NCBI GenBank assembly: GCA_021325135.1 | Contig: JAJPHT010000046.1 | Location: 32,001 to 96,000, forward strand | DNA length: 64,000 nt | Direction of reading: 5' to 3' | From: Pseudomonadota bacterium | GTDB lineage: Archaea > Thermoplasmatota > SW-10-69-26 > JACQPN01 > JAJPHT01 | Shown here: positions 1 through 64,000 of the stretch, piece after piece | Position numbering within the stretch: position 1 is the stretch's first letter | How the letters are laid out: every line of letters starts with the position of its first letter | The notes under the pieces: model-generated | The model's input: the letters and a program-made list of their open reading frames with translations, nothing else | Told to the model about the DNA's origin: nothing | Database searches by the model: none | Translations under genes and position numbers: made by a program

Positions 1-2
1 CC

Positions 3-611
3 AGCGCGACCGGCGACGTGCTGCGCTCGCTCCACGGGAAGACGCGCGGGCTCGTCGTGGACATCGCGTCGCTGAAGTCGCCCCACGCGGCGGAGCTTCG
101 CGCGCTGGCGGCCTCGGGCGTGCGCGTGGCGAGCCTGCACCCCATGTGGGGCCCTTCGGCGGACCTGCTGGCGGGGCGCAACCTCGTGGTGTGCGACTGC
201 GGGAGCGCGGAGGCGGCGCGCGCGGCGAAGGCGCTCTTCGCCCACACGGCGGCGAACGTCGTGGAGATGCCACTGGAGCAGCATGACGTCTACATGGGCC
301 TCGTGCTGGGGCTGCCGCACGCGGTGAACCTCGCCTTCGGACACGCGCTGGCGTCGCAGCCCATCCCCTTCTCGCAGGTGCGCAGCCTGGGCGGGCCGAC
401 GTTCCAGAAGCAGGTGGCGGTGAGCCGCGAGGTGGCGGGCGAGAACAAGGACCTCTACCACGAGATCCAGCGCCTCAACCCGCACACGGCCGAGGTCCTC
501 GCCCGCCTGCGGCGAAGCCTTGATGAGCTGGAAGCGGCGGTGGCGGACCGCGCCGCCTTCCGCGCCTACATGGCGCGGGCCCAGGCGTTCTACGAAGGGG
601 GCTCCCCATGA
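3..611 (+). CDS. tyrA: Prephenate dehydrogenase, 5'-truncated by window edge
   Basis: Motifs DIASLK, SLHPMWGP and HD..M..VLGLPH. The frame is open from position 3 and the stop overlaps the lysC ATG (ATGA). Confidence 0.85.
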   Translation, partial: SATGDVLRSLHGKTRGLVVDIASLKSPHAAELRALAASGVRVASLHPMWGPSADLLAGRNLVVCDCGSAEAARAAKALFAHTAANVVEMPLEQHDVYMGLVLGLPHAVNLAFGHALASQPIPFSQVRSLGGPTFQKQVAVSREVAGENKDLYHEIQRLNPHTAEVLARLRRSLDELEAAVADRAAFRAYMARAQAFYEGGSP

Positions 612-2020
612 TCGTCATGAAGTTCGGCGGCACGAGCGTCGGGTCGGGCCCCATGCTGGTGCGCGTCTCCGACATCGTCTCCCGCGCGCCCGCGGAGCGC
701 GTCGTCGTCATCAGCGCCATGGCGGGCGTGACCGACGCCATCCTCAACGTCCTGCCCCGCGTGCAGCGCGACGAGGGCGCCATCGAGCCCTTCCTGCGCG
801 AGCTTCTCAACAAGCACCTCGCGGCGCTCCACGACGCGGGCGCCTCGGACGCGGAGGTCGTCAAGGTCACGCAGGAGATCGACGCGCTGCTCCAGCGCTT
901 CGAGCGGCTGCTCTACGGCATCGCGTACACCGAGGAGCTGACCGCCAAGACGAAGGACCTCGCCGTCTCCTTCGGCGAGCGCCTCAGCGTGCGGCTCCTG
1001 GCGGGCGTCCTGCGCACGCGCGGCGTCCCCGCCGAGGCCGTGGACGCCGACGACGCGGGCATGCTCACCGACGGCTCCTTCGGCAACGCCACGCCCATCA
1101 TGAGCGCCATCGAGCGCAACCTGGAGCGCAGCCTCGTGGGCCGCCTCCGGAACGGCGTCACGCCCGTGCTCACCGGCTTCTTCGGCTGCGACGCCATGGG
1201 CCGCGTCACCACCTTCGGGCGCGGCGGCAGCGACTACGCGGCGGCCATCGTCGCGGCCGCGCTGCGCGCCAACCGCCTTGAGGTGTGGAAGGACGTGGAC
1301 GGCTTCCTCACGGCGGACCCGCGCATCCTCAAGGACGCGCAGCCCATTGCCGAGATGACCTACGACGAGGCCGCGGAATTGGCCGGCGTGGGCGCCAAGG
1401 TGCTGCACCCGCGCACCGTGGAGCCGCTCAAGGACCTCCACGTCCCCATCCTGGTGCGCAACACTCAGCAGCCCGAGGTGCAGGGCACGCTCATCACGGG
1501 CGTCGCCAGCGTGTCGCGCAACGCGCTGCGCAGCGCCGCCACCAAGGACGGCCTCGCGATCCTGAAGATCTACGGCCCCGGCATGGCGTACACGCCCGGC
1601 ATCGGCCAGAAGGTGTTCGACGCGCTGGCCAAGGCCAAGGTCAACGTCTACAACATGGCCGCCTCGCAGGCGAGCTTCGCGCTCCTCATCGAGGAGAGCG
1701 ACCTGGACCGCGGCCTCAAGGCGCTGGAGTCCATCCGCGAGGGCACCATCCAGAGCGTGGAAGGCATAACCGACATGACGCTCATCTGCGTCGTGGGCCG
1801 CGGCATCGGCAGCACCTTCGGCACCAGCGGCAAGATCTTCACCGCGGTGGGCAAGGCGGGCGTCAACATCGAGATGATCTCGGTGGGCGCCTCCGACATC
1901 GCGCTCAACTTCGTCGTGAAAAGGAAGGATCGCGATGCCTGCGTGCGGGCGATCCACCACGAGTTCCTCTTCGAGCGGCCCGCGCCGGGGCCCACCGAGC
2001 CGGCGCACTCCCCCCGGTGA
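608..2020 (+). CDS. lysC: Aspartate kinase with two ACT domains
   Basis: MIVMKFGGTSV, VISAMAGVTD, GRGGSDY, DVDGFLTADPR, GAKVLHP and C-terminal ACT repeats. Confidence 0.97.
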   Translation: MIVMKFGGTSVGSGPMLVRVSDIVSRAPAERVVVISAMAGVTDAILNVLPRVQRDEGAIEPFLRELLNKHLAALHDAGASDAEVVKVTQEIDALLQRFERLLYGIAYTEELTAKTKDLAVSFGERLSVRLLAGVLRTRGVPAEAVDADDAGMLTDGSFGNATPIMSAIERNLERSLVGRLRNGVTPVLTGFFGCDAMGRVTTFGRGGSDYAAAIVAAALRANRLEVWKDVDGFLTADPRILKDAQPIAEMTYDEAAELAGVGAKVLHPRTVEPLKDLHVPILVRNTQQPEVQGTLITGVASVSRNALRSAATKDGLAILKIYGPGMAYTPGIGQKVFDALAKAKVNVYNMAASQASFALLIEESDLDRGLKALESIREGTIQSVEGITDMTLICVVGRGIGSTFGTSGKIFTAVGKAGVNIEMISVGASDIALNFVVKRKDRDACVRAIHHEFLFERPAPGPTEPAHSPR

Positions 2021-2024
2021 AGCC

Positions 2025-2159
2025 ATGATCGACAAGGGTCCAAAGAACGCGACGAGCGCAAAGAGCGCGAAGGACGCGACGAAAGGAAACATCGCGACCT
2101 TGGCGCTCTTTGCGCTCGTCGCGTTCTTTGGACCCGAGCCAGCAGGTGACCCATCATGA
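2025..2159 (+). CDS. Possible 44-aa mini-ORF spanning the palindrome (MIDKGPKNATSAKSAKDATKGN...)
   Basis: ATG lies 4 nt after the lysC stop (within GGTGA), and its TGA overlaps the asd ATG (ATGA). No recognisable protein family. Confidence 0.35.
   Translation: MIDKGPKNATSAKSAKDATKGNIATLALFALVAFFGPEPAGDPS
2036..2135. repeat. Intergenic inverted repeat with perfect 33-bp arms built from 9-nt periodic units
   Basis: 2036-2068 GGGTCCAAAGAACGCGACGAGCGCAAAGAGCGC is the exact reverse complement of 2103-2135; the stem extends 11 bp inward with 2 mismatches. Confidence 0.95.
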
Positions 2160-3193
2160 CCCAGACCGTGAAGGTAGGAATCCTCGGCGCCACCGGCATG
2201 GTGGGCCAGCGCTTCGCGACGCTCCTGGACAACCACCCCTACTTCCGCGTGACCGAGGTCGTGGCCTCGGAGCGCAGCGCGGGGAAGCTCTACCGCGACG
2301 CCGCGACGTGGGTCGTGGACGACCCCATGCCCGCGTGGATCCGCGACATGCGCGTGAAGACGCCCGCGGACGACCTGGACGTGGACCTCGTCTTCAGCGC
2401 CATCCCCGGCGGCAAGGCGGGCCCGTTGGAGACCTCTCTGGCAGAGCGCGGCATCCACGTCTTCAGCAACGCCCGCGACCACCGCTGGGACGCCGACGTG
2501 CCGCTCCTCCTCCCCGAGGTCAACCCCGAGCACCTCTCGCTGGTGGAGCGCCAGAAGACGCCCGGCAAGATCGTCACCAACGGCAACTGCTCCACCATCA
2601 CCGCCGTCATGTCGCTGAAGCCCCTGCACGACGTGTTCGGGCTGCGGCGCGTCTTCTTCGCGACGTACCAGGCCGTGAGCGGCGCTGGCTACCCTGGCGT
2701 GCCCTCGCTGGCGATCATGAACAACGTGATCCCCTACATCGGGGGCGAGGAGGAGAAGATGGAGAAGGAGACGCGCCGGTTCCTGGGCTCCATCTCCCCC
2801 GAGGGCGTGGCGCTGGCGGACGTGGGCGTCTCCGCGACGTGCGTCCGCGTGCCCGTGCAGGAGGGGCACACCGTCGCCGTCACCGCGGAGTTCCGCAGCA
2901 AGCCCACGCCCGAGGAGGCCGCCGAGGCGCTCCGCACGTGGCAGGGCGTCCCGCAGAAGCTCAAGCTCCCCAGCGCGCCGCAGCGCCCCGTCATCGTGCG
3001 CGCCGAGGCCGACCGCCCCCAGCCTCGCAAGGACGTGTACGCCGAGAAGGGCATGGCCGTGAGCGTGGGCCGCCTGCGCGCGGACGCGCTGCTGGACCTC
3101 AAGTGGATCGCCAGCGGCAGCAACACCATCCGCGGCGCGGCGGGCTCCAACGTGCTTGGCGCGGAGCTCTTCGTCGCGGAGAAGCGGCTCTGA
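2156..3193 (+). CDS. asd: Aspartate-semialdehyde dehydrogenase (archaeal/fungal type)
   Basis: ILGATGMVGQRF, PEVNPEHL, NGNCST catalytic Cys, QAVSGAGYPG, RVPVQEGH, NTIRGAAG. Confidence 0.97.
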   Translation: MTQTVKVGILGATGMVGQRFATLLDNHPYFRVTEVVASERSAGKLYRDAATWVVDDPMPAWIRDMRVKTPADDLDVDLVFSAIPGGKAGPLETSLAERGIHVFSNARDHRWDADVPLLLPEVNPEHLSLVERQKTPGKIVTNGNCSTITAVMSLKPLHDVFGLRRVFFATYQAVSGAGYPGVPSLAIMNNVIPYIGGEEEKMEKETRRFLGSISPEGVALADVGVSATCVRVPVQEGHTVAVTAEFRSKPTPEEAAEALRTWQGVPQKLKLPSAPQRPVIVRAEADRPQPRKDVYAEKGMAVSVGRLRADALLDLKWIASGSNTIRGAAGSNVLGAELFVAEKRL

Positions 3194-3199
3194 GGCGCC

Positions 3200-3688
3200 C
3201 TACGCGCCCTGGGCGCACGGGGAGGCGAGGACCTCGACCAGGCTGTTGACGCTGGCGATGCCGTAGTCGGCCGCGTTGTTCACGATGACGAAGGCGCCGG
3301 AGACGACGCCGCTGGTGTCGGTCACGACGGCGCTGGCGTCCGCCTGCGTCGCGGCCACCTCGTCGACGAAGAGCTGGTCCGTCGCCGCGAAGGGGCCCTC
3401 CTGCGCGACGTTCCCCGGGTAGGCCGCGACGTTCTGGCCGGTCGCGTCGCCCCACGCCGCCTGCTGGCTGACGTCGTACGTGGCGTGGCCCGCGACGTAC
3501 TCGGGGAGGGGGAGGAGGGACTGCGTGGTGGTGAGGATGCCGTTGGCCGTGGTGACGGCCCACTCGTCAAGGGCCAGGATGGTCCCCACCGTGCACGGGT
3601 TCACGACGGTGGGCGAGGCGCTGGCGGCGGGGACCGCGACGAAGGTGGCGGCGGCAAGCAGGATGAGCGCAGCAAGTGAAGCCTTCAT
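3200..3688 (-). CDS. Secreted hypothetical protein (162 aa)
   Basis: Start reassigned to ATG 3688 (MKASLAALILLAAATFVAVPAASA signal peptide); GC3-biased codons. Confidence 0.75.
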   Translation of the reverse strand: MKASLAALILLAAATFVAVPAASASPTVVNPCTVGTILALDEWAVTTANGILTTTQSLLPLPEYVAGHATYDVSQQAAWGDATGQNVAAYPGNVAQEGPFAATDQLFVDEVAATQADASAVVTDTSGVVSGAFVIVNNAADYGIASVNSLVEVLASPCAQGA

Positions 3689-3834
3689 GGGTAGCACAAC
3701 CCGGCCCCGCCAGCGACCTGCGCGAGGATAGCCCTTTCGCGGGAGCGTCCCGGATGGAGGATTCCTGTGAATCCGGCCGGTCGATGCGGCCAGCCACAAC
3801 AACGGCTTTCTGGGGGTGGCGGCGGTGCGGAGGC

Positions 3835-5361
3835 ATGGCCCCCGTCCGCTTCGCCCTCGCCCTGGTCGCCCTTCTTCTCGCCGGGTGCGCCGCGCCCGCG
3901 GCCACTCCCGAGAAGACGGCCTCGGTGGCGTCGGGCTCGGCGCCCTCCACGCTGGGCGTCGTCCACGCGCTGGGCAACGCGACGCTCCCGCCCGACGCGG
4001 CCGCCAAGGCCATCCCCGCACGGGGGCTCCAGCTCTCCACGGGCGTGGGTGGCGGCGAGCCCACCATGGGCGTGGACAGCAAGGGGCGCCTCTTCGCGGA
4101 GGCGTTCAAGGACGGCGAGCCCACCATCATGCTCTCCCAGGACCACGGCTTCACGTGGAAGGACGTGGGCCCCACGCTCCCCACGGGCCAGCACCTCCCG
4201 CCCCAGACGTTCGATCCGTACATGTACCTCGACCCCACCACCGGCCGCGTCTACAAGAACGAGAACGACCTCCAGTGCGCGGTCCTCTCGTGGAGCGACG
4301 ACGCGGGCGCGTCGTGGACCACGAGCCCCGTGGGGTGCGGCGTCGGCGCGGGCGTCCCCATCGCGGACCACCAGAGCATGGTCGCCGCCAAGCCGCGGAT
4401 GCTCCCCGTGAGCCCGCTCTACCCCAACGTCGTCTATTCCTGCACCAACACGGGCGCCACCACCGAGTGCGCGACCTCGCTCAACGGCGGGTACACGTTC
4501 GGGCCCGTGGTGACGGTCTTCCCCCAGACGACCGACCCCAACGACTGCGCCGGCGACACGCTGGGCCACCCCGTCACCGACAAGGACGGGCGCGTCTTCG
4601 TGGCCCACGGCGGCTGCAACCGCTGGCCCACCATCGGCGTGACCGAGGACGACGGCCTCACCTGGACCTCCCACGTCATCACCAAGGACTCCGCGGTCAT
4701 CGACAGCCCCGTGGTCCACGACGTGAACCTCGCCGTGGACGACAACGGCACCGTCTACGCGGGCTGGATCAGCGACAAGGGCCTGCCCACCTACTCGTGG
4801 AGCGCGGACCACGGCGTCAAGTGGTCCCCCGCCACCGTCGTCTCGCCCCCCGACGTCACCGCCGCCGCGTTCCCCGCCCTCGCCGCGGGGGCCGACGGCC
4901 GCCTCGTCTTCGCCTACATCGCCACCACCATCCCCGGCGGGTACGAAGGCAAGGAGACCGGCCCCGCGGGCACCGTCACCGACATCGCCTCCCCCTCCCA
5001 GGACCCGCCCGAGTGGGCCAACGCCTCTTGGAACGCCTACCTCACCGTGCTCCCCAGCGCCAAGGACGCGAGCCCCGTGGCCACCACCGTCATCGCCAAC
5101 GACCCCAAGGACCCCCTCGCCCGCGGCGTCTGCGGCAAGACGCGCTGCGGCGGCATGGACGACTTCATCGACGCCGTCATCGACCCTGAGGGCCGCCCCT
5201 ACGCGGTCTTCGTCGACGCGTGCAACGAGAAGTGCTCCACCGACCCCACCGTCCACAAGATGGGCAACGTCCTCACCGTGGGCACCCTGGCGGAAGGGCC
5301 CGCGCTGCGCGGCGAGCTGAAGGCGCTTCTCCCCCTGGCGAAGCCTTCAACCCCCTCGTAA
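3835..5361 (+). CDS. Sialidase-like (BNR/Asp-box beta-propeller) lipoprotein
   Basis: Lipobox LLAGC; Asp-boxes SQDHGFTW, SDDAGASW, SLNGGYTF, TEDDGLTW, SADHGVKW. Confidence 0.85.
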   Translation: MAPVRFALALVALLLAGCAAPAATPEKTASVASGSAPSTLGVVHALGNATLPPDAAAKAIPARGLQLSTGVGGGEPTMGVDSKGRLFAEAFKDGEPTIMLSQDHGFTWKDVGPTLPTGQHLPPQTFDPYMYLDPTTGRVYKNENDLQCAVLSWSDDAGASWTTSPVGCGVGAGVPIADHQSMVAAKPRMLPVSPLYPNVVYSCTNTGATTECATSLNGGYTFGPVVTVFPQTTDPNDCAGDTLGHPVTDKDGRVFVAHGGCNRWPTIGVTEDDGLTWTSHVITKDSAVIDSPVVHDVNLAVDDNGTVYAGWISDKGLPTYSWSADHGVKWSPATVVSPPDVTAAAFPALAAGADGRLVFAYIATTIPGGYEGKETGPAGTVTDIASPSQDPPEWANASWNAYLTVLPSAKDASPVATTVIANDPKDPLARGVCGKTRCGGMDDFIDAVIDPEGRPYAVFVDACNEKCSTDPTVHKMGNVLTVGTLAEGPALRGELKALLPLAKPSTPS

Positions 5362-5418
5362 CGAGGCCCCCGGGGCGCCGCGTAACACCCAAGTAGGGGC
5401 CCTGGAAGAAGGCATGGG

Positions 5419-6204
5419 GTGCGCGCGCTCCGCGTCGTCAGCTACAACGTCGGCGGCTCCTCCCGCTGGAAGGACCAGGGCGCGTGGACCCAGGCCATCT
5501 GCTCCGCCGTCGCGGAGGCCCGGCCCGACCTCCTGGCGATGCAGGAGATCCGCGCCCGCGTGGCTCCTGGCCTTGTGGCGGGCCTCGCGAGGATCGGCCT
5601 GGTCCCTGGCGATGGCGGCGCGCGCGAGCGCGTCTTCTATCGCCCCGGCTCCCTCAGGCCCCAGGGCCACCGGAGGGAGCGCGTCGACGCCCAGAGCGAG
5701 GACGGAGGAGAACGCTTCCTCAACTGGAGCCGCTGGGCCTCTTCGGAGGGGTTCTCGTTCTCCCTCTGCAACGTCCACCTCGTCGGGGCCGCGAACAAGG
5801 CCGCCGCTGCGAGGCAGATCGCGGACTCGGAGCCCTCCGAGGCGGCCATCATCGCGGGCGACTTCAACCTGCTCAGCTCGCACTACGTGCACGGCCACCT
5901 GAGCGCCGCGGGCTGGCAGGACGCTGCGCTCTCTGCCCTGGTGGGGGATGCGGGACCCACCATCCACCGCCACGGCGCCGCGAAGAGGAGGCGGGTGGAC
6001 TGGATTCTCGCCCCCTTCCCGTGGGCTCCGCGGGCGTATGGAGTCCGGCGCCTTGCCGACGTGGCCCTGGAGCCAAGCGACCATCACCCCATCTGGGCCG
6101 ACCTCGCCTGGGATCCTCTGGGGACGTGGAGCGCCCAAGGGCTCTCCTCTCCAGGAAACCCTGCGTTCTCTCCTAGGGGAAGGCCACCCGCAACCCCCAA
6201 GTAG
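5419..6204 (+). CDS. Endonuclease/exonuclease/phosphatase (EEP) family protein
   Basis: VVSYNV, DLLAMQE, NVHL, IIAGDFN, RVDWIL and SDHHPI motifs. Confidence 0.88.
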   Translation: MRALRVVSYNVGGSSRWKDQGAWTQAICSAVAEARPDLLAMQEIRARVAPGLVAGLARIGLVPGDGGARERVFYRPGSLRPQGHRRERVDAQSEDGGERFLNWSRWASSEGFSFSLCNVHLVGAANKAAAARQIADSEPSEAAIIAGDFNLLSSHYVHGHLSAAGWQDAALSALVGDAGPTIHRHGAAKRRRVDWILAPFPWAPRAYGVRRLADVALEPSDHHPIWADLAWDPLGTWSAQGLSSPGNPAFSPRGRPPATPK

Positions 6205-6225
6205 CCAAGCCGGCTCTGCCCGCGC

Positions 6226-7548
6226 GTGCCGAAGGACCTGCGCGTGGCCACGGGCCCCGCCGCGCTCCGCGGGAAGCCCATCACGCTGCGCCTCGACGGT
6301 CGCGCCATCAGGGCCTTCGAAGGGGAGACCGTGGGCGCGGCGCTCCACGCCGCGGGCGAGCGCGTCCTCATGCGCTCCATCAAGTACCACCGCCCGCGGG
6401 GCCTCTTCTGCTGCACCGGCAAGTGCGCGGGTTGCCTCATGCGCGTGGACGGCACGCCCAACGTGCGCGCCTGCGTGACGCCCGCCCACGACGGCATGGT
6501 CGTCGAGACGCAGAACGCCTTCCCCAGCGCGCGGCGCGACCTCTTCGCCGTCGTGGACAAGGCGTACCCGCGCGTGCTGGACGTCCACGAGCAGCTCGCC
6601 CGCGCGCCGCTGCTGCGCCCGATCCACCACGCCATCGTGCGCCGCATGGCCGGCTTCGGCAAGCTCCCCGACCTCAAGCCCGTTCCCCCCCGGAGGCCCG
6701 CCATCCGCCCGCTGGAGGCCGACGTGCTCGTGGCCGGCGGCGGGCCCAGCGGCCTCGCCGCCGCGCTCGCCGCCGCAGAGGCGGGCGCCCGCGTCGCGCT
6801 GGTGGACGAGGGCGACCGCGTGGGCGGCTCGCTCCTCCTCACCTCCGACGACGAGGGGCGCCACGGCGCCGCCCGCGCCGAAGAGACGCTCCAGCGCCTC
6901 CGCGCCGCGGGCGCCACCGTGCTCCCGCGCTCCGTCGTCTTCGGCCTCTACGGCACCGACGGCCACGGCGACGCGCTCCCCGCCCCCGGCCTCGCCGCCA
7001 TCCTCACCCCCGAGCGCATCCTGGAATGCAGCCCCCGCACGGTCATCGTCGCGTCCGGCGCCCACGAGACGCCGCCCCTCTTCCCCGGCAACGATCTCCC
7101 AGGCGTGATGGGCGCCCGCGCGGCGCTGATCCTCCTCCACCGCCACGGCGTCCTCGCGGGGGAGCGCATCCTCGTCTCGGGCGAGAGCGCCTGGAGGCGC
7201 GCCGCCGCCGACGACCTTGCCAAGGCCGGCGCCGAGATCGTCTCCGCCCCCGGCGCGCGCGTCGCCGAGGCCCGCGGAGGCCGCCGCGTCGAGTCCGTCG
7301 CGCTATCAAAAGGGGAGGAGACGTGGAGCGAGGAGGTGGACTGCGTCCTGGCCGCCGGCAACGAGACGCCGCGCGTGGAGCTCGTGCAGCAGGCCGGAGG
7401 CCGCCTCGTCGCGCAGGGGTGGGCCTTGGCGCCCGAGGGCGAGCGCGCGGCGCCGCGCGTCTTCGCGTGCGGCAGCGTGCTCGGGCCCGCCACGCTGGCC
7501 GAGCGCCTCGCGCAGGGCGCGCGCGTGGGCCGGGAGGCGGCCCGATGA
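6226..7548 (+). CDS. Sarcosine oxidase/L-proline dehydrogenase alpha-like subunit (2Fe-2S + FAD)
   Basis: GETVGAAL..RSIKYHRPRGLFCCTGKCAGCLMRVDG..NVRAC; GGGPSG Rossmann motif; FPGNDLPGV. Confidence 0.9.
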   Translation: MPKDLRVATGPAALRGKPITLRLDGRAIRAFEGETVGAALHAAGERVLMRSIKYHRPRGLFCCTGKCAGCLMRVDGTPNVRACVTPAHDGMVVETQNAFPSARRDLFAVVDKAYPRVLDVHEQLARAPLLRPIHHAIVRRMAGFGKLPDLKPVPPRRPAIRPLEADVLVAGGGPSGLAAALAAAEAGARVALVDEGDRVGGSLLLTSDDEGRHGAARAEETLQRLRAAGATVLPRSVVFGLYGTDGHGDALPAPGLAAILTPERILECSPRTVIVASGAHETPPLFPGNDLPGVMGARAALILLHRHGVLAGERILVSGESAWRRAAADDLAKAGAEIVSAPGARVAEARGGRRVESVALSKGEETWSEEVDCVLAAGNETPRVELVQQAGGRLVAQGWALAPEGERAAPRVFACGSVLGPATLAERLAQGARVGREAAR

Positions 7549-7826
7549 CCACGCCCAAGCGCATCGTCTGCGCCTGCGAGGACGTGAACGACGTCGAGCT
7601 TCGCGAGGCCATCGAGGCGGGCTGCGCGGACCTGGAGAGCCTCAAGCGCCTGACCGGCTTCGCCACCGGCCCCTGCCAGGGGAAGACGTGCCTGACGCTC
7701 GCGCGCCAGATGCTCGCCGAGGCCACCGGCGCCACGCCCGAGGCCGTGGGCGCCATCACCTTTCGCCCGCCCGTCCAGCCCATCCCCCTGCGCTACCTCG
7801 CGGGCCAGGAGGGGGACGAGGCGTGA
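7545..7826 (+). CDS. BFD-like (2Fe-2S)-binding small subunit
   Basis: IVCACEDV..LKRLTGFATGPCQGKTC..RPPVQP; ATGA overlap with the upstream gene. Confidence 0.9.
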   Translation: MTTPKRIVCACEDVNDVELREAIEAGCADLESLKRLTGFATGPCQGKTCLTLARQMLAEATGATPEAVGAITFRPPVQPIPLRYLAGQEGDEA

Positions 7827-9046
7827 CGGGCCGCTTCAGCACCGAGGGGCCCCTCAAGGAACGATATCAGGTCGTCGTCGTGGGCGGCGGCGTCAACGGC
7901 TTGGGCGTCGCGCGGCACCTGGCCCTGGCGGGCGTCACCGACGTGCTGGTGCTGGAGAAGAGCTACCTCCTGCATGGCGCCAGCGGAAGGAACGGCGGCG
8001 GCGTGCGCGCCCAGTGGGGCACGATGGACAACCTCGTCCTGGCCCGCGACAGCATCCCCATGTTCCGCCACATGAGCGCGGAATTGGGGTTCAACGTCTG
8101 GTTCCGCCAAGGGGGCTATCTTTTCCTCGCGCACGACGAGGAGAAGGCCAAGGCCCTCGCGGACGTGGTGCGCTTCCACAACGCCAACGGCGTCAACAGC
8201 CGCCTCGTCGACCCCACCGAGGCGCACGTCCTCGTGCCCGACCTCAACGCCCAGGGCGTCGTCGCCGCGAGCTATCACCCTGGCGACGGCATCATCTTCC
8301 CGTGGGCCGTCGTGCAGGGGCTCGCGAAGCGCTGCGTCGAGCTTGGCGTGGACGTGCGCACCTTCACCGGCGCCACGGGCTTCGCCATGAAGGGGGGCCG
8401 CATCGTGGGCGTCGAGACGACGCGCGGCCGCGTCCACGGCGACAGCCGGGGACAGGACGGATCGGGGTCCGTCCGTGTCGAGTGCGAGACCGTCGTCAAC
8501 GCCGCGGGCTGCTGGAGCCGCGAGGTGGCCGCCCTCGCCGGCGTCGCGCTCCCCAACACGCCCGTGCGCCACGAGATCCTCGTCACCGAGGCGCTGAAGC
8601 CCTTCCTCGACCCCATGCTGGTGGACCTGCGCAACGGGCTCTACTGCAGCCAGGACATGCGGGGAGAGCTTGTCTGCGGCATCGGCATGCCCGGCGAGAA
8701 GCCCGGCGTCAGCTTCGCCAGCAGCTTCGCCTTCACGAAGCGCGTCGCCTCCGCGCTCCTGGACGTGCTCCCCTCGGTGGGCGACGTGAAGGTCATGCGC
8801 CAATGGGCGGGCGCCTACGACGTGACGCCCGACAACAAGCCCATCCTTGGCCCCTCGCCCGGCGTCGAGAACCTCGTGCAGCTCAACGGCGCGTCGGGCC
8901 ACGGCTTCATGATCTCGCCCATGACGACGCGCATCGTTGCGGACGTCATCCTGGGGCGCAAGCCGCCCGTGGACCTGGCGCCCTACCGCCTGGACCGCTT
9001 CGGCCCGGGGTGGCAGCCGGAGCCCGAGACCCTGGTCATCGGGTGA
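7823..9046 (+). CDS. FAD-dependent oxidoreductase, sarcosine oxidase beta/proline dehydrogenase beta family
   Basis: VVGGGVNG, GASGRNGGGVRAQW, VNAAGCWS, WAGAYDVTPD, GHGFMISP; GTGA overlap start. Confidence 0.92.
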   Translation: MTGRFSTEGPLKERYQVVVVGGGVNGLGVARHLALAGVTDVLVLEKSYLLHGASGRNGGGVRAQWGTMDNLVLARDSIPMFRHMSAELGFNVWFRQGGYLFLAHDEEKAKALADVVRFHNANGVNSRLVDPTEAHVLVPDLNAQGVVAASYHPGDGIIFPWAVVQGLAKRCVELGVDVRTFTGATGFAMKGGRIVGVETTRGRVHGDSRGQDGSGSVRVECETVVNAAGCWSREVAALAGVALPNTPVRHEILVTEALKPFLDPMLVDLRNGLYCSQDMRGELVCGIGMPGEKPGVSFASSFAFTKRVASALLDVLPSVGDVKVMRQWAGAYDVTPDNKPILGPSPGVENLVQLNGASGHGFMISPMTTRIVADVILGRKPPVDLAPYRLDRFGPGWQPEPETLVIG

Positions 9047-9191
9047 GCCGCCGCGAGTGGATCATCTCCCCCACGGAGAGGGCGATGCCGCCGGCGGCGA
9101 GGCACGCGGCGGTGAAGGGGACGACGAACGCCGCGGCGAGGGCCACGGCGCCGGCCGCGAAGGCGGCTGCTTCGGTGCGCACCATGTCCAT
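9036..9191 (-). CDS. Small hydrophobic membrane peptide (51 aa)
   Basis: MDMVRTEAAAFAAGAVALAAAFVVPFTAACLAAGGIALSVGEM has two hydrophobic segments. Confidence 0.45.
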   Translation of the reverse strand: MDMVRTEAAAFAAGAVALAAAFVVPFTAACLAAGGIALSVGEMIHSRRLTR

Positions 9192-9261
9192 GCCAAGGCC
9201 TCGCATGCGGCACCCGCGAAGGGGCGCATAACGGTTGGGGCGCACTTGTCGACGGGCGCCG

Positions 9262-9726
9262 TCAATCGGGGCCCCGGGGCGCCACCCGGGCGAAGAGGTC
9301 CACGTCGACAGGTCCGGCGTCCCGCCACGCGGCGGCGAGCCGCCCCTCCTTCCGGAAGCCCAGCGCCTCCAGCGCGTCCGCCGTCGCGCGGTCGTCCGCC
9401 CGCACGCGCGCCTCCAGCCGGTCCAGCGCAAGCTCCTCCCCTGCGTAGCGGACGACGAGAGCGAGCGCCTCGCGGGCCCTGGCGGCGTCGGCCCCCGGGG
9501 CGAGGGCGCCCACCAGCGCGGCGCGGCGCGCGATCCAGTCCACGTCCTTCAGGGCGAGGCTCCCCTCGGTGGCGCCCCCGTGCGCGGCGGCCCACACGAC
9601 GCCGATCTCCCCCTCCAGGTCCGCGCCCGCGGGGAGGAGCCACGCGCGGCGCGACGTCTCGAAGCCGGGGTCCGCCGCGTCGGGGGCCAGCACGTCGACG
9701 CGCGGCCCGCGCAGGAAGACGCTCAC
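9262..9726 (-). CDS. GNAT family (RimJ/RimL-like) protein, degenerate
   Basis: GTG start overlaps the upstream stop; DWIARRA, LDRLEARV and LGFRKEGRL. Confidence 0.75.
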   Translation of the reverse strand: MSVFLRGPRVDVLAPDAADPGFETSRRAWLLPAGADLEGEIGVVWAAAHGGATEGSLALKDVDWIARRAALVGALAPGADAARAREALALVVRYAGEELALDRLEARVRADDRATADALEALGFRKEGRLAAAWRDAGPVDVDLFARVAPRGPD

Positions 9727-10250
9727 CCGCGCCACTCCTCCCGCAGCAGGCCCATGATGATGCCGTCGCGCCACGCGCCGCGCTTGTGGTAGTGCCGCCT
9801 CAGGCGCCCCTCCTCGCGGAAGCCCAGGCGCGCGTAGAGTCGGCGCGCGGGGTTGTCCTCCACGACGTGGAGCCACACGCGCTGGAGGTTCAGGTCGACG
9901 AAGGCGTGGCGCAGCGCGAGGCGGACGGCCTCCTCGCCCACGCCGCGGCCGCGGTCGGCGGGGCTGAGGATGCCCAGCCCAAGCTCCGCGTGGCGCGCGA
10001 CGCGGTCCCACTCGGAGAGACCGAGGGTCCCCATGGCGCGGCCGTCCGCAGGGTCCGTCATGAGCCAGACGCGCTCGCGCTCCCCGTCGAGGCCGCGCAG
10101 CCAGCGCGACTCCATCTCCTCGGTGGTGGGGAACGCGAAGCGCAGCCAGCCGCGCAGGTCGGGGTCGTTGGCGAAGGCGAGCAGGAAGGGCACGTCGTCC
10201 TGGGTGGGCGCGCGCAGGACGACGCGCTGGCCGCGCAGGACGGGGAGCAT
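9723..10250 (-). CDS. GNAT family N-acetyltransferase (RimJ/RimL-like)
   Basis: LRGQRVVLR, RGRGVG acetyl-CoA motif, LNLQRVWLHV..N..ARRLY..LGFREEG, MGLLREEW. Confidence 0.92.
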   Translation of the reverse strand: MLPVLRGQRVVLRAPTQDDVPFLLAFANDPDLRGWLRFAFPTTEEMESRWLRGLDGERERVWLMTDPADGRAMGTLGLSEWDRVARHAELGLGILSPADRGRGVGEEAVRLALRHAFVDLNLQRVWLHVVEDNPARRLYARLGFREEGRLRRHYHKRGAWRDGIIMGLLREEWRG

Positions 10251-10251
10251 G

Positions 10252-11847
10252 CTACGGCGCGCTCCCGGCGGCCGCGGCGATGGCGCCCTCGTGGACCAGC
10301 GCGGTGAGCGCCGCCACGTCAGGAGCGAGCACGCGGTCCCTCTCCAGGAACGCGACGGCCTCGCGCACGCGGGCCAGCGCGCGTCGCGTGCCGGCGCCGG
10401 GCGTGAGCGGCCTGCGGAGGTCCAGCGCCTGGGCGGCGCAGAGAAGCTCGATGGCGACGACGCGCTCGGCGTTCTGGAGGATCTGCCGCGCGAGGAGCGC
10501 GCCCACGGCGCCGTTGCTCACGACGTCCTCCTGGTTCGCGCTGGTGGGGAGGCTGCCCACCACCGCCGGGTGCGCGAGCACCTGGTTCTCCAGCACCATG
10601 GCCGCGGCCACGTACTGCGGGATCATGAGGCCCGAGTTGAGGCCGCTCCTCTCCACGAGGAACGCGGGGAGCCCCTCCGAGAGGCGCGGGTCCACGAGGC
10701 GCGCGACGCGGCGCTCCGCCAGCGCGGCGACCTCCGCCAGGGCCGGCGCGAGGTACGCGCAGAGCAGGCCCAGGTTCTCGCCGTGGAAGTTGCCCCCCGA
10801 GACGGCGCCCTCCTCCAGGATGAGCGGGTTGTCGGTGGCGCTCCCCATCTCCACCTCCAGGCGCTCCTGCGCGTGGCGCAGCGCGTCGCGCACGGGGCCG
10901 AGGATCTGCGGCGCGCAGCGCAGCGAGTAGGCGTCCTGCACGCGGTCGCAGCCGGCGTGGCTCGCGACGACGCCCGAGTCCGCCAGGAGCGTGCGCAGGT
11001 GGGCCGCCGTCTCGGCCTGGCCCGGATGCGGGCGCGCGGCGTGGAGGCGCGGGTCGAAGGGCGCGACGCTGCCCAGGAGCGCCTCGATGCTCATGGCGGC
11101 GGCGACCTCGGCGGTGCGCACGAGGTTCCAGCCGTCGTGGACGAGGAGCGCCATCACGGCGCCCATCATCTGCGTGCCGTTGATGAGGGCGAGGCCCTCC
11201 TTGGGCTGCAGGACGAGGGGCGCGACGCCCGCGGCGCGCATGGCCTCGCGGCCGGGCACGACCTTGCCGTGGACGCGCGCCTCGCCCTCGCCGATGAGCA
11301 CCAGCGAGGCGTGGGCGAGGGGGACGAGGTCGCCCGAGGCGCCGAGGCTGCCGCGGCTGGGCACGACGGGCGTGATATCATGGTTGAGGAGGGCGAGGAT
11401 GGCCTCCACCGTCTCGACGCGCACGCCCGAGAGGCCCACGGCGAGGCTCGCGGCGCGAAGGAGCAGGAGGGCGCGGACGACCTCATCGGGAAGCGGCTCG
11501 CCGACGCCGCAGGCGTGGGAGAGGAGGAGATTGCGCTGGAGCGTCTCCAGGTCGCCCCGCGGGATGCGGACGCGCGCCAGCTCGCCGAAGCCGGTGGTGA
11601 CGCCGTAGGCGACGCGGCTCTCCTCGTCGTAGCGCTCCACCTGCATGCGCGAGACGGGGAGGCGCGCGTCGCTGGTCACGCCGAACTCGGGGGCGTGGCC
11701 CTCGCCCAGCATGGCGTCGACGCGGGCGCGGGAGAGGCCGATGCGCTCGCGGGCGGCGGGGGTGAGCGCGACGCGGCGGCCCCGGCGCGCGACGTCGACG
11801 ACGTCCTGCACGCGGAGCTTCTCCTCGCCCAGGCGGAAGGGCTGCAC
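10252..11847 (-). CDS. hutH: Histidine ammonia-lyase
   Basis: YGVTTGFG, LLSHACGVG, GSLGASGDL (MIO tripeptide ASG), KEGLALINGT, QDAYSLRC, GGNFHG, NQEDVVS. Confidence 0.95.
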   Translation of the reverse strand: MQPFRLGEEKLRVQDVVDVARRGRRVALTPAARERIGLSRARVDAMLGEGHAPEFGVTSDARLPVSRMQVERYDEESRVAYGVTTGFGELARVRIPRGDLETLQRNLLLSHACGVGEPLPDEVVRALLLLRAASLAVGLSGVRVETVEAILALLNHDITPVVPSRGSLGASGDLVPLAHASLVLIGEGEARVHGKVVPGREAMRAAGVAPLVLQPKEGLALINGTQMMGAVMALLVHDGWNLVRTAEVAAAMSIEALLGSVAPFDPRLHAARPHPGQAETAAHLRTLLADSGVVASHAGCDRVQDAYSLRCAPQILGPVRDALRHAQERLEVEMGSATDNPLILEEGAVSGGNFHGENLGLLCAYLAPALAEVAALAERRVARLVDPRLSEGLPAFLVERSGLNSGLMIPQYVAAAMVLENQVLAHPAVVGSLPTSANQEDVVSNGAVGALLARQILQNAERVVAIELLCAAQALDLRRPLTPGAGTRRALARVREAVAFLERDRVLAPDVAALTALVHEGAIAAAAGSAP

Positions 11848-11883
11848 GGCGGCGCGAGGCGCGGCGCCCCGGATAAGCGCTTC

Positions 11884-13596
11884 TCAGGCGGGGGCGGGCG
11901 AGGCCGCGGGGGCCGCCTTGGCCGCGGGCGGCGGCGTCTCGGGAAGCTCCACGAGGAACGTCGCGCCCTTGCCGGGCCCGTCGCTCTCGCACCAGAGCCG
12001 GCCGCCGTGGCGCTCGACGATGGCGCGGCTGATGGAGAGGCCCAGCCCCGAGCCCTTGCTGCGCATCTCCGGATCGGGATGCACCTGCGAGAAGGGCTGG
12101 AAGAGCTTCGCCTGCTGCTCGGCGTCGAGCCCGGGCCCCTCGTCGCGGACGCGGAGCAGCGCGCGGCCGCCCGCGGACTCCAGCGAGACGTGGACGGCGC
12201 TTCCCTCGGGGGAGAACTTCACGGCGTTGGAGAGGAGGTTCGTGAGCACCTGCGTGAGGCGCCCCGCGTCGGCCTTCACCGGGTGGATGCCCGGGACGTC
12301 GGCCGCGAGGCAGATGCGGCGGCTCGCGGCGGGCTCGCGGAACGAGCGCACCGCGTCGAGCACCAGGGAGGAAAGCTCCGCGTCGCGCACGTCGAGGCGA
12401 AGCTGGCCCGCCTGGATGCGCGCGATGTCGCGGATGTCGTTGAGGAGGCGCTGCACCTGGTCGAGGCTGCGCAGGGCGGCGTGGCGCCTCGCCGGCGCCT
12501 CCTCGGGGTCCTCCGAGGCGACGATGCTCATGCCCACGATGGTGAGGGGGGTCATGAGGTCGTGGACGACGGCGTTGAGGTAGTGCGTGCGCGAGTCCTC
12601 CAGCTCCTTCTGGCGCGCGAGGGAGGCCTTCAGGTCGCGCGTGAGGCGGAGGTTGTCCAGGATCGTCGCCGACTGGCGCAGGCCCGAGAGGATCACGACG
12701 GCCGCGGAGCCCGCGCGCAGGAAGGGGTCCACGCGGCCGTCGCGGGCGATGGCGAAGGCGTCCACGGCAAGCAGGGCGGCCAGCGCGACGGAGGGGAGGA
12801 GCGCCGCGCGCCACGTGGGCTCGGGGGGCCGCTCGGGCGCGGCCAGCGCGCGGTCGGGGTGCGAGGCGGCCAGGGCCAGGAGCACGAAGGCCGCGAGCCA
12901 GCCCGCGTCGACGACGTTGCCCACCTCGTAGGTCCCGTCCAGGGTGAGGTAGGCGTAGCCCACGTCCGCGGCGGCGAGGCACGCGAAGGCCAGCGCGGCG
13001 AGGCGCAGCGGGGGCGACCGCCTATGGCGCGTCGCGACCATGACGCCCACGATGGTGGCCAGGAGCGCCACGTCGAAGACGGGGTAGGCGAGGCCGATGG
13101 CGCGGGCAAGCCAGCCCTGCGTGGAGTCGGCCGCCAGCGGCGCCAGGACGAAGACCCACGCGCCCAGGAGGAGCGAGACGCCCAGGAGGAGCCCGTCGAG
13201 GATCATGGAGACGCGCGCCCAGCGGGGCCACTGCCTGGGCGTGAAGAGGAGAAACCCCGCGGCGGCGAGGGGGTAGGTGGCGAGATAGCCCACGTCCGCG
13301 AGGGAGGGGAAGGGCACGTCGATGCCCAGGCCGAACTCGTACCACGTCCAGACGGCCTCGCCCGCCCCATAGGCGAGGGCCGCGAGGCCGATCATCGTCC
13401 ACGCGCGCCGCGCGGCGCCGCGGGAGAGCCACGCGGCGCGCAGGCACGCGGCGCCCGCGAAGAGCGCGGCCGCGATGGTGCCCCCGTCGCTGAGCGCGCG
13501 CGTCGCCGCGTCGCCCCACCAGTCGAAGCGCATCCAGAGGGCGAAGAGGGGCACGGCCACGGCGCCGACGGCCAGCGACGCGCGGAAGACCCTCAT
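11884..13596 (-). CDS. Membrane-bound sensor histidine kinase
   Basis: Multi-TM N-terminal domain (PFPSLADVGY); H-box VVHDLMTPL, N-box NLLSNAVKF, DEGPGL, GSGLGL. Confidence 0.92.
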   Translation of the reverse strand: MRVFRASLAVGAVAVPLFALWMRFDWWGDAATRALSDGGTIAAALFAGAACLRAAWLSRGAARRAWTMIGLAALAYGAGEAVWTWYEFGLGIDVPFPSLADVGYLATYPLAAAGFLLFTPRQWPRWARVSMILDGLLLGVSLLLGAWVFVLAPLAADSTQGWLARAIGLAYPVFDVALLATIVGVMVATRHRRSPPLRLAALAFACLAAADVGYAYLTLDGTYEVGNVVDAGWLAAFVLLALAASHPDRALAAPERPPEPTWRAALLPSVALAALLAVDAFAIARDGRVDPFLRAGSAAVVILSGLRQSATILDNLRLTRDLKASLARQKELEDSRTHYLNAVVHDLMTPLTIVGMSIVASEDPEEAPARRHAALRSLDQVQRLLNDIRDIARIQAGQLRLDVRDAELSSLVLDAVRSFREPAASRRICLAADVPGIHPVKADAGRLTQVLTNLLSNAVKFSPEGSAVHVSLESAGGRALLRVRDEGPGLDAEQQAKLFQPFSQVHPDPEMRSKGSGLGLSISRAIVERHGGRLWCESDGPGKGATFLVELPETPPPAAKAAPAASPAPA

Positions 13597-13670
13597 CGCC
13601 CCTGGCTGGGCGACCCGGCCTCTTCAAGGGGCGTCCGTCCCGGGAGGGCGGACTCGGCGCGTCCGCTGGG

Positions 13671-13720
13671 GGAAAAAAGGAGAAAAAAGGAGGGCCGCCC
13701 CCGGAGGGGCGGCGGAGCGC
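13671..13720 (-). terminator. GC hairpin followed by oligo-T tracts
   Basis: The minus strand reads GCCGCCCC-TCC-GGGGCGGC then CCTCCTTTTTTCTCCTTTTTT just after the 13726 stop. Confidence 0.6.
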
Positions 13721-13725
13721 CGCGC

Positions 13726-15564
13726 TCAGGCGCAGCCGTGGGCGGGGTCCGACGCCGCGGCGACGCTGCGGCCGCCGACGTCCTGGCCCGTGGGGTTCAG
13801 GCTCGAGCCCGCGCCCACGAGCGTGGTGTCGTAGCAGTCCGTGTCGCGGAGGTTGTACGAGCCGCCCACGAGGCCGAGGAACCGCTCGTTCAGCTTCGCG
13901 CCGGTGGTGGGGTCGAGGTTCCAGTTGGCGGGGTCGCAGTTCCAGCCGTACACGTCGTGCGCGTTGCGGCCGATGCCCTGCGTGCACCACTCGGCGCCGT
14001 AGGTGCCCACGCCGCCGGGCGTGCGCAGGCCGGAGGCGGTGACGGTCGCGTAGAACGTGTAGTAGTCCGCGCGGAACGTGTCGGGCGCGACGCTGAGGCT
14101 GTCCTTCGTCTCCGCGTTGGGGGCGCCGACGCTGGGCTGCGTGCCCAGGTAGGTGACGCCGTTCCACCACTCGTCGGAGGTCAGCAGCAGGATGCCCACC
14201 GCGTGCACGGGCTGGCCGCCGTTGCTGGGCCGGCCGCACGTCAGGCCGCCGGAGCCGGGGACCGTGACGACGGGCAGCTCGGGCAGGGGGTCGCCGTTGG
14301 GGTCGATGGAGACGTCGTCGCAGGTGCTGCGGCCCATGACGCCCTGGAAGCCGAAGCTCATGTCGGCCTGGGTCTTGTCCGACGCGTAGGTGGCGCCGGA
14401 GTCGCTGGCCTCGAAGTTGCCGTAGAAGTCGCCGCCGCTGTCGTTGCTGGTGTCGCAGTCGCCCAGGAGCTCCTCGTTGGTCTCGTTGACCGTGGCGGGG
14501 ATCGTGCCCTGCGCGTTGGGCTGGAGGGTGCCGGGCGGGCGGACGGTCTGGATGTCGCCGGGGTCCGCGACGCCGCCCTCGGCGGGCGTGCCGGTGGCGG
14601 GGTCCGAGACGGTGATGGGGTCCGCGCTGCAGTCCTGCTCGCCCCAGACGATGCTGTTGCTGCCGCCGTGGCAGTCCTTCTCGGACACGTCCTGGCCGTC
14701 CTTGCAGCTCTGCTCGGTGCCGAAGGTGGGCTGGTCCAGGGGGCCGCCGGGCTGGTAGAGCGAGCGGGGGTCGGGGAGCGTCTGGACGATGCCGGTGGGG
14801 TCGTCCGCGACGCCCGTGTTGTAGAGGTCGTGCGGGGTGGGCGCGCGGGTGGACTCCACGCACACGAGGTGCTGGATGATGCCGCCCGTGTGGGACACGT
14901 CGCCGTGGCCGAAGGGGGGCACGATGCTCACCTGGCGGCAGTGGTCGCTGGGGACCAGGGGGCCGCCGGGGGTCACGGGCGCCGTGTGCAGGTCGCCCCA
15001 GACCTTGATGCCGGCGTCCGGGATGAGGCGGTAGTTGTTGGCGTTGGCCATGAGCTCGGTGGTGTCCGTGCCGCCGATGCTCGCGGGCGCGATGGGGATC
15101 AGCTCGGTGATCCAGCCGCCGTCGTTGTGGATGGTGCCCGCGTGCGCGGCGTCGTCAGGGGTGACGGGGCAGATGTCCGTGTTGACCGGGAAGCCGGCCG
15201 CGGCGCTGGCCTCGGCGCGGTACTCGATGAGCGCGCCGCCGGCGAAGCCGACGTAGCCGTCCTGGTTGCAGTCCGCCCAGACGCCCAGGACGGAGCGCCA
15301 GGCGCCCTCGCCCACGGTGCTGACGCGGCTCTGGAGGATCGCCGAGTTGGGGGCGACGCCGCCGTTGGTGCCTTCCGCGTTGTACACGTTGAAGTAGACC
15401 TGGGCGGTGGCGGTGCCCGGGGCGTCCGACCACATGAAGCCGTGGCCGACGTCGTAGCCCGAGTCGGGCTCGGCGCCGCCGACTGAGCCCCAGCCCGCCA
15501 GGGCCGAGGGGACAAGCATGGCCGTCGCCAGCGCGACAGCCGAAAGGGTGACGATGCGATTCAT
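13726..15564 (-). CDS. Large Cys/Asp/Gly-rich secreted protein (612 aa), paralog of 36185-38062
   Basis: Signal peptide; GVWADCNQDGYVG (Ca-binding-like DxNxDG); WITELIPI; YNLRDTDCYDTTLVG. Confidence 0.85.
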   Translation of the reverse strand: MNRIVTLSAVALATAMLVPSALAGWGSVGGAEPDSGYDVGHGFMWSDAPGTATAQVYFNVYNAEGTNGGVAPNSAILQSRVSTVGEGAWRSVLGVWADCNQDGYVGFAGGALIEYRAEASAAAGFPVNTDICPVTPDDAAHAGTIHNDGGWITELIPIAPASIGGTDTTELMANANNYRLIPDAGIKVWGDLHTAPVTPGGPLVPSDHCRQVSIVPPFGHGDVSHTGGIIQHLVCVESTRAPTPHDLYNTGVADDPTGIVQTLPDPRSLYQPGGPLDQPTFGTEQSCKDGQDVSEKDCHGGSNSIVWGEQDCSADPITVSDPATGTPAEGGVADPGDIQTVRPPGTLQPNAQGTIPATVNETNEELLGDCDTSNDSGGDFYGNFEASDSGATYASDKTQADMSFGFQGVMGRSTCDDVSIDPNGDPLPELPVVTVPGSGGLTCGRPSNGGQPVHAVGILLLTSDEWWNGVTYLGTQPSVGAPNAETKDSLSVAPDTFRADYYTFYATVTASGLRTPGGVGTYGAEWCTQGIGRNAHDVYGWNCDPANWNLDPTTGAKLNERFLGLVGGSYNLRDTDCYDTTLVGAGSSLNPTGQDVGGRSVAAASDPAHGCA

Positions 15565-15748
15565 TGCTCCAACACTCCACGGGCTGGGATAGCCTCCTCC
15601 AAGCTCCGTGGGCCTCGCTATCGCTTGTCATGAGAAAAGAGTTGCCTGGCGGCAAGGCCGGGACAGCGCCGTTGTCACCCTGGGGGGCAACGCGAAGGGG
15701 CTGTCCTCCATGGGCGCTCGCTAGGGGCTGCGCCCCCTTTCCCCCGCA

Positions 15749-15808
15749 CAACCCGAACCACCGAACCCACGAACCACGGTTCCTACTGTGGTTCGTGGGT
15801 TCGGGTTG
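15749..15808. repeat. Palindrome of (C)CGAACC(C/A) units
   Basis: 15761-15777 CCGAACCCACGAACCAC is the perfect reverse complement of 15788-15804; 15749-15759 can pair alternatively with 15798-15808. Confidence 0.85.
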
Positions 15809-15876
15809 CCAGAGGGTCTGGGGGACGAAGTCTCCCAGGAAGAGCGCCAGCGATCAGGCGGGCCCCGGCTTGCCCT

Positions 15877-19125
<3,249 letters not shown>

Positions 19126-19325
19126 GGGGCTCGGACCTTGCGCCCATAGAGGGGGCCCGTATTTAGCCGTATCCCCGCAGCGGAACCTGCGTTTCTCCTG
19201 GGGAAACGGACGGAAGGACAGACGTGTCCGGAACGGGTCACGGATGTCGTCCGGTGTCGGGAGCGGGACGGCGGGGCGCCCCAACGTTCATGGACCTTAG
19301 CAGGGCTCGCCGGAGCGATCCGCGA

Positions 19326-20858
19326 ATGAAGGCCCCGCTCCTCGCGCTGCTCCTGGCCATCCCCGCGCTGACGGGCTGCATTCAGCCCTCCACGCCGACG
19401 CCCGCGCCCGGCTCGTTCGGCGACTCGGCCGCGAAGCTGGCGTGCATCGATGGCGCGTGCAACTTCCAGGCGACGGCGTCGCCCTCGGGCCGCCAGGGGA
19501 ACGAGGTCTCCGTCGCGGTGAACCCCGCCGACCCCAAGGTCATCATCGCCACCGCCAAGGACTACACGCCCGACGAGGCGGGGGACTGCGTGTGGGCGGG
19601 CCTCTACAGCACGCAGGACGGCGGCAAGACGTGGCTGGACCAGAACGTGCCCGGCTCGCCGTGGAAGCACGAGAGCGATCCCACCACGCCCGTCACGGCG
19701 TTCACGAAGTTCTGGTGCGCCACCGATCCCGTGGTCGCGTGGAGCCCCGACGGCAAGACCGGCTACTGGGCCGTGATGCCCTACCAGTGCGATCCCGTCT
19801 CGGGGAGCAAGACGGGGCGCGGCACGGAGTCCAGGGGCGGGTTCAACGACTGGCTCTACACCTGCAGCAGCATGTTCGTCCTCGTCTCGCACGACGGGGG
19901 GAAGACGTGGCCCGCGGACGAGGCGCAGCAGGTGAGCCTCGGGCCTTTCATCGCCAACGACAAGGAGTGGATCAGCGTCTCGCCCGACGGCAAGAAGGTC
20001 CTCCTCTGCTGGGACTACGCGGGCGACACCGGCGGCGGGCCTGGCCTCCCCGGCGAGATCCCCGGGCTCCCCTTCGGGACGCCCAGCCCCAACGCGGCCG
20101 TCGTGTGCTCCGTCTCCGCGGACCAGGCCAAGACGTGGAGCAAGCCCGCGCCCGCCACCGACGCGGGCGGCTTCCCGTGGCTGGACTTCGACTCCACCGG
20201 CAAGGCGTGGATGGCCGTCGTCAACGACAGCGCGGTGCTGGTGCTCAGCAGCGCGGACGGCGTCTCGTGGAGCAAGCCCGTCGTGGCCGCCAGCTACGGC
20301 ATGCCCAGCGGCACCAACGAGTACGGCTGGCCCGTGCTCAACGGCAGCGCGTTCCGCATCGTGCCCTACGGCGCCCTCGCGGTGGACCGCACCTCGGGCC
20401 CGCACCACGGGCGCCTCTACGTCGCGTACTTCGACTTCGAGAACGGCACGGGCCACGCGATGCTCACGTGGAGCGACGACGGCAAGGCGTGGAGCGCGCC
20501 CGTGGACCTCTCCGACGCGCCGCAGTTCGACCAGTTCCTGCCCGCCGTGAGCGTGGGCCCCGACGGCACCGTGGACGCCTCGTGGCTCGACCGCCGCGAC
20601 GATCCCAGGCACCACCTCTACGACCTCTATTATTCGTACAGCCTGGACGGCGGCCTCTCGTGGGCGAAGAACCTGCGCGTGACCAACGTGAGCAGCGACG
20701 AGCAGTACTCGCACCACCAGAACGGCATGGTCTTCCTGGGCGACTACCGCGACATGCGCAGCGCGCGCGGGCAGGCCACCATGATCTGGGTCGACACGCG
20801 CAACCACAAGGCGGACGCCTTCGTCGCCACCGTGGATCGCCCCTCCGCGTCGTCGTAA
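19326..20858 (+). CDS. Sialidase-like (BNR/Asp-box) lipoprotein
   Basis: Lipobox LTGC; NEVSVAVNP, STQDGGKTW, SHDGGKTW, DKEW, SLDGGLSW, FLGDY. Confidence 0.88.
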   Translation: MKAPLLALLLAIPALTGCIQPSTPTPAPGSFGDSAAKLACIDGACNFQATASPSGRQGNEVSVAVNPADPKVIIATAKDYTPDEAGDCVWAGLYSTQDGGKTWLDQNVPGSPWKHESDPTTPVTAFTKFWCATDPVVAWSPDGKTGYWAVMPYQCDPVSGSKTGRGTESRGGFNDWLYTCSSMFVLVSHDGGKTWPADEAQQVSLGPFIANDKEWISVSPDGKKVLLCWDYAGDTGGGPGLPGEIPGLPFGTPSPNAAVVCSVSADQAKTWSKPAPATDAGGFPWLDFDSTGKAWMAVVNDSAVLVLSSADGVSWSKPVVAASYGMPSGTNEYGWPVLNGSAFRIVPYGALAVDRTSGPHHGRLYVAYFDFENGTGHAMLTWSDDGKAWSAPVDLSDAPQFDQFLPAVSVGPDGTVDASWLDRRDDPRHHLYDLYYSYSLDGGLSWAKNLRVTNVSSDEQYSHHQNGMVFLGDYRDMRSARGQATMIWVDTRNHKADAFVATVDRPSASS

Positions 20859-20867
20859 GGGGGCGCC

Positions 20868-21713
20868 ATGGGCCAGCTTGCCGACCGGTTCGCGGAGCTT
20901 TGCCGCGAGTACGGCAGCGACCCTTCGGCGCGCGCCTCGGACGTGCATGCGCTCGCCGCCCTGGAGGAGCGCGATCCCAAGGAGGCGCACGAGCGCTTCG
21001 TCGCGCTGCGCAAGGAGTTGGCCGTCACGCGGCGCGCCGAGCTTCTCCACGCGCTGAAGGGCTTCGCGTTCGTGCGCGACGTGCCCCCGCCCGACGTGCG
21101 CGGCATGGGACAGAAGGAGATCGACCGCGAGATCCGCTGGGCCGCCGCGTCGCTGCGCCGCGCGCGGGCCATCGTGGAGGCGTTGGCCGAGGAGGCCGCG
21201 CACCGCGCCGCGCTGGGGCTTCCCCAGGGGCCGCCCCTGGCGCCCGCGCCGTGGGACGACCTCGCGGCGCCGGAGGCCGAGGCGGAGGCGCGCCGAAGGA
21301 CCGCGGCGCGGGACGCGCGCCTCGCGCAGCGCGCCGCCGACGTGCGCCGCCGCGGCGCGAGGCACGGCCTCGACGTGCCTGCGGGCGCGGACCACGACGC
21401 GCTGGACGCCTTGGAGGCGCGCCTTGCCGAGGCGGAGGCGCTCTCGGAGGCGTTCGACGCCGTGTCGCGCGCCCTGCGCTCCCCCGACGTGGGCGAGTGG
21501 CGCCGCGAGTCGCGCCGCGCGCTGGAGCGCGAGGCCGACGCCCTGCGCGCCGCGGGCGACGCGGCGGGCCTGCGCGCGCTGGCGCCGCGGGCCGAGGCGC
21601 TGCGCGCAGAAGCGGCGCGCCTGGCCTCCGAGGCCGCGCGGGCCCGCCGCAGCGGCCGCGCCGCGCCCGCCCGCGAACGCCGCGCCGGCGACCCCCTCGA
21701 CCCCTACGGGTGA
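20868..21713 (+). CDS. Hypothetical helical/coiled-coil protein
   Basis: ATG 9 nt after the upstream stop; Ala/Arg/Glu-rich; GC3-biased codons. Confidence 0.65.
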   Translation: MGQLADRFAELCREYGSDPSARASDVHALAALEERDPKEAHERFVALRKELAVTRRAELLHALKGFAFVRDVPPPDVRGMGQKEIDREIRWAAASLRRARAIVEALAEEAAHRAALGLPQGPPLAPAPWDDLAAPEAEAEARRRTAARDARLAQRAADVRRRGARHGLDVPAGADHDALDALEARLAEAEALSEAFDAVSRALRSPDVGEWRRESRRALEREADALRAAGDAAGLRALAPRAEALRAEAARLASEAARARRSGRAAPARERRAGDPLDPYG

Positions 21714-21959
21714 GCGGCGCGCGCCGCCGGCCTGCGCGGGCAGTCAGCCGGACGGCGGCGACGCCTTGTAACTTCCAGCAGCATTCCCATTCACACAATC
21801 CGTTGGTCCGTACTTTGATCCGATGAGGATCGGCTTGGATTTTCCCATGCTAGAATTGTGAATCACCTTGCAGCTTCGTGCAGGACGTCCCCAAGCTTGT
21901 TATCAATCGACAACACGATTATGCATCATGGAGGCTGTTAGCGGCATGGTGGAAACACC

Positions 21960-22280
21960 ATGAAGACACTCGGAATCGTCATCAGCGCAACCCTCGTCGC
22001 CATGCTCGCCGTCGGCTTCACGCCCGCCGCCAGCGCCGCCTCCTCCTGCACCGTCTTCGGCACCGGCACGTGCACGTTCACCTGCAGCCCCGGCGAGCAG
22101 GTGTTCGTCGGCGCCGCGGGCCCCGAGGCCGTCGTCGGCTCCTGCGGCGAGGGCACCACCGCCTGCGTCGCGCCCACCGGCTCCAGCCTCTGCCAGGGCA
22201 CCACGCTCCCCCTCCTCACGGGCGGCACGGGCACCTGCGTCGCCGTCGGCACCAACGTCGCGACCTGCGAAGCGCACTAA
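21960..22280 (+). CDS. Small secreted Cys-rich protein (106 aa)
   Basis: Signal peptide ending ASA; 8 Cys in the mature part; preceded by GGTGG and an AT-rich upstream region. Confidence 0.8.
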   Translation: MKTLGIVISATLVAMLAVGFTPAASAASSCTVFGTGTCTFTCSPGEQVFVGAAGPEAVVGSCGEGTTACVAPTGSSLCQGTTLPLLTGGTGTCVAVGTNVATCEAH

Positions 22281-22304
22281 GACGCGGGTTCACCCACGAC
22301 GCAA

Positions 22305-22496
22305 GTCGTCCGGCCGCGCCGCAGCGCGGCTACCCGAGGGGGTTCGGGGGGCGAAGTCCCCTGACGTTTGGATCGTCTGCTGGAACGGGACTTCACGTCA
22401 GGGGGCTTCGCCCCCTGAAACCCCCTCGGGTCGCCGCGCTGCGGCGCGGCCGGACGACGATTGCTCCGGGGGGCTGCGCCCCCCGAACCCCCCTTT
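22305..22496. repeat. Palindromic REP/MITE-like element, copy 1
   Basis: About 60-bp imperfect arms (22305-22458) around a CTGACGT...ACGTCAG core, plus a GGGGGGCTGCGCCCCCCGAACCCCCC tail. Confidence 0.9.
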
Positions 22497-22536
22497 TGGC
22501 GCAAGCCTGAACCGGGGCGAGCCTCCTCGCCGCCGC

Positions 22537-23337
22537 GTGACCCGCGGCGCGTGGCTCGCCCTCCCTCTCCTTCTCCTCGCCGTCCTCCCGCAGCCGGCGC
22601 GCGCCGCGGACGCGATCCGCGTGGACCTCGTCGCCACGGAGGTCGATGGCGTGCCCACGTTCACCGACGCCTCGGGCGTGGCGAACCCCACGCTGCACGC
22701 GACGCCCGGCGCGCATCTCACGATCCATCTTGTGAATCGCGGCGCGCTGCGGCACAACCTCGTCCTTGACGCGCCGGTGCGCGCTGCCACCGCGTGCTGC
22801 CTTGCGCCGGGCCAGGAGGCGAACCTCACCGTGGACCTCCCCGCGGGCTTCACGGGGCAGATCGTCTACGAGTGCGCGATCCACGGCGGGGGCGGCATGC
22901 GCGGCGCGCTCCTGGTGGGCGCGCCGCCGCCCAGCGTGCGCCTCGTCTCGCCCGTCAACGGCACCACCCTCCACGGGCCCCCCGTTGCGCAGGTGGAGGT
23001 GGGCAACGCCACCCTGGGCCAGGGCTACGCGCTGCGCTACGTCGTGGACGGCGCGCTCCTCCCCAACGCGACGGGCGCGACCCAGCCCCTGGGCGACCTC
23101 CCGCGGGGGAGCCACATCGTGCAGGTCGAGCTGGTGAACGCCACCGGCGAGAGCCTCACGCCCCCCGTGAAGACGGAGGCCATCTTCTTCGAGGAGCCGA
23201 CACCCATCCCCACGCCGACGCCCGAGCCCACGACGGCGACGCCACCAGCCTCGTCGACGCCCGCGAAGACGCCGCTCCCGGCAGGGCTGGTCTTCGCCGC
23301 GGTCGCGATCGCGCTTCTCGTCAGGCGGTCGCGCTAG
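22537..23337 (+). CDS. Secreted cupredoxin-domain protein with Ig-like domain, P/T linker and PGF-CTERM-like anchor
   Basis: HNL plus YECAIHGGGGM type-1 copper ligands; C-terminus KTPLPAG-TM-RRSR. Confidence 0.75.
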   Translation: MTRGAWLALPLLLLAVLPQPARAADAIRVDLVATEVDGVPTFTDASGVANPTLHATPGAHLTIHLVNRGALRHNLVLDAPVRAATACCLAPGQEANLTVDLPAGFTGQIVYECAIHGGGGMRGALLVGAPPPSVRLVSPVNGTTLHGPPVAQVEVGNATLGQGYALRYVVDGALLPNATGATQPLGDLPRGSHIVQVELVNATGESLTPPVKTEAIFFEEPTPIPTPTPEPTTATPPASSTPAKTPLPAGLVFAAVAIALLVRRSR

Positions 23338-23941
23338 CCGGGCCGCGCTGGAGGCACGCGGGGCAGACGCCGCAGGGGCCCTCGCCGTCCTCGTAGCAGC
23401 TCCACGTCGCGTCGATGGGCGCCTTCAGCTCCGCGCCCAGGGCGAGGACGCCCGCGCGGTCGAGGCCGAGGAGCGGCATCTCCAGGCGCGGCGCGGGGAC
23501 GCCGGGCGCGGTCCAGAGGCCGCGGTGCAGGAGCGACTCCAGGTCCGCGAAGAAGCGCCGGCTCGCGTCGGGGAAGCGCGCCGCGTCCTCCGCGTTGTGG
23601 CCGCCCACGACGGCCTCGCACCCCAGGACGTTGGCGTGATAGCACGCCGCCGCGTAGAAGAGGGCGTTGCGCGCGGGGATGTAGCCGGGCGGCGCGCCGC
23701 GGAAGCGCGACTGCCTGCGCGCCGCGTCGGCGTCGGACGCCTCGTGGAGGAAGGGCAGCTCCGCCTCGATGGCCTCCAGGCCCGCCAGCGCGACGATCTC
23801 CCGCGTCGCGCGCTTCTCCCCGCGGGGCCGGCCGGGGTAGTGGAAGGTCAGGGGCGCGACGTCGTACCCCTCCCGGCGCGCCCACCAGAGGGCCACCGTA
23901 GAGTCGAGGCCGCCCGAGGTGAGGACCAAGGCCCGCCGCAT
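23321..23941 (-). CDS. queC: 7-cyano-7-deazaguanine (preQ0) synthase
   Basis: SGGLDS PP-loop, YIPARN, FPD and TWSCY..PCGVCPAC zinc motif. Confidence 0.88.
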   Translation of the reverse strand: MRRALVLTSGGLDSTVALWWARREGYDVAPLTFHYPGRPRGEKRATREIVALAGLEAIEAELPFLHEASDADAARRQSRFRGAPPGYIPARNALFYAAACYHANVLGCEAVVGGHNAEDAARFPDASRRFFADLESLLHRGLWTAPGVPAPRLEMPLLGLDRAGVLALGAELKAPIDATWSCYEDGEGPCGVCPACLQRGPASATA

Positions 23942-24051
23942 CAGAAGCGGACCTGCCGGGGGGTGGTATGAGTTTGCCGGCACCCGCAGGTGAGCGGATC
24001 ACCCGCGGCGGGGCAACTACATGAGACGGCCGCGCGGTGGCGCGGCTGCCC

Positions 24052-24507
24052 ATGGGCGAGATCCGGTGCGGGACCGCGCGCGTCGACGAGGCCCTTGCCC
24101 GCCGGCTCGCCGCGCTGGACCGCGAGGCCTTCCCCGCGCGCCTGGGCTACGACGCCGAGGAATACCTCCGGCGCGGACGCGCGGAAGGCGCGTGGCTTGC
24201 GCTTGCCGAGGACGAAGGCCGGCTCGTCGGCCTCTGCCTCGCGGCGCGGGACCTGGAGGAGCCGCGCGCGCTGTTCCTCGACGTGCTCGCGACCCTTCCC
24301 GGGTGGCGCCGTCGCGGCGTCGCGGCGCGGCTCGTGGAGATGTGCGTCGCCCACGCGCGACGCGAAGGGCATCGCATGGTGAGGCTCACCTGCGAGCCGC
24401 GCACCGAGGAGGGCGTCGACCTCGTGGAGGTCTACCGGCGCCTGGGCTTCCGCGTCGCGGCCGTGGAGCCCGACCACGTGGTCATGGCCCTCGACCTCAC
24501 GCCTTGA
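24052..24507 (+). CDS. GNAT family N-acetyltransferase
   Basis: LFLDVLATLPGWRRRGVA motif A; YRRLGF. Start ATG 24052 (alternative GTG 24037). Confidence 0.85.
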   Translation: MGEIRCGTARVDEALARRLAALDREAFPARLGYDAEEYLRRGRAEGAWLALAEDEGRLVGLCLAARDLEEPRALFLDVLATLPGWRRRGVAARLVEMCVAHARREGHRMVRLTCEPRTEEGVDLVEVYRRLGFRVAAVEPDHVVMALDLTP

Positions 24508-25489
24508 GGCGCGAGATGGCGCTGGCCAGGATGGCGTCGATCACGTCCTGGAAGGTGCCGCCCCGCGCCTCGGCCAGGAGGCTGAACTCGCCGCGGATGC
24601 GCTGGAGCTGCGGGATCGGGTTCGCCTCCAGGAGGTAGGGCGTGCCGGCGCGGTCGATGCGGAAGTCGCAGCGGCAGAAGTCGCGCGCGCCCAGCGCCCG
24701 GCTGACGCGCTCGGCCGCGGCGCGCATCGTGGCCTCCACCTCCGCGGGAAGCCCCGAGGGGACGAGGCCGCGCGTGCGCTCGACGTGCCCCTTGAGCGCG
24801 CCCGTGAGGAAGCGCTCGCCAAGCTCCGCGTGCCCGTCGATGCCGACGCCCACGACGCCGAACGCGCGCAGCGGGTCCCCCAGGAGGCACACCGTGGCCT
24901 CGGAGCCCGCGATGAAACGCTCCACGAGAACGGGCTGCCGGTAGACCGACAGCACCTCGCGCACGCGCTCCGCGAGGGCGTCGCGGCTGCGCACGACGGA
25001 GCGCTCCGTGAGGCCGATGCTGCTCCCCTCGAAGTTGGGCTTCACGATGCAGGGGAAGGGCGGGAACGGGAGCGCGTCGAGGTCCGCCTCGTCCAGGACG
25101 AGCGCGGACTCCGCGGTGGAGACGCCCAGCCTCGCGGCCAGCGCCTTGGTCGCGTGCTTGTCGCTGGCCACGCCCAGGCAGAGGGCGTCGCCGCCCACGT
25201 AGGGCACGCCCGCCACGTCGAGGATCGCGGGGATCCACGTCTCTCGCGCGCGGCCGCCGTAGCCCACGCTGTAGTTGAAGACGAGGTCCACCTCCTTGCG
25301 CAGCGAGGCGCCCAGGGAGAGAAGCCGCGGCGCGGAGCCCAGCATGACGACCTCGTGGCCCGCGTTCCGGATGGCCTCCGCAAGCTCGTCGATGGTGTAG
25401 TCGGCCTCCATCTCGGCGTGCGCGTCGGGCGGCGCGCCGGGGGGCGGCGTGAAGTCGGACTTGCGCTCGAAGGTGAGGCCGATCCTCAA
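24497..25489 (-). CDS. D-alanine--D-alanine ligase-like ATP-grasp protein
   Basis: DLVFN, ARE..IPAIL, DKHATK, IVKPNFEGSSIG, LVERFIAGSE, RCDFR, LEANPIP; TTGA overlap start. Confidence 0.88.
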   Translation of the reverse strand: MRIGLTFERKSDFTPPPGAPPDAHAEMEADYTIDELAEAIRNAGHEVVMLGSAPRLLSLGASLRKEVDLVFNYSVGYGGRARETWIPAILDVAGVPYVGGDALCLGVASDKHATKALAARLGVSTAESALVLDEADLDALPFPPFPCIVKPNFEGSSIGLTERSVVRSRDALAERVREVLSVYRQPVLVERFIAGSEATVCLLGDPLRAFGVVGVGIDGHAELGERFLTGALKGHVERTRGLVPSGLPAEVEATMRAAAERVSRALGARDFCRCDFRIDRAGTPYLLEANPIPQLQRIRGEFSLLAEARGGTFQDVIDAILASAISRLKA

Positions 25490-27024
25490 GGCGACCGCTC
25501 CGCGGGCTGGAACTCCGCCGTCTCCCCCGCGCGCAGGCTCGCCTCGCGCAGGGCGTCGTGATAGCTTCCCGGCTCGCCGCGCAGAAGCCCCTCCACGGCG
25601 GGGGCGACGCTGGCGGCGACGTCGCGCTCGGTCTGGCTGAAGCGCCACTCGTGCCCCTTGAGGCCGCCCAGCGCCTGGAGGAAGGCGAGGCAGACGCCCT
25701 TCTGGCGGCCGGCGGAGGCGCGCTCCAGGGCGGCGCGCACGGCGGCCTCGTGCCCCTCCGCGCGGAAGGCGCGGGCCAGGGCGTCGGCGGCCGCGGCGGC
25801 GGGCGGCAGGTTTTGATAGCTCGGCAGGCTGGCGAGGCCCGCGCGGGAGGCGCCTTCGCGGCCGGCGCGGCGGACCAGCTCGGCGGCCTCGTCGGGGCCC
25901 GCGTTGGCCTTGTGCAGGTCGCGGGCGACCTCGGCGCTCTGCGCGGCGGCCTCCAGCATGGCGAGCCCGTGCTGGGGCCAAAGCTCCGCCAGGGCGCGCG
26001 CCACGGTGGGCTTGTCCAGCACGACGGGGCCCTCGTGCGCGGCCAGCGCGGCGCGCAGCGCGCGGGCCTCAGCGGGCGTGGGCGAGAGCGCCGCGAGGAG
26101 CGCGTCGGCGTCCTCGCCGAAGCTGCGCGGGCCCGCGACGTAGAGGCGGCGCGGGAGCGCCTTGAGCGCCGCGACTCGGGCGGCGCGCGCGGCCTCCAGC
26201 AGGGCGGCGTCGTGCATGGCGCCGGTGAGGTACGCCTTGCTGGACTCCTCGGGGACGTCCGCCGCGGCCTCCACCGGCGCGCCCTCCAGGGGCCTCAGGC
26301 GCGCGGAGACCTCGAAGCCCGCGAGGAGCTTCGGCCCCGCCATGTGGCGCAGCAGGCGCTCCAGCGTGGACTCGTCGCCCGCGCACGCCTCGCAGCGCGC
26401 GGCCTCGACGCCCGCGTCGCGCCAGCGCAGCACCAGCGCGTCCGCCTCGTCGTGGCCGCACGACCAGGCGCCCTGGCCGCGCTCCGCGAGGCCCAGCTCG
26501 TCCATCTCCTCCTCGACGAAGTCCTGGGGCGGCGCGGCGCGGCGGCCCGTGCAGACGAGGCCGCGGTCCGCGCTGAAGACGTGCAGGCCGCGCTTCTTCA
26601 CCCACGGCATGAGGGCCAGGAGGCGGAGCGCGCGGTCGTGATGGTTCTGGAGCCCCGCGAGGAAGAACGGCTTCGCCTTGCCCCGCACGACGTAGGGCGC
26701 GCTGCCGGTGGGCACGCGAAGCTCCGCGACGTAGGGGATCTTCTCCCCCTTGGCGACGAGGAGCGTGGCGGCGTAGGCGCGGGCCAGGTCGTTGCCGCGC
26801 TTCGCGAAGGCAAGGAGCTTGGCCTCGTCGTCGCGCGCCGCGTGGATGCGCGGGATCGCGCGCTGCGCGGCCTTGACGGGAGAGAAGAGGACGCAGGGCC
26901 CCTCGCAGATGGGGGTGGCCAGCGACGGGTCCTCGGCGAGGGCTCGTGCCCTCTCCAGGAGGTCCCCCTCGCGCACCTTGCCGGCGCTGCGCAGCGCCGC
27001 CTTCCGCCGGGCCTTGCGGGCCAT
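25486..27024 (-). CDS. Hypothetical protein (512 aa) with Cys clusters
   Basis: ATG 6 nt after the rpl37e stop; CEGPC, CGH and CEAC motifs; coupled to the downstream gene. Confidence 0.8.
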   Translation of the reverse strand: MARKARRKAALRSAGKVREGDLLERARALAEDPSLATPICEGPCVLFSPVKAAQRAIPRIHAARDDEAKLLAFAKRGNDLARAYAATLLVAKGEKIPYVAELRVPTGSAPYVVRGKAKPFFLAGLQNHHDRALRLLALMPWVKKRGLHVFSADRGLVCTGRRAAPPQDFVEEEMDELGLAERGQGAWSCGHDEADALVLRWRDAGVEAARCEACAGDESTLERLLRHMAGPKLLAGFEVSARLRPLEGAPVEAAADVPEESSKAYLTGAMHDAALLEAARAARVAALKALPRRLYVAGPRSFGEDADALLAALSPTPAEARALRAALAAHEGPVVLDKPTVARALAELWPQHGLAMLEAAAQSAEVARDLHKANAGPDEAAELVRRAGREGASRAGLASLPSYQNLPPAAAAADALARAFRAEGHEAAVRAALERASAGRQKGVCLAFLQALGGLKGHEWRFSQTERDVAASVAPAVEGLLRGEPGSYHDALREASLRAGETAEFQPAERSP

Positions 27025-27030
27025 GGGGCC

Positions 27031-27198
27031 CTACTTCTTGAGCTTCGCCCAGGAGTACGAGCGCAGCTTGGCGGTGGCGCCGAAGCCGCACGAGGCGCAG
27101 CGGTGCTTCTGGACGTGGTAGGCGTGGCGGCCGCAGCGGCGGCAGCGCACGTGGTTCGGCGTGTGGAACTTACCCTTCGAGGAGGTTCCCTTGGACAT
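27031..27198 (-). CDS. rpl37e: 50S ribosomal protein L37e (absent from the ORF track)
   Basis: MSKGTSSKGKFHTPNHVRCRRCGRHAYHVQKHRCASCGFGATAKLRSYSWAKLKK; GGTGA SD upstream. Confidence 0.97.
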   Translation of the reverse strand: MSKGTSSKGKFHTPNHVRCRRCGRHAYHVQKHRCASCGFGATAKLRSYSWAKLKK

Positions 27199-27239
27199 GG
27201 AATTCACCCGGGCGGATGGCGCGGCGAAGGGGAGCCTCC

Positions 27240-27247
27240 TATTTAAC
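27240..27247 (-). promoter_or_regulatory. TATA-like box for the rpl37e operon
   Basis: Minus strand TTAAATA about 42 nt upstream of the ATG in a GC-rich background. Confidence 0.55.
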
Positions 27248-27270
27248 CATTGGGTGGGGCGGAGCCGACA

Positions 27271-27786
27271 TCAGAAGTCGAACACGGACCAGCAGAGCTC
27301 GTTGCGGACCCGCTGGTCGTCGAGCACGAGCGCCCGGATCTCCGGCGGGAGGCGCGCCCGCTGCCATCGGCACTCCTGCCAGCCGGCCTCGTCGGCCTCG
27401 CGGTCCGGGGCCGCCGCGCGGACAGCCTTGATGGCGTAGGCCGCCGCGCCGAGGTAGTGCGCCGCGACGTGGGGGACGGCCGCGGCCTGCCCCGCGGAGT
27501 GCGCGGCATGCCGCGGGGCGCCGGAAAGCTCCCTCGCGGCGTCGTTCGCCTCCCCCGCGGCCTCCCGCGCCTGGGTCATCTTGACCTCGCCGCGGGTCCA
27601 GGCGCGCGCGAGCGCGATCGCCCGGCGCGGCCGGGGGTCGTCAGGGCGAGCCTGCTCGAACAGGGGAAGGACGTGCTCCGTGCACTCGGCGGCCCAGAGC
27701 GCCAGCAGGCGATGATGCTCGTCGCTCAACGTCCCGCCTCGGCGCACCGTGGTGAGCCGGGGGTCGCGTTCGTAGGGGAGGATCAT
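27271..27786 (-). CDS. Putative immunity protein (Imm5-like family)
   Basis: RDPRLTTVRRGGTLSDEHHRLLALWAAECTEHVL..DPRPRRAI..GQAAAVPHVAAH..ECRWQR..LP pattern typical of this bacterial family. Confidence 0.75.
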   Translation of the reverse strand: MILPYERDPRLTTVRRGGTLSDEHHRLLALWAAECTEHVLPLFEQARPDDPRPRRAIALARAWTRGEVKMTQAREAAGEANDAARELSGAPRHAAHSAGQAAAVPHVAAHYLGAAAYAIKAVRAAAPDREADEAGWQECRWQRARLPPEIRALVLDDQRVRNELCWSVFDF

Positions 27787-27857
27787 GCGGCGGCCCATGG
27801 GATGCTCGGCCTGCTCGTCGTCCCGCGGGGACTCCCCGCGCCTTCGATAAGCGTTTT

Positions 27858-28090
27858 TCACGGGCCCGCTGAGGTCTGGATGAGGGAGCCCGCCTCCAGG
27901 TCCAGCGGGGAGCCGCGCTCCTGGAGGCGGGCCTTCACGCTCGTGCGGTGGGCGACCGAGCGGTTCCCTCCGAACTTGGCCTTCGCGCGGACGCGCTTGA
28001 CGCGCTCCCAGGGCGGTCGTCCTGGGTGAGGTGCGCGAGGATCCAGTCCTTCCCAGAGAGGACGAAGTGGCTCGGCACGATGGGCGGCAT
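27858..28090 (-). pseudogene. Small ORF interrupted by an apparent 1-nt frameshift near 28011
   Basis: GC3-rich codons in the ATG 28090 frame up to DDR, continuing in a shifted frame (WERVKRVRAKAKFGG...) to the stop at 27858. Confidence 0.4.
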
Positions 28091-28138
28091 CGCGGCTCCG
28101 TCGCCCGGCACGCCCCTCTTTCCTGCAATCCCCTGGCG

Positions 28139-28915
28139 TCACGCCTGCACGTGGAACAGCAGCCCCACGCCGTAGGTGATGAGGGCGGCGACCGCACCCA
28201 GGGCCAGCATCTCGAGGCCGCCGCGCCACCAGCGCAGGCCGGCGGTGACGTTCTTGATGGAGCCCGCGGTGAAGAGGCCCGCCAGCGCGAAGGCGGTGGA
28301 GACGGCGAGACCCGTCGTGCGCTCCGTGACGAAGAAGTAGGCCACCAGGGGCAGGAGGGCGCCCACGACGAAGGCGAGCATGACGAGGCCCATGGCGACG
28401 AAGGGGCTGCGGTCGCTCTCCTCGCCCACGCCGAACTCCTCGCGCATCATGAAGTCCACGAAGCGGTCCTCGTCCGCGACGACGTGGTCCGCGATGCGGG
28501 GGACGAGGTCCGCGGGGTAGTCCTTCTTGGCGAGCATGTCGTGGACCTCCTCCTTCTCCAGCTTGGGGTACTTGCGGATGTGCTCGCGCTCGCGCTGCGC
28601 CTCGCTGGCGTAGTACTCGCTCTGGCTCTTGGTGGAGAGGTACTCGCCCAGGCCCATGGAGAGGGCGCCCGCCACCGCCGCCGCCGTGCCCGCGATGGCG
28701 ATCTCGCGCGTGCCCAGCGCGGCGCCCGCGACGCCCGCCGTGATGGCGTACACCGAGACGAGGCCGTCGTTGAAGCCCAGGATCAGGTCGCGCACGTAGT
28801 TGCGCACGGCCGAGTGCTCGTCCGCCTCGCCGTGGGGCGCGTTGAGCCGGCTGCGCGGCACCGTCTTGTGCGTCGCCTGCAGCTCGGGCAGCGTGCGGGG
28901 CTCCTTCTTGGGCAC
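28139..28915 (-). CDS. VIT1/CCC1 iron/manganese transporter
   Basis: RDLILGFNDGLVS, AGALSMGLGEYLS, MMREEFG, EML.LG. Confidence 0.93.
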   Translation of the reverse strand: MPKKEPRTLPELQATHKTVPRSRLNAPHGEADEHSAVRNYVRDLILGFNDGLVSVYAITAGVAGAALGTREIAIAGTAAAVAGALSMGLGEYLSTKSQSEYYASEAQREREHIRKYPKLEKEEVHDMLAKKDYPADLVPRIADHVVADEDRFVDFMMREEFGVGEESDRSPFVAMGLVMLAFVVGALLPLVAYFFVTERTTGLAVSTAFALAGLFTAGSIKNVTAGLRWWRGGLEMLALGAVAALITYGVGLLFHVQA

Positions 28916-29031
28916 GCCGCCGCGATGGCGGGGCGGGGGTAAGACGCTTGGGTCCCGAGGGGCCCCCGGTCCCCAGGGGCCCAGGTCCGAAACCGGCCAA
29001 CAGGAAGCCTGGGAGCGCGGTCAAGCCCTCG

Positions 29032-29223
29032 ATGGACGACCTCACCCCCGAGGCCCGGGCGCGCAGGCTGCTGCGCGAGGCGCAGGCGGACTACGACCAT
29101 GCGCGCCATTCCGCCCGAGAGATGGGCCTTCCGCCCGACGAGAGCGAGGCCCGCGTGCGCGACGCGGCGACGCGGCTGCACGAGGCGGCGCGGGCGCTGC
29201 GCGAGGCCCGGCGGCGCTCGTAG
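29032..29223 (+). CDS. Small helical hypothetical protein (63 aa)
   Basis: MDDLTPEARARRLLREAQADY...; GC3-biased; converges on gyrA. Confidence 0.6.
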   Translation: MDDLTPEARARRLLREAQADYDHARHSAREMGLPPDESEARVRDAATRLHEAARALREARRRS

Positions 29224-29228
29224 GCCGC

Positions 29229-31829
29229 CTACTCGTCCTCGGGCTCGTCGCTGCGCCGCGGCGCGTCGCCTTCCTGGGGGAGCGTGTCGATGGGCACGTG
29301 CCGCAGCGCCTCCTCGGTCGCGCGGACCTCCTCGCGCTCGACCTCGGCGGGGATGTCGTCCTTGGCGAGGCGCGCGAGGGCCATGACCTTGTCGCCCTCG
29401 TCGAGGCGCATGATGCGGTTGCCCTGCACGTTGCGGCCCAGCACGCTCACGGTGCTCACGGGGAGGCGGATCACCATGCCGCGCGTCGAGGTGACGATGA
29501 CCTCGTCGTCGTCCTTGACCTCGCGCACCGCGACGACCTTGCCGTTGCGGGTGGTGGTCTGGATGGTGATGATGCCGCTGCCGCCGCGCCCCTGGAGGCG
29601 GTACTCCGGGATGGGCGTGCGCTTGCCGTAGCCGTTCTCGGTGACGGTGAGCAATTGGCCGTTCTTGTCGTGGACGATGGCCAGCGAGACGACCTCGTCG
29701 TCCCCTTCGAGGCTGACGCCTCGCACGCCGGTCGCGGGGCGGCCCATGGGGCGCACGTCGGCCTCGTGGAAGCGGATGCTGGTGCCGTGGCTCTTGGCGA
29801 GGATGATCTCGTCGTCGCCTCCGGTGACGCCCACGCCGATCAGCTCGTCGCCCTCGTCCATGCCCACGGCGATGATGCCGGTGACGCGGGGGCGCGAGTA
29901 TTCCGCGAGGGCGGTCTTCTTGACGGTGCCCTTCCGGGTGGCGAAGAAGAGGAACTTGTCCTCCGCGAACGCCTTCACGGGCAGCGCGGCCTGGATCTTC
30001 TCGCCGGGCGCCAGCCCTTCGAGGAGGTTCACGATGGCCTTGCCTTTGCTTTGCCGGTTGCCTTCGGGGATGTCGTAGCCCTTCAGCCAGTAGACGCGGC
30101 CCGTGTTGGTGAAGAAGAGGACGTACTGGTGCGTCGTCGTGGGGAAGAGGTCCACGACGAAGTCCGTCTCCTTGGTCTCCATGCCCACGAGCCCCTTGCC
30201 GCCGCGGCGCTGCGTGCGGTACGCGTCCACGGGGATGCGCTTGATGTAGCCGTCGTTGGTGATGAGGATGACGACGTGCTCGTCGGGGACGAGGTCCTCC
30301 ATGCTGATCTCGCCCGCGGCCTCGACGATCTGCGTGCGGCGCTCGTCGCCGAACGTCTCGGCAAGCTCGTCCAGCTCGCGCACGATGATCTTGAGCACCT
30401 CGTCGCGGCTGGCGAGGATCTCCTCATAGCGGCGGATCTTGCCCGAAAGCTCGACGATCTCGTCCTTGAGCGCCTGCGTCTCCAGGCCCGTGAGCTTGCT
30501 GAGGCGCAGCTCCAGGATGGCCTTGGCCTGCACCTCGTCGAGGCGCCCCGCCTCGATGGGCGGGAACCCGGGCACCTGGATGGCGGCGAAGTCCATCTGC
30601 ATGAGGGAGGCGCGCGCCTCCTCGGAGTCGCGGCTCTGCCGGATGCGGTGGATGACCTCGTCGACGTTGCTCACGGCGCGCAGCAGGCCGCCCACGACGT
30701 GGGCGCGCTCCTGGGCCTTGCGCAGGTCGAAGGCGGTGCGGCGGCGCACGACCTCCTCGCGATGCTTGAGGTAGTTCTCGAAGAAGCCTGGGAGCGTGAG
30801 CACGCGGGGCTGGTTGTCCACCAGCGCCAGGTTGAGGACGCCGAAGGAGGTCTCCATCTGCGTCGTCTTGTAGAGGTTGTTGAGCACGACGTCGGGGATG
30901 GCGTCGCGCTTCAGCTCGATGACGATGCGCATGCCGTCGCGGTCGCTCTCGTCGCGCAGGTCGCTGATGCCATCGATCTTCTTCTCCTTCACGAGGTCCG
31001 CGATGCTGGAGAGAAGATTGCTCTTGTTGACCATGTAGGGGATCTCGGTGACGATGATCCGGTGGCGGTCCTTCTTCTCCTCCATCTCGGCCTTCGCGCG
31101 GACCTTGATCACGCCGCGGCCCGTGGAGTACGCGTCCACGATGCCCTGGCGCCCGTAGATGCTTCCGCCGGTGGGGAAGTCGGGGCCCGGCATGACCTTG
31201 AGGAACTCCGCGATGGGCGTGTTGGGGTCGGCGACGTAGAGCTTCAGCGCGGTCGCGACCTCGCGCAGGTTGTGGGGCGGGATGTTGGTCGCCATGCCCA
31301 CCGCGATGCCGCTGCTGCCATTGACCAGGAGGTTGGGGAGCTTCGCCGGCATGACGCTGGGCTCCTTGCGGGAGGCGTCGTAGTTGTCGACGAAGTCGAC
31401 CGTCTCGCGGTCGATGTCCTCCAGCATCTCCATGGCGATCTTGCTGAGGCGGCACTCGGTGTAGCGCATGGCCGCCGCGCCGTCGCCGTCCACGCTTCCG
31501 AAGTTGCCCTGGCCGTCGATGAGCTCGTAGCGCAGCGAGAAGTCCTGCGCCATGCGCACCAGCGAGTCGTAGACCGCGGTGTCGCCGTGGGGGTGGTACT
31601 TGCCCAGCACCTCGCCCACCACCAGCGCGCTCTTGCGGTAGGCCTTGTCGGGCGAGAGGCCCAATTCCCCCATGGCGTAGAGGATGCGGCGGTGGACGGG
31701 CTTCAGCCCATCCCGCACGTCGGGCAGCGCGCGCCCGACGATGACGCTCATGGCGTAGTCGATGTAGCTCGTGCGCATCTCATCGCTGAGGGGGCGCTCG
31801 ACGACGGTTCCGTGGTTCTCCATGCCCAT
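29229..31829 (-). CDS. gyrA: DNA gyrase subunit A
   Basis: [29 protein letters not shown] catalytic Tyr, GyrA-box QRRGGKG, beta-pinwheel repeats. Confidence 0.99.
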
Positions 31830-31835
31830 TCCCCC

Positions 31836-33950
<2,115 letters not shown>

Positions 33951-34043
33951 GGCCGCAGGAGGGGCGCTCGGTCGGGGGGTGCCCGGCGGCGGACCCCCAG
34001 GCGACGAACGCCGCTCCAAAGGAAACCGACCTCCACGCGCTCC

Positions 34044-34050
34044 TTTATAA
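34044..34050 (+). promoter_or_regulatory. TATA box for leaderless nob1
   Basis: TTTATAA about 24 nt upstream of GTG 34074. Confidence 0.7.
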
Positions 34051-34073
34051 GCTCCGCGGTTTTGATCCGGCGC

Positions 34074-34565
34074 GTGGCGCGCCCCCTCGTGCTGGACACC
34101 TCCGCCCTCCTTGCCGGCCGCCCCCTGGGCCCGGGGGAGGACACGCTGGTGCCGGAGGCCGTGAGCGCCGAGCTTCGTCCGGGCGGCCGCGACCGGCGCC
34201 ACCTGGACCTCCTGCTGGCGGCGGGCGCGCGCCTGGTGGAGGCCGATCCCGCGCTGCGCGCGAAGGTGCGCGCCGAGGCGCAGGTGGGCGGCGAGGCGGG
34301 GCGCCTCTCGGCGGCGGACGTGGACGTGCTCGCCGTCGCGCTGGGCGTTGGCGGCGAGGTCGCGACCGACGACTACACGGTGCAGAACCTCGCGCGCCGC
34401 CTGGGCGTGCCCGTGCGCGCCGTGGCGCAGCAGGGCATCGCGTCGGAGTACCGCTTCGTGCCGCGCTGCACCGGGTGTCGCCGCATCCTGGAGGCGCCCG
34501 CGGAGGAGTGCCCCGTCTGCGGCTCGCCGGTGCGGATGGTGAAGGATCGCGCGTTCCGGTCCTAG
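34074..34565 (+). CDS. nob1: NOB1 endonuclease (PIN domain + Zn ribbon)
   Basis: VLDTSAL, LSAADVDVLA, TDDYTVQNLA, CTGC..CPVCGS. Confidence 0.93.
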   Translation: MARPLVLDTSALLAGRPLGPGEDTLVPEAVSAELRPGGRDRRHLDLLLAAGARLVEADPALRAKVRAEAQVGGEAGRLSAADVDVLAVALGVGGEVATDDYTVQNLARRLGVPVRAVAQQGIASEYRFVPRCTGCRRILEAPAEECPVCGSPVRMVKDRAFRS

Positions 34566-34576
34566 ACCCTCGGAAC

Positions 34577-34701
34577 CGTCGTCGCGCGCGCCGCAGCGCG
34601 CGCAAAATGGGGGGTTTCAGGGGGGCTCGCCCCCCTGACGTGAAGTCGTCTGATCAAAGGGATGAAAACGTCAGGGGGCTGCGCCCCCCGAACCCCCCGC
34701 T
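34577..34701. repeat. Palindromic REP/MITE-like element, copy 2 (partial)
   Basis: Same CTGACGTGAAG...AAACGTCAG core; 34604-34641 is the exact 38-bp reverse complement of 46764-46801. Confidence 0.9.
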
Positions 34702-34955
34702 CAGGGGAGAACGATCCAGGGCTCGCAGCGCACGTAGGTGACCGGGTAGAGGGCCGTGTCGCAGCGGTAGACGGTGAGGCCCACGGTGCAGATGGAGGGG
34801 CCGGGCGGGCCCAGGGGGTTCGCCACCTGGTACGCCGCGAGGGTGATGGGTCCCGCGCCTACGGTCCCGCTGAGGCATCCGGCGGCGCCGGCCGGCGTGG
34901 GCACGAGGAGCGCGAGGGGGAGGATGGCGAGGGCGAGCAGGGTGAAGCGCATCAT
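34701..34955 (-). CDS. Small secreted Cys-containing protein (84 aa)
   Basis: Signal peptide MMRFTLLALAILPLALLVPTPAGA; 4 Cys. Confidence 0.65.
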   Translation of the reverse strand: MMRFTLLALAILPLALLVPTPAGAAGCLSGTVGAGPITLAAYQVANPLGPPGPSICTVGLTVYRCDTALYPVTYVRCEPWIVLP

Positions 34956-35061
34956 CGGGGCCCCAAGGGGAGGGCCCGAGAAGAGCGCACCGCCCCCGCG
35001 CCCCGGCGGCTGCGCGCTTCCGCACCCTTCATGGGAGCGGGCCGCGTCCCGGAATCCTCCT

Positions 35062-35143
35062 GCGGGGGTCCTCTAGCCCGGAATGAGGTGGGACTTAGGA
35101 TCCCATGCTTAGCGCAGCGCCGGTTCGAATCCGGCCCCCCGCA
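35062..35143 (+). tRNA. tRNA-Leu(TAG)
   Basis: Acceptor GCGGGGG/CCCCCGC plus A73; anticodon arm TGGGA-CTTAGGA-TCCCA; long variable arm; T-arm GCCGG-TTCGAAT-CCGGC; no encoded CCA. Confidence 0.88.
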
Positions 35144-35216
35144 TCCCTCAAGGCTCCGTGCTTCGCTGCTCTCAAGCGGGCGCAGGCTCATCGTCAGAAG
35201 GCCCCAAGCGAAGGGC

Positions 35217-35369
35217 ATGGCGAAAGGATATCCCACGCGTCCACCGGAGCCCGATCCGCTGGCGCGCTTCGAGCTTCCCGCGCCCGACGTGTGCATCATC
35301 TGCAAGCGGCGGCCTGCCGCGCAGGGGGGCATCTGCGATTCGTGCGACGCGGCCCTGAGCGGCCGATAG
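35217..35369 (+). CDS. Small CxxC...CxxC zinc-finger protein (50 aa)
   Basis: MAKGYPTRPP...CIIC-x10-CDSC. Confidence 0.55.
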   Translation: MAKGYPTRPPEPDPLARFELPAPDVCIICKRRPAAQGGICDSCDAALSGR

Positions 35370-35400
35370 CCCCAAGCGAAGCGGGCGGTCTGCCGGGCGC

Positions 35401-36033
35401 GTGACGCCCAAAGAGCGCGTTCTCCTGCGCTTCGCCATCGGCCTCGTCGTCGCCATCCCGCTGGTGTGGTGGGACCCGGGCGGCCTCGTCCCCGATGGAT
35501 TGCGCGACAACCTCGTGGCCGAGCTCGTGGGCGCGCTCATCACGGTCGCGTTCGTGGAGCGAGCGCTGGACGCCGTGGAGCGCCGCTCGGCCCGCCAGCA
35601 GCGCGAGGAGCTTCGCCGCAAGGCCGAGGCCACGCTGGAGGCGGACCTCCACGCGCTCTGGAGCCTCATGTCGGAGCCCAAGGCGCGCGACGACCCGCTG
35701 CGGCGCGCCTCGACCGCGGCGCGGCTGGAGCGGTTCCTCCGGGACCTGGAGGAGCCCGAGACGTGGGCGTCCGCGCCGGCGGGCCACGCCGCGGCGGTGC
35801 GGGGGCGCGTGCGCGACCTGGGCGAGGACGCGGACCGCCTCCTGGTGCTCGCCGAGGGGACGGAGGACGTGGGCGCGCGGGCCCGGTTCGACGCGCTGCG
35901 CCGCGCGTGCCGCGACCTCGACGAGGCGTGGGGCGCGACGCCGCGCGGGCAGCTGGCCCCCTTCTTCCGGTCGAGGATTGCCCCGGAGGTCCACGGCATC
36001 CTGGCCGCCCTGCGCCGCGACGACCCGCGCTGA
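35401..36033 (+). CDS. Hypothetical membrane protein (2 N-terminal TM + helical domain)
   Basis: NLVAELVGALITVAFVE followed by a charged helix. Confidence 0.7.
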   Translation: MTPKERVLLRFAIGLVVAIPLVWWDPGGLVPDGLRDNLVAELVGALITVAFVERALDAVERRSARQQREELRRKAEATLEADLHALWSLMSEPKARDDPLRRASTAARLERFLRDLEEPETWASAPAGHAAAVRGRVRDLGEDADRLLVLAEGTEDVGARARFDALRRACRDLDEAWGATPRGQLAPFFRSRIAPEVHGILAALRRDDPR

Positions 36034-36184
36034 GACTTCTCCTCTAGAGTTCCCATCTCTAGAGTTCGTGTTCGGGTTCCCGGATTCGCCAAGGTGAGGG
36101 AATCGTTATCACCCCTCAGCGAAGTGCGGCTCTTGGCTGGGAATCGGGAGGCTACCGAAGCCCTGGCTTGGAGTCATCGAGAGC

Positions 36185-38062
36185 ATGAATCGCACCCTCA
36201 CCTTCACGGCCGTCGCCCTCGCGGCGGCGATGCTCGTGCCCACCGGCCTCGCGTCGTGGGGATCATACGGCGGCCAGGAGCCCGACAACAAGTACGACCT
36301 GCCCGCGGCGGGCAACTTCGTCTGGCAGGGCCCGCCCACCGGCACGGACCAGGTCTACTTCAACGTCGTGAACGGCTACGCGCCCAACGGCCCCGCGGGC
36401 GCCAGCCCCAACTCGGCCACGCTGGGCGACCGCGTGCAGGTGGCCGGCACCGGCTCCTACGCCGCGATCCTCGGCGTCTGGGTCGACTGCAACAAGGACG
36501 GCTACGTCGGCCTCGCCGACGGCGCGCTGCGCGAGTACCGCGCGGACGTCTCCGCCGCCGCGGGCTTCCCCGTGGACACGGACCGCTGCCCGGTCGTCCC
36601 CGAGGACGCCGCGCACGCGGGCGCCATCCACAACGCGAACAACTGGATCACGGAGCTCATCCCCATCACGAACGTGACCATCGCGAACACCAACGACGAC
36701 CCCCACGGCGTCACGGACCCCACCGGCACGTCTGGCGGCGTCCACAACCCCATGGTGGACTACCGCGTCATCGTCGACGAGTCGGCGAAGATGTGGGCGG
36801 ACCGCCTCCAGCCCGTGACGCCCACGGCGGCGCCCGCGCGCGACGGCTGCACGCAGGCCACCGTCATGTTCGGCAAGGGCCAGACGCGCCACACGGGCGG
36901 CATCCTCGACCACATCGACTGCGTCGAGTCGCTCTTCGCGCCGCGCCCCAACACCGTCTTCCGCCTCGTGAGCGAGAAGGACCCCACGGGCGCCGTGGGC
37001 CCCGCCGTGAGCGGCAACCCCGTCGCGCCCTTCAGCAAGCCCTCCGACCTGTGGGACGGCGGCGTGCTGGACGTCGACCTCTTCGGCACGGACCAGAGCT
37101 GCGCGGGCGGCGAGCCCCAGCCCTGCTCCAGCGGCAGCAACAGCATCGTCTCGGGCGAGCAGGACTGCTCCTCCGCGCCCGTCGTGGACACCACCGACGA
37201 GACCGGCACGCCCGGCCAGTCGGGCCAGAGCGGCGTGCGCGCGCCCGGCCAGCCCAACGTGAACCAGCACGGCACGGTCGCGGCCACGGTGAACGAGACC
37301 CACGAGGAGAGCGCGCTGGACGACTGCAACAGCGCGGACGACGGCGGCCTCGACTTCTACGGCAACGGTGTCACCGAGGTCCCCGTGGAGGACGCGGTCA
37401 CCGTCACCGGCAAGAACAGCGCCGAGATGAACTTCTTCTGGGACGGCGGCGCGGGCCGCGTCGACTGCGAGCAGGACGACGCCGTCGCGCTCTGCCAGCT
37501 CAACGGCATGCCCCTGGACGCGGGCGCCCCCGCCACCGAGATGGCCAACACCAACGGGCTGGGCGCCACCGCGGGCGCTCCCCAGGCCGACACGGGCAGC
37601 CCCGGCAACGAGTGGCTCGCGGACGCGTACTACGCGGACGAGCTGCCCCTCGTGAACGGCAACCGCGTCAACACCGACGACCCCACGCGCAGCACCGTCG
37701 GGTTCTTCCCCGGCGACTTCTACACGTTCTACGCCAGCGTGGGCCTCTCGGGCCTCGTCACGCCCGGCGGCGTGGGCCAGTACGGCGCCCCGTGGTGCCT
37801 GGACGGCATCGGCCGCAACGCGGGCATCCAGAACGGCTGGGACTGCGACCCCGCCAACTGGAACCTCGACCCCACCACCGGCGCGAAGCTGGACGACCAG
37901 GCGCACCGCGGCACCGTGGGCGACCCGTACAACCTGCGCGACGTGGACTGCTACGACACCACGCTCGTGGGCGCGGGCTCCAGCCTGAACCCCACGGGCG
38001 AGGACGTGGGCCCCCGCTCGCTGCCCAGCCCGGTCATCGACCCGGCGCAGGGCTGCTACTAG
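36185..38062 (+). CDS. Large Cys/Asp/Gly-rich secreted protein (625 aa), paralog of 13726-15564
   Basis: MNRTLTF..LASWGS signal; GVWVDCNKDGYVG; WITELIPI; WDCDPANWNLDPTTGAKL; YNLRDVDCYDTTLVG. Confidence 0.85.
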   Translation: MNRTLTFTAVALAAAMLVPTGLASWGSYGGQEPDNKYDLPAAGNFVWQGPPTGTDQVYFNVVNGYAPNGPAGASPNSATLGDRVQVAGTGSYAAILGVWVDCNKDGYVGLADGALREYRADVSAAAGFPVDTDRCPVVPEDAAHAGAIHNANNWITELIPITNVTIANTNDDPHGVTDPTGTSGGVHNPMVDYRVIVDESAKMWADRLQPVTPTAAPARDGCTQATVMFGKGQTRHTGGILDHIDCVESLFAPRPNTVFRLVSEKDPTGAVGPAVSGNPVAPFSKPSDLWDGGVLDVDLFGTDQSCAGGEPQPCSSGSNSIVSGEQDCSSAPVVDTTDETGTPGQSGQSGVRAPGQPNVNQHGTVAATVNETHEESALDDCNSADDGGLDFYGNGVTEVPVEDAVTVTGKNSAEMNFFWDGGAGRVDCEQDDAVALCQLNGMPLDAGAPATEMANTNGLGATAGAPQADTGSPGNEWLADAYYADELPLVNGNRVNTDDPTRSTVGFFPGDFYTFYASVGLSGLVTPGGVGQYGAPWCLDGIGRNAGIQNGWDCDPANWNLDPTTGAKLDDQAHRGTVGDPYNLRDVDCYDTTLVGAGSSLNPTGEDVGPRSLPSPVIDPAQGCY

Positions 38063-38070
38063 GCAACCCC

Positions 38071-38106
38071 CCGCGGCGGGCGACCGCCGCGGCCCCCTCC
38101 TTTTTC
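38071..38106 (+). terminator. GC hairpin + T-tract terminator
   Basis: CCGCGGCGG-GCGA-CCGCCGCGG then CCCCCTCCTTTTT. Confidence 0.65.
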
Positions 38107-38130
38107 TAGTTGCTTCTTCCAACGCCCAGC

Positions 38131-39342
38131 GTGCGCGCCGCCGCGCCGGGCCTCGCCCTCCTCCTCGTGGTCGCCGGCCTCGCCAGCGCGCACCCGGCCC
38201 TCCTCTCGTCGGAGCCTCCGGCCGGGGCGCGCCTCGCGCCGGGGCCTCATGATATCACGCTGCGCTTCAGCGAGGGGCTGGAGGGGGCCTTCACCGAGGC
38301 GGTCCTCCTGAACGCGGAGGGCCGCGCGCTGCCAAGGACGCTGGAGCGCCCGCCGCTGGACCCGGCCGTGCTCGTGGTCCACGCGCAGGACCTCCCTCCG
38401 GGAGGCTACGTCCTCCGGTGGCGCGCGCTGGGCCTCGACGGCCACTCCGCCACCGGGGAGATCCCCTACGCGGTGGGCGACGCGGCGGTGCCGGTCGTGG
38501 TCGGGGCCCCCGCGCCGGCGCCCGTGCTGGAAAGCGCGGGCCGCGGCGCGCTCCTGCTGGGATTGCTCGTGGCCGCGGGGGCGCCGGGCATGCTGGCGGC
38601 GATGCGCGCGGAGGCGCCGCCGCGGCGCGCGCGCCTCCTCCTGGTGGCGGCGACGGGGCTCGCGGCGGCGGGCGCGCTGGCGCTCCTCGTGGCCCTCGCG
38701 TCGAGCCTGGGCGCGGGCCTCCTCGTGGCCGTGGCGACGGCGCCCGGCGAGGTGCTCGCCGCGCAGGCCGCGCTCGCGCTGCTGTCGTTCGGGCTCTCGT
38801 GGCGCGCCGCGCGGCAGCCCGCGGCGTGGGCGGCGGTGGGCGCCCTCTTCGTCCACCTGGGGACCTCCCACGGCGTCGCAGGGGGCGCCGTCGGCGGCGC
38901 GCACGGGGCGCACCTGCACCTCCTCGCCCTGGCCGCGCACCTGGGCGCCGCGGCGGTCTGGGCGGGCGGGCTCGCCGCGCTCCTTTTGATATCAGGCGGG
39001 GCCGCGGCGCGGGCGGGCGCCATCCGGCGCTTCTCCCCCTGGGCCCTGGGGGGCGTCGCGCTCCTGGCCGCCACCGGCGCGTACCAGGCGTGGGCGGACC
39101 TCCCGGGGCTGGGGGCCCTCGCGGGCAGCGCGTATGGGCGGCTGCTCCTGGCGAAGACGGGCCTCTTCGCGCTCCTCGTGGGGCTGGGCGCCTTGCAGCA
39201 GCGCGTCATCGGGCCGCGCCTTGCCCGCCTGGCCACGCGGCCCGCCGGAGCGCGCGTCGCCCTCGCCGTGGAGGCCTTCGCCATGGCCGGGCTCCTCGCC
39301 CTGGCGGGTGTCCTCGGCGCGACCGCGACGCCGACGCCGTGA
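38131..39342 (+). CDS. copCD: Copper resistance/uptake CopC-CopD fusion
   Basis: Signal then H-PALLSSEP (CopC His1), WRALGLDGH; CopD TMs with SHG, AAHL.AAAVWAGGL, RRFS, YGRLLLAK. Confidence 0.88.
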   Translation: MRAAAPGLALLLVVAGLASAHPALLSSEPPAGARLAPGPHDITLRFSEGLEGAFTEAVLLNAEGRALPRTLERPPLDPAVLVVHAQDLPPGGYVLRWRALGLDGHSATGEIPYAVGDAAVPVVVGAPAPAPVLESAGRGALLLGLLVAAGAPGMLAAMRAEAPPRRARLLLVAATGLAAAGALALLVALASSLGAGLLVAVATAPGEVLAAQAALALLSFGLSWRAARQPAAWAAVGALFVHLGTSHGVAGGAVGGAHGAHLHLLALAAHLGAAAVWAGGLAALLLISGGAAARAGAIRRFSPWALGGVALLAATGAYQAWADLPGLGALAGSAYGRLLLAKTGLFALLVGLGALQQRVIGPRLARLATRPAGARVALAVEAFAMAGLLALAGVLGATATPTP

Positions 39343-39448
39343 CGGCGGGAAAACCCCTCGGGTCCAAGAGGGGTGGGAAAAGCTCGCCGGTCTAAATAGC
39401 CGCCACGAGAAACCCAACTGGCTCCACGCGGGAGCCCCCGTGATCGCC

Positions 39449-39988
39449 ATGGATGGCTGGACCCTGGGCCTCGTCGCCAACGCCGTGATCGCCACCGCCT
39501 ACCTCGCCGTTGCCGTGCTGCTGGGGGTGAACATCTCCCGCACGCGCCAGTGGATGACCAACCCCCTGGCCGCGGGGACGTTCTTCCTCTACCTGACGTG
39601 CGGGGGCGCCCACGGCATCGTCGGGCTCCAGCTGGCCAGCCTCAGCGTCAGCGGCGCTGCCGTGGAGGGGAGCCGGCTCCTCTACGGCTCGTGGACGATG
39701 TGGGGCTGGGACATCGTCACCGCGGGCGTGGGCGTGTGGTACTGGACGATGCGCAACCGCTTCCCCGACCTCGTCTCGGGCACCGCCGTCTTCGAGGACC
39801 TCCGCCAGCGGCAGAAGCGCGCCGTGGAGATCAACGACAACGTCGTCCAGGGCCTCGCGCGCGCGAAGCTGAGCCTCGACCTGCACCGCGACGCGGAGGG
39901 CCGCGAGGCCTTGCAGGAGACCATCGAGGCCAGCCAGCGCATCGTGAAGGAGCTGGAGGCGACGCACCCCAAGGAGGCGGGCGGATGA
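39449..39988 (+). CDS. 3-TM ethylene-receptor-like (CxxxH) sensor with degenerate HisKA_3-like helix, subunit 1
   Basis: N11-x6-Y18, C51-x3-H55, WD88IVTA; C-terminal QKRAVEINDNVVQGL; no ATPase domain. Confidence 0.75.
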   Translation: MDGWTLGLVANAVIATAYLAVAVLLGVNISRTRQWMTNPLAAGTFFLYLTCGGAHGIVGLQLASLSVSGAAVEGSRLLYGSWTMWGWDIVTAGVGVWYWTMRNRFPDLVSGTAVFEDLRQRQKRAVEINDNVVQGLARAKLSLDLHRDAEGREALQETIEASQRIVKELEATHPKEAGG

Positions 39989-40572
39989 GCTTCGAGTGGT
40001 GGTGGATCACCGCGGCCTCCAACGCGATCATGGTGGTCATCTACGCCGTCATCGCCACGATCATGATCCGCGGCATCCAGACGGGGCACCAGTGGCGCAC
40101 GAACCCCATCGCGGTCGCCACGGCCGCCGTGTTCGTGACGTGCACGGTCGCCCACGGGCAGCACCTCCTCCACCTGCTGCCGCCCCTCGCGCAGGCGGAG
40201 CCCGCCCAGTTCGCCGCCGCGCAGGCCATGTTCAACGACCCCGCGCTCGTGGTCTGGGACGGCTTCACCGCCTCGGTCGCCGTCTGGTACTTCCTCATGC
40301 GCAGCCGCCTCGTCATCGTCTACGAGGGCGCCGCCCTCTGCGAGGACATCGCGGAGCGCCAGCGCCAGGCGGCCCTCCTCCACGAGAAGGTCGTCGAGGG
40401 GCTCGCCCGGGCCGAGCGCGCGCTGGAGAACGGAGAGCGCGAGGCGGGCCTGCGCAGCATCGAGGCCACGCTGGAGGAGAGCAAGACCATCATCACGACG
40501 CTCGTGGGACGCGCCGGCACCCGCGCGGGCCTGGGCCCGGGCGACCTGCGCCGCGACCAGCCGAGCCACTAG
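39985..40572 (+). CDS. 3-TM ethylene-receptor-like (CxxxH) sensor with HisKA_3-like helix, subunit 2
   Basis: N13-x6-Y20, C53-x3-H57, WD92GFTA; QRQAALLHEKVVEGL; ATGA-coupled paralog of the upstream gene. Confidence 0.75.
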   Translation: MSFEWWWITAASNAIMVVIYAVIATIMIRGIQTGHQWRTNPIAVATAAVFVTCTVAHGQHLLHLLPPLAQAEPAQFAAAQAMFNDPALVVWDGFTASVAVWYFLMRSRLVIVYEGAALCEDIAERQRQAALLHEKVVEGLARAERALENGEREAGLRSIEATLEESKTIITTLVGRAGTRAGLGPGDLRRDQPSH

Positions 40573-40579
40573 GAGCATC

Positions 40580-41296
40580 ATGCAGGCGAGCGACCCCCTC
40601 ACCACCGAGCCGCCCCAGGACCCGCGCCTGCGCGAGCTGGAGCGCCAGAACGCCGAGCTGCAGCGCTTCGCCTCCCACGCCGCGCACGACCTCCAGGAGC
40701 CCCTGCGCCTCGTAAGCGGCTACCTCGACGTCCTCCTCGCCGAGCACGAGGCCGCCCTCCCCGCCGACGCGCGCATGCTCGCCCGCGAGGCCCGCGACGC
40801 GGCGCTCCGCATGCAGGGCCTCGTGCAGGGGCTCCTGGAGCAGGCGCGCGCCACCGACGCCGCGCTCCACCTGGAGACGTACCCCCTCTCCGAGAGCTAC
40901 GAGGAGGCTATGACAAACCTCGCCGGCGCCGCGGGCGTCGCGTGCGGCCCGCTGCCCATCGTGCGCGCCGACCGCAGGCAGATCACGCGCGTGCTCCAGA
41001 ACCTCCTCTCCAACGCCCTCAAGTTCCACGCGCCCGACGACCCCGCCCGCGTCGAGGTCTCCGCGCGGCGCGCGGGCCGCGAGTGGGAGATCCTCGTCGC
41101 CGACCACGGCCTCGGCCTCCCCGAGAAGGCGCCCCTCTTCGAGCCCTTCCGCCGCCACCACCCCCAGATCCCCGGCACGGGCCTCGGCCTCGCCGCGTGC
41201 AAGGCCATCGTCGAGCGCCACGGCGGCCGCATCTGGGCGACGCCCACCGAGGGCGGCGGCGCCACGTTCCACTTCACCCTGGAGCCACCTCCATGA
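40580..41296 (+). CDS. Soluble histidine kinase core without sensor domain
   Basis: ELQRFASHAAHDLQEPL, NLLSNALKF, DHGLGL, LFEPF, GTGLGL. Confidence 0.92.
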   Translation: MQASDPLTTEPPQDPRLRELERQNAELQRFASHAAHDLQEPLRLVSGYLDVLLAEHEAALPADARMLAREARDAALRMQGLVQGLLEQARATDAALHLETYPLSESYEEAMTNLAGAAGVACGPLPIVRADRRQITRVLQNLLSNALKFHAPDDPARVEVSARRAGREWEILVADHGLGLPEKAPLFEPFRRHHPQIPGTGLGLAACKAIVERHGGRIWATPTEGGGATFHFTLEPPP

Positions 41297-41736
41297 CCGA
41301 CGCGAGAATCCTTCTTGTGGACGACAACGACAAGCTGCGCGCGCTCTACCGCATCAGCCTCCAGATGGCCCAAGGCCTGGAGGTCGTGGGCGAGGCCGCC
41401 AACGGCGCCGAGGCCATCGAGGAGACGCGCGGCAAGCGCCCCGACCTCGTGCTGCTGGACCTCAGCATGCCCACCATGGACGGCCTGGAGGCGTTGGGCC
41501 GGCTGCGCCAGGCAAGCCCGCAGAGCCACGTCGTCGTCCTCACCGGCTTCCGCAACGAGCGCCTGGGAAGCGTCGCCATCGAGCTTGGCGCCACCGCGTT
41601 CCTGGAGAAGGGCATCTCACCCACCGAGCTTGCGGCGCGCGTCAAGGACGTGCTCGCGCGGCCCGTGCCCGCCTACCACGAGCCGGGCGAGGAGAAGCGC
41701 GCGGAGCTGGAGCGCAGGGTGCGGGACCTGGTCTGA
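41293..41736 (+). CDS. Stand-alone response regulator receiver
   Basis: ILLVDD, VLLDLSMPTMDG, VLTG, FLEK; ATGA overlap. Confidence 0.93.
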   Translation: MTDARILLVDDNDKLRALYRISLQMAQGLEVVGEAANGAEAIEETRGKRPDLVLLDLSMPTMDGLEALGRLRQASPQSHVVVLTGFRNERLGSVAIELGATAFLEKGISPTELAARVKDVLARPVPAYHEPGEEKRAELERRVRDLV

Positions 41737-41758
41737 TATCAGGAAATTTGATATCAGA
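41732..41758. terminator. AT-rich inverted repeat between the convergent RR gene and tRNA-Asn
   Basis: TCTGATATCA-GGAAATT-TGATATCAGA. Confidence 0.5.
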
Positions 41759-41763
41759 TTCAG

Positions 41764-41836
41764 CGGCCCCGGCTGGACTCGAACCAGCACCCTCGGATTA
41801 ACAGTCCGAGATCGCTACCCATTAGACTACAGAGCC
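41764..41836 (-). tRNA. tRNA-Asn(GTT)
   Basis: GGCTCTG TA GTCT AATGGGTAG CGAT C TCGGA CTGTTAA TCCGA GGGT GCTGG TTCGAGT CCAGC CGGGGCC G; TTTAA box about 30 nt upstream. Confidence 0.92.
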
Positions 41837-41980
41837 GGTGAGGCCCACCTCTCCGGCCGGAGCCTTAAAGATTGCGCCCCATCCGGCGGACCTGCCCTGG
41901 AAGCGTCACGGTGACGACAAAGTGGGGAGCGAGCCGGAACGAGAACGCCTAAGCGCGGGGCCCGCCTTCCCGCGGGCTGC

Positions 41981-42274
41981 ATGGGTGGCCTGGGCCCGGA
42001 GGAGGTGGCGCGCGTCGCGCGGCTGGCGCGCCTGGCCCTGGGGCCCGAGGAGGCGGCGCGGCTCGCGGCCGACCTGGAGGCCATCACGGCGACGTTCGCC
42101 GGGCTCGCCGACCACGCCGCGACGCTGCCGCCCGCGCCGGAGGAGCCCCCCGGCGAGCTGCGCGCGGACGAGGCGGCCGCGCCGGACGCCGAGGAGGCCG
42201 CCGCGATCCTGGCGGCGGCGCCGCGCGTCGATCCCTCGGGCGCGGTGCGCGTGCCCCGGAGGCGCGGCGCGTGA
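41981..42274 (+). CDS. gatC: Asp/Glu-tRNA amidotransferase subunit C
   Basis: EEVARVARLARLAL...LRADE...VRVPR. Confidence 0.85.
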   Translation: MGGLGPEEVARVARLARLALGPEEAARLAADLEAITATFAGLADHAATLPPAPEEPPGELRADEAAAPDAEEAAAILAAAPRVDPSGAVRVPRRRGA

Positions 42275-43578
42275 CCCATCCGGTGGAGGCCGTGGAGCGC
42301 GCGCTGGAGGCGCTTGGCGCGGACCCGTGGAACGCCTTCCTGCACGTGGACGCGGAGGGCGCGCGCGAGCGGGCGCGGCGCGTCGATCCTGCGGCGCCCC
42401 TGGCGGGCGTCGTCGCGTCGGTGAAGGACAACCTGGCCTGGCGCGGGCACCCCATGACGTGCGGCTCGCGGCACCTCGCGGGGTACGTCGCGCCCTACAC
42501 CGCGACGGTGGTCGCGCGCCTGGAGGCCGCGGGCGCGGTGATCCTCGGGAAGACCAACATGGACGAGTTCGCCGCGGGGAGCAGCGGCGAGACGAGCGCC
42601 TTCGGCCCCACGAGGAACCCCCGCGCGCCGGACCGCGTGCCGGGCGGCTCCTCCTCCGGCGCAGGCGCCTCCGTCGCGGCGGGCGTCGTGGGCCTCGCGC
42701 TGGGCAGCGACACGGGCGGCTCCATCCGCTGCCCCGCGTCCTTCTGCGGCGCGGCGGCGCTGAAGCCCACCTGGGGATTGCTATCGCGCCACGGGCTCGC
42801 GGACCTGGCCATGAGCCTGGAGGGCCCCGCGCCGCTGGCGCCCGACGTGGCGGGCGTCGCGCGGGCGATGGACGCGCTCTCGGGGCCCGGCTTCTCCGAA
42901 GCGCTGGAGGGCGCCGCTCCCGAGGGCCTGCGCGTCGGCGTGCCCCGCGAGTTCCTGGAGGGGCTGGCGCCCGACGTGGAGCGGCCGGTGCGCGACGCGC
43001 TCCGGAAGCTGGAGTCGCGCGGGGCCCGCCTCGTCGAGGTGGGGCTCCCGTCGGCCCGCCACGCGCTGGCGGCTTACTACGTCCTCAACTACGCCGAGCT
43101 GGCCAGCGCCATGATGCGCTACGACGGCCTGCGCTACGGCGAGCCCGGACCCGAGAACGAGAGCTACGAGGCCTCGTCCGCGCAGGCGCGCGCGGCGTTC
43201 GGCCCCGAGGTGAAGCGGCGCATCCTCCTGGGCACGTTCGTGACGAGCCGCGAGGAGCGGGGCCGCTGGCACGACGCGGCCGTGAGGGCGCGCGCGGCGC
43301 TGGCCCGCGACGTGGAGCGCGCGCTCGCGGGTGTGGACGTGCTCGCGGGGCCCACCATGCCCGTGCGCGCGTTCCGCCTGGGCGAGCGCGTCGACGACCC
43401 CCGCGCGATGTACGCCGCGGACGTGCTCACGGTGCTGGCGAACCTCGCGCGCGTCCCCGCCGGGAGCGTCCCCCTGCGCGTCGAGGGGCTGCCGGTGGGC
43501 TTCCAGGTCATGGGCCGCGCGGGCGAGGACGCGGGTGTCCTGCGCGCGATGCGCGTCGTGGAGGAGGTCGCGGGGTGA
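42271..43578 (+). CDS. gatA: Asp/Glu-tRNA amidotransferase subunit A
   Basis: Amidase triad VKDN / GGSSSG / GSDTGGSIR; GKTNMDEFA; RYDGLRYG; FGPEVKRRILLG. Confidence 0.93.
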   Translation: MTHPVEAVERALEALGADPWNAFLHVDAEGARERARRVDPAAPLAGVVASVKDNLAWRGHPMTCGSRHLAGYVAPYTATVVARLEAAGAVILGKTNMDEFAAGSSGETSAFGPTRNPRAPDRVPGGSSSGAGASVAAGVVGLALGSDTGGSIRCPASFCGAAALKPTWGLLSRHGLADLAMSLEGPAPLAPDVAGVARAMDALSGPGFSEALEGAAPEGLRVGVPREFLEGLAPDVERPVRDALRKLESRGARLVEVGLPSARHALAAYYVLNYAELASAMMRYDGLRYGEPGPENESYEASSAQARAAFGPEVKRRILLGTFVTSREERGRWHDAAVRARAALARDVERALAGVDVLAGPTMPVRAFRLGERVDDPRAMYAADVLTVLANLARVPAGSVPLRVEGLPVGFQVMGRAGEDAGVLRAMRVVEEVAG

Positions 43579-44924
43579 AGATCGGCCTGGAGGTCCACGT
43601 CTACCTCGCGACGCGCTGCAAGCTCTTCTGCCGGTGCCGCGCGGACTTCCTCGCGTCGCCGCGGCCCAACGCGAGGATCTGCCCGATCTGCTCGGGCCAG
43701 CCGGGCGCCAAGCCGCTGGCGCCCAACGCGGCGGCGTTCGAGTCAGGCGTCCGTCTCGCCCGCGCGCTGGGCATGGACCTGCGTCCGCGGGCGCGCGTGA
43801 TGCGCAAGCACTACTTCTACCCGGACAGCCCGGCCAACTACCAGCGCACCGGCGAGCCCGTCGCCACCGGAGGCTCCCTTGCTGGCGTGCCGCTCACGGA
43901 GCTTCACGTCGAGGAGGACCCGGGCGCCTACGACGCCGAGGCGGGGCTCGTGGACTACGACCGCGCGGGCGCGCCTCTGGTGGAGCTTGTCACCGAGCCC
44001 GCGATCCGCGACCCGGCCCACGCGCGGCGCTTCCTCCAGGAGCTTCGCCTGGTCCTGGGCTACCTGGGCGTCCACCGCGACGCGGCGGGGCTCAAGGCGG
44101 ACTGCAACGCGAGCCTCGCGGGCGGCGCGCGCGTGGAGGTGAAGAACGTGCACGGGGCCCGAAACGTGGAGCGCGCGCTGGAGGCCGAGATCGCGCGCCA
44201 GCGGGGCGTGATCGCGTCGGGCGGCGCGGTCCTGCGCGAGACGCGCGGCTTCGACGACGCGACCGGCAGGACCGTCGCGCTGCGCGAGAAGGAGACGGAG
44301 GCCGACTACCGCCACCTGCCCGACCCCGACGTGGCGCCCGTGGACCTCGCCGCGCTGGCGCGCCGCCTCGCGCCCGAGGAGGCGCCCCTCGCGCGCCGGG
44401 CGCGCCTCGCCGCGCTGGCGGGCGTGGACGAGGCCGCGGCGTCGGTCCTCGTGGAGGAGCGCGCCCTGGCCGACGCGTTCGAGCGCGCCGCTGCCCTCGC
44501 GCCGCCCGCCCTCGCCTTCGGCTTCGTCGCCCGCGACGTGCGCGCCGAGATCGAGTACCGCAAGACGCCCCTCACGGAGGCCCTCGTCTCGCCCGAGGAC
44601 GTCGCCCTCCTCGTCGAGGCGCTGGGCGCGGCAAGGATCACGCCCCAGGTGGCGACGCGCCTGCTGCGGCAGGGGTTCGACCGCGGCGGGCTCGCGGGCG
44701 CGCTGGCGGAGGAGGCGGGGCGCTCGGGGCCGGCGGAGGGCGCGCTGGCCGCGGCCGCCCGCGAGGCCATGGCCGCGAACCCCAAGGCCGTGGCGGACTG
44801 GCGCGCCGGCAAGGCCACCGCGGTGAACTTCCTCGTGGGCCAGGCCATGCGGCGCCTCGCGGGGCGCGCCGACGCCAACGCCTTGCGGGCGGCGGTCGAG
44901 GCGGCCCTGAGGGAGTCAGATTGA
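43575..44924 (+). CDS. gatB: Asp/Glu-tRNA amidotransferase subunit B
   Basis: IGLEVHV..KLFC, RKHYFYPD, HVEEDPG, DRAGAPLVELVTEP, VEVKN, REKE..DYR; YqeY-like tail NFLVGQAMR. Confidence 0.93.
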   Translation: MKIGLEVHVYLATRCKLFCRCRADFLASPRPNARICPICSGQPGAKPLAPNAAAFESGVRLARALGMDLRPRARVMRKHYFYPDSPANYQRTGEPVATGGSLAGVPLTELHVEEDPGAYDAEAGLVDYDRAGAPLVELVTEPAIRDPAHARRFLQELRLVLGYLGVHRDAAGLKADCNASLAGGARVEVKNVHGARNVERALEAEIARQRGVIASGGAVLRETRGFDDATGRTVALREKETEADYRHLPDPDVAPVDLAALARRLAPEEAPLARRARLAALAGVDEAAASVLVEERALADAFERAAALAPPALAFGFVARDVRAEIEYRKTPLTEALVSPEDVALLVEALGAARITPQVATRLLRQGFDRGGLAGALAEEAGRSGPAEGALAAAAREAMAANPKAVADWRAGKATAVNFLVGQAMRRLAGRADANALRAAVEAALRESD

Positions 44925-45321
44925 AGTACCCGGCCCCGCCATGGGCGCCTGACGCGAGGATGAGGAGACTGACCTACTCGAGTCCTCACAATGCCTTACG
45001 GGGACCATGATGAAATGCACCACCCCCGACTCGCGTCTTCCAGTCCATTCTAGGTGAAAGGGAAGGGGCCGCCCGAATCAGAGGAGGCTAGGCAGGCGGC
45101 CCCGGGCACACCGCGCGCTTGCGATCGCGCGGCGCACCGCCATGAGCGTCCCACGCTTGACTCTTTGCGTTTCCCTCAGACACATTCACGATTGGACCCT
45201 AACAGTTCCTTGCTTCCGGGGACGGGGGCGTCCGCCTGCCCTCTTGGAAGGCCCGGGAGCCCACCGTAGCGGCCAACTATATGTTGACCCTGCGCGACCT
45301 TCGCCCTTCAGGAGACATCAG

Positions 45322-45537
45322 ATGTTGACCATCGAGCCCCACATGGTGCTGGGGAAGGCGGCGAGGGGGCCCCAGGGCGAGGACCTGGGCGAGGTCGTGG
45401 ACGTCGGCCTCCACAGCTACTCGCGCGTGAAGTTCCTTCTCGTCGAGGACAAGACGCGCACCGTGCCCATCCGCACCGTGAGCGTGGACGAGGTCGAGGG
45501 CGTCGCGGCCGACCGCGTCACCCTCCGCATCCGCTGA
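45322..45537 (+). CDS. Small PRC-barrel domain protein
   Basis: VLGK...GEDLGEVVDV...FLLV pattern; AGGAG SD upstream. Confidence 0.7.
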   Translation: MLTIEPHMVLGKAARGPQGEDLGEVVDVGLHSYSRVKFLLVEDKTRTVPIRTVSVDEVEGVAADRVTLRIR

Positions 45538-45541
45538 GCCC

Positions 45542-46594
45542 TCAAAGCGCGTGGAGGGCGGGCCGCGACGCGAGGAAGCGCGCGACGTCCGCCAGCGTGG
45601 GCGCCAGCGCCTCGGGCCCGCTGACGTAGAGCCCCGCCACGGCGTTGGCCAGCATGAGGCGCTCTTCCGGCTCCAGCTCCGCCAGGTGGCCCAGCGCGTT
45701 GCCCGCGTTCCACGCGTCGCCCGCGCCCGTGACGCGCAGCGGCGTCACGCGGAAGGTGGGCACGACGGCGCTCCCCATGGGGCCCCAGGTGGCGGCGAAG
45801 CGCGCCGTGTGCAGGTCCAGCGTGCCGCCGCCGCGCTGCGCGGAGAGCGCCCCGGCCGCCGCGCGCTCCTCCTCGCCCTCCGCCAGCGCCTTTCCCGCGA
45901 TCTGGCGAAGCTCGTTCTCGTTCATGGCCAGCACGTCGAGTTCCTTGAGGGGAAGGAGCCGGTCGCGCACCTGGGCGATCTCCTCGCGGCGGTGGCTGGG
46001 GTCGCCAGTGTCCAGCATGACCAGCGTCCCCGCCCGGCGGCACGCCTCCGCGACGGCCTCCAGGAGCGCGGTGCCGCGGCGGTTCTGGCTCCAGTTGGCG
46101 ACCAGCACGAGGTCCGCGGCCTCCAGGAGCGTCCAGTCGTTGGCGTCCAATTGCTCGGGGCCGTACTCGGCGAGGCTGCCCGCATCGCTGAGCATGACGT
46201 TGGCGGGGCGCTCCTCCTGGAACTCCAGCGCGGTCGTGACCGAGAGCTGCCCGTCGGCGCGCACGTGCTTGAGATCCACCCCCGCGCGCCCCAGGCTCCC
46301 TTCCAGCACGCTGCGGCCGAACTCGCTGGTGCGCGTGACGAGGTGCGTGCCCACGCCGAGGCGGGCCAGGGCGAGGGCCGTGTTCGCCGCGTTGCCCCCC
46401 GCCTGGAAGTGCTGGTGCGGCGTGGGCACGTTGCCGCCCCCCTGCGCGTGCACGCCCTTCCAGAGCGGCACCGCGCGGTCCCACGCGGGCACGCGCACGA
46501 AGTGGTCCAGGAAGAAGTCGGGCAGCGTCACGACGTGGAACGCCTCGGGGCGGATCTCCCGGAGCCGCGCCGCGAGCGCCGCCGGATCGGGCAT
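45542..46594 (-). CDS. PfkB-family carbohydrate kinase
   Basis: GGNAANTALALARLG, NENE, TGAGDAWNAG. Confidence 0.9.
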   Translation of the reverse strand: MPDPAALAARLREIRPEAFHVVTLPDFFLDHFVRVPAWDRAVPLWKGVHAQGGGNVPTPHQHFQAGGNAANTALALARLGVGTHLVTRTSEFGRSVLEGSLGRAGVDLKHVRADGQLSVTTALEFQEERPANVMLSDAGSLAEYGPEQLDANDWTLLEAADLVLVANWSQNRRGTALLEAVAEACRRAGTLVMLDTGDPSHRREEIAQVRDRLLPLKELDVLAMNENELRQIAGKALAEGEEERAAAGALSAQRGGGTLDLHTARFAATWGPMGSAVVPTFRVTPLRVTGAGDAWNAGNALGHLAELEPEERLMLANAVAGLYVSGPEALAPTLADVARFLASRPALHAL

Positions 46595-46636
46595 GGGGCG
46601 GCCAATCACCGTGCCCCTGAAAAGGGCTGCGGCAAG

Positions 46637-46871
46637 AGCGGGGGGTCCGGGGGGCGCAGCCCCCCGAAGCAATCGTCGTCGGCCGCGCCGCAGCGCGGCC
46701 AAAAGCGGGGGTTTCAGGGGGCGCAGCCCCCTGACGTGAAGGAGCGTCGAGCAGACGACTGAAACGTCAGGGGGGCGAGCCCCCCTGAAACCCCCCATTT
46801 TTGCCGCGCTGCGGCGCGGCCGACGACGACTTCTCTTTCTTCAGGGGGCTGCGCCCCCCGGACCCCCCGCT
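46637..46871. repeat. Palindromic REP/MITE-like element, copy 3 (most complete, 235 bp)
   Basis: Perfect 28-bp terminal inverted repeats at 46637-46664 and 46844-46871, nested inner arms and the CTGACGT core. Confidence 0.92.
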
Positions 46872-46921
46872 TTGGAGAAGGTGTTAAGCCCGTGCCCCCG
46901 GCTCGTCGTGCCGACTCGCGG

Positions 46922-48796
46922 ATGATCACCTTCCTCGTGGGCAACTCCCGCGTCCTCCTCACCATCGACGAGAAGGGCAACTGGTCGAACCTCTACTACC
47001 CGTGGGCGGGTCAGTACCAGCACCTTCGCGCGGTGAAGCTGGGCCTCTACGACGTGGAGGAGGACGCCTTCGCCTGGCTGGGCGACGACGCCGCGTGGAC
47101 CGTGGAGCAGGACCACCACCGCGGGTCCAACGCGGGGCGCACGCTCTACGTGGGCCCCCTGGCGGACGTGGAGGTGGTGGACAGCGTCCACTCCAACCAC
47201 GACCTCATCGTACGCCGCATCGTGGTCCACAACAAGACGCCCGACGCGAAGCGCTTCCGCCTCTTCCACTACCAGAGCCTCATGGTGGCCGAGTCCATGT
47301 ACCAGGACACGGCGTACTGGGACGACGAGCGCCGGACCATCAACCACTACAAGCGCAACTACTACTTCCAGTACATGGGCGCGCCCGCCTTCGACGCGTT
47401 CACGTGCGGCGAGCACACGCTGAAGGGGCTCCAGGGCTCCTACGTGGACGCCGAGGACGGCAAGCTGGAAGGCTCGCGCATCAGCCACGGGGCGGCCGAC
47501 TCCGTCGCGCAGTGGAACGTCGACGTGCCCGCCGGCGGCGAGGCCACGGTGCGCCTCATGTGCATGATCGCCCAGTCGCGCAAGGCGGTCAACACCCTCC
47601 ACGCCACGTTCAAGGCGCGCGCCGCGGAGGAGCTGGAGAAGGAGGCGCTGGACTTCTGGCGCCACTGGATCGAGCACAAGGACATGCGCCTGCCCCCCGC
47701 CCTCTCGCCCCGCGCCCGGGACGTGTACCGGCAGAGCATCTACGTCCTGCGCACGTGCAGCAGCCAGAACGGCGCCATCATCGCGAGCCCCGACCCGCGC
47801 ACGCTGAAGTCGGGCGGCGACACGTACAACTACACCTGGTGGCGCGACGGCGCGTACATCAGCAAGGCCATGGACGAGGTGGGCCTCTACGAGAACGCGC
47901 ACCGCTTCCTCAAGTTCGCCGAGCAGTGCCAGGAGGACGAGGGGTACTTCCTCCACCGCCACTTCCCCGACGGCACGGTGGGCAGCACGTGGCACCTGCC
48001 CCCCTTCATCCAGATCGACCAGACCGCCAGCGTGGTCAGCGCCGTATGGCACCACTTCAAGCGCGACGGCGACCTCGACGTGCTTCTGGAGCTGTGGCCC
48101 GTGGTCAAGCGCGGCGCCAACTTCCTGGAGTCGTTCGTGGACGCGCGCGGCCTGCCCCTGCCCAGCTACGACCTCTGGGAGGAGAAGAAGGCCGTCAACG
48201 CGTACTCCGTCGCCGCCGTGATCCACGGCCTGGAGCGCGCGGAGCGCATCAGCGAGCAGCTGGGCAAGTCCCGCGGCCGCTGGAGAAAGGCCTCCGAGCG
48301 CATGCGGACCGCGATGCTCCAGCACCTCTGGAACGACGCCAAGGGGTGCTTCAACAAGAGCATCGACCCCCTGGACGAGACCGTCGACGCCTCCACGCTC
48401 CTCACGCTGAAGCTGGGCGTGCTGGACCCCGCGGACGCCCGCGCCGAGCGCCTGGTGCAGGCCGTCGAGAAGCGCCTCTGGGTGAAGTCCACCGGCGGGG
48501 TCGCCCGCTACGAGGGGGACACCTACTACGGTCCCGAGAACCCGTGGATCATCTGCACGCTCTGGCTCGCCGAGGCACACCTCATGCTGGGCCGCCCCGA
48601 ACGGACGCGGGAGCTCCTGGAGTGGGCCGCCAAGACCGCGGGCCCCACGCTGCTGCTGCCCGAGCAGCTCGACGCGCGCACCGGCGAGCACACCTCCGTC
48701 ACGCCGCTGGTCTGGTCGCATTCCACCTTCGTAGACGTCATGAACAAATACCGGCGCCACGTAGAGGGCGGCGCCGCTGCCGACCGCAGCGAGTAG
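46922..48796 (+). CDS. Glucoamylase-like glycoside hydrolase family 15
   Basis: GAIIASP, YNYTWWRDG, QIDQT, YDLWEE, RYEGDTY, LLPEQ, PLVWSH. Confidence 0.93.
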   Translation: MITFLVGNSRVLLTIDEKGNWSNLYYPWAGQYQHLRAVKLGLYDVEEDAFAWLGDDAAWTVEQDHHRGSNAGRTLYVGPLADVEVVDSVHSNHDLIVRRIVVHNKTPDAKRFRLFHYQSLMVAESMYQDTAYWDDERRTINHYKRNYYFQYMGAPAFDAFTCGEHTLKGLQGSYVDAEDGKLEGSRISHGAADSVAQWNVDVPAGGEATVRLMCMIAQSRKAVNTLHATFKARAAEELEKEALDFWRHWIEHKDMRLPPALSPRARDVYRQSIYVLRTCSSQNGAIIASPDPRTLKSGGDTYNYTWWRDGAYISKAMDEVGLYENAHRFLKFAEQCQEDEGYFLHRHFPDGTVGSTWHLPPFIQIDQTASVVSAVWHHFKRDGDLDVLLELWPVVKRGANFLESFVDARGLPLPSYDLWEEKKAVNAYSVAAVIHGLERAERISEQLGKSRGRWRKASERMRTAMLQHLWNDAKGCFNKSIDPLDETVDASTLLTLKLGVLDPADARAERLVQAVEKRLWVKSTGGVARYEGDTYYGPENPWIICTLWLAEAHLMLGRPERTRELLEWAAKTAGPTLLLPEQLDARTGEHTSVTPLVWSHSTFVDVMNKYRRHVEGGAAADRSE

Positions 48797-48812
48797 CAGG
48801 GAGCAGGAACCC

Positions 48813-49997
48813 GTGAAAGTCGCGATGATCGGATGGGAGTTCCCGCCATTCATGGCCGGGGGCCTGGGCATCCACTGCCTGGAGCTGACGACGCAGCTGG
48901 CCAAGATGGGCGTCGCCATCGACTTCTACATGCCCCACATGGCCCTGGAGGGCGACCTCCGGGTCGCGGACCACCACCGCCACCTGGCCATCTACGAGGT
49001 GGAGGCCGAGCCCTCCCTCTCCCCCTACGGCGGGACGCGGCAGCGCGGCTACGACGACGCGTTCAACGACGCGGTCTGGCAGTACAACATGCGCGTCGTG
49101 GACGCCTTCCGCAGCCACGACGCGGACGTCCTCCACGCCCACGACTGGATCACCTTCCAGGCCGCCGCGGAGCTGAAGCGCCGCACGGGCAAGCCCCTGG
49201 TGTGGAGCTGCCACAGCACCGAGTACGACCGCAGCGCGGGCTTCTTCCCGCAGGACTGGATCATCGACCTGGAGAAGGCCGCCGTGCGCGCCGCGGACGT
49301 GGTGATCGCCGTCTCCGAGTACACGCGCCAACAGCTCATCGACCGCTACGGAGCCGACCCCCGGAAGGTCGTGCCCATCCACAACGGCGTCGACTTCAGC
49401 AAGTGGGTCACGCGCTCGGGCCGCGACTACGGGCAGGCCAGCAAGGTCGTGCTCTACCTCTCCCGCGTCTCGCGCCAGAAGGGGCCCATGAGCTTCATCC
49501 GCGCCGCCAAGCGCGTCCTGGACCAGGACCGCAGCGTGCGCTTCGTCGTCGCGGGCAAGGGCGAGATGATCCCCGAGATGATCCGCTTCTGCATCGCCAA
49601 CGGCATCATGGAGAGCGTCACCTTCACCGGCTTCGTCCCCGACTCCGAGGCGCAGCGCCTCTACGAGGCCGCCGACGTGTACGTGCTCCCCAGCGTCAGC
49701 GAGCCCTTCGGCATCAGCGTGCTGGAGGCCATGACCAGCGGATGTCCCACCATCGTGAGCAAGACGACGGGCGTCGGCGAGGCGCTAACGCACGTCCTGC
49801 GCGCCGAGCACTGGGACAGCGACGAGATGGCGGACCAGATCCTCGCCGTGCTGCGCGACAAGCCCCTGCGCGAGGCGCTGGGAAAGAACGGCGCGCTGGA
49901 GGTGCGCAAGTTCACCTGGGAGCGCACCGGGCGCAAGACGCTCTCCGCCTACGACCGGGCGCTGGAGCGCGCGCAGCCCCTGACGGTGAGCGCATGA
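48813..49997 (+). CDS. Glycosyltransferase family 4 (glycogen synthase-like)
   Basis: GWEFPP..GGLG, HAHDW, HSTEYDR, QKG, PSVSEPFGI..LEAM. Confidence 0.93.
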   Translation: MKVAMIGWEFPPFMAGGLGIHCLELTTQLAKMGVAIDFYMPHMALEGDLRVADHHRHLAIYEVEAEPSLSPYGGTRQRGYDDAFNDAVWQYNMRVVDAFRSHDADVLHAHDWITFQAAAELKRRTGKPLVWSCHSTEYDRSAGFFPQDWIIDLEKAAVRAADVVIAVSEYTRQQLIDRYGADPRKVVPIHNGVDFSKWVTRSGRDYGQASKVVLYLSRVSRQKGPMSFIRAAKRVLDQDRSVRFVVAGKGEMIPEMIRFCIANGIMESVTFTGFVPDSEAQRLYEAADVYVLPSVSEPFGISVLEAMTSGCPTIVSKTTGVGEALTHVLRAEHWDSDEMADQILAVLRDKPLREALGKNGALEVRKFTWERTGRKTLSAYDRALERAQPLTVSA

Positions 49998-50068
49998 CCG
50001 ACGTGTGCTTCGACGCCTTGCCGCAGCAAGGTGGCGAGAAGACGTCCGGAAGGAGCGTGAGCGACTGA
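49994..50068 (+). CDS. 24-aa mini-ORF duplicating the GH57 N-terminus (MTDVCFDALPQQGGEKTSGRSVSD)
   Basis: ATGA overlap with the GT4 stop; its TGA overlaps the CTG that opens the true GH57 frame. Confidence 0.45.
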   Translation: MTDVCFDALPQQGGEKTSGRSVSD

Positions 50069-51258
50069 CGGACGTCTGCTTTTACTTCGAGGTCCACCAG
50101 CCCGTGCGCCTCCGACGGCTCCACCTGTTCAACTCGCCCCCGGGCGTCGACTACTGGGACCACGCCAAGAACCGCGCCATCTTCGAGCGCGTCAGCGACA
50201 AGTGCTACATCCCCACGAACCGGCTCATCCTGGACCTCATCCGGCAGCACGGCGAGTCGTTCAAGGCGAGCTACTCCCTCTCGGGCACCTTCGTCGAGCA
50301 GGCCCGGCAGTTCCGCCCCGACGTCCTGGAGAGCTTCCGCGCGCTGGCCGACACGGGCTGCGTTGAGTTCCTGGACGAGACGTACTACCACTCGCTGGCG
50401 GGCCTCTGGGAGGACCAGACGGAGCTCACGGAGCAGATCCGCGAGCACCGCGACCTCATGCGCAAGGAGCTTGGCGTCGAGCCCACGTTCTACCGCAACA
50501 CGGAGCTGATCTACGACAACCGCATCGCGAAGACCATCGAGGCGCAAGGCTATCTCGGGATCGCCACCGAAGGCACGGAGCGCATCCTGGGCTGGAGGAG
50601 CCCCAACTACGTCTACCGCCCCAGCCGCGGCGACTCCAAGCTCAAGGTCCTGCTGAAGAACTACCGCCTGAGCGACGACGTCGCGTTCCGCTTCAGCACC
50701 GGCCCCTCGTGGCCCGAATGGCCCCTCACCGCGCCCAAGTTCGCCGACTGGCTCGCCGGCAACGAAGGCCAGACCATCAACCTCTTCATGGACTACGAGA
50801 CGTTCGGCGAGCACAACTGGGCCGAAAGCGGCATCTTCGACTTCCTGCGCCACATGCCCGGCGAGGCCCTCAAGCGCGGCGTCGGCTTCAGCACGCCCAG
50901 CGAGGTCGTCAAGAAGTTCGAGCCCGTGGGCGAGATCGAGGTCCCCTTCGCCATCTCGTGGGCCGACAGCGAGCGCGACGTCTCCGCGTGGCTCCACAAC
51001 GAGATGCAGCAGCAGTGCTTCAACGCCCTGCGCGACCTGCGGCCCTACGTGCTGGAGCTCCGCGACCCCGAGGTCACGCACGCGTGGCGCCTGCTCCAGA
51101 CCAGCGACCACGTCTACTACTGCACGACGAAGCACATGGGCGACCAGGACATCCACATGTACTTCTCGCCCTACGACTCGCCCTACCAGGCGTTCATCAA
51201 TTACATGAACTGCATCGTGGACCTGAAGAACAAGGTGATGCAGCGGCTGCGGAAGTGA
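50065..51258 (+). CDS. Glycoside hydrolase family 57 alpha-amylase
   Basis: TDVCFYFEVHQP, ETYYHSL, RNTELIY, LSDDVAFRF, MDYETFGEH, SWAD.ERD.SAW, LQTSDH. CTG start inferred. Confidence 0.93.
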   Translation: MTDVCFYFEVHQPVRLRRLHLFNSPPGVDYWDHAKNRAIFERVSDKCYIPTNRLILDLIRQHGESFKASYSLSGTFVEQARQFRPDVLESFRALADTGCVEFLDETYYHSLAGLWEDQTELTEQIREHRDLMRKELGVEPTFYRNTELIYDNRIAKTIEAQGYLGIATEGTERILGWRSPNYVYRPSRGDSKLKVLLKNYRLSDDVAFRFSTGPSWPEWPLTAPKFADWLAGNEGQTINLFMDYETFGEHNWAESGIFDFLRHMPGEALKRGVGFSTPSEVVKKFEPVGEIEVPFAISWADSERDVSAWLHNEMQQQCFNALRDLRPYVLELRDPEVTHAWRLLQTSDHVYYCTTKHMGDQDIHMYFSPYDSPYQAFINYMNCIVDLKNKVMQRLRK

Positions 51259-51347
51259 CTTTAATCGTTGCTCGATTTCTGCAGGTGGCTTCCCGCAGGA
51301 CCCCCTGCGTCACCGCATTCGAGATGCGACAAACCGCCCCCGTTACT

Positions 51348-52403
51348 TCAACGAGCCTCATCTTGCCGATCTTTGGCAGAGAATGTCTGGAAGGTCTCGC
51401 GGGATGAAGCCGCCGTTGCAATGATGATCCCTGAAAGGGCACCGGCGAAAGTCCCGAGAAATCCGTTTGGCTCTTGGATGACAAGAATAAACATGGTCAT
51501 CCATAGCACAATGGAGCACAACGAGATTACCCATACGCGGGCGTCTCCTCGCTGGAAAATCACCCCTAAAATCATGATGCCGAGCGAGATGAATGCCGTC
51601 GCGAGCACAATCCAGGCGAATGCATTTGACGGGATCGGGTGCATGAGCGTGGGATCCCATAGTTTGTAGAACCCCGCAGTGGAGAATGCAAGCCCGAGTC
51701 CTCCGAGCAGGGCGAGTGACAGCCCAGTTTGGGCAAGTGTTTCCTTGACGCGAGACCACGAGGAGCGCTTCCCCGTCTTTTGTGCTTGAGTCTTGATGCG
51801 GGGAACTGATGGAACAGGATTGAGCCCCATTGCTGTCGTGACAAGCGGCATCCAGTTCACGTCACGCTCCGCCCGCTTGCCACCAATTGGCATCGCGTAG
51901 ATTCGGACGGCCTCCCAACGCTCCCAGCCGCCGTTCGCCGGAAGTTCAATCAAGAATGTCTTCGCGTGGTAAGGTGGAATGAGATATTCCTGTCCCTTCG
52001 CATGCTGACTGTCAGGCCCAAAGTAGTCCAGCGCAAACGAAGGACCTTCTTGACCCCATTCGATCAGTTCTCTCGGAATTCCCCAATGGTGGTGCTCCTC
52101 CCACTTGCCATTGGGCAACATGACGAGGACGCCCATTGATGCAATTTGGGCTGCGCTCCGACCCGCATTGGACACGGACATGAGGAAACGGAGCATCTGA
52201 CGCTTGGGGTCGGACGGATGGTTCTGGATTCCGTTAAAATGAACCACGAACAAAGGTCCCCCCTGCTCGAAATGGTCTCGCTGAAGCCGGTTCAGTTGCG
52301 ATGACACGCGCCAGAGAAGAATAGCAAACAGAGCTTGAACAGCCCCCGCTATTGCAAGGACAACGTTCGTAACGTCCAACGTGGCCACTGCGACAAAGAA
52401 CAT
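51348..52403 (-). CDS. Low-GC hypothetical membrane protein (N-terminal TM, soluble domain, about 4 C-terminal TM)
   Basis: 351-aa ORF with visibly A/T-rich codons compared with its neighbours. Confidence 0.65.
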   Translation of the reverse strand: MFFVAVATLDVTNVVLAIAGAVQALFAILLWRVSSQLNRLQRDHFEQGGPLFVVHFNGIQNHPSDPKRQMLRFLMSVSNAGRSAAQIASMGVLVMLPNGKWEEHHHWGIPRELIEWGQEGPSFALDYFGPDSQHAKGQEYLIPPYHAKTFLIELPANGGWERWEAVRIYAMPIGGKRAERDVNWMPLVTTAMGLNPVPSVPRIKTQAQKTGKRSSWSRVKETLAQTGLSLALLGGLGLAFSTAGFYKLWDPTLMHPIPSNAFAWIVLATAFISLGIMILGVIFQRGDARVWVISLCSIVLWMTMFILVIQEPNGFLGTFAGALSGIIIATAASSRETFQTFSAKDRQDEAR

Positions 52404-52512
52404 CGAGCGACGTTTGAGCCTGCTGAACTTTGGCGAGAACCGGATGCGGTTTTCCCTGCCCCCTCGTTAGGGTAGCAGGTTGGCCCATGCCCCGGGCCTC
52501 GCTCCTGCATTT

Positions 52513-52920
52513 TCACCGCACGATGGAGAGGTCCACGTCGTAGTCGAAGACGCACCGCTCGACGCCTCCGGAAGGGCACCGCAGCCCCAGGAAGTAGTCG
52601 CCGGGCCGGAGGATGGTCTCCTGGGTGGTGCTGCCGCTGCCGCAGGCCCACGCGCCCGACTCGCTGCCGCCGGCGCTCCAGGCCTGCGCGTAGGTGGAGT
52701 TGAGGAGGCAGACGCGCGCGGCGCCCGAGGAGGCGCGCACGGAGAAGGAGGCGTGCGCGGTCTGGAGCACCCGCAGCGGCTCGACGGCGGTGTCGCCGGG
52801 GCCCATGTCGCGGTGGACGCCGTGGCGGTGCACCTCGTCGCGGGCCGCGCCCAGGGAGGTGGCGGCGCAGCCCGAGAGGAGGGCGAGGAGGGCGACCAGG
52901 AGGGGGGCCAGGCGAGGCAT
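52513..52920 (-). CDS. Hypothetical lipoprotein
   Basis: Lipobox LLSGC; beta-rich domain with PGDY and Cys pairs. Confidence 0.7.
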   Translation of the reverse strand: MPRLAPLLVALLALLSGCAATSLGAARDEVHRHGVHRDMGPGDTAVEPLRVLQTAHASFSVRASSGAARVCLLNSTYAQAWSAGGSESGAWACGSGSTTQETILRPGDYFLGLRCPSGGVERCVFDYDVDLSIVR

Positions 52921-53097
52921 GGAGGGGCCAACGCCTCGGCGCGGAAAGCCGTGGCGGCTGCCCCTCCCGGGCGCCCGAAGGGGCCAAGGCTACGGATTCC
53001 GCAGCGTTAGCAGGGGAAAGACCCTTTGGCCTGCCCCCTCGGAAGCTTGATGACCGGGCAGGCGTCCTGGCGCCCAAACCGGGAGGAACCGACCCCA

Positions 53098-53496
53098 ATG
53101 TCCCTGCTCCAGACCAAGCTGAAGATCCTCGTCGGCCAGGAGATCGTCGTCGTCATGGAGGACAACCGCGCCTTCCGCGGCACCCTCATCGAGTTCGACG
53201 CCGAGACCCTGGTCCTGCGCAACGTCGTCGAGGCGCTGCCCAACAACGCCTCCGGCTGGGAGGAGCCCACCTCGTCCACGGGCATCGTCCAGAAGGTCGT
53301 CACGTGGCAGGGCGTCTTCAGCCACGAGAACACCAACGCGGACATCGTGAAGCTCAAGGACGTCATGATCCAGACGGCCCACGTGCTGCGCATCTGGGAG
53401 TGGAGCCTCAAGAACGTCGAGAAGCCCAGCCACGTCGAGATGGCGGGCAACTCCCCCGTCACCATGGCGGGCACGCGCGTCACGCGCAAGCCGTGA
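53098..53496 (+). CDS. Sm/Lsm-like protein with long loop and C-terminal extension
   Basis: Sm1 motif LVGQEIVVVMEDNRAFRGTLIEFDAETLVLRNVVE; Sm2-like DVMIQTAHVLRI; T-tract after the stop. Confidence 0.8.
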   Translation: MSLLQTKLKILVGQEIVVVMEDNRAFRGTLIEFDAETLVLRNVVEALPNNASGWEEPTSSTGIVQKVVTWQGVFSHENTNADIVKLKDVMIQTAHVLRIWEWSLKNVEKPSHVEMAGNSPVTMAGTRVTRKP

Positions 53497-53664
53497 GGCC
53501 GGGTCGGGATTCGTTTCTTTTTTCGCTTGCTTTCTTGGGGGGCTCCGCCCCCTCGCACCTTTCCAGGGCTCGATGATGGCGCTCGCGAGTTGAAGGGTAC
53601 CCTCGACGGCGGAGCGGTGAGATTATGGCGGCGCGCGCTGCTCCACGCCCGGAGTGCGAGGCCC

Positions 53665-55026
53665 ATGAGCAAGACAGGCAGGATCGAACGCAAGGTTGGA
53701 AGCGCACCGAAGACCGTCGCTCTCGTCGTCGCGCTCCTCGCGATCTCTCTCGCGCACCCCGCCGGGGCGTTGCCGCCATCGAGCGACGCCTCAGACCTGG
53801 ACGTCAAGGCGGTCGGCCTCGTTTCCATCTCGTCCGAGGGCAACGTTGGCGTCGGGTCGTGCACGAACGTTCCCATGGCGCTGACCCTCCGCGGAGGGGA
53901 GGCCAGCTTCACCTACGAGCAGACCCTTGGAGTCGGTGAGCCTGGCGGAACCGACGCCGCAGACCTCCCTTGCCTGACCGATTGGGCGGGCATGGGCCAA
54001 TGGCTGGTCTCGTCCTCTCTCCCGGACGATGCCTGCGCGAACCGGGCCGTGGCGTCGTCGGGCACGCTGACCCGCTCGGAAAACGACGTCCGGGTCGTGG
54101 CCACCCCGCCAGCCTGTCTCGGGAACTTCCAGAGCCTCAGCGTCCACCTCACGATCGCGAGCGACGCGGTCGACCTGCTGGAGACCGCCCACGAAGTGCT
54201 CTCGGACGGAACGCTCGCGAGCACGTGGACCGTGCAAGGGAGCCTTGTCCTCGTCCCCGAACCCACCGTTCCCACTGTTCCCACTGTTCCCACTGTTCCC
54301 CCCACCCCAGACGTCCTCCAGGCCATCCGCGACCTGCCCACCGTCGGGACCTCGGGCCCCCTCACGACGGCCACGATCTATCGCGCCGACGACGTCGCCT
54401 TCGCTCCCGCCGTGCCGCTCCCCCCTGCGGACGTGCCGGGGCAACAGACGCCCGACGACCCGGGCACGAGCTCCGTCCCCACGCCGCTTGGCCTGGGCGC
54501 CTCGCTCCAGGTCTGCGATTCGGGCTCCGCGACCGGGTGCGGCGCAGCAGGACCGCAGGGCTTCCTTTGCGTGGACCTCCATCTTGTTACGCCCAACGGC
54601 CCCACGAGGGTCCCTCTTGCCTGCGTGGAGAAGCGCCAGCTCCAGGGAGCGGACTCCCTCATCCCCCGCCAGGACGACCTTCCGCTCGTGGGGTCCACGC
54701 TCGTTCCCGGAACGCCGCCAGAGAACGTCCCCGATGCCCCCTCCGCGCCCGCGGGCTCGCTGGGTGGCACACCCCGTCTGAACGCCTCGGTCGACGCGAG
54801 CTACACGTATGCGGGCCAGCACCTGGGCCCCGGCTTCGGCGTTCTGGGCCACCCGGTCTGCCAGCCTTTCCTCGCCACGCCTGACGAGGCGCCATGGTTC
54901 CTCACGCACGGGTACGACCTCACGCTCGACGTGAAAGTGACGGCCTACGCGGACGGGACTGCGCTGGGGACGTGGAGCGGAAGCGTTCCCTGGTTGGGAC
55001 AGCTCGTCGCCGCGGCGAACTGCTGA
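53665..55026 (+). CDS. Secreted hypothetical protein with (PTV)4 linker
   Basis: Hydrophobic signal VALVVALLAISLAHPAGA; paired Cys; less GC3-biased codons. Confidence 0.7.
   Translation: MSKTGRIERKVGSAPKTVALVVALLAISLAHPAGALPPSSDASDLDVKAVGLVSISSEGNVGVGSCTNVPMALTLRGGEASFTYEQTLGVGEPGGTDAADLPCLTDWAGMGQWLVSSSLPDDACANRAVASSGTLTRSENDVRVVATPPACLGNFQSLSVHLTIASDAVDLLETAHEVLSDGTLASTWTVQGSLVLVPEPTVPTVPTVPTVPPTPDVLQAIRDLPTVGTSGPLTTATIYRADDVAFAPAVPLPPADVPGQQTPDDPGTSSVPTPLGLGASLQVCDSGSATGCGAAGPQGFLCVDLHLVTPNGPTRVPLACVEKRQLQGADSLIPRQDDLPLVGSTLVPGTPPENVPDAPSAPAGSLGGTPRLNASVDASYTYAGQHLGPGFGVLGHPVCQPFLATPDEAPWFLTHGYDLTLDVKVTAYADGTALGTWSGSVPWLGQLVAAANC
54262..54300 (+). repeat. 9-bp tandem repeat (CCCACYGTT)x4
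   Basis: In-frame Pro-Thr-Val repeats. Confidence 0.95.
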
Positions 55027-55034
55027 AAGCGCCC

Positions 55035-56189
55035 TTACCCGCCGCTCACCGGGACGAGCGTGAAGCAGAGGACGCCCATGACGAAGGTGGCCCATCCGAT
55101 GATGAGGCGCTTGCGGTCGATGCCGCTGACGCCGTCCAGCGTGGGGGGGTGGCGCACGCCGAGGAATCCAATGAGGAGCGCGAAGAAGAGCCAGCCGTCG
55201 TAGCCGGGGAGCCCGAGTAGGGGCGAGAGGCCGAGGCCCAGGAGGCCCACCACCGCGGCGTAGCTGGCGAAGCGGGCGCGGTCGCCGAACATGGCGCTGG
55301 CGATGTGGCCGCCGTCGAGCTGGCCCGCGGGGAGGAGGTTGATGGCGGTGACGAAGAGGCCCACCCAGCCCGCGAAGGCCGTGGGGTGCGTCAGCGCGTT
55401 GGCGGGGAGGTGGAACGGCGTCGCGAGGAGGTCGTAGAGGAGGGGCGTGCCGATGGTGACGCTGCCGGGCTCGTTGGCCGCGACGAGGACGGGGTGCGCC
55501 GCCATGAGGGCGAGGCCGATGAGCAGCACGGGCACCGCGACGAAGAAGCCGGCGATGGGCCCCGCGGCCCCGATGTCAAACAGGGCCTTGCGGTTGGGCA
55601 TGGGCTCGCGCATGCCGATGAAGGCTCCGAACGTGCCGATGTTGAGCCCCAGGCCCGGGGGCACGGGGATGAAGAAGGGGAGCGAGGCGTCCATGCCGTG
55701 GCGCCGGGTCATGACGTAGTGGCCCATCTCGTGGATGGTGAGGATCGCCATGAGGGGCAGCGCGAAGGTGAGGAAGCCCAGGCCGACGCTCTGGGCGCTG
55801 AAGACGGCCTTCACGTACTCCAGCTGCGTGACGTTGGACGTGTCGAAGTCGTGATGATAGTAGGAGAACGCGCTGAAGGCGCCGGCCAGCGTGGTGGTGA
55901 CGACGGTCAGCGCGAAGAGGATGGCGTTGAGCTTCCAGCCGCGGCGCGTGCGCGTGGGGTTGCGCACGACGTAGATGGCGTGCTCGCCCCCCTGGTACTT
56001 CAGCAGGGGGAGGAGGCCCTCGGGCTTCAGGTCGCGCTTCAAGGCCTCGAAGTCGGTCTCCAGCGAGCCGTCGGTCGCGTGCACGAAGAACGCGATCACG
56101 TTCTCGTCGCCCTGCACGTCGTAGACGCGGAAGCGCTGCTCGACGCGGGCGCGGATGGCCGGCACGTCGAGGAAGACCCCATCGGGCAC
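55035..56189 (-). CDS. Site-2 protease (M50) family membrane metalloprotease
   Basis: HEMGH, GTFGA, DIGAAGP, NLLPAGQLDGGH; TTAA box about 25 nt upstream (leaderless). Confidence 0.93.
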   Translation of the reverse strand: MPDGVFLDVPAIRARVEQRFRVYDVQGDENVIAFFVHATDGSLETDFEALKRDLKPEGLLPLLKYQGGEHAIYVVRNPTRTRRGWKLNAILFALTVVTTTLAGAFSAFSYYHHDFDTSNVTQLEYVKAVFSAQSVGLGFLTFALPLMAILTIHEMGHYVMTRRHGMDASLPFFIPVPPGLGLNIGTFGAFIGMREPMPNRKALFDIGAAGPIAGFFVAVPVLLIGLALMAAHPVLVAANEPGSVTIGTPLLYDLLATPFHLPANALTHPTAFAGWVGLFVTAINLLPAGQLDGGHIASAMFGDRARFASYAAVVGLLGLGLSPLLGLPGYDGWLFFALLIGFLGVRHPPTLDGVSGIDRKRLIIGWATFVMGVLCFTLVPVSGG

Positions 56190-56229
56190 GGGGGGTCCCT
56201 AAGCCCGCCGCCACTTAAGGGTTGGGGCC

Positions 56230-57414
56230 TTAGGCCAGGTGCCGCTGGAGAATGGGTCCCGCCTTGGCGGGCGCGGCGTCGCGCTTGGCGGCGGGCACCA
56301 TGACGCGCAGGCGCCAGTGGTCGCGCTGCGCGACGCCCAGCCCCCGCACGAGGCTGCTCACCGCGTCCACGTCGACCACGCGGCCGCTCTCCAGCACGAC
56401 GCGCGCGCTGTGCTCGGGGAGGATGGGGGGCTCGGGCACGTCCACGATCACGTCCACCGGCGAGCAGCCCAGCGCGGCGGCGATCTCCGCCTCCAGGGCC
56501 TGCTGGCGCTTGGTGCTGGCGGCCAACTCGGTGATGGCGTCCTCGCGGTAGTCGCCCATGGGCTCCTCCAGCGCGACCTTCAGCAGCTTGCGGTGGTCGA
56601 CGGCCAGCATGATGCGCCATGCGTCGGACTTGGTGCAGTGGCGCAGCAGAAACGTCGCCGCGAGGTCGTCCATGCGGGGGAGGTCCTCGGGCTTGATCTC
56701 GCCCCCGTCCAGGGCGAGGCGGAAGGCGCGCTCGATCATGCGCTCGCCCACGCGGCACGTGCGATGCAGGTAGACCGCGGCGTACATCTGCAGCCGCGTG
56801 ACGAGGAGCATCTCCGCCGCGGTGATGCTGCTCTCGCGGATGGCGATGCCCTGCGGCGTGAGCACGAGGTCCTGCACCAGCCGCTCCAGGTCCACGCCGA
56901 TGTGGACGCCGGTGTAGTGCGAGTCGCGCACGAGGTAGTCCATGCGGTCCACGTCCACGTCGCCCGAGACGAGGCTGCCCAGCGGGCCCTCGCCGCGCAC
57001 GAGGTCCGCCACCAGGCGCGGGTCGACGCCGTGGCGCTGGAGCACCTCGGGGATGGCTCCCTTCTGGAGCGCCTCGATGGCGAGGTCCTCGTGGCTCTTG
57101 CCCAGGTAGTCCCGATAAAGAGGGTCCGCCGTGTGGCTGAAGGGTCCGTGCCCCACGTCGTGGAGGAGCGCCGCGGCCTGGACGGCCCGCGCGTCGTCGC
57201 GCTTCAATTCCAGCGCGGCGGCGGCGCGGCCCGCCAGGTGCCACGCGCCCAGGGAGTGCTCGAAGCGCGTGTGGTTCGCGCCGGGATACACGAGGTTCCC
57301 CGTGCCAAGCTGGTGGATGCGCCGCAGCCTCTGGAGGCGCGGGAGGTCCACCAGGTCCGAGCCCAGCTCGTCGAGGAGGATGTAGTTGTGGATGGGGTCG
57401 CGGACCCGGAGCAC
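56230..57414 (-). CDS. HD-domain dNTP triphosphohydrolase-like protein
   Basis: RDPIH, QRLRRIHQLG, HTRFEHSLG, LLHDVGHGPFSH, DVDRMDYL.RD, VYLH. Confidence 0.93.
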   Translation of the reverse strand: MLRVRDPIHNYILLDELGSDLVDLPRLQRLRRIHQLGTGNLVYPGANHTRFEHSLGAWHLAGRAAAALELKRDDARAVQAAALLHDVGHGPFSHTADPLYRDYLGKSHEDLAIEALQKGAIPEVLQRHGVDPRLVADLVRGEGPLGSLVSGDVDVDRMDYLVRDSHYTGVHIGVDLERLVQDLVLTPQGIAIRESSITAAEMLLVTRLQMYAAVYLHRTCRVGERMIERAFRLALDGGEIKPEDLPRMDDLAATFLLRHCTKSDAWRIMLAVDHRKLLKVALEEPMGDYREDAITELAASTKRQQALEAEIAAALGCSPVDVIVDVPEPPILPEHSARVVLESGRVVDVDAVSSLVRGLGVAQRDHWRLRVMVPAAKRDAAPAKAGPILQRHLA

Positions 57415-57473
57415 GAGGCGGAAGAGGCCGGGCCTGCGCTTGAGGTTAGCCCCTTCCGCCCCGACGCGCCGGC

Positions 57474-58547
57474 TCAGGAATCGGCCGCCAGCGTCCCCGC
57501 GCTGAACGGGGCCTGGAGGAACAGCCAGTAGCCGTCGTCTCCGCCGTGGGTGTAGCAGGCGCCCGGGCCCCAGATGGTGGCCCACGCGCTGAGGCAGTCG
57601 TTCGAGTCCGTGCTGGGCGTGATGGCTCCGTCCACCTGGCAGGAGATGGTCGCGCCCGTCGTGGGGTCCGCGATGACCACGGGGCCCGCGGTGTCGTCAA
57701 CGCCGAAGGCGCCGGCCACCGCGAAGCCGGTGATGTCCGAGGCGATTCCGCTGGTGGAGTGCACATTCAGGCCGTAGCCGCAACCGTCGGCCGCGTCCCA
57801 CTGGTCGCTGCTGCCGAAGAAGCCCCCGGCGTCGCCCACGTCGTAGTCGCCGTCGAAGTCGCCGGGAGTGCCGTCGCCGTTGCAGTCCTGCACGTTGGAG
57901 TCGGCCACGCTCACCGGCGTCGTGCCGGGAGCCTCCGAGACCTTCGCGAGGAACGGGGGGCGGCCGGCGGGCCCGCCGTACGTGTGGATGGACTGGATCG
58001 CGTTGCAGCCGCCGTTGGGCGGAGGGGGGCTGCCGTGGACGTTGACGTCGCAGAAGACCCAGTAGTCCGCGCTGCCGGCCCCCACGAGCCCGCTCTCGTT
58101 GGCCACGCACGTCCACGGCGTGACCCCGTTGCCCGTGACGAAGGCGCTGTAGCCCGGGTCGGAGAAGGGGAGGGCGAGGGGTTGCGTGGCGGAGAGGGGG
58201 CCGCAGGCCGAGGTCACCGTGAGGACGCCGGCGCCGGCCGCGGCGTGATAGCCCCCGGCGTCGACCTCCGCGCAGTCCTCGGGGAGGGGGGAGCCGGAGG
58301 GCACGCAGGAGATGCCCGGGTCCGGGCTGGAGAGCGTCGCGCCCGAGGAGACGGCCGCATGGGTGTGGACGTCCACGCAGTCGTACCCCGCCGGGGCCGC
58401 CAGGAGGAAGACACCCTGGTTGGCGAAGCGGTGGATCGTCGCGTGGGCGGTGGGCGCGTCGCTGGCGGACGCGAAGGGTGTGAGGGCGCAGAAGGCCCCC
58501 AGCAGGATCAGCGGAACCAGCAAGGAAGGAAGGGCAAGGCGCGGCAT
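57474..58547 (-). CDS. Secreted Cys-rich two-domain protein, tandem paralog A
   Basis: Signal peptide; DCNGDGTPGDFDGDYDVG; YWVFCD; GGDDGYWLFL. Confidence 0.8.
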   Translation of the reverse strand: MPRLALPSLLVPLILLGAFCALTPFASASDAPTAHATIHRFANQGVFLLAAPAGYDCVDVHTHAAVSSGATLSSPDPGISCVPSGSPLPEDCAEVDAGGYHAAAGAGVLTVTSACGPLSATQPLALPFSDPGYSAFVTGNGVTPWTCVANESGLVGAGSADYWVFCDVNVHGSPPPPNGGCNAIQSIHTYGGPAGRPPFLAKVSEAPGTTPVSVADSNVQDCNGDGTPGDFDGDYDVGDAGGFFGSSDQWDAADGCGYGLNVHSTSGIASDITGFAVAGAFGVDDTAGPVVIADPTTGATISCQVDGAITPSTDSNDCLSAWATIWGPGACYTHGGDDGYWLFLQAPFSAGTLAADS

Positions 58548-58635
58548 GCGGCTCCCACAGAAGTTACCCCCGGCCAATGCTTTTCTGGAGGAAACTTGTG
58601 GGAAACCACTAGCATATGGAGCCTTTTCCACGCGC

Positions 58636-59700
58636 TCACGTCGTCGCCGTCAGCGTCCCCGTGGTGAACGGGGGCTGCAGGAAGAGCCAGTAGCCGTCGT
58701 CGCCGCCGGAGGCGGGGCACGGGCCGGGGCTCCAGGTGCCGACCCACGCGTGGAGGCAGTCGCTGGCCGTGGTCATGGGCGTGATGCTGCCGTCGGTCTG
58801 GCACGAGACGGTCGCGCCGGTGTTGGGGTCCGTGACGACGCTGGGGCCGTTGGCGTCGTCGACGCCGTAGAAGCCGGCGACGACCGCTCCGCTGGAGTCC
58901 GAGGCCGTGCCCGTGGTGGCGTGGACGTTGAGGCCGTAGCCGCAGTTGTCCGTCACGTCCCACGCGTCGGACGAGCCGAAGAAGCCGCCCGCGTCGCCGG
59001 TGTCGTAGTCGCCGTCGAAGTCGCCGGGGATGGCATCGCCGTTGCAGTCGTCGAGGTTGGAGTCGCTCACGTGCACCGTCTGCGCGCCGGGCGCCGCGGC
59101 GGACTCCGAGAGAATCGGCGAGCGCGGGAAGAACGCGCCGTAGGTGTGCGTGGCCTGGGGGGCGAGGCACCCGCCCTGGGCGGGCTGCGGGATGGGGAGG
59201 TTCAGGTCGCAGAAGACCCAGTAGTCCGTCGCGTTGGGGGCGCTCAGGAGCGCGCTCTCGTCCGCGACGCACGTCCAGGGCGTCTCGCCGTTGCCCAGGA
59301 CGAACGTGCTGTGCCCGGGGTCGCTGAAGGGGAGGACGAGGGCCTGGGAGGCGCTCAGCGCGCCGCACGCGGAGGTCACGGTGAGGACGCCCGCGCCCGC
59401 GACGGCGTGATAGCCCCCCGCGTCGACCTCGCTGCACGTCTCGGGGCCCGCGGCGCCGGAGGGCGAGCACGAGACGCCGGGGCTGGGGCTCGCGAGGACG
59501 CTGCCGCGCGCCACGGGAGCGCCCGTGTGGACGTCCACGCAGTCGTAGCCCACGGGGGAGACCAGCAGGAGCGCGCCCGCGCTGGGGAAGTGGTGCATCG
59601 TGACGTGCGCCGCGGGCGCGGCCGTGGCGCCCGCCGGGGACGCGACCAGGGCGACGCTCGCGAGAAGGAGAAGGGCCGCCAGCGCGGAAGATCGGGTCAT
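58636..59700 (-). CDS. Secreted Cys-rich two-domain protein, tandem paralog B
   Basis: Collinear with paralog A (GYDCVDVHT, EVDAGGYHA, DCNGD..PGDFDGDYD, CGYGLNVH). Confidence 0.8.
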   Translation of the reverse strand: MTRSSALAALLLLASVALVASPAGATAAPAAHVTMHHFPSAGALLLVSPVGYDCVDVHTGAPVARGSVLASPSPGVSCSPSGAAGPETCSEVDAGGYHAVAGAGVLTVTSACGALSASQALVLPFSDPGHSTFVLGNGETPWTCVADESALLSAPNATDYWVFCDLNLPIPQPAQGGCLAPQATHTYGAFFPRSPILSESAAAPGAQTVHVSDSNLDDCNGDAIPGDFDGDYDTGDAGGFFGSSDAWDVTDNCGYGLNVHATTGTASDSSGAVVAGFYGVDDANGPSVVTDPNTGATVSCQTDGSITPMTTASDCLHAWVGTWSPGPCPASGGDDGYWLFLQPPFTTGTLTATT

Positions 59701-59798
59701 GCGGGCGCCGCCAGCGCCAAGGGAAGGAAATGCCCTTGCGGAGGAATCGCGTGAAACGCGCCGAAAACGCCTTGCGTGCCGGGCCGGCATGGCCCTCC

Positions 59799-60491
59799 GT
59801 GAGCGCGTTCCGCTGGCTGGACCCGCCCCGCGTCGTCGGCCACCGGGGCAACCCCGCCGAGGCGACGGAGAACACCCTGGAGTCGTTCCGCCTCGCGCTG
59901 GAGGCCGGCGTGCGCGCGGTGGAGCTTGACGTGCGCATGACGCGCGACGGCGAGCTCGTGGTCCACCACGACGCGGAATTGGGCCGCGTCGTCCCGGGCG
60001 CGGGGCTCGTGGAGGAGCTTCGCCGCTCCGATATCCCCGAGGTCGTGCCCGGCCTCGCCGAGGTGCTCACGCGCCTGCCCTCCGACGTGCTCGTGGACGC
60101 GGAGATCAAGGCCGACGCCGCCAACGCGGAGGAGGTCCCCGCGCGCCTCGCTGCGCTGGTGGATGCGTGCGACGCGCGGGAGCGCGTGCTGGCGACGAGC
60201 TTCGCGCCGGAATTGGCCGACGCCTACGCCGCCCTCGCGCAGCGCCCCGGCGGCATGATCCTCCCCTTCCCGCCCGACGAGGAGATGCTCGCGGAGTGGC
60301 CGCGCCTGCCCTTCGTCATGATGGCCTCCGACGCCGCGATCCCCGAGGCGTTGGCGCTTGTGAGGAAGCGCGGCGGCGTGCCGTGCGTGTGGACGGTGAA
60401 CGACGCGCGCGAGGCGGAGGCGCTCCTCGCCGCCGGCGCGGCGTCCATCATCACGGACCGGCCGCGGTCGCTGGCGGCGCGTCTGCGCTGA
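59799..60491 (+). CDS. glpQ: Glycerophosphodiester phosphodiesterase
   Basis: VVGHRG..ENTLESF, ELDV..TRDG.LVVHHD, EIK, WTVND, IITDRP. Confidence 0.92.
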   Translation: MSAFRWLDPPRVVGHRGNPAEATENTLESFRLALEAGVRAVELDVRMTRDGELVVHHDAELGRVVPGAGLVEELRRSDIPEVVPGLAEVLTRLPSDVLVDAEIKADAANAEEVPARLAALVDACDARERVLATSFAPELADAYAALAQRPGGMILPFPPDEEMLAEWPRLPFVMMASDAAIPEALALVRKRGGVPCVWTVNDAREAEALLAAGAASIITDRPRSLAARLR

Positions 60492-61293
60492 GGCGCGTCT
60501 GCCGCGCGCCCGCCAGCGTCTGCGCGCTGAGGCGGTCCACCGCGAGGCGCGCCAGGGGCTCCAGGTTCGCGAAGTCCGCCACGTTGTACGCGACCAGGGT
60601 GCCCAGCGCGTCGGCGTCGCCGCGGTCGGCCCAGCGGCGCCACAGCTTCACCGCGTCCCACCCCGAGAGGCCCGCCAGGTGCCCGGTGCGGCCGAAGCCC
60701 AGCGTCTCCTCGATCTTCTTGAGGCCGCCGGTGAGGCCCACGCGGGCGCAGACGACGCGCAGGTCCACGTGGGGCGCCGCCGGGAGGGGCACGCCCTCGT
60801 TGGCCAGGACGGGGAGGTCGAAGGAGGCGCCGTTGAACGTGACGACGCAGGAGGCCCCCGCCAGCGCGCGGCCCACGGCCTCCGGCGTGTAGGGCTCGCC
60901 GCCCGCCGCCGCGACCTCCTCCGCGTCGCCGGAGCGCACGCGCCGCACAAACGCGCGGTCCTTGCCGCCGCGGCGCACGCCCACGACGGTGACGAGGTTG
61001 TCGCGGTCGCCCGTGGTCTCGATGTCCACGTAGGCCACGTCGTGGCCGAAGGCCTCGAAGCAGCGCCAGTGCTCGGGCTGCGGCAGGAGGCGCGCGAAGA
61101 ACTGCGGCTCGCGGCCCAGGCACGACTCGGCGACGGCGAGGATCTCGTCGTGCTGCGCCTTCACGCGGGGGCGGATGCCCTGCACGCGGGGAAGCTCGCG
61201 GTAGCTCGTCCACGAATCGACGCCCTTCTTCCAGAGGCGCGCCTCCCGGACGGGGCCGATGCCGGGCAGGAAGAGGAACGAGCGTGCGAGCAC
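60451..61293 (-). CDS. YprB-like RNase H-fold (DEDD) exonuclease
   Basis: LPGIG (HhH-like), YVDIETTG, VTFNGASFDLP, HVDLR, GGLKKIE, YNVAD. Confidence 0.88.
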   Translation of the reverse strand: MLARSFLFLPGIGPVREARLWKKGVDSWTSYRELPRVQGIRPRVKAQHDEILAVAESCLGREPQFFARLLPQPEHWRCFEAFGHDVAYVDIETTGDRDNLVTVVGVRRGGKDRAFVRRVRSGDAEEVAAAGGEPYTPEAVGRALAGASCVVTFNGASFDLPVLANEGVPLPAAPHVDLRVVCARVGLTGGLKKIEETLGFGRTGHLAGLSGWDAVKLWRRWADRGDADALGTLVAYNVADFANLEPLARLAVDRLSAQTLAGARQTRLSADAPPATAAGP

Positions 61294-61336
61294 GATGCCG
61301 CAACGAGGGCGGGGGCTCCACCTGAAGCTTTCCCCA

Positions 61337-62311
61337 GTGGAGGGGCCCCGGGACTGGCGGCCTTACGTCCTCGCGCCCCTTTTCCGGCGCGTGGACGGCC
61401 TCTCCCACGTCGCGAAGCGCCTCGCGGACACGCTGGGGCGCCTCCCCCGCGAGACGCCCGCGCTGCGGGCGTTCGCCCCCGGCGAGGCGCCGCGCCGCGT
61501 CGTGGCGGTGGACGGCTCCAGCGTCGTCGTGGCCGAGGCGGGCGACCTCCTGGTGGGCGCGCACCGCGCGGCGCGCGTCGCGCTGGAGCGCGGCCAGCCG
61601 CGCCCCGCCGAGCCCCGCGCGCCCGAGGTCGTGCTGCTGACCCCCGACGACGCGCACCGCGTGGTGGGCGAGCGCCTGGGCTCGCCCGTGCCGCCCCTGG
61701 CGCCCGCCGAGGCGCTCCACGCCCTGCGCACGCTGGGCGAGCTGGCCGCCGCGCGCGACGCCCTCGCCACGCTGGACGCGGGCGACCTGCTCCTCCTGGA
61801 TGGCGCGCTGACGGGCACGCTGACGCTCCCCGTCGTGGACGCCCTGCTGGCGGAGGCCGCGAAGCGCCAGGTCGACGTGGTGGGCGTCTGCAAGTCCACG
61901 CGCCTGCGCTTGGGCGCCGCGCCCGCGCTTGCCGCCTGCCACCGCGCGGGGCGCTCCTTCGCGAGCCCCACGTGGATGGCGCCCCTGCCCCCCGCCCCCG
62001 CCGCCCGCGGCCGCGCCTGGGCCGCCCGCCTCTCGCCCGGCGAGGAGCGCGTCTTCCGCTTCGACGTGCAGGCGCGCGACGGCGACGACGCGCGCGTCCT
62101 CGCGGGCCTCGCCGCGCTGGCGGGGCACCCGGCGTACCCCGGCTACCCCAGCCCCCTGGCCATGGCGCACAACGCGGCGCTGATCCCCGAGGAGGAGAAG
62201 CGGCGCCTCCGCTCCCGCCTCGTGGATGCCATGCTCGACGCCGGCCTGGAGGCGCCCCTCGCAGAGGCGGCCTTCTTGGACTACCACGACGTGCTGGAGC
62301 TCGGAGCCTGA
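61337..62311 (+). CDS. nurA: NurA-family 5'-3' nuclease
   Basis: VAVDGS, RTLGE, LLLDGAL, VGVCKS, GYP.PL.MAHN. Start uncertain (GTG 61337 or ATG 61295). Confidence 0.82.
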   Translation: MEGPRDWRPYVLAPLFRRVDGLSHVAKRLADTLGRLPRETPALRAFAPGEAPRRVVAVDGSSVVVAEAGDLLVGAHRAARVALERGQPRPAEPRAPEVVLLTPDDAHRVVGERLGSPVPPLAPAEALHALRTLGELAAARDALATLDAGDLLLLDGALTGTLTLPVVDALLAEAAKRQVDVVGVCKSTRLRLGAAPALAACHRAGRSFASPTWMAPLPPAPAARGRAWAARLSPGEERVFRFDVQARDGDDARVLAGLAALAGHPAYPGYPSPLAMAHNAALIPEEEKRRLRSRLVDAMLDAGLEAPLAEAAFLDYHDVLELGA

Positions 62312-62312
62312 C

Positions 62313-62873
62313 ATGCCTAGCGCGGCCGTCCACGGCGCGATCCCCCTCCTCTTCCTCCTCGCGCTGCGCCGCCTCGACGCGCGGAAGATCTGGATCCTCT
62401 GGCCCCTCACGTTCCTGCCGGACCTGGACTACTTCCTGGGCTTCCACCGCGCGACGTTCACCAACGTCTTCGTGCTGATCCCCTTCCTCGCGCTTCTCGC
62501 CTGGTGGCTGTGCCCCGGCCACCGCGACTGGGCCAAGGCCGAGTGGGTCCTCATCGCGCTCGTGTATCTGGTGAGCCACATCGTCATGGACGCGCTCACC
62601 GGCGGCGTCGTGCTGTTCTACCCCGTGAGCGACTTCACCTACTGCTACACGGCGGAGATCGACATCGTGACCAAGACGAACACGCCCTACTTCGACGTGG
62701 GCCCCTGCAGCCACGAGGGGATCCCCCAGGTGACGCCGCTCTACCCCTGGCTCACCAACAACGACGCGGCGATGCTGGCCTTCCTCGTCCCCGCGGGCCT
62801 CCTGGCCGCCTCGTGGAACGCCTGGCGGCTCCTCCAGGCCCGCCGGGCATCGTCAGCCCCCGAGAACGAGTAG
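62313..62873 (+). CDS. Membrane metal-dependent hydrolase (YdjM-like)
   Basis: M....H, LPDLD, HRATF, SHIVMD, GV.LFYP. Confidence 0.82.
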   Translation: MPSAAVHGAIPLLFLLALRRLDARKIWILWPLTFLPDLDYFLGFHRATFTNVFVLIPFLALLAWWLCPGHRDWAKAEWVLIALVYLVSHIVMDALTGGVVLFYPVSDFTYCYTAEIDIVTKTNTPYFDVGPCSHEGIPQVTPLYPWLTNNDAAMLAFLVPAGLLAASWNAWRLLQARRASSAPENE

Positions 62874-63199
62874 GCTCCCGACCCGACGCTTGTCGTCAAG
62901 CGACGGTGGCGTCCACGACTCCCCTGAAACGTAGAAATAGACGGAAAAGCCACCCCTTCCCCGGAGCAGGGTCCCGCGAGTGCTGTGAACTCGCCGCTCT
63001 GACCGTATCCAAACCCTCCATGATGCGAAACGGGACCGGTTCGTCCCATAATCCGGTTCCTGGGGCCTTGCTCCGTCCCTCTCGCCCCAGCGCAGGCTGC
63101 GCGTGGTGGAGGTTTGTTGTGAGCCGAAGCGGCAATCGTTTTGCGCCCGCGGATCGTGCGAGACGAGGGCCCTTCGGGGCGCGTGCGAGGAGGACGAGC

Positions 63200-63409
63200 A
63201 TGGACGAGACGGGCGCGGGCCTGGAGCGGCTCGCGGAGGAGAAGCGCCGCCACTACGAGGACGCGCGCCGGGTGCTTGACGAGATGGCGGCCCTGGTGCA
63301 GGAGCACCTCCCGGTGCCCGCCGAGCTGGAGGCGAGGCTCCAGGCCAGCCTCCAGGCGCTTCGGGACGCCAACCGCCGCCTGGAGGGCGAGCGCCGGAGG
63401 AAGGCCTAG
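63200..63409 (+). CDS. Small helical-hairpin hypothetical protein (69 aa)
   Basis: GAGGAGG SD; MDETGAGLERLAEEKRRHYED... Confidence 0.65.
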   Translation: MDETGAGLERLAEEKRRHYEDARRVLDEMAALVQEHLPVPAELEARLQASLQALRDANRRLEGERRRKA

Positions 63410-63601
63410 GCTGCTCCCGGCCCATGCGTCGCACGGGAAGCGCGCCCCGCGGGTGCTTTCGGGGATCCCCTGGGGATCAGGCCTAAGCCATGGAGCGCTT
63501 TGGACGGGACGACCAGGCCCCTTGGCGAGCACCGCGGGCCTTCGACGCGCAAACGCCGACGAGCCGCCTGCTTTTCCAGGCTGCCTGGCCAGGAAATCGC
63601 C

Positions 63602-64000
63602 ATGCAGCAGACCGAGAACCTCGCGCCCCACGTCCAGGACATCGCCCGGGCGCTTCAAAACCGCATGGAGCCCGACGCCATCGAGGACGAGCTTCGCCGC
63701 TACCTCGACTACGGAGTGCCCCTCGCCCAGGCCAAGAAGGACATCGTGCGCATGCACGGGGGCACCTTCGTCGCGGGCGAGAAGAAGCTCGCCGACGTGC
63801 TCCCCGACGAGCGCGGCATCGAGATCACCGCCCGCGTCCTCACGGTGAACCCCAAGGAGATCACCGTCAAGGGCCAGGCCAAGACCATCTTCTACGGCCT
63901 CCTCGCCGACGAGACCGCCAAGGTCCCCTACACGGCGTGGAAGCCCTTCGACAACCTCCAGAAGGGCGCCACGGTCCACGTGAAGAACGCCTCCGCCAAG
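63602..64000 (+). CDS. rpa: Replication protein A / OB-fold ssDNA-binding protein, 3'-truncated
   Basis: YGVPLAQAK N-terminal motif; ITARVLTV, GLLADETAKVPYTAW, VHVKNA. Confidence 0.88.
   Translation, partial: MQQTENLAPHVQDIARALQNRMEPDAIEDELRRYLDYGVPLAQAKKDIVRMHGGTFVAGEKKLADVLPDERGIEITARVLTVNPKEITVKGQAKTIFYGLLADETAKVPYTAWKPFDNLQKGATVHVKNASAK

What the first reader, a model, noticed from the sequence alone, without database searches (positions are those of the whole stretch)
38131..41736. Candidate archaeal split, copper-dependent ethylene-receptor-like signalling system (copCD + two ETR1-like sensors + bare kinase + receiver)
Seen: two translationally coupled paralogs (39449-39988, 39985-40572), each with three TM helices carrying N-x6-Y, a Cys exactly 33 residues after that Tyr, C-x3-H, and D-x2-TA in TM3. 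Established: the plant ETR1 ethylene-binding domain has D25-x6-Y32, C65-x3-H69 (Cu(I) ligands; Tyr-to-Cys also 33) and K91-x2-T94. Here the D25 position is Asn and the K91 position is Asp, so the acidic residue appears to have moved from TM1 to TM3. Each protein ends in only a HisKA_3-like helix (EINDNVVQGL with His replaced by Asn; LLHEKVVEGL with His kept) and has no ATPase domain. Next come a class-I kinase with no input domain and a receiver with no output domain, and a CopC-CopD copper-handling fusion lies directly upstream. Inference: a heterodimeric Cu-loaded membrane sensor for ethylene, another small alkene/gas, or Cu itself, signalling in trans to the soluble kinase, with CopCD supplying or buffering copper. 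I know of no characterised archaeal system like this.
Basis: partly seen in the sequence, partly recalled or inferred. Interest (0 to 1): 0.9.

Follow-up and report, generated by a model that had tools for sequence, protein, structure and literature searches.

The report
Archaeal ethylene-receptor-like sensor pair, probable phosphatase
A soil archaeon carries two membrane proteins distantly related to the copper-using plant ethylene receptor; they have lost their kinase engine and seem to have split the work, one keeping a metal site and the other an 'off-switch' motif aimed at the neighbouring signalling protein, but what they sense is unknown and is probably not ethylene.

Summary
The two membrane proteins (A, B) are distant relatives of the ETR1 ethylene-binding domain (profile match 89%, E 2.5e-6) and end in a HisKA_3 helical hairpin with no ATPase. 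They belong to a large unnamed family of soil bacteria and Thermoplasmatota. The conserved partner is the receiver, not the kinase: it follows 79 of 84 single-gene loci, whereas 25 of 38 well-flanked ones have no kinase close by. The hairpin keeps the DxxxQ phosphatase motif (184/218) while the phospho-His is usually lost. The archaeal A/B pair is an old duplication: A always keeps DxxxQ, B keeps a CxxxHxxHxxH site and often loses DxxxQ; an A-B fusion exists. Best reading (55%): a metal-dependent, ligand-gated phosphatase heterodimer opposing an input-less kinase on one receiver. Only 3-4 of 7 ethylene-binding residues are kept, so ethylene is unlikely (about 12%). copCD is adjacent only in the closest kin and, independently, inside the Haloglomus operon: suggestive, not a core part. 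This scan already noted the single-gene bacterial form with the same phosphatase reading; the archaeal pair, its division of labour and the copCD link are new. Nothing biochemical is tested.

The parts
38131..39342 (+). CopC-CopD fusion (403 aa from GTG; TTG 38110 possible), probable copper uptake protein; accessory, not core
   Evidence: Pfam CopC 8e-15 and CopD 1e-16; N-terminal His after the signal peptide and DGH motif kept; copD also directly upstream of A in the two closest kin L266, L267
39377..39399 (+). Purine run plus TATA-like TCTAAATAG: probable own promoter of the A-B-HK-REC operon (inferred)
   Evidence: Similar element upstream of A in L266, L267, L263 whatever the upstream gene; [CT]TAAATA occurs only 26 times in the 3.8 Mb genome
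39449..39988 (+). Sensor A: ETR1_N-related 3-TM domain (N11, Y18, C51, H55, D88, T91) + HisKA_3-like hairpin with His replaced by Asn and intact DxxxQ (D130, Q134); probable catalytic subunit
   Evidence: C, H, D88, D130, Q134 invariant in 51 A-type proteins; phospho-His site H53%/N47%
39985..40572 (+). Sensor B: paralog with His-rich TM2 (C53, H57, H60, H63) and degenerate motif (H-E-K-V-V-E); probable metal/ligand subunit
   Evidence: C, H, H+7 100%, H+10 96% in 23 B-type proteins; D 70%, Q 61%
40580..41296 (+). Soluble HisKA kinase with no input domain; H, N, G1, F, G2 boxes intact
   Evidence: equally bare (213-261 aa) in L118, L120, L124, L263, L265; PAS-bearing in more distant loci
41293..41736 (+). 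Stand-alone NarL-type receiver (D10, D11, D56, T84, K106) of a subfamily specific to this hairpin
35061..35146 (+). tRNA-Leu, left border of the variable region
41763..41836 (-). tRNA-Asn, right border of the variable region
   Evidence: four same-genus genomes lack the sensors, one keeps an inverted receiver relic here

Best explanation
A and B form a membrane heterodimer that acts as a signal-gated phosphatase. The input-less kinase autophosphorylates and loads the stand-alone receiver more or less constantly. The A/B hairpins form a HisKA_3-type four-helix bundle; the DxxxQ motif of A removes phosphate from the receiver. An ETR1-type Cys/His site, enlarged in B by two more His towards the outer face, binds a soft metal (copper most likely); occupancy, or a small ligand on that metal, switches the phosphatase. 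The receiver then acts by protein contact. Shown: homology, residues, gene linkage, A/B split. Inferred: metal binding (about 70%), heterodimer (about 75%), phosphatase activity, constitutive kinase, the ligand (copper or another metal ion about 30%, a gas or redox ligand other than ethylene about 40%, ethylene about 12%).
For: DxxxQ in 184 of 218 members while the phospho-His site is N in 108 and H in 80; D130 and Q134 invariant in the A clade. The tail aligns H-D-x-x-x-Q with true HisKA_3 kinases (E 1e-4, 5 templates) and 28 of 128 members hit PF07730. DxxxQ is the phosphatase motif of NarX and CheZ, and isolated DHp domains of EnvZ and NtrB are phosphatases (PMC3510030). Receiver directly downstream in 79 of 84 single-gene loci, kinase close by in only 13 of 38. 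The receiver subfamily follows the hairpin, not the membrane domain: unrelated membrane domains with the same tail have it (132-150 bits in five of the six such loci scored, 84 in L081), the same membrane domain fused to a full kinase does not (28-65 bits). Sensor-receiver fusion P0143 and A-B fusion P0061. A and B clades have support 99 and 97. The hairpin of A is more conserved than that of B in 11 of 11 comparisons to the window (not independent). C53, H57, H60 share one helix face.
Against: No activity was measured. The same pattern fits non-catalytic receiver binding. The NarX evidence comes from a kinase with its ATPase domain; a HisKA_3 hairpin alone was not shown active in the papers read. 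The kinase has Glu at H+4, which supports phosphatase activity in DrBphP (PMC8292422), so it may not need an outside phosphatase. In 25 of 38 single-gene loci the phosphate donor is not next to the sensor. The tree is a quick search on 122 columns. ETR1 D25N has only residual copper binding in vitro (PMC10266040).
Confidence: 0.55

Rival explanations
1. One reading: the A/B pair binds the bare kinase and turns it on or off in trans (a split kinase).
For: A kinase lies next to 9 of 10 well-flanked tandem-pair loci and has no input domain in the window's lineage. The same membrane domain is fused to a PAS-HisKA-HATPase-REC kinase in Actinoplanes and Frankia.
Against: The hairpin is HisKA_3-type and the kinase HisKA-type. 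Most single-gene loci have no adjacent kinase yet keep the receiver. Several tandem loci have a kinase with its own PAS input or none (L249, L248). It does not explain the invariant DxxxQ.
Confidence: 0.15
2. Pseudokinase: the hairpins bind or sequester the receiver (or sense its phosphorylation, as DivL does) without catalysis.
For: Strict pairing with one receiver subfamily; loss of His and ATPase.
Against: Strong conservation of exactly D and Q, the two catalytic positions, is better explained by catalysis.
Confidence: 0.15
3. Phosphorelay: the His kept in B accepts phosphate from one receiver and passes it on or thereby licenses A's phosphatase (RedE-like, PMC2755868).
For: His kept in 78% of B and 53% of A proteins; several tandem loci carry two receivers or a REC-kinase.
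Against: His is Asn in most single-gene members and in L263 B; the window has one receiver only.
Confidence: 0.1
4. On the ligand: a true, low-affinity ethylene receptor with CopCD as its copper supplier.
For: Y, C, H kept in register; D25N is a natural ETR1 variant that still signals (PMC10266040; 100-fold lower affinity, abstract of PMC11971883); copCD adjacent in two lineages.
Against: P36 is Ala and I62 is Tyr/Phe throughout, both essential for binding in ETR1 (PMC6586836); K91 is Asp; extra His in B could fill the copper's free site (inference); no recurring alkene or copper genes among 123 neighbours.
Confidence: 0.12

Closest known systems
Ethylene receptors ETR1, SynEtr1, AzoEtr1 (Pfam PF25487 ETR1_N; PMC10266040, PMC11819568)
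   Same: Three-helix membrane domain with Y, CxxxH and the TM3 x-x-T-A motif in register; AzoEtr1 also pairs with a stand-alone receiver; the fused relatives in Actinoplanes have the same sensor-PAS-kinase order.
   Different: Below the Pfam cut-off (16.6 and 11.4 bits against 27); D25 to N/S, P36 to A, I62 to F/Y, K91 to D; extra His in TM2; 15-residue outer insertion; no GAF/PAS, no ATPase; two unlike subunits; a separate clade from canonical domains (support 100).
HisKA_3 sensor kinases NarX/DesK and the CheZ phosphatase (DxxxQ; PMC3510030)
   Same: H-D-x-x-x-Q helix and a NarL-type receiver as partner.
   Different: No ATPase domain, His dispensable, receiver has no DNA-binding domain, phosphate must come from a HisKA kinase.
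RedCDEF of Myxococcus xanthus (PMC2755868)
   Same: A kinase and a kinase-like protein that cannot autophosphorylate act in opposite directions on a single-domain receiver.
   Different: RedE's switch is its own phosphorylation; here the switch appears to be a membrane metal site, and the hairpin is HisKA_3-type.
Archaeal 'HisKA, no HATPase' proteins (PMC5847659)
   Same: Sensor plus dimerisation helices without ATPase in archaea; phosphatase role proposed there, untested.
   Different: Those have PAS/GAF inputs and a conserved His and occur in Archaeoglobi and Methanomicrobia; the paper mentions neither HisKA_3 nor ethylene.
CopC-CopD fusions (YcnJ-like copper uptake; function from general knowledge)
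   Same: Both domains, CopC His and DGH ligands.
   Different: Short (403 aa), no relative above about 33% over its length in the search; present in 19 of 21 genomes of the class, mostly unlinked to the sensors.

Membership tests
ETR1-type ethylene-binding domain | Homology to PF25487 above the curated cut-off (27 bits) | tested here: not met
   16.6 and 11.4 bits; a few family members pass, e.g. 30.9 and 32 bits
ETR1-type ethylene-binding domain | Profile-level homology over three TM helices | tested here: met
   hhalign 88.8%, E 2.5e-6, 77 columns; shuffles at most 21.4 against 40.2; 101/128 members hit PF25487
ETR1-type ethylene-binding domain | Cys65 and His69 copper ligands | tested here: met
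   100% in A and B clades; 85% and 93% in the wider family
ETR1-type ethylene-binding domain | All seven ethylene-binding residues (D25, Y32, I35, P36, I62, C65, H69; Y32 from my own knowledge) | tested here: not met
   A: N,Y,V,A,Y,C,H (3/7); B: N,Y,I,A,F,C,H (4/7)
ETR1-type ethylene-binding domain | D25-K91 polar pair | tested here: not met
   N/S and D; canonical set has D 98%, K 100%
ETR1-type ethylene-binding domain | Same three-dimensional fold | tested here: inconclusive
   No solved ETR1_N structure was found to compare with
ETR1-type ethylene-binding domain | Cu(I) and ethylene binding | not testable with these tools
   needs biochemistry
HisKA_3 sensor kinase | DHp helix homology with DxxxQ | tested here: met
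   (met in A; degenerate in B)
HisKA_3 sensor kinase | Invariant phospho-His | tested here: not met
   N 108, H 80 of 218; Asn in A
HisKA_3 sensor kinase | HATPase_c domain in the same chain | tested here: not met
Dedicated aspartyl-phosphate phosphatase (CheZ/RedE-like) | Catalytic dephosphorylation of a receiver | not testable with these tools
   motif and linkage only
CopC-CopD fusion | CopC and CopD domains above Pfam cut-offs | tested here: met
   56 and 61 bits

The most novel reading that the evidence does not exclude
An archaeal heterodimeric copper-cofactor receptor of the ethylene-receptor superfamily, loaded by a co-encoded CopCD, that senses a gas or copper with one subunit and signals solely by a gated phosphatase in the other subunit against a constitutive kinase.
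Probability: 0.25. Interest if true: 0.85.

Novelty: new variant of a known kind. Interest (0 to 1): 0.62.

Why it matters
The ethylene-receptor domain is the only known copper-based gas sensor of two-component signalling, and its origin and other ligands are open. This branch (1,314 clusters at 50% identity, mostly unannotated) keeps the Cys/His core but rebuilds the pocket, reaches archaea, and includes cultured organisms (Haloglomus halophilum for the pair with copCD; Actinoplanes and Frankia for the fused form). It would test two ideas directly: that ATPase-less DHp proteins are regulated phosphatases (proposed for archaea in PMC5847659), and what fixes ligand choice in ETR1-type domains. 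The A/B split offers natural single-function subunits.

Tried and rejected
Complex prediction (two A + receiver): no answer, score 0.26 against a mark of 0.32; not evidence either way. Fold searches in PDB, VIA-wide and Atlas: only generic helical bundles. PDB sequence searches: nothing relevant, also for a canonical ETR1_N query. Sequencing runs: no RNA holder listed. Sigma-70 promoter scan: not applicable, none found. A third weak hit in the genome (C40:136726) lies in an unrelated 1115-aa secreted protein and is not found by the family HMM. Frameshift or assembly break as the cause of the missing ATPase: rejected. Recent foreign insertion by composition: GC3 0.94-0.99 like core genes. Co-transfer of the window and Haloglomus copCD could not be tested; they are about 35% alike, like other copCD of the class. 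Literature search found no description of this branch. Wang 2006 and Huynh 2011 were not held. That I62F is the etr1-4 non-binding allele is from memory and was not confirmed, so it is not used.
Full report
1. Observation. The five genes are as described. Sensors A (39449-39988) and B (39985-40572) are 31% identical paralogs with N-x6-Y, Cys 33 residues on, CxxxH and D-x2-T-A; each ends after one helical hairpin. The kinase (40580-41296) has all catalytic boxes and no input domain; the receiver (41293-41736) keeps its phosphorylation residues and is closest to NarL-type receivers. The host is a Thermoplasmatota archaeon: a genome so named is in the same GTDB family (L006 = G131), from soil by the probable source run.

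2. ETR1 relationship. Alone, A and B score under the PF25487 cut-off. As a family the link is clear: 101 of 128 members hit PF25487, and the profile aligns with 120 canonical domains at 88.8%, E 2.5e-6, about twice the best of 40 block shuffles. The register is N=D25, Y=Y32, C=C65, H=H69, D=K91, T=T94. The branch forms its own clade. Of seven residues essential for ethylene binding A keeps three and B four; P36 is Ala and I62 is Tyr/Phe. D25N in ETR1 still signals but binds little copper in vitro (PMC10266040). B and the single-gene ancestors add His at +7 and +10 from the Cys; C, H+4 and H+7 lie on one helix face, by ETR1 topology towards the outside (inference). So: a probable metal site of ETR1 ancestry with a rebuilt pocket. 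It works like an ETR1 domain but fails membership as an ethylene receptor.

3. Family and range. 1,314 clusters at 50% identity match the profile. Loci come from Actinomycetota, Chloroflexota, Dormiibacterota, Thermoplasmatota and one haloarchaeon: 9 of 21 genomes of the window's class, 16 of 401 of its phylum, 1 of 401 Halobacteria searched. Three layouts recur: single sensor + receiver (mostly bacteria), A-B tandem (mostly archaea), and the membrane domain fused to PAS-HisKA-HATPase-REC (Actinoplanes, Frankia). Four genomes of the same genus lack the sensors; one (99% complete) keeps an inverted receiver fragment at the same tRNA-Asn site, so the module is gained or lost at a tRNA-bordered variable region.

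4. The output end. The tail matches HisKA_3. In 218 members the phospho-His site is Asn in 108 and His in 80, but D and Q of the following DxxxQ are both kept in 184. DxxxQ is the phosphatase motif of NarX and CheZ (PMC3510030). The gene after the sensor is a receiver in 79 of 84 single-gene loci; a kinase is close in only 13 of 38 well-flanked ones, against 9 of 10 tandem loci. These receivers form one subfamily. A model of it scores 132-150 bits on receivers beside five unrelated membrane proteins that end in the same tail (84 beside a sixth, L081), but 28-65 on receivers beside the kinase-fused form, and at most 66 on the other 35 receiver domains of this genome. The receiver therefore goes with the hairpin. 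A sensor-receiver fusion exists (P0143). Loci are not independent samples, so these are counts, not tests.

5. Division of labour. A and B form separate clades (support 99 and 97, quick tree). A: DxxxQ invariant in 51 proteins, extra His mostly lost. B: CxxxHxxHxxH nearly invariant in 23 proteins, DxxxQ eroded, fully so in the window's lineage (HEKVVE, HEKVVR, HENVVA, HERVMS, NAKVVE). An A-B fusion protein exists (P0061). This supports a heterodimer in which B holds the fuller metal site and A the catalytic helix (inference).

6. CopCD. The four-gene module occurs without copCD in L118, L120, L124, L260, L261, L263, L265. copD lies directly upstream in the two closest kin (80% identity), which may be mere synteny. 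In Haloglomus halophilum the only copCD found in the genome sits inside the operon, overlapping sensor B and the kinase by 4 nt: 1 of 48 well-flanked loci. With 1-4 copD copies per genome my rough chance estimate for one such case is 5-10%, so it is suggestive. A TATA-like element between copCD and A suggests separate transcription in the window. No copper or alkene gene recurs among 123 nearest neighbours.

7. Mechanism. Most likely (0.55) a metal-gated phosphatase heterodimer set against an input-less kinase on one receiver. Rivals: trans control of the kinase (0.15), non-catalytic receiver binding (0.15), His relay through B (0.10). Ethylene as ligand about 0.12. The kinase's H+4 Glu does not show that it lacks phosphatase activity (PMC8292422). 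The receiver's target is unknown; stand-alone receivers are about 40% of archaeal regulators (PMC5847659).

8. Novelty. Each module has precedent: ETR1_N, DxxxQ phosphatases, RedE (PMC2755868), archaeal ATPase-less HK-like proteins. Earlier notes of this scan describe the single-gene bacterial form with the same phosphatase reading and the fused actinobacterial form; my reading was recorded before I saw them, and they are not independent evidence. New here: the archaeal duplicated pair with complementary losses, the A-B fusion, the bare kinase lineage and the twice-seen copCD link. Verdict: new variant of a known kind, interest 0.62.

Noticed in passing
window 36185-38062 (+): 625-aa secreted Cys/Asp/Gly-rich protein with no Pfam or Atlas hit; five further full-length paralogs in the genome at 42-49% identity, one in this window at about 13732-15564 (-).
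   Followed up: partly
L079, L080, L082, L084, L085: Unannotated membrane proteins without the Cys/His motif end in the same EINDN(I/V)VQGL hairpin and lie beside the same receiver subfamily: the hairpin-receiver pair is a portable output module.
   Followed up: partly
L263 3-1562: Three sensors in a row (B-A-B) before the bare kinase.
   Followed up: no
L209 1578-1760 (G134, same genus): Truncated, inverted receiver relic (67% identity) next to tRNA-Asn.
   Followed up: partly
ESM Atlas rows for P0002: Clusters of about 206-210-aa proteins with canonical ETR1_N plus HisKA_2 only, in Pseudomonadota: ATPase-less forms also seem to exist among true ETR1_N proteins.
   Followed up: no
L008 8001-9171: An A-B tandem of the archaeal type in a genome labelled Nitrospiraceae: transfer or mis-binned contig.
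   Followed up: no
window 35401-36033 (+): 210-aa membrane-anchored ORF with no Pfam match, 72% identical at the same site in G134.
   Followed up: no
window 46892-50000 (+): Glycoside-hydrolase-15-like gene followed by a glycosyltransferase, by inspection of the translations.
   Followed up: no
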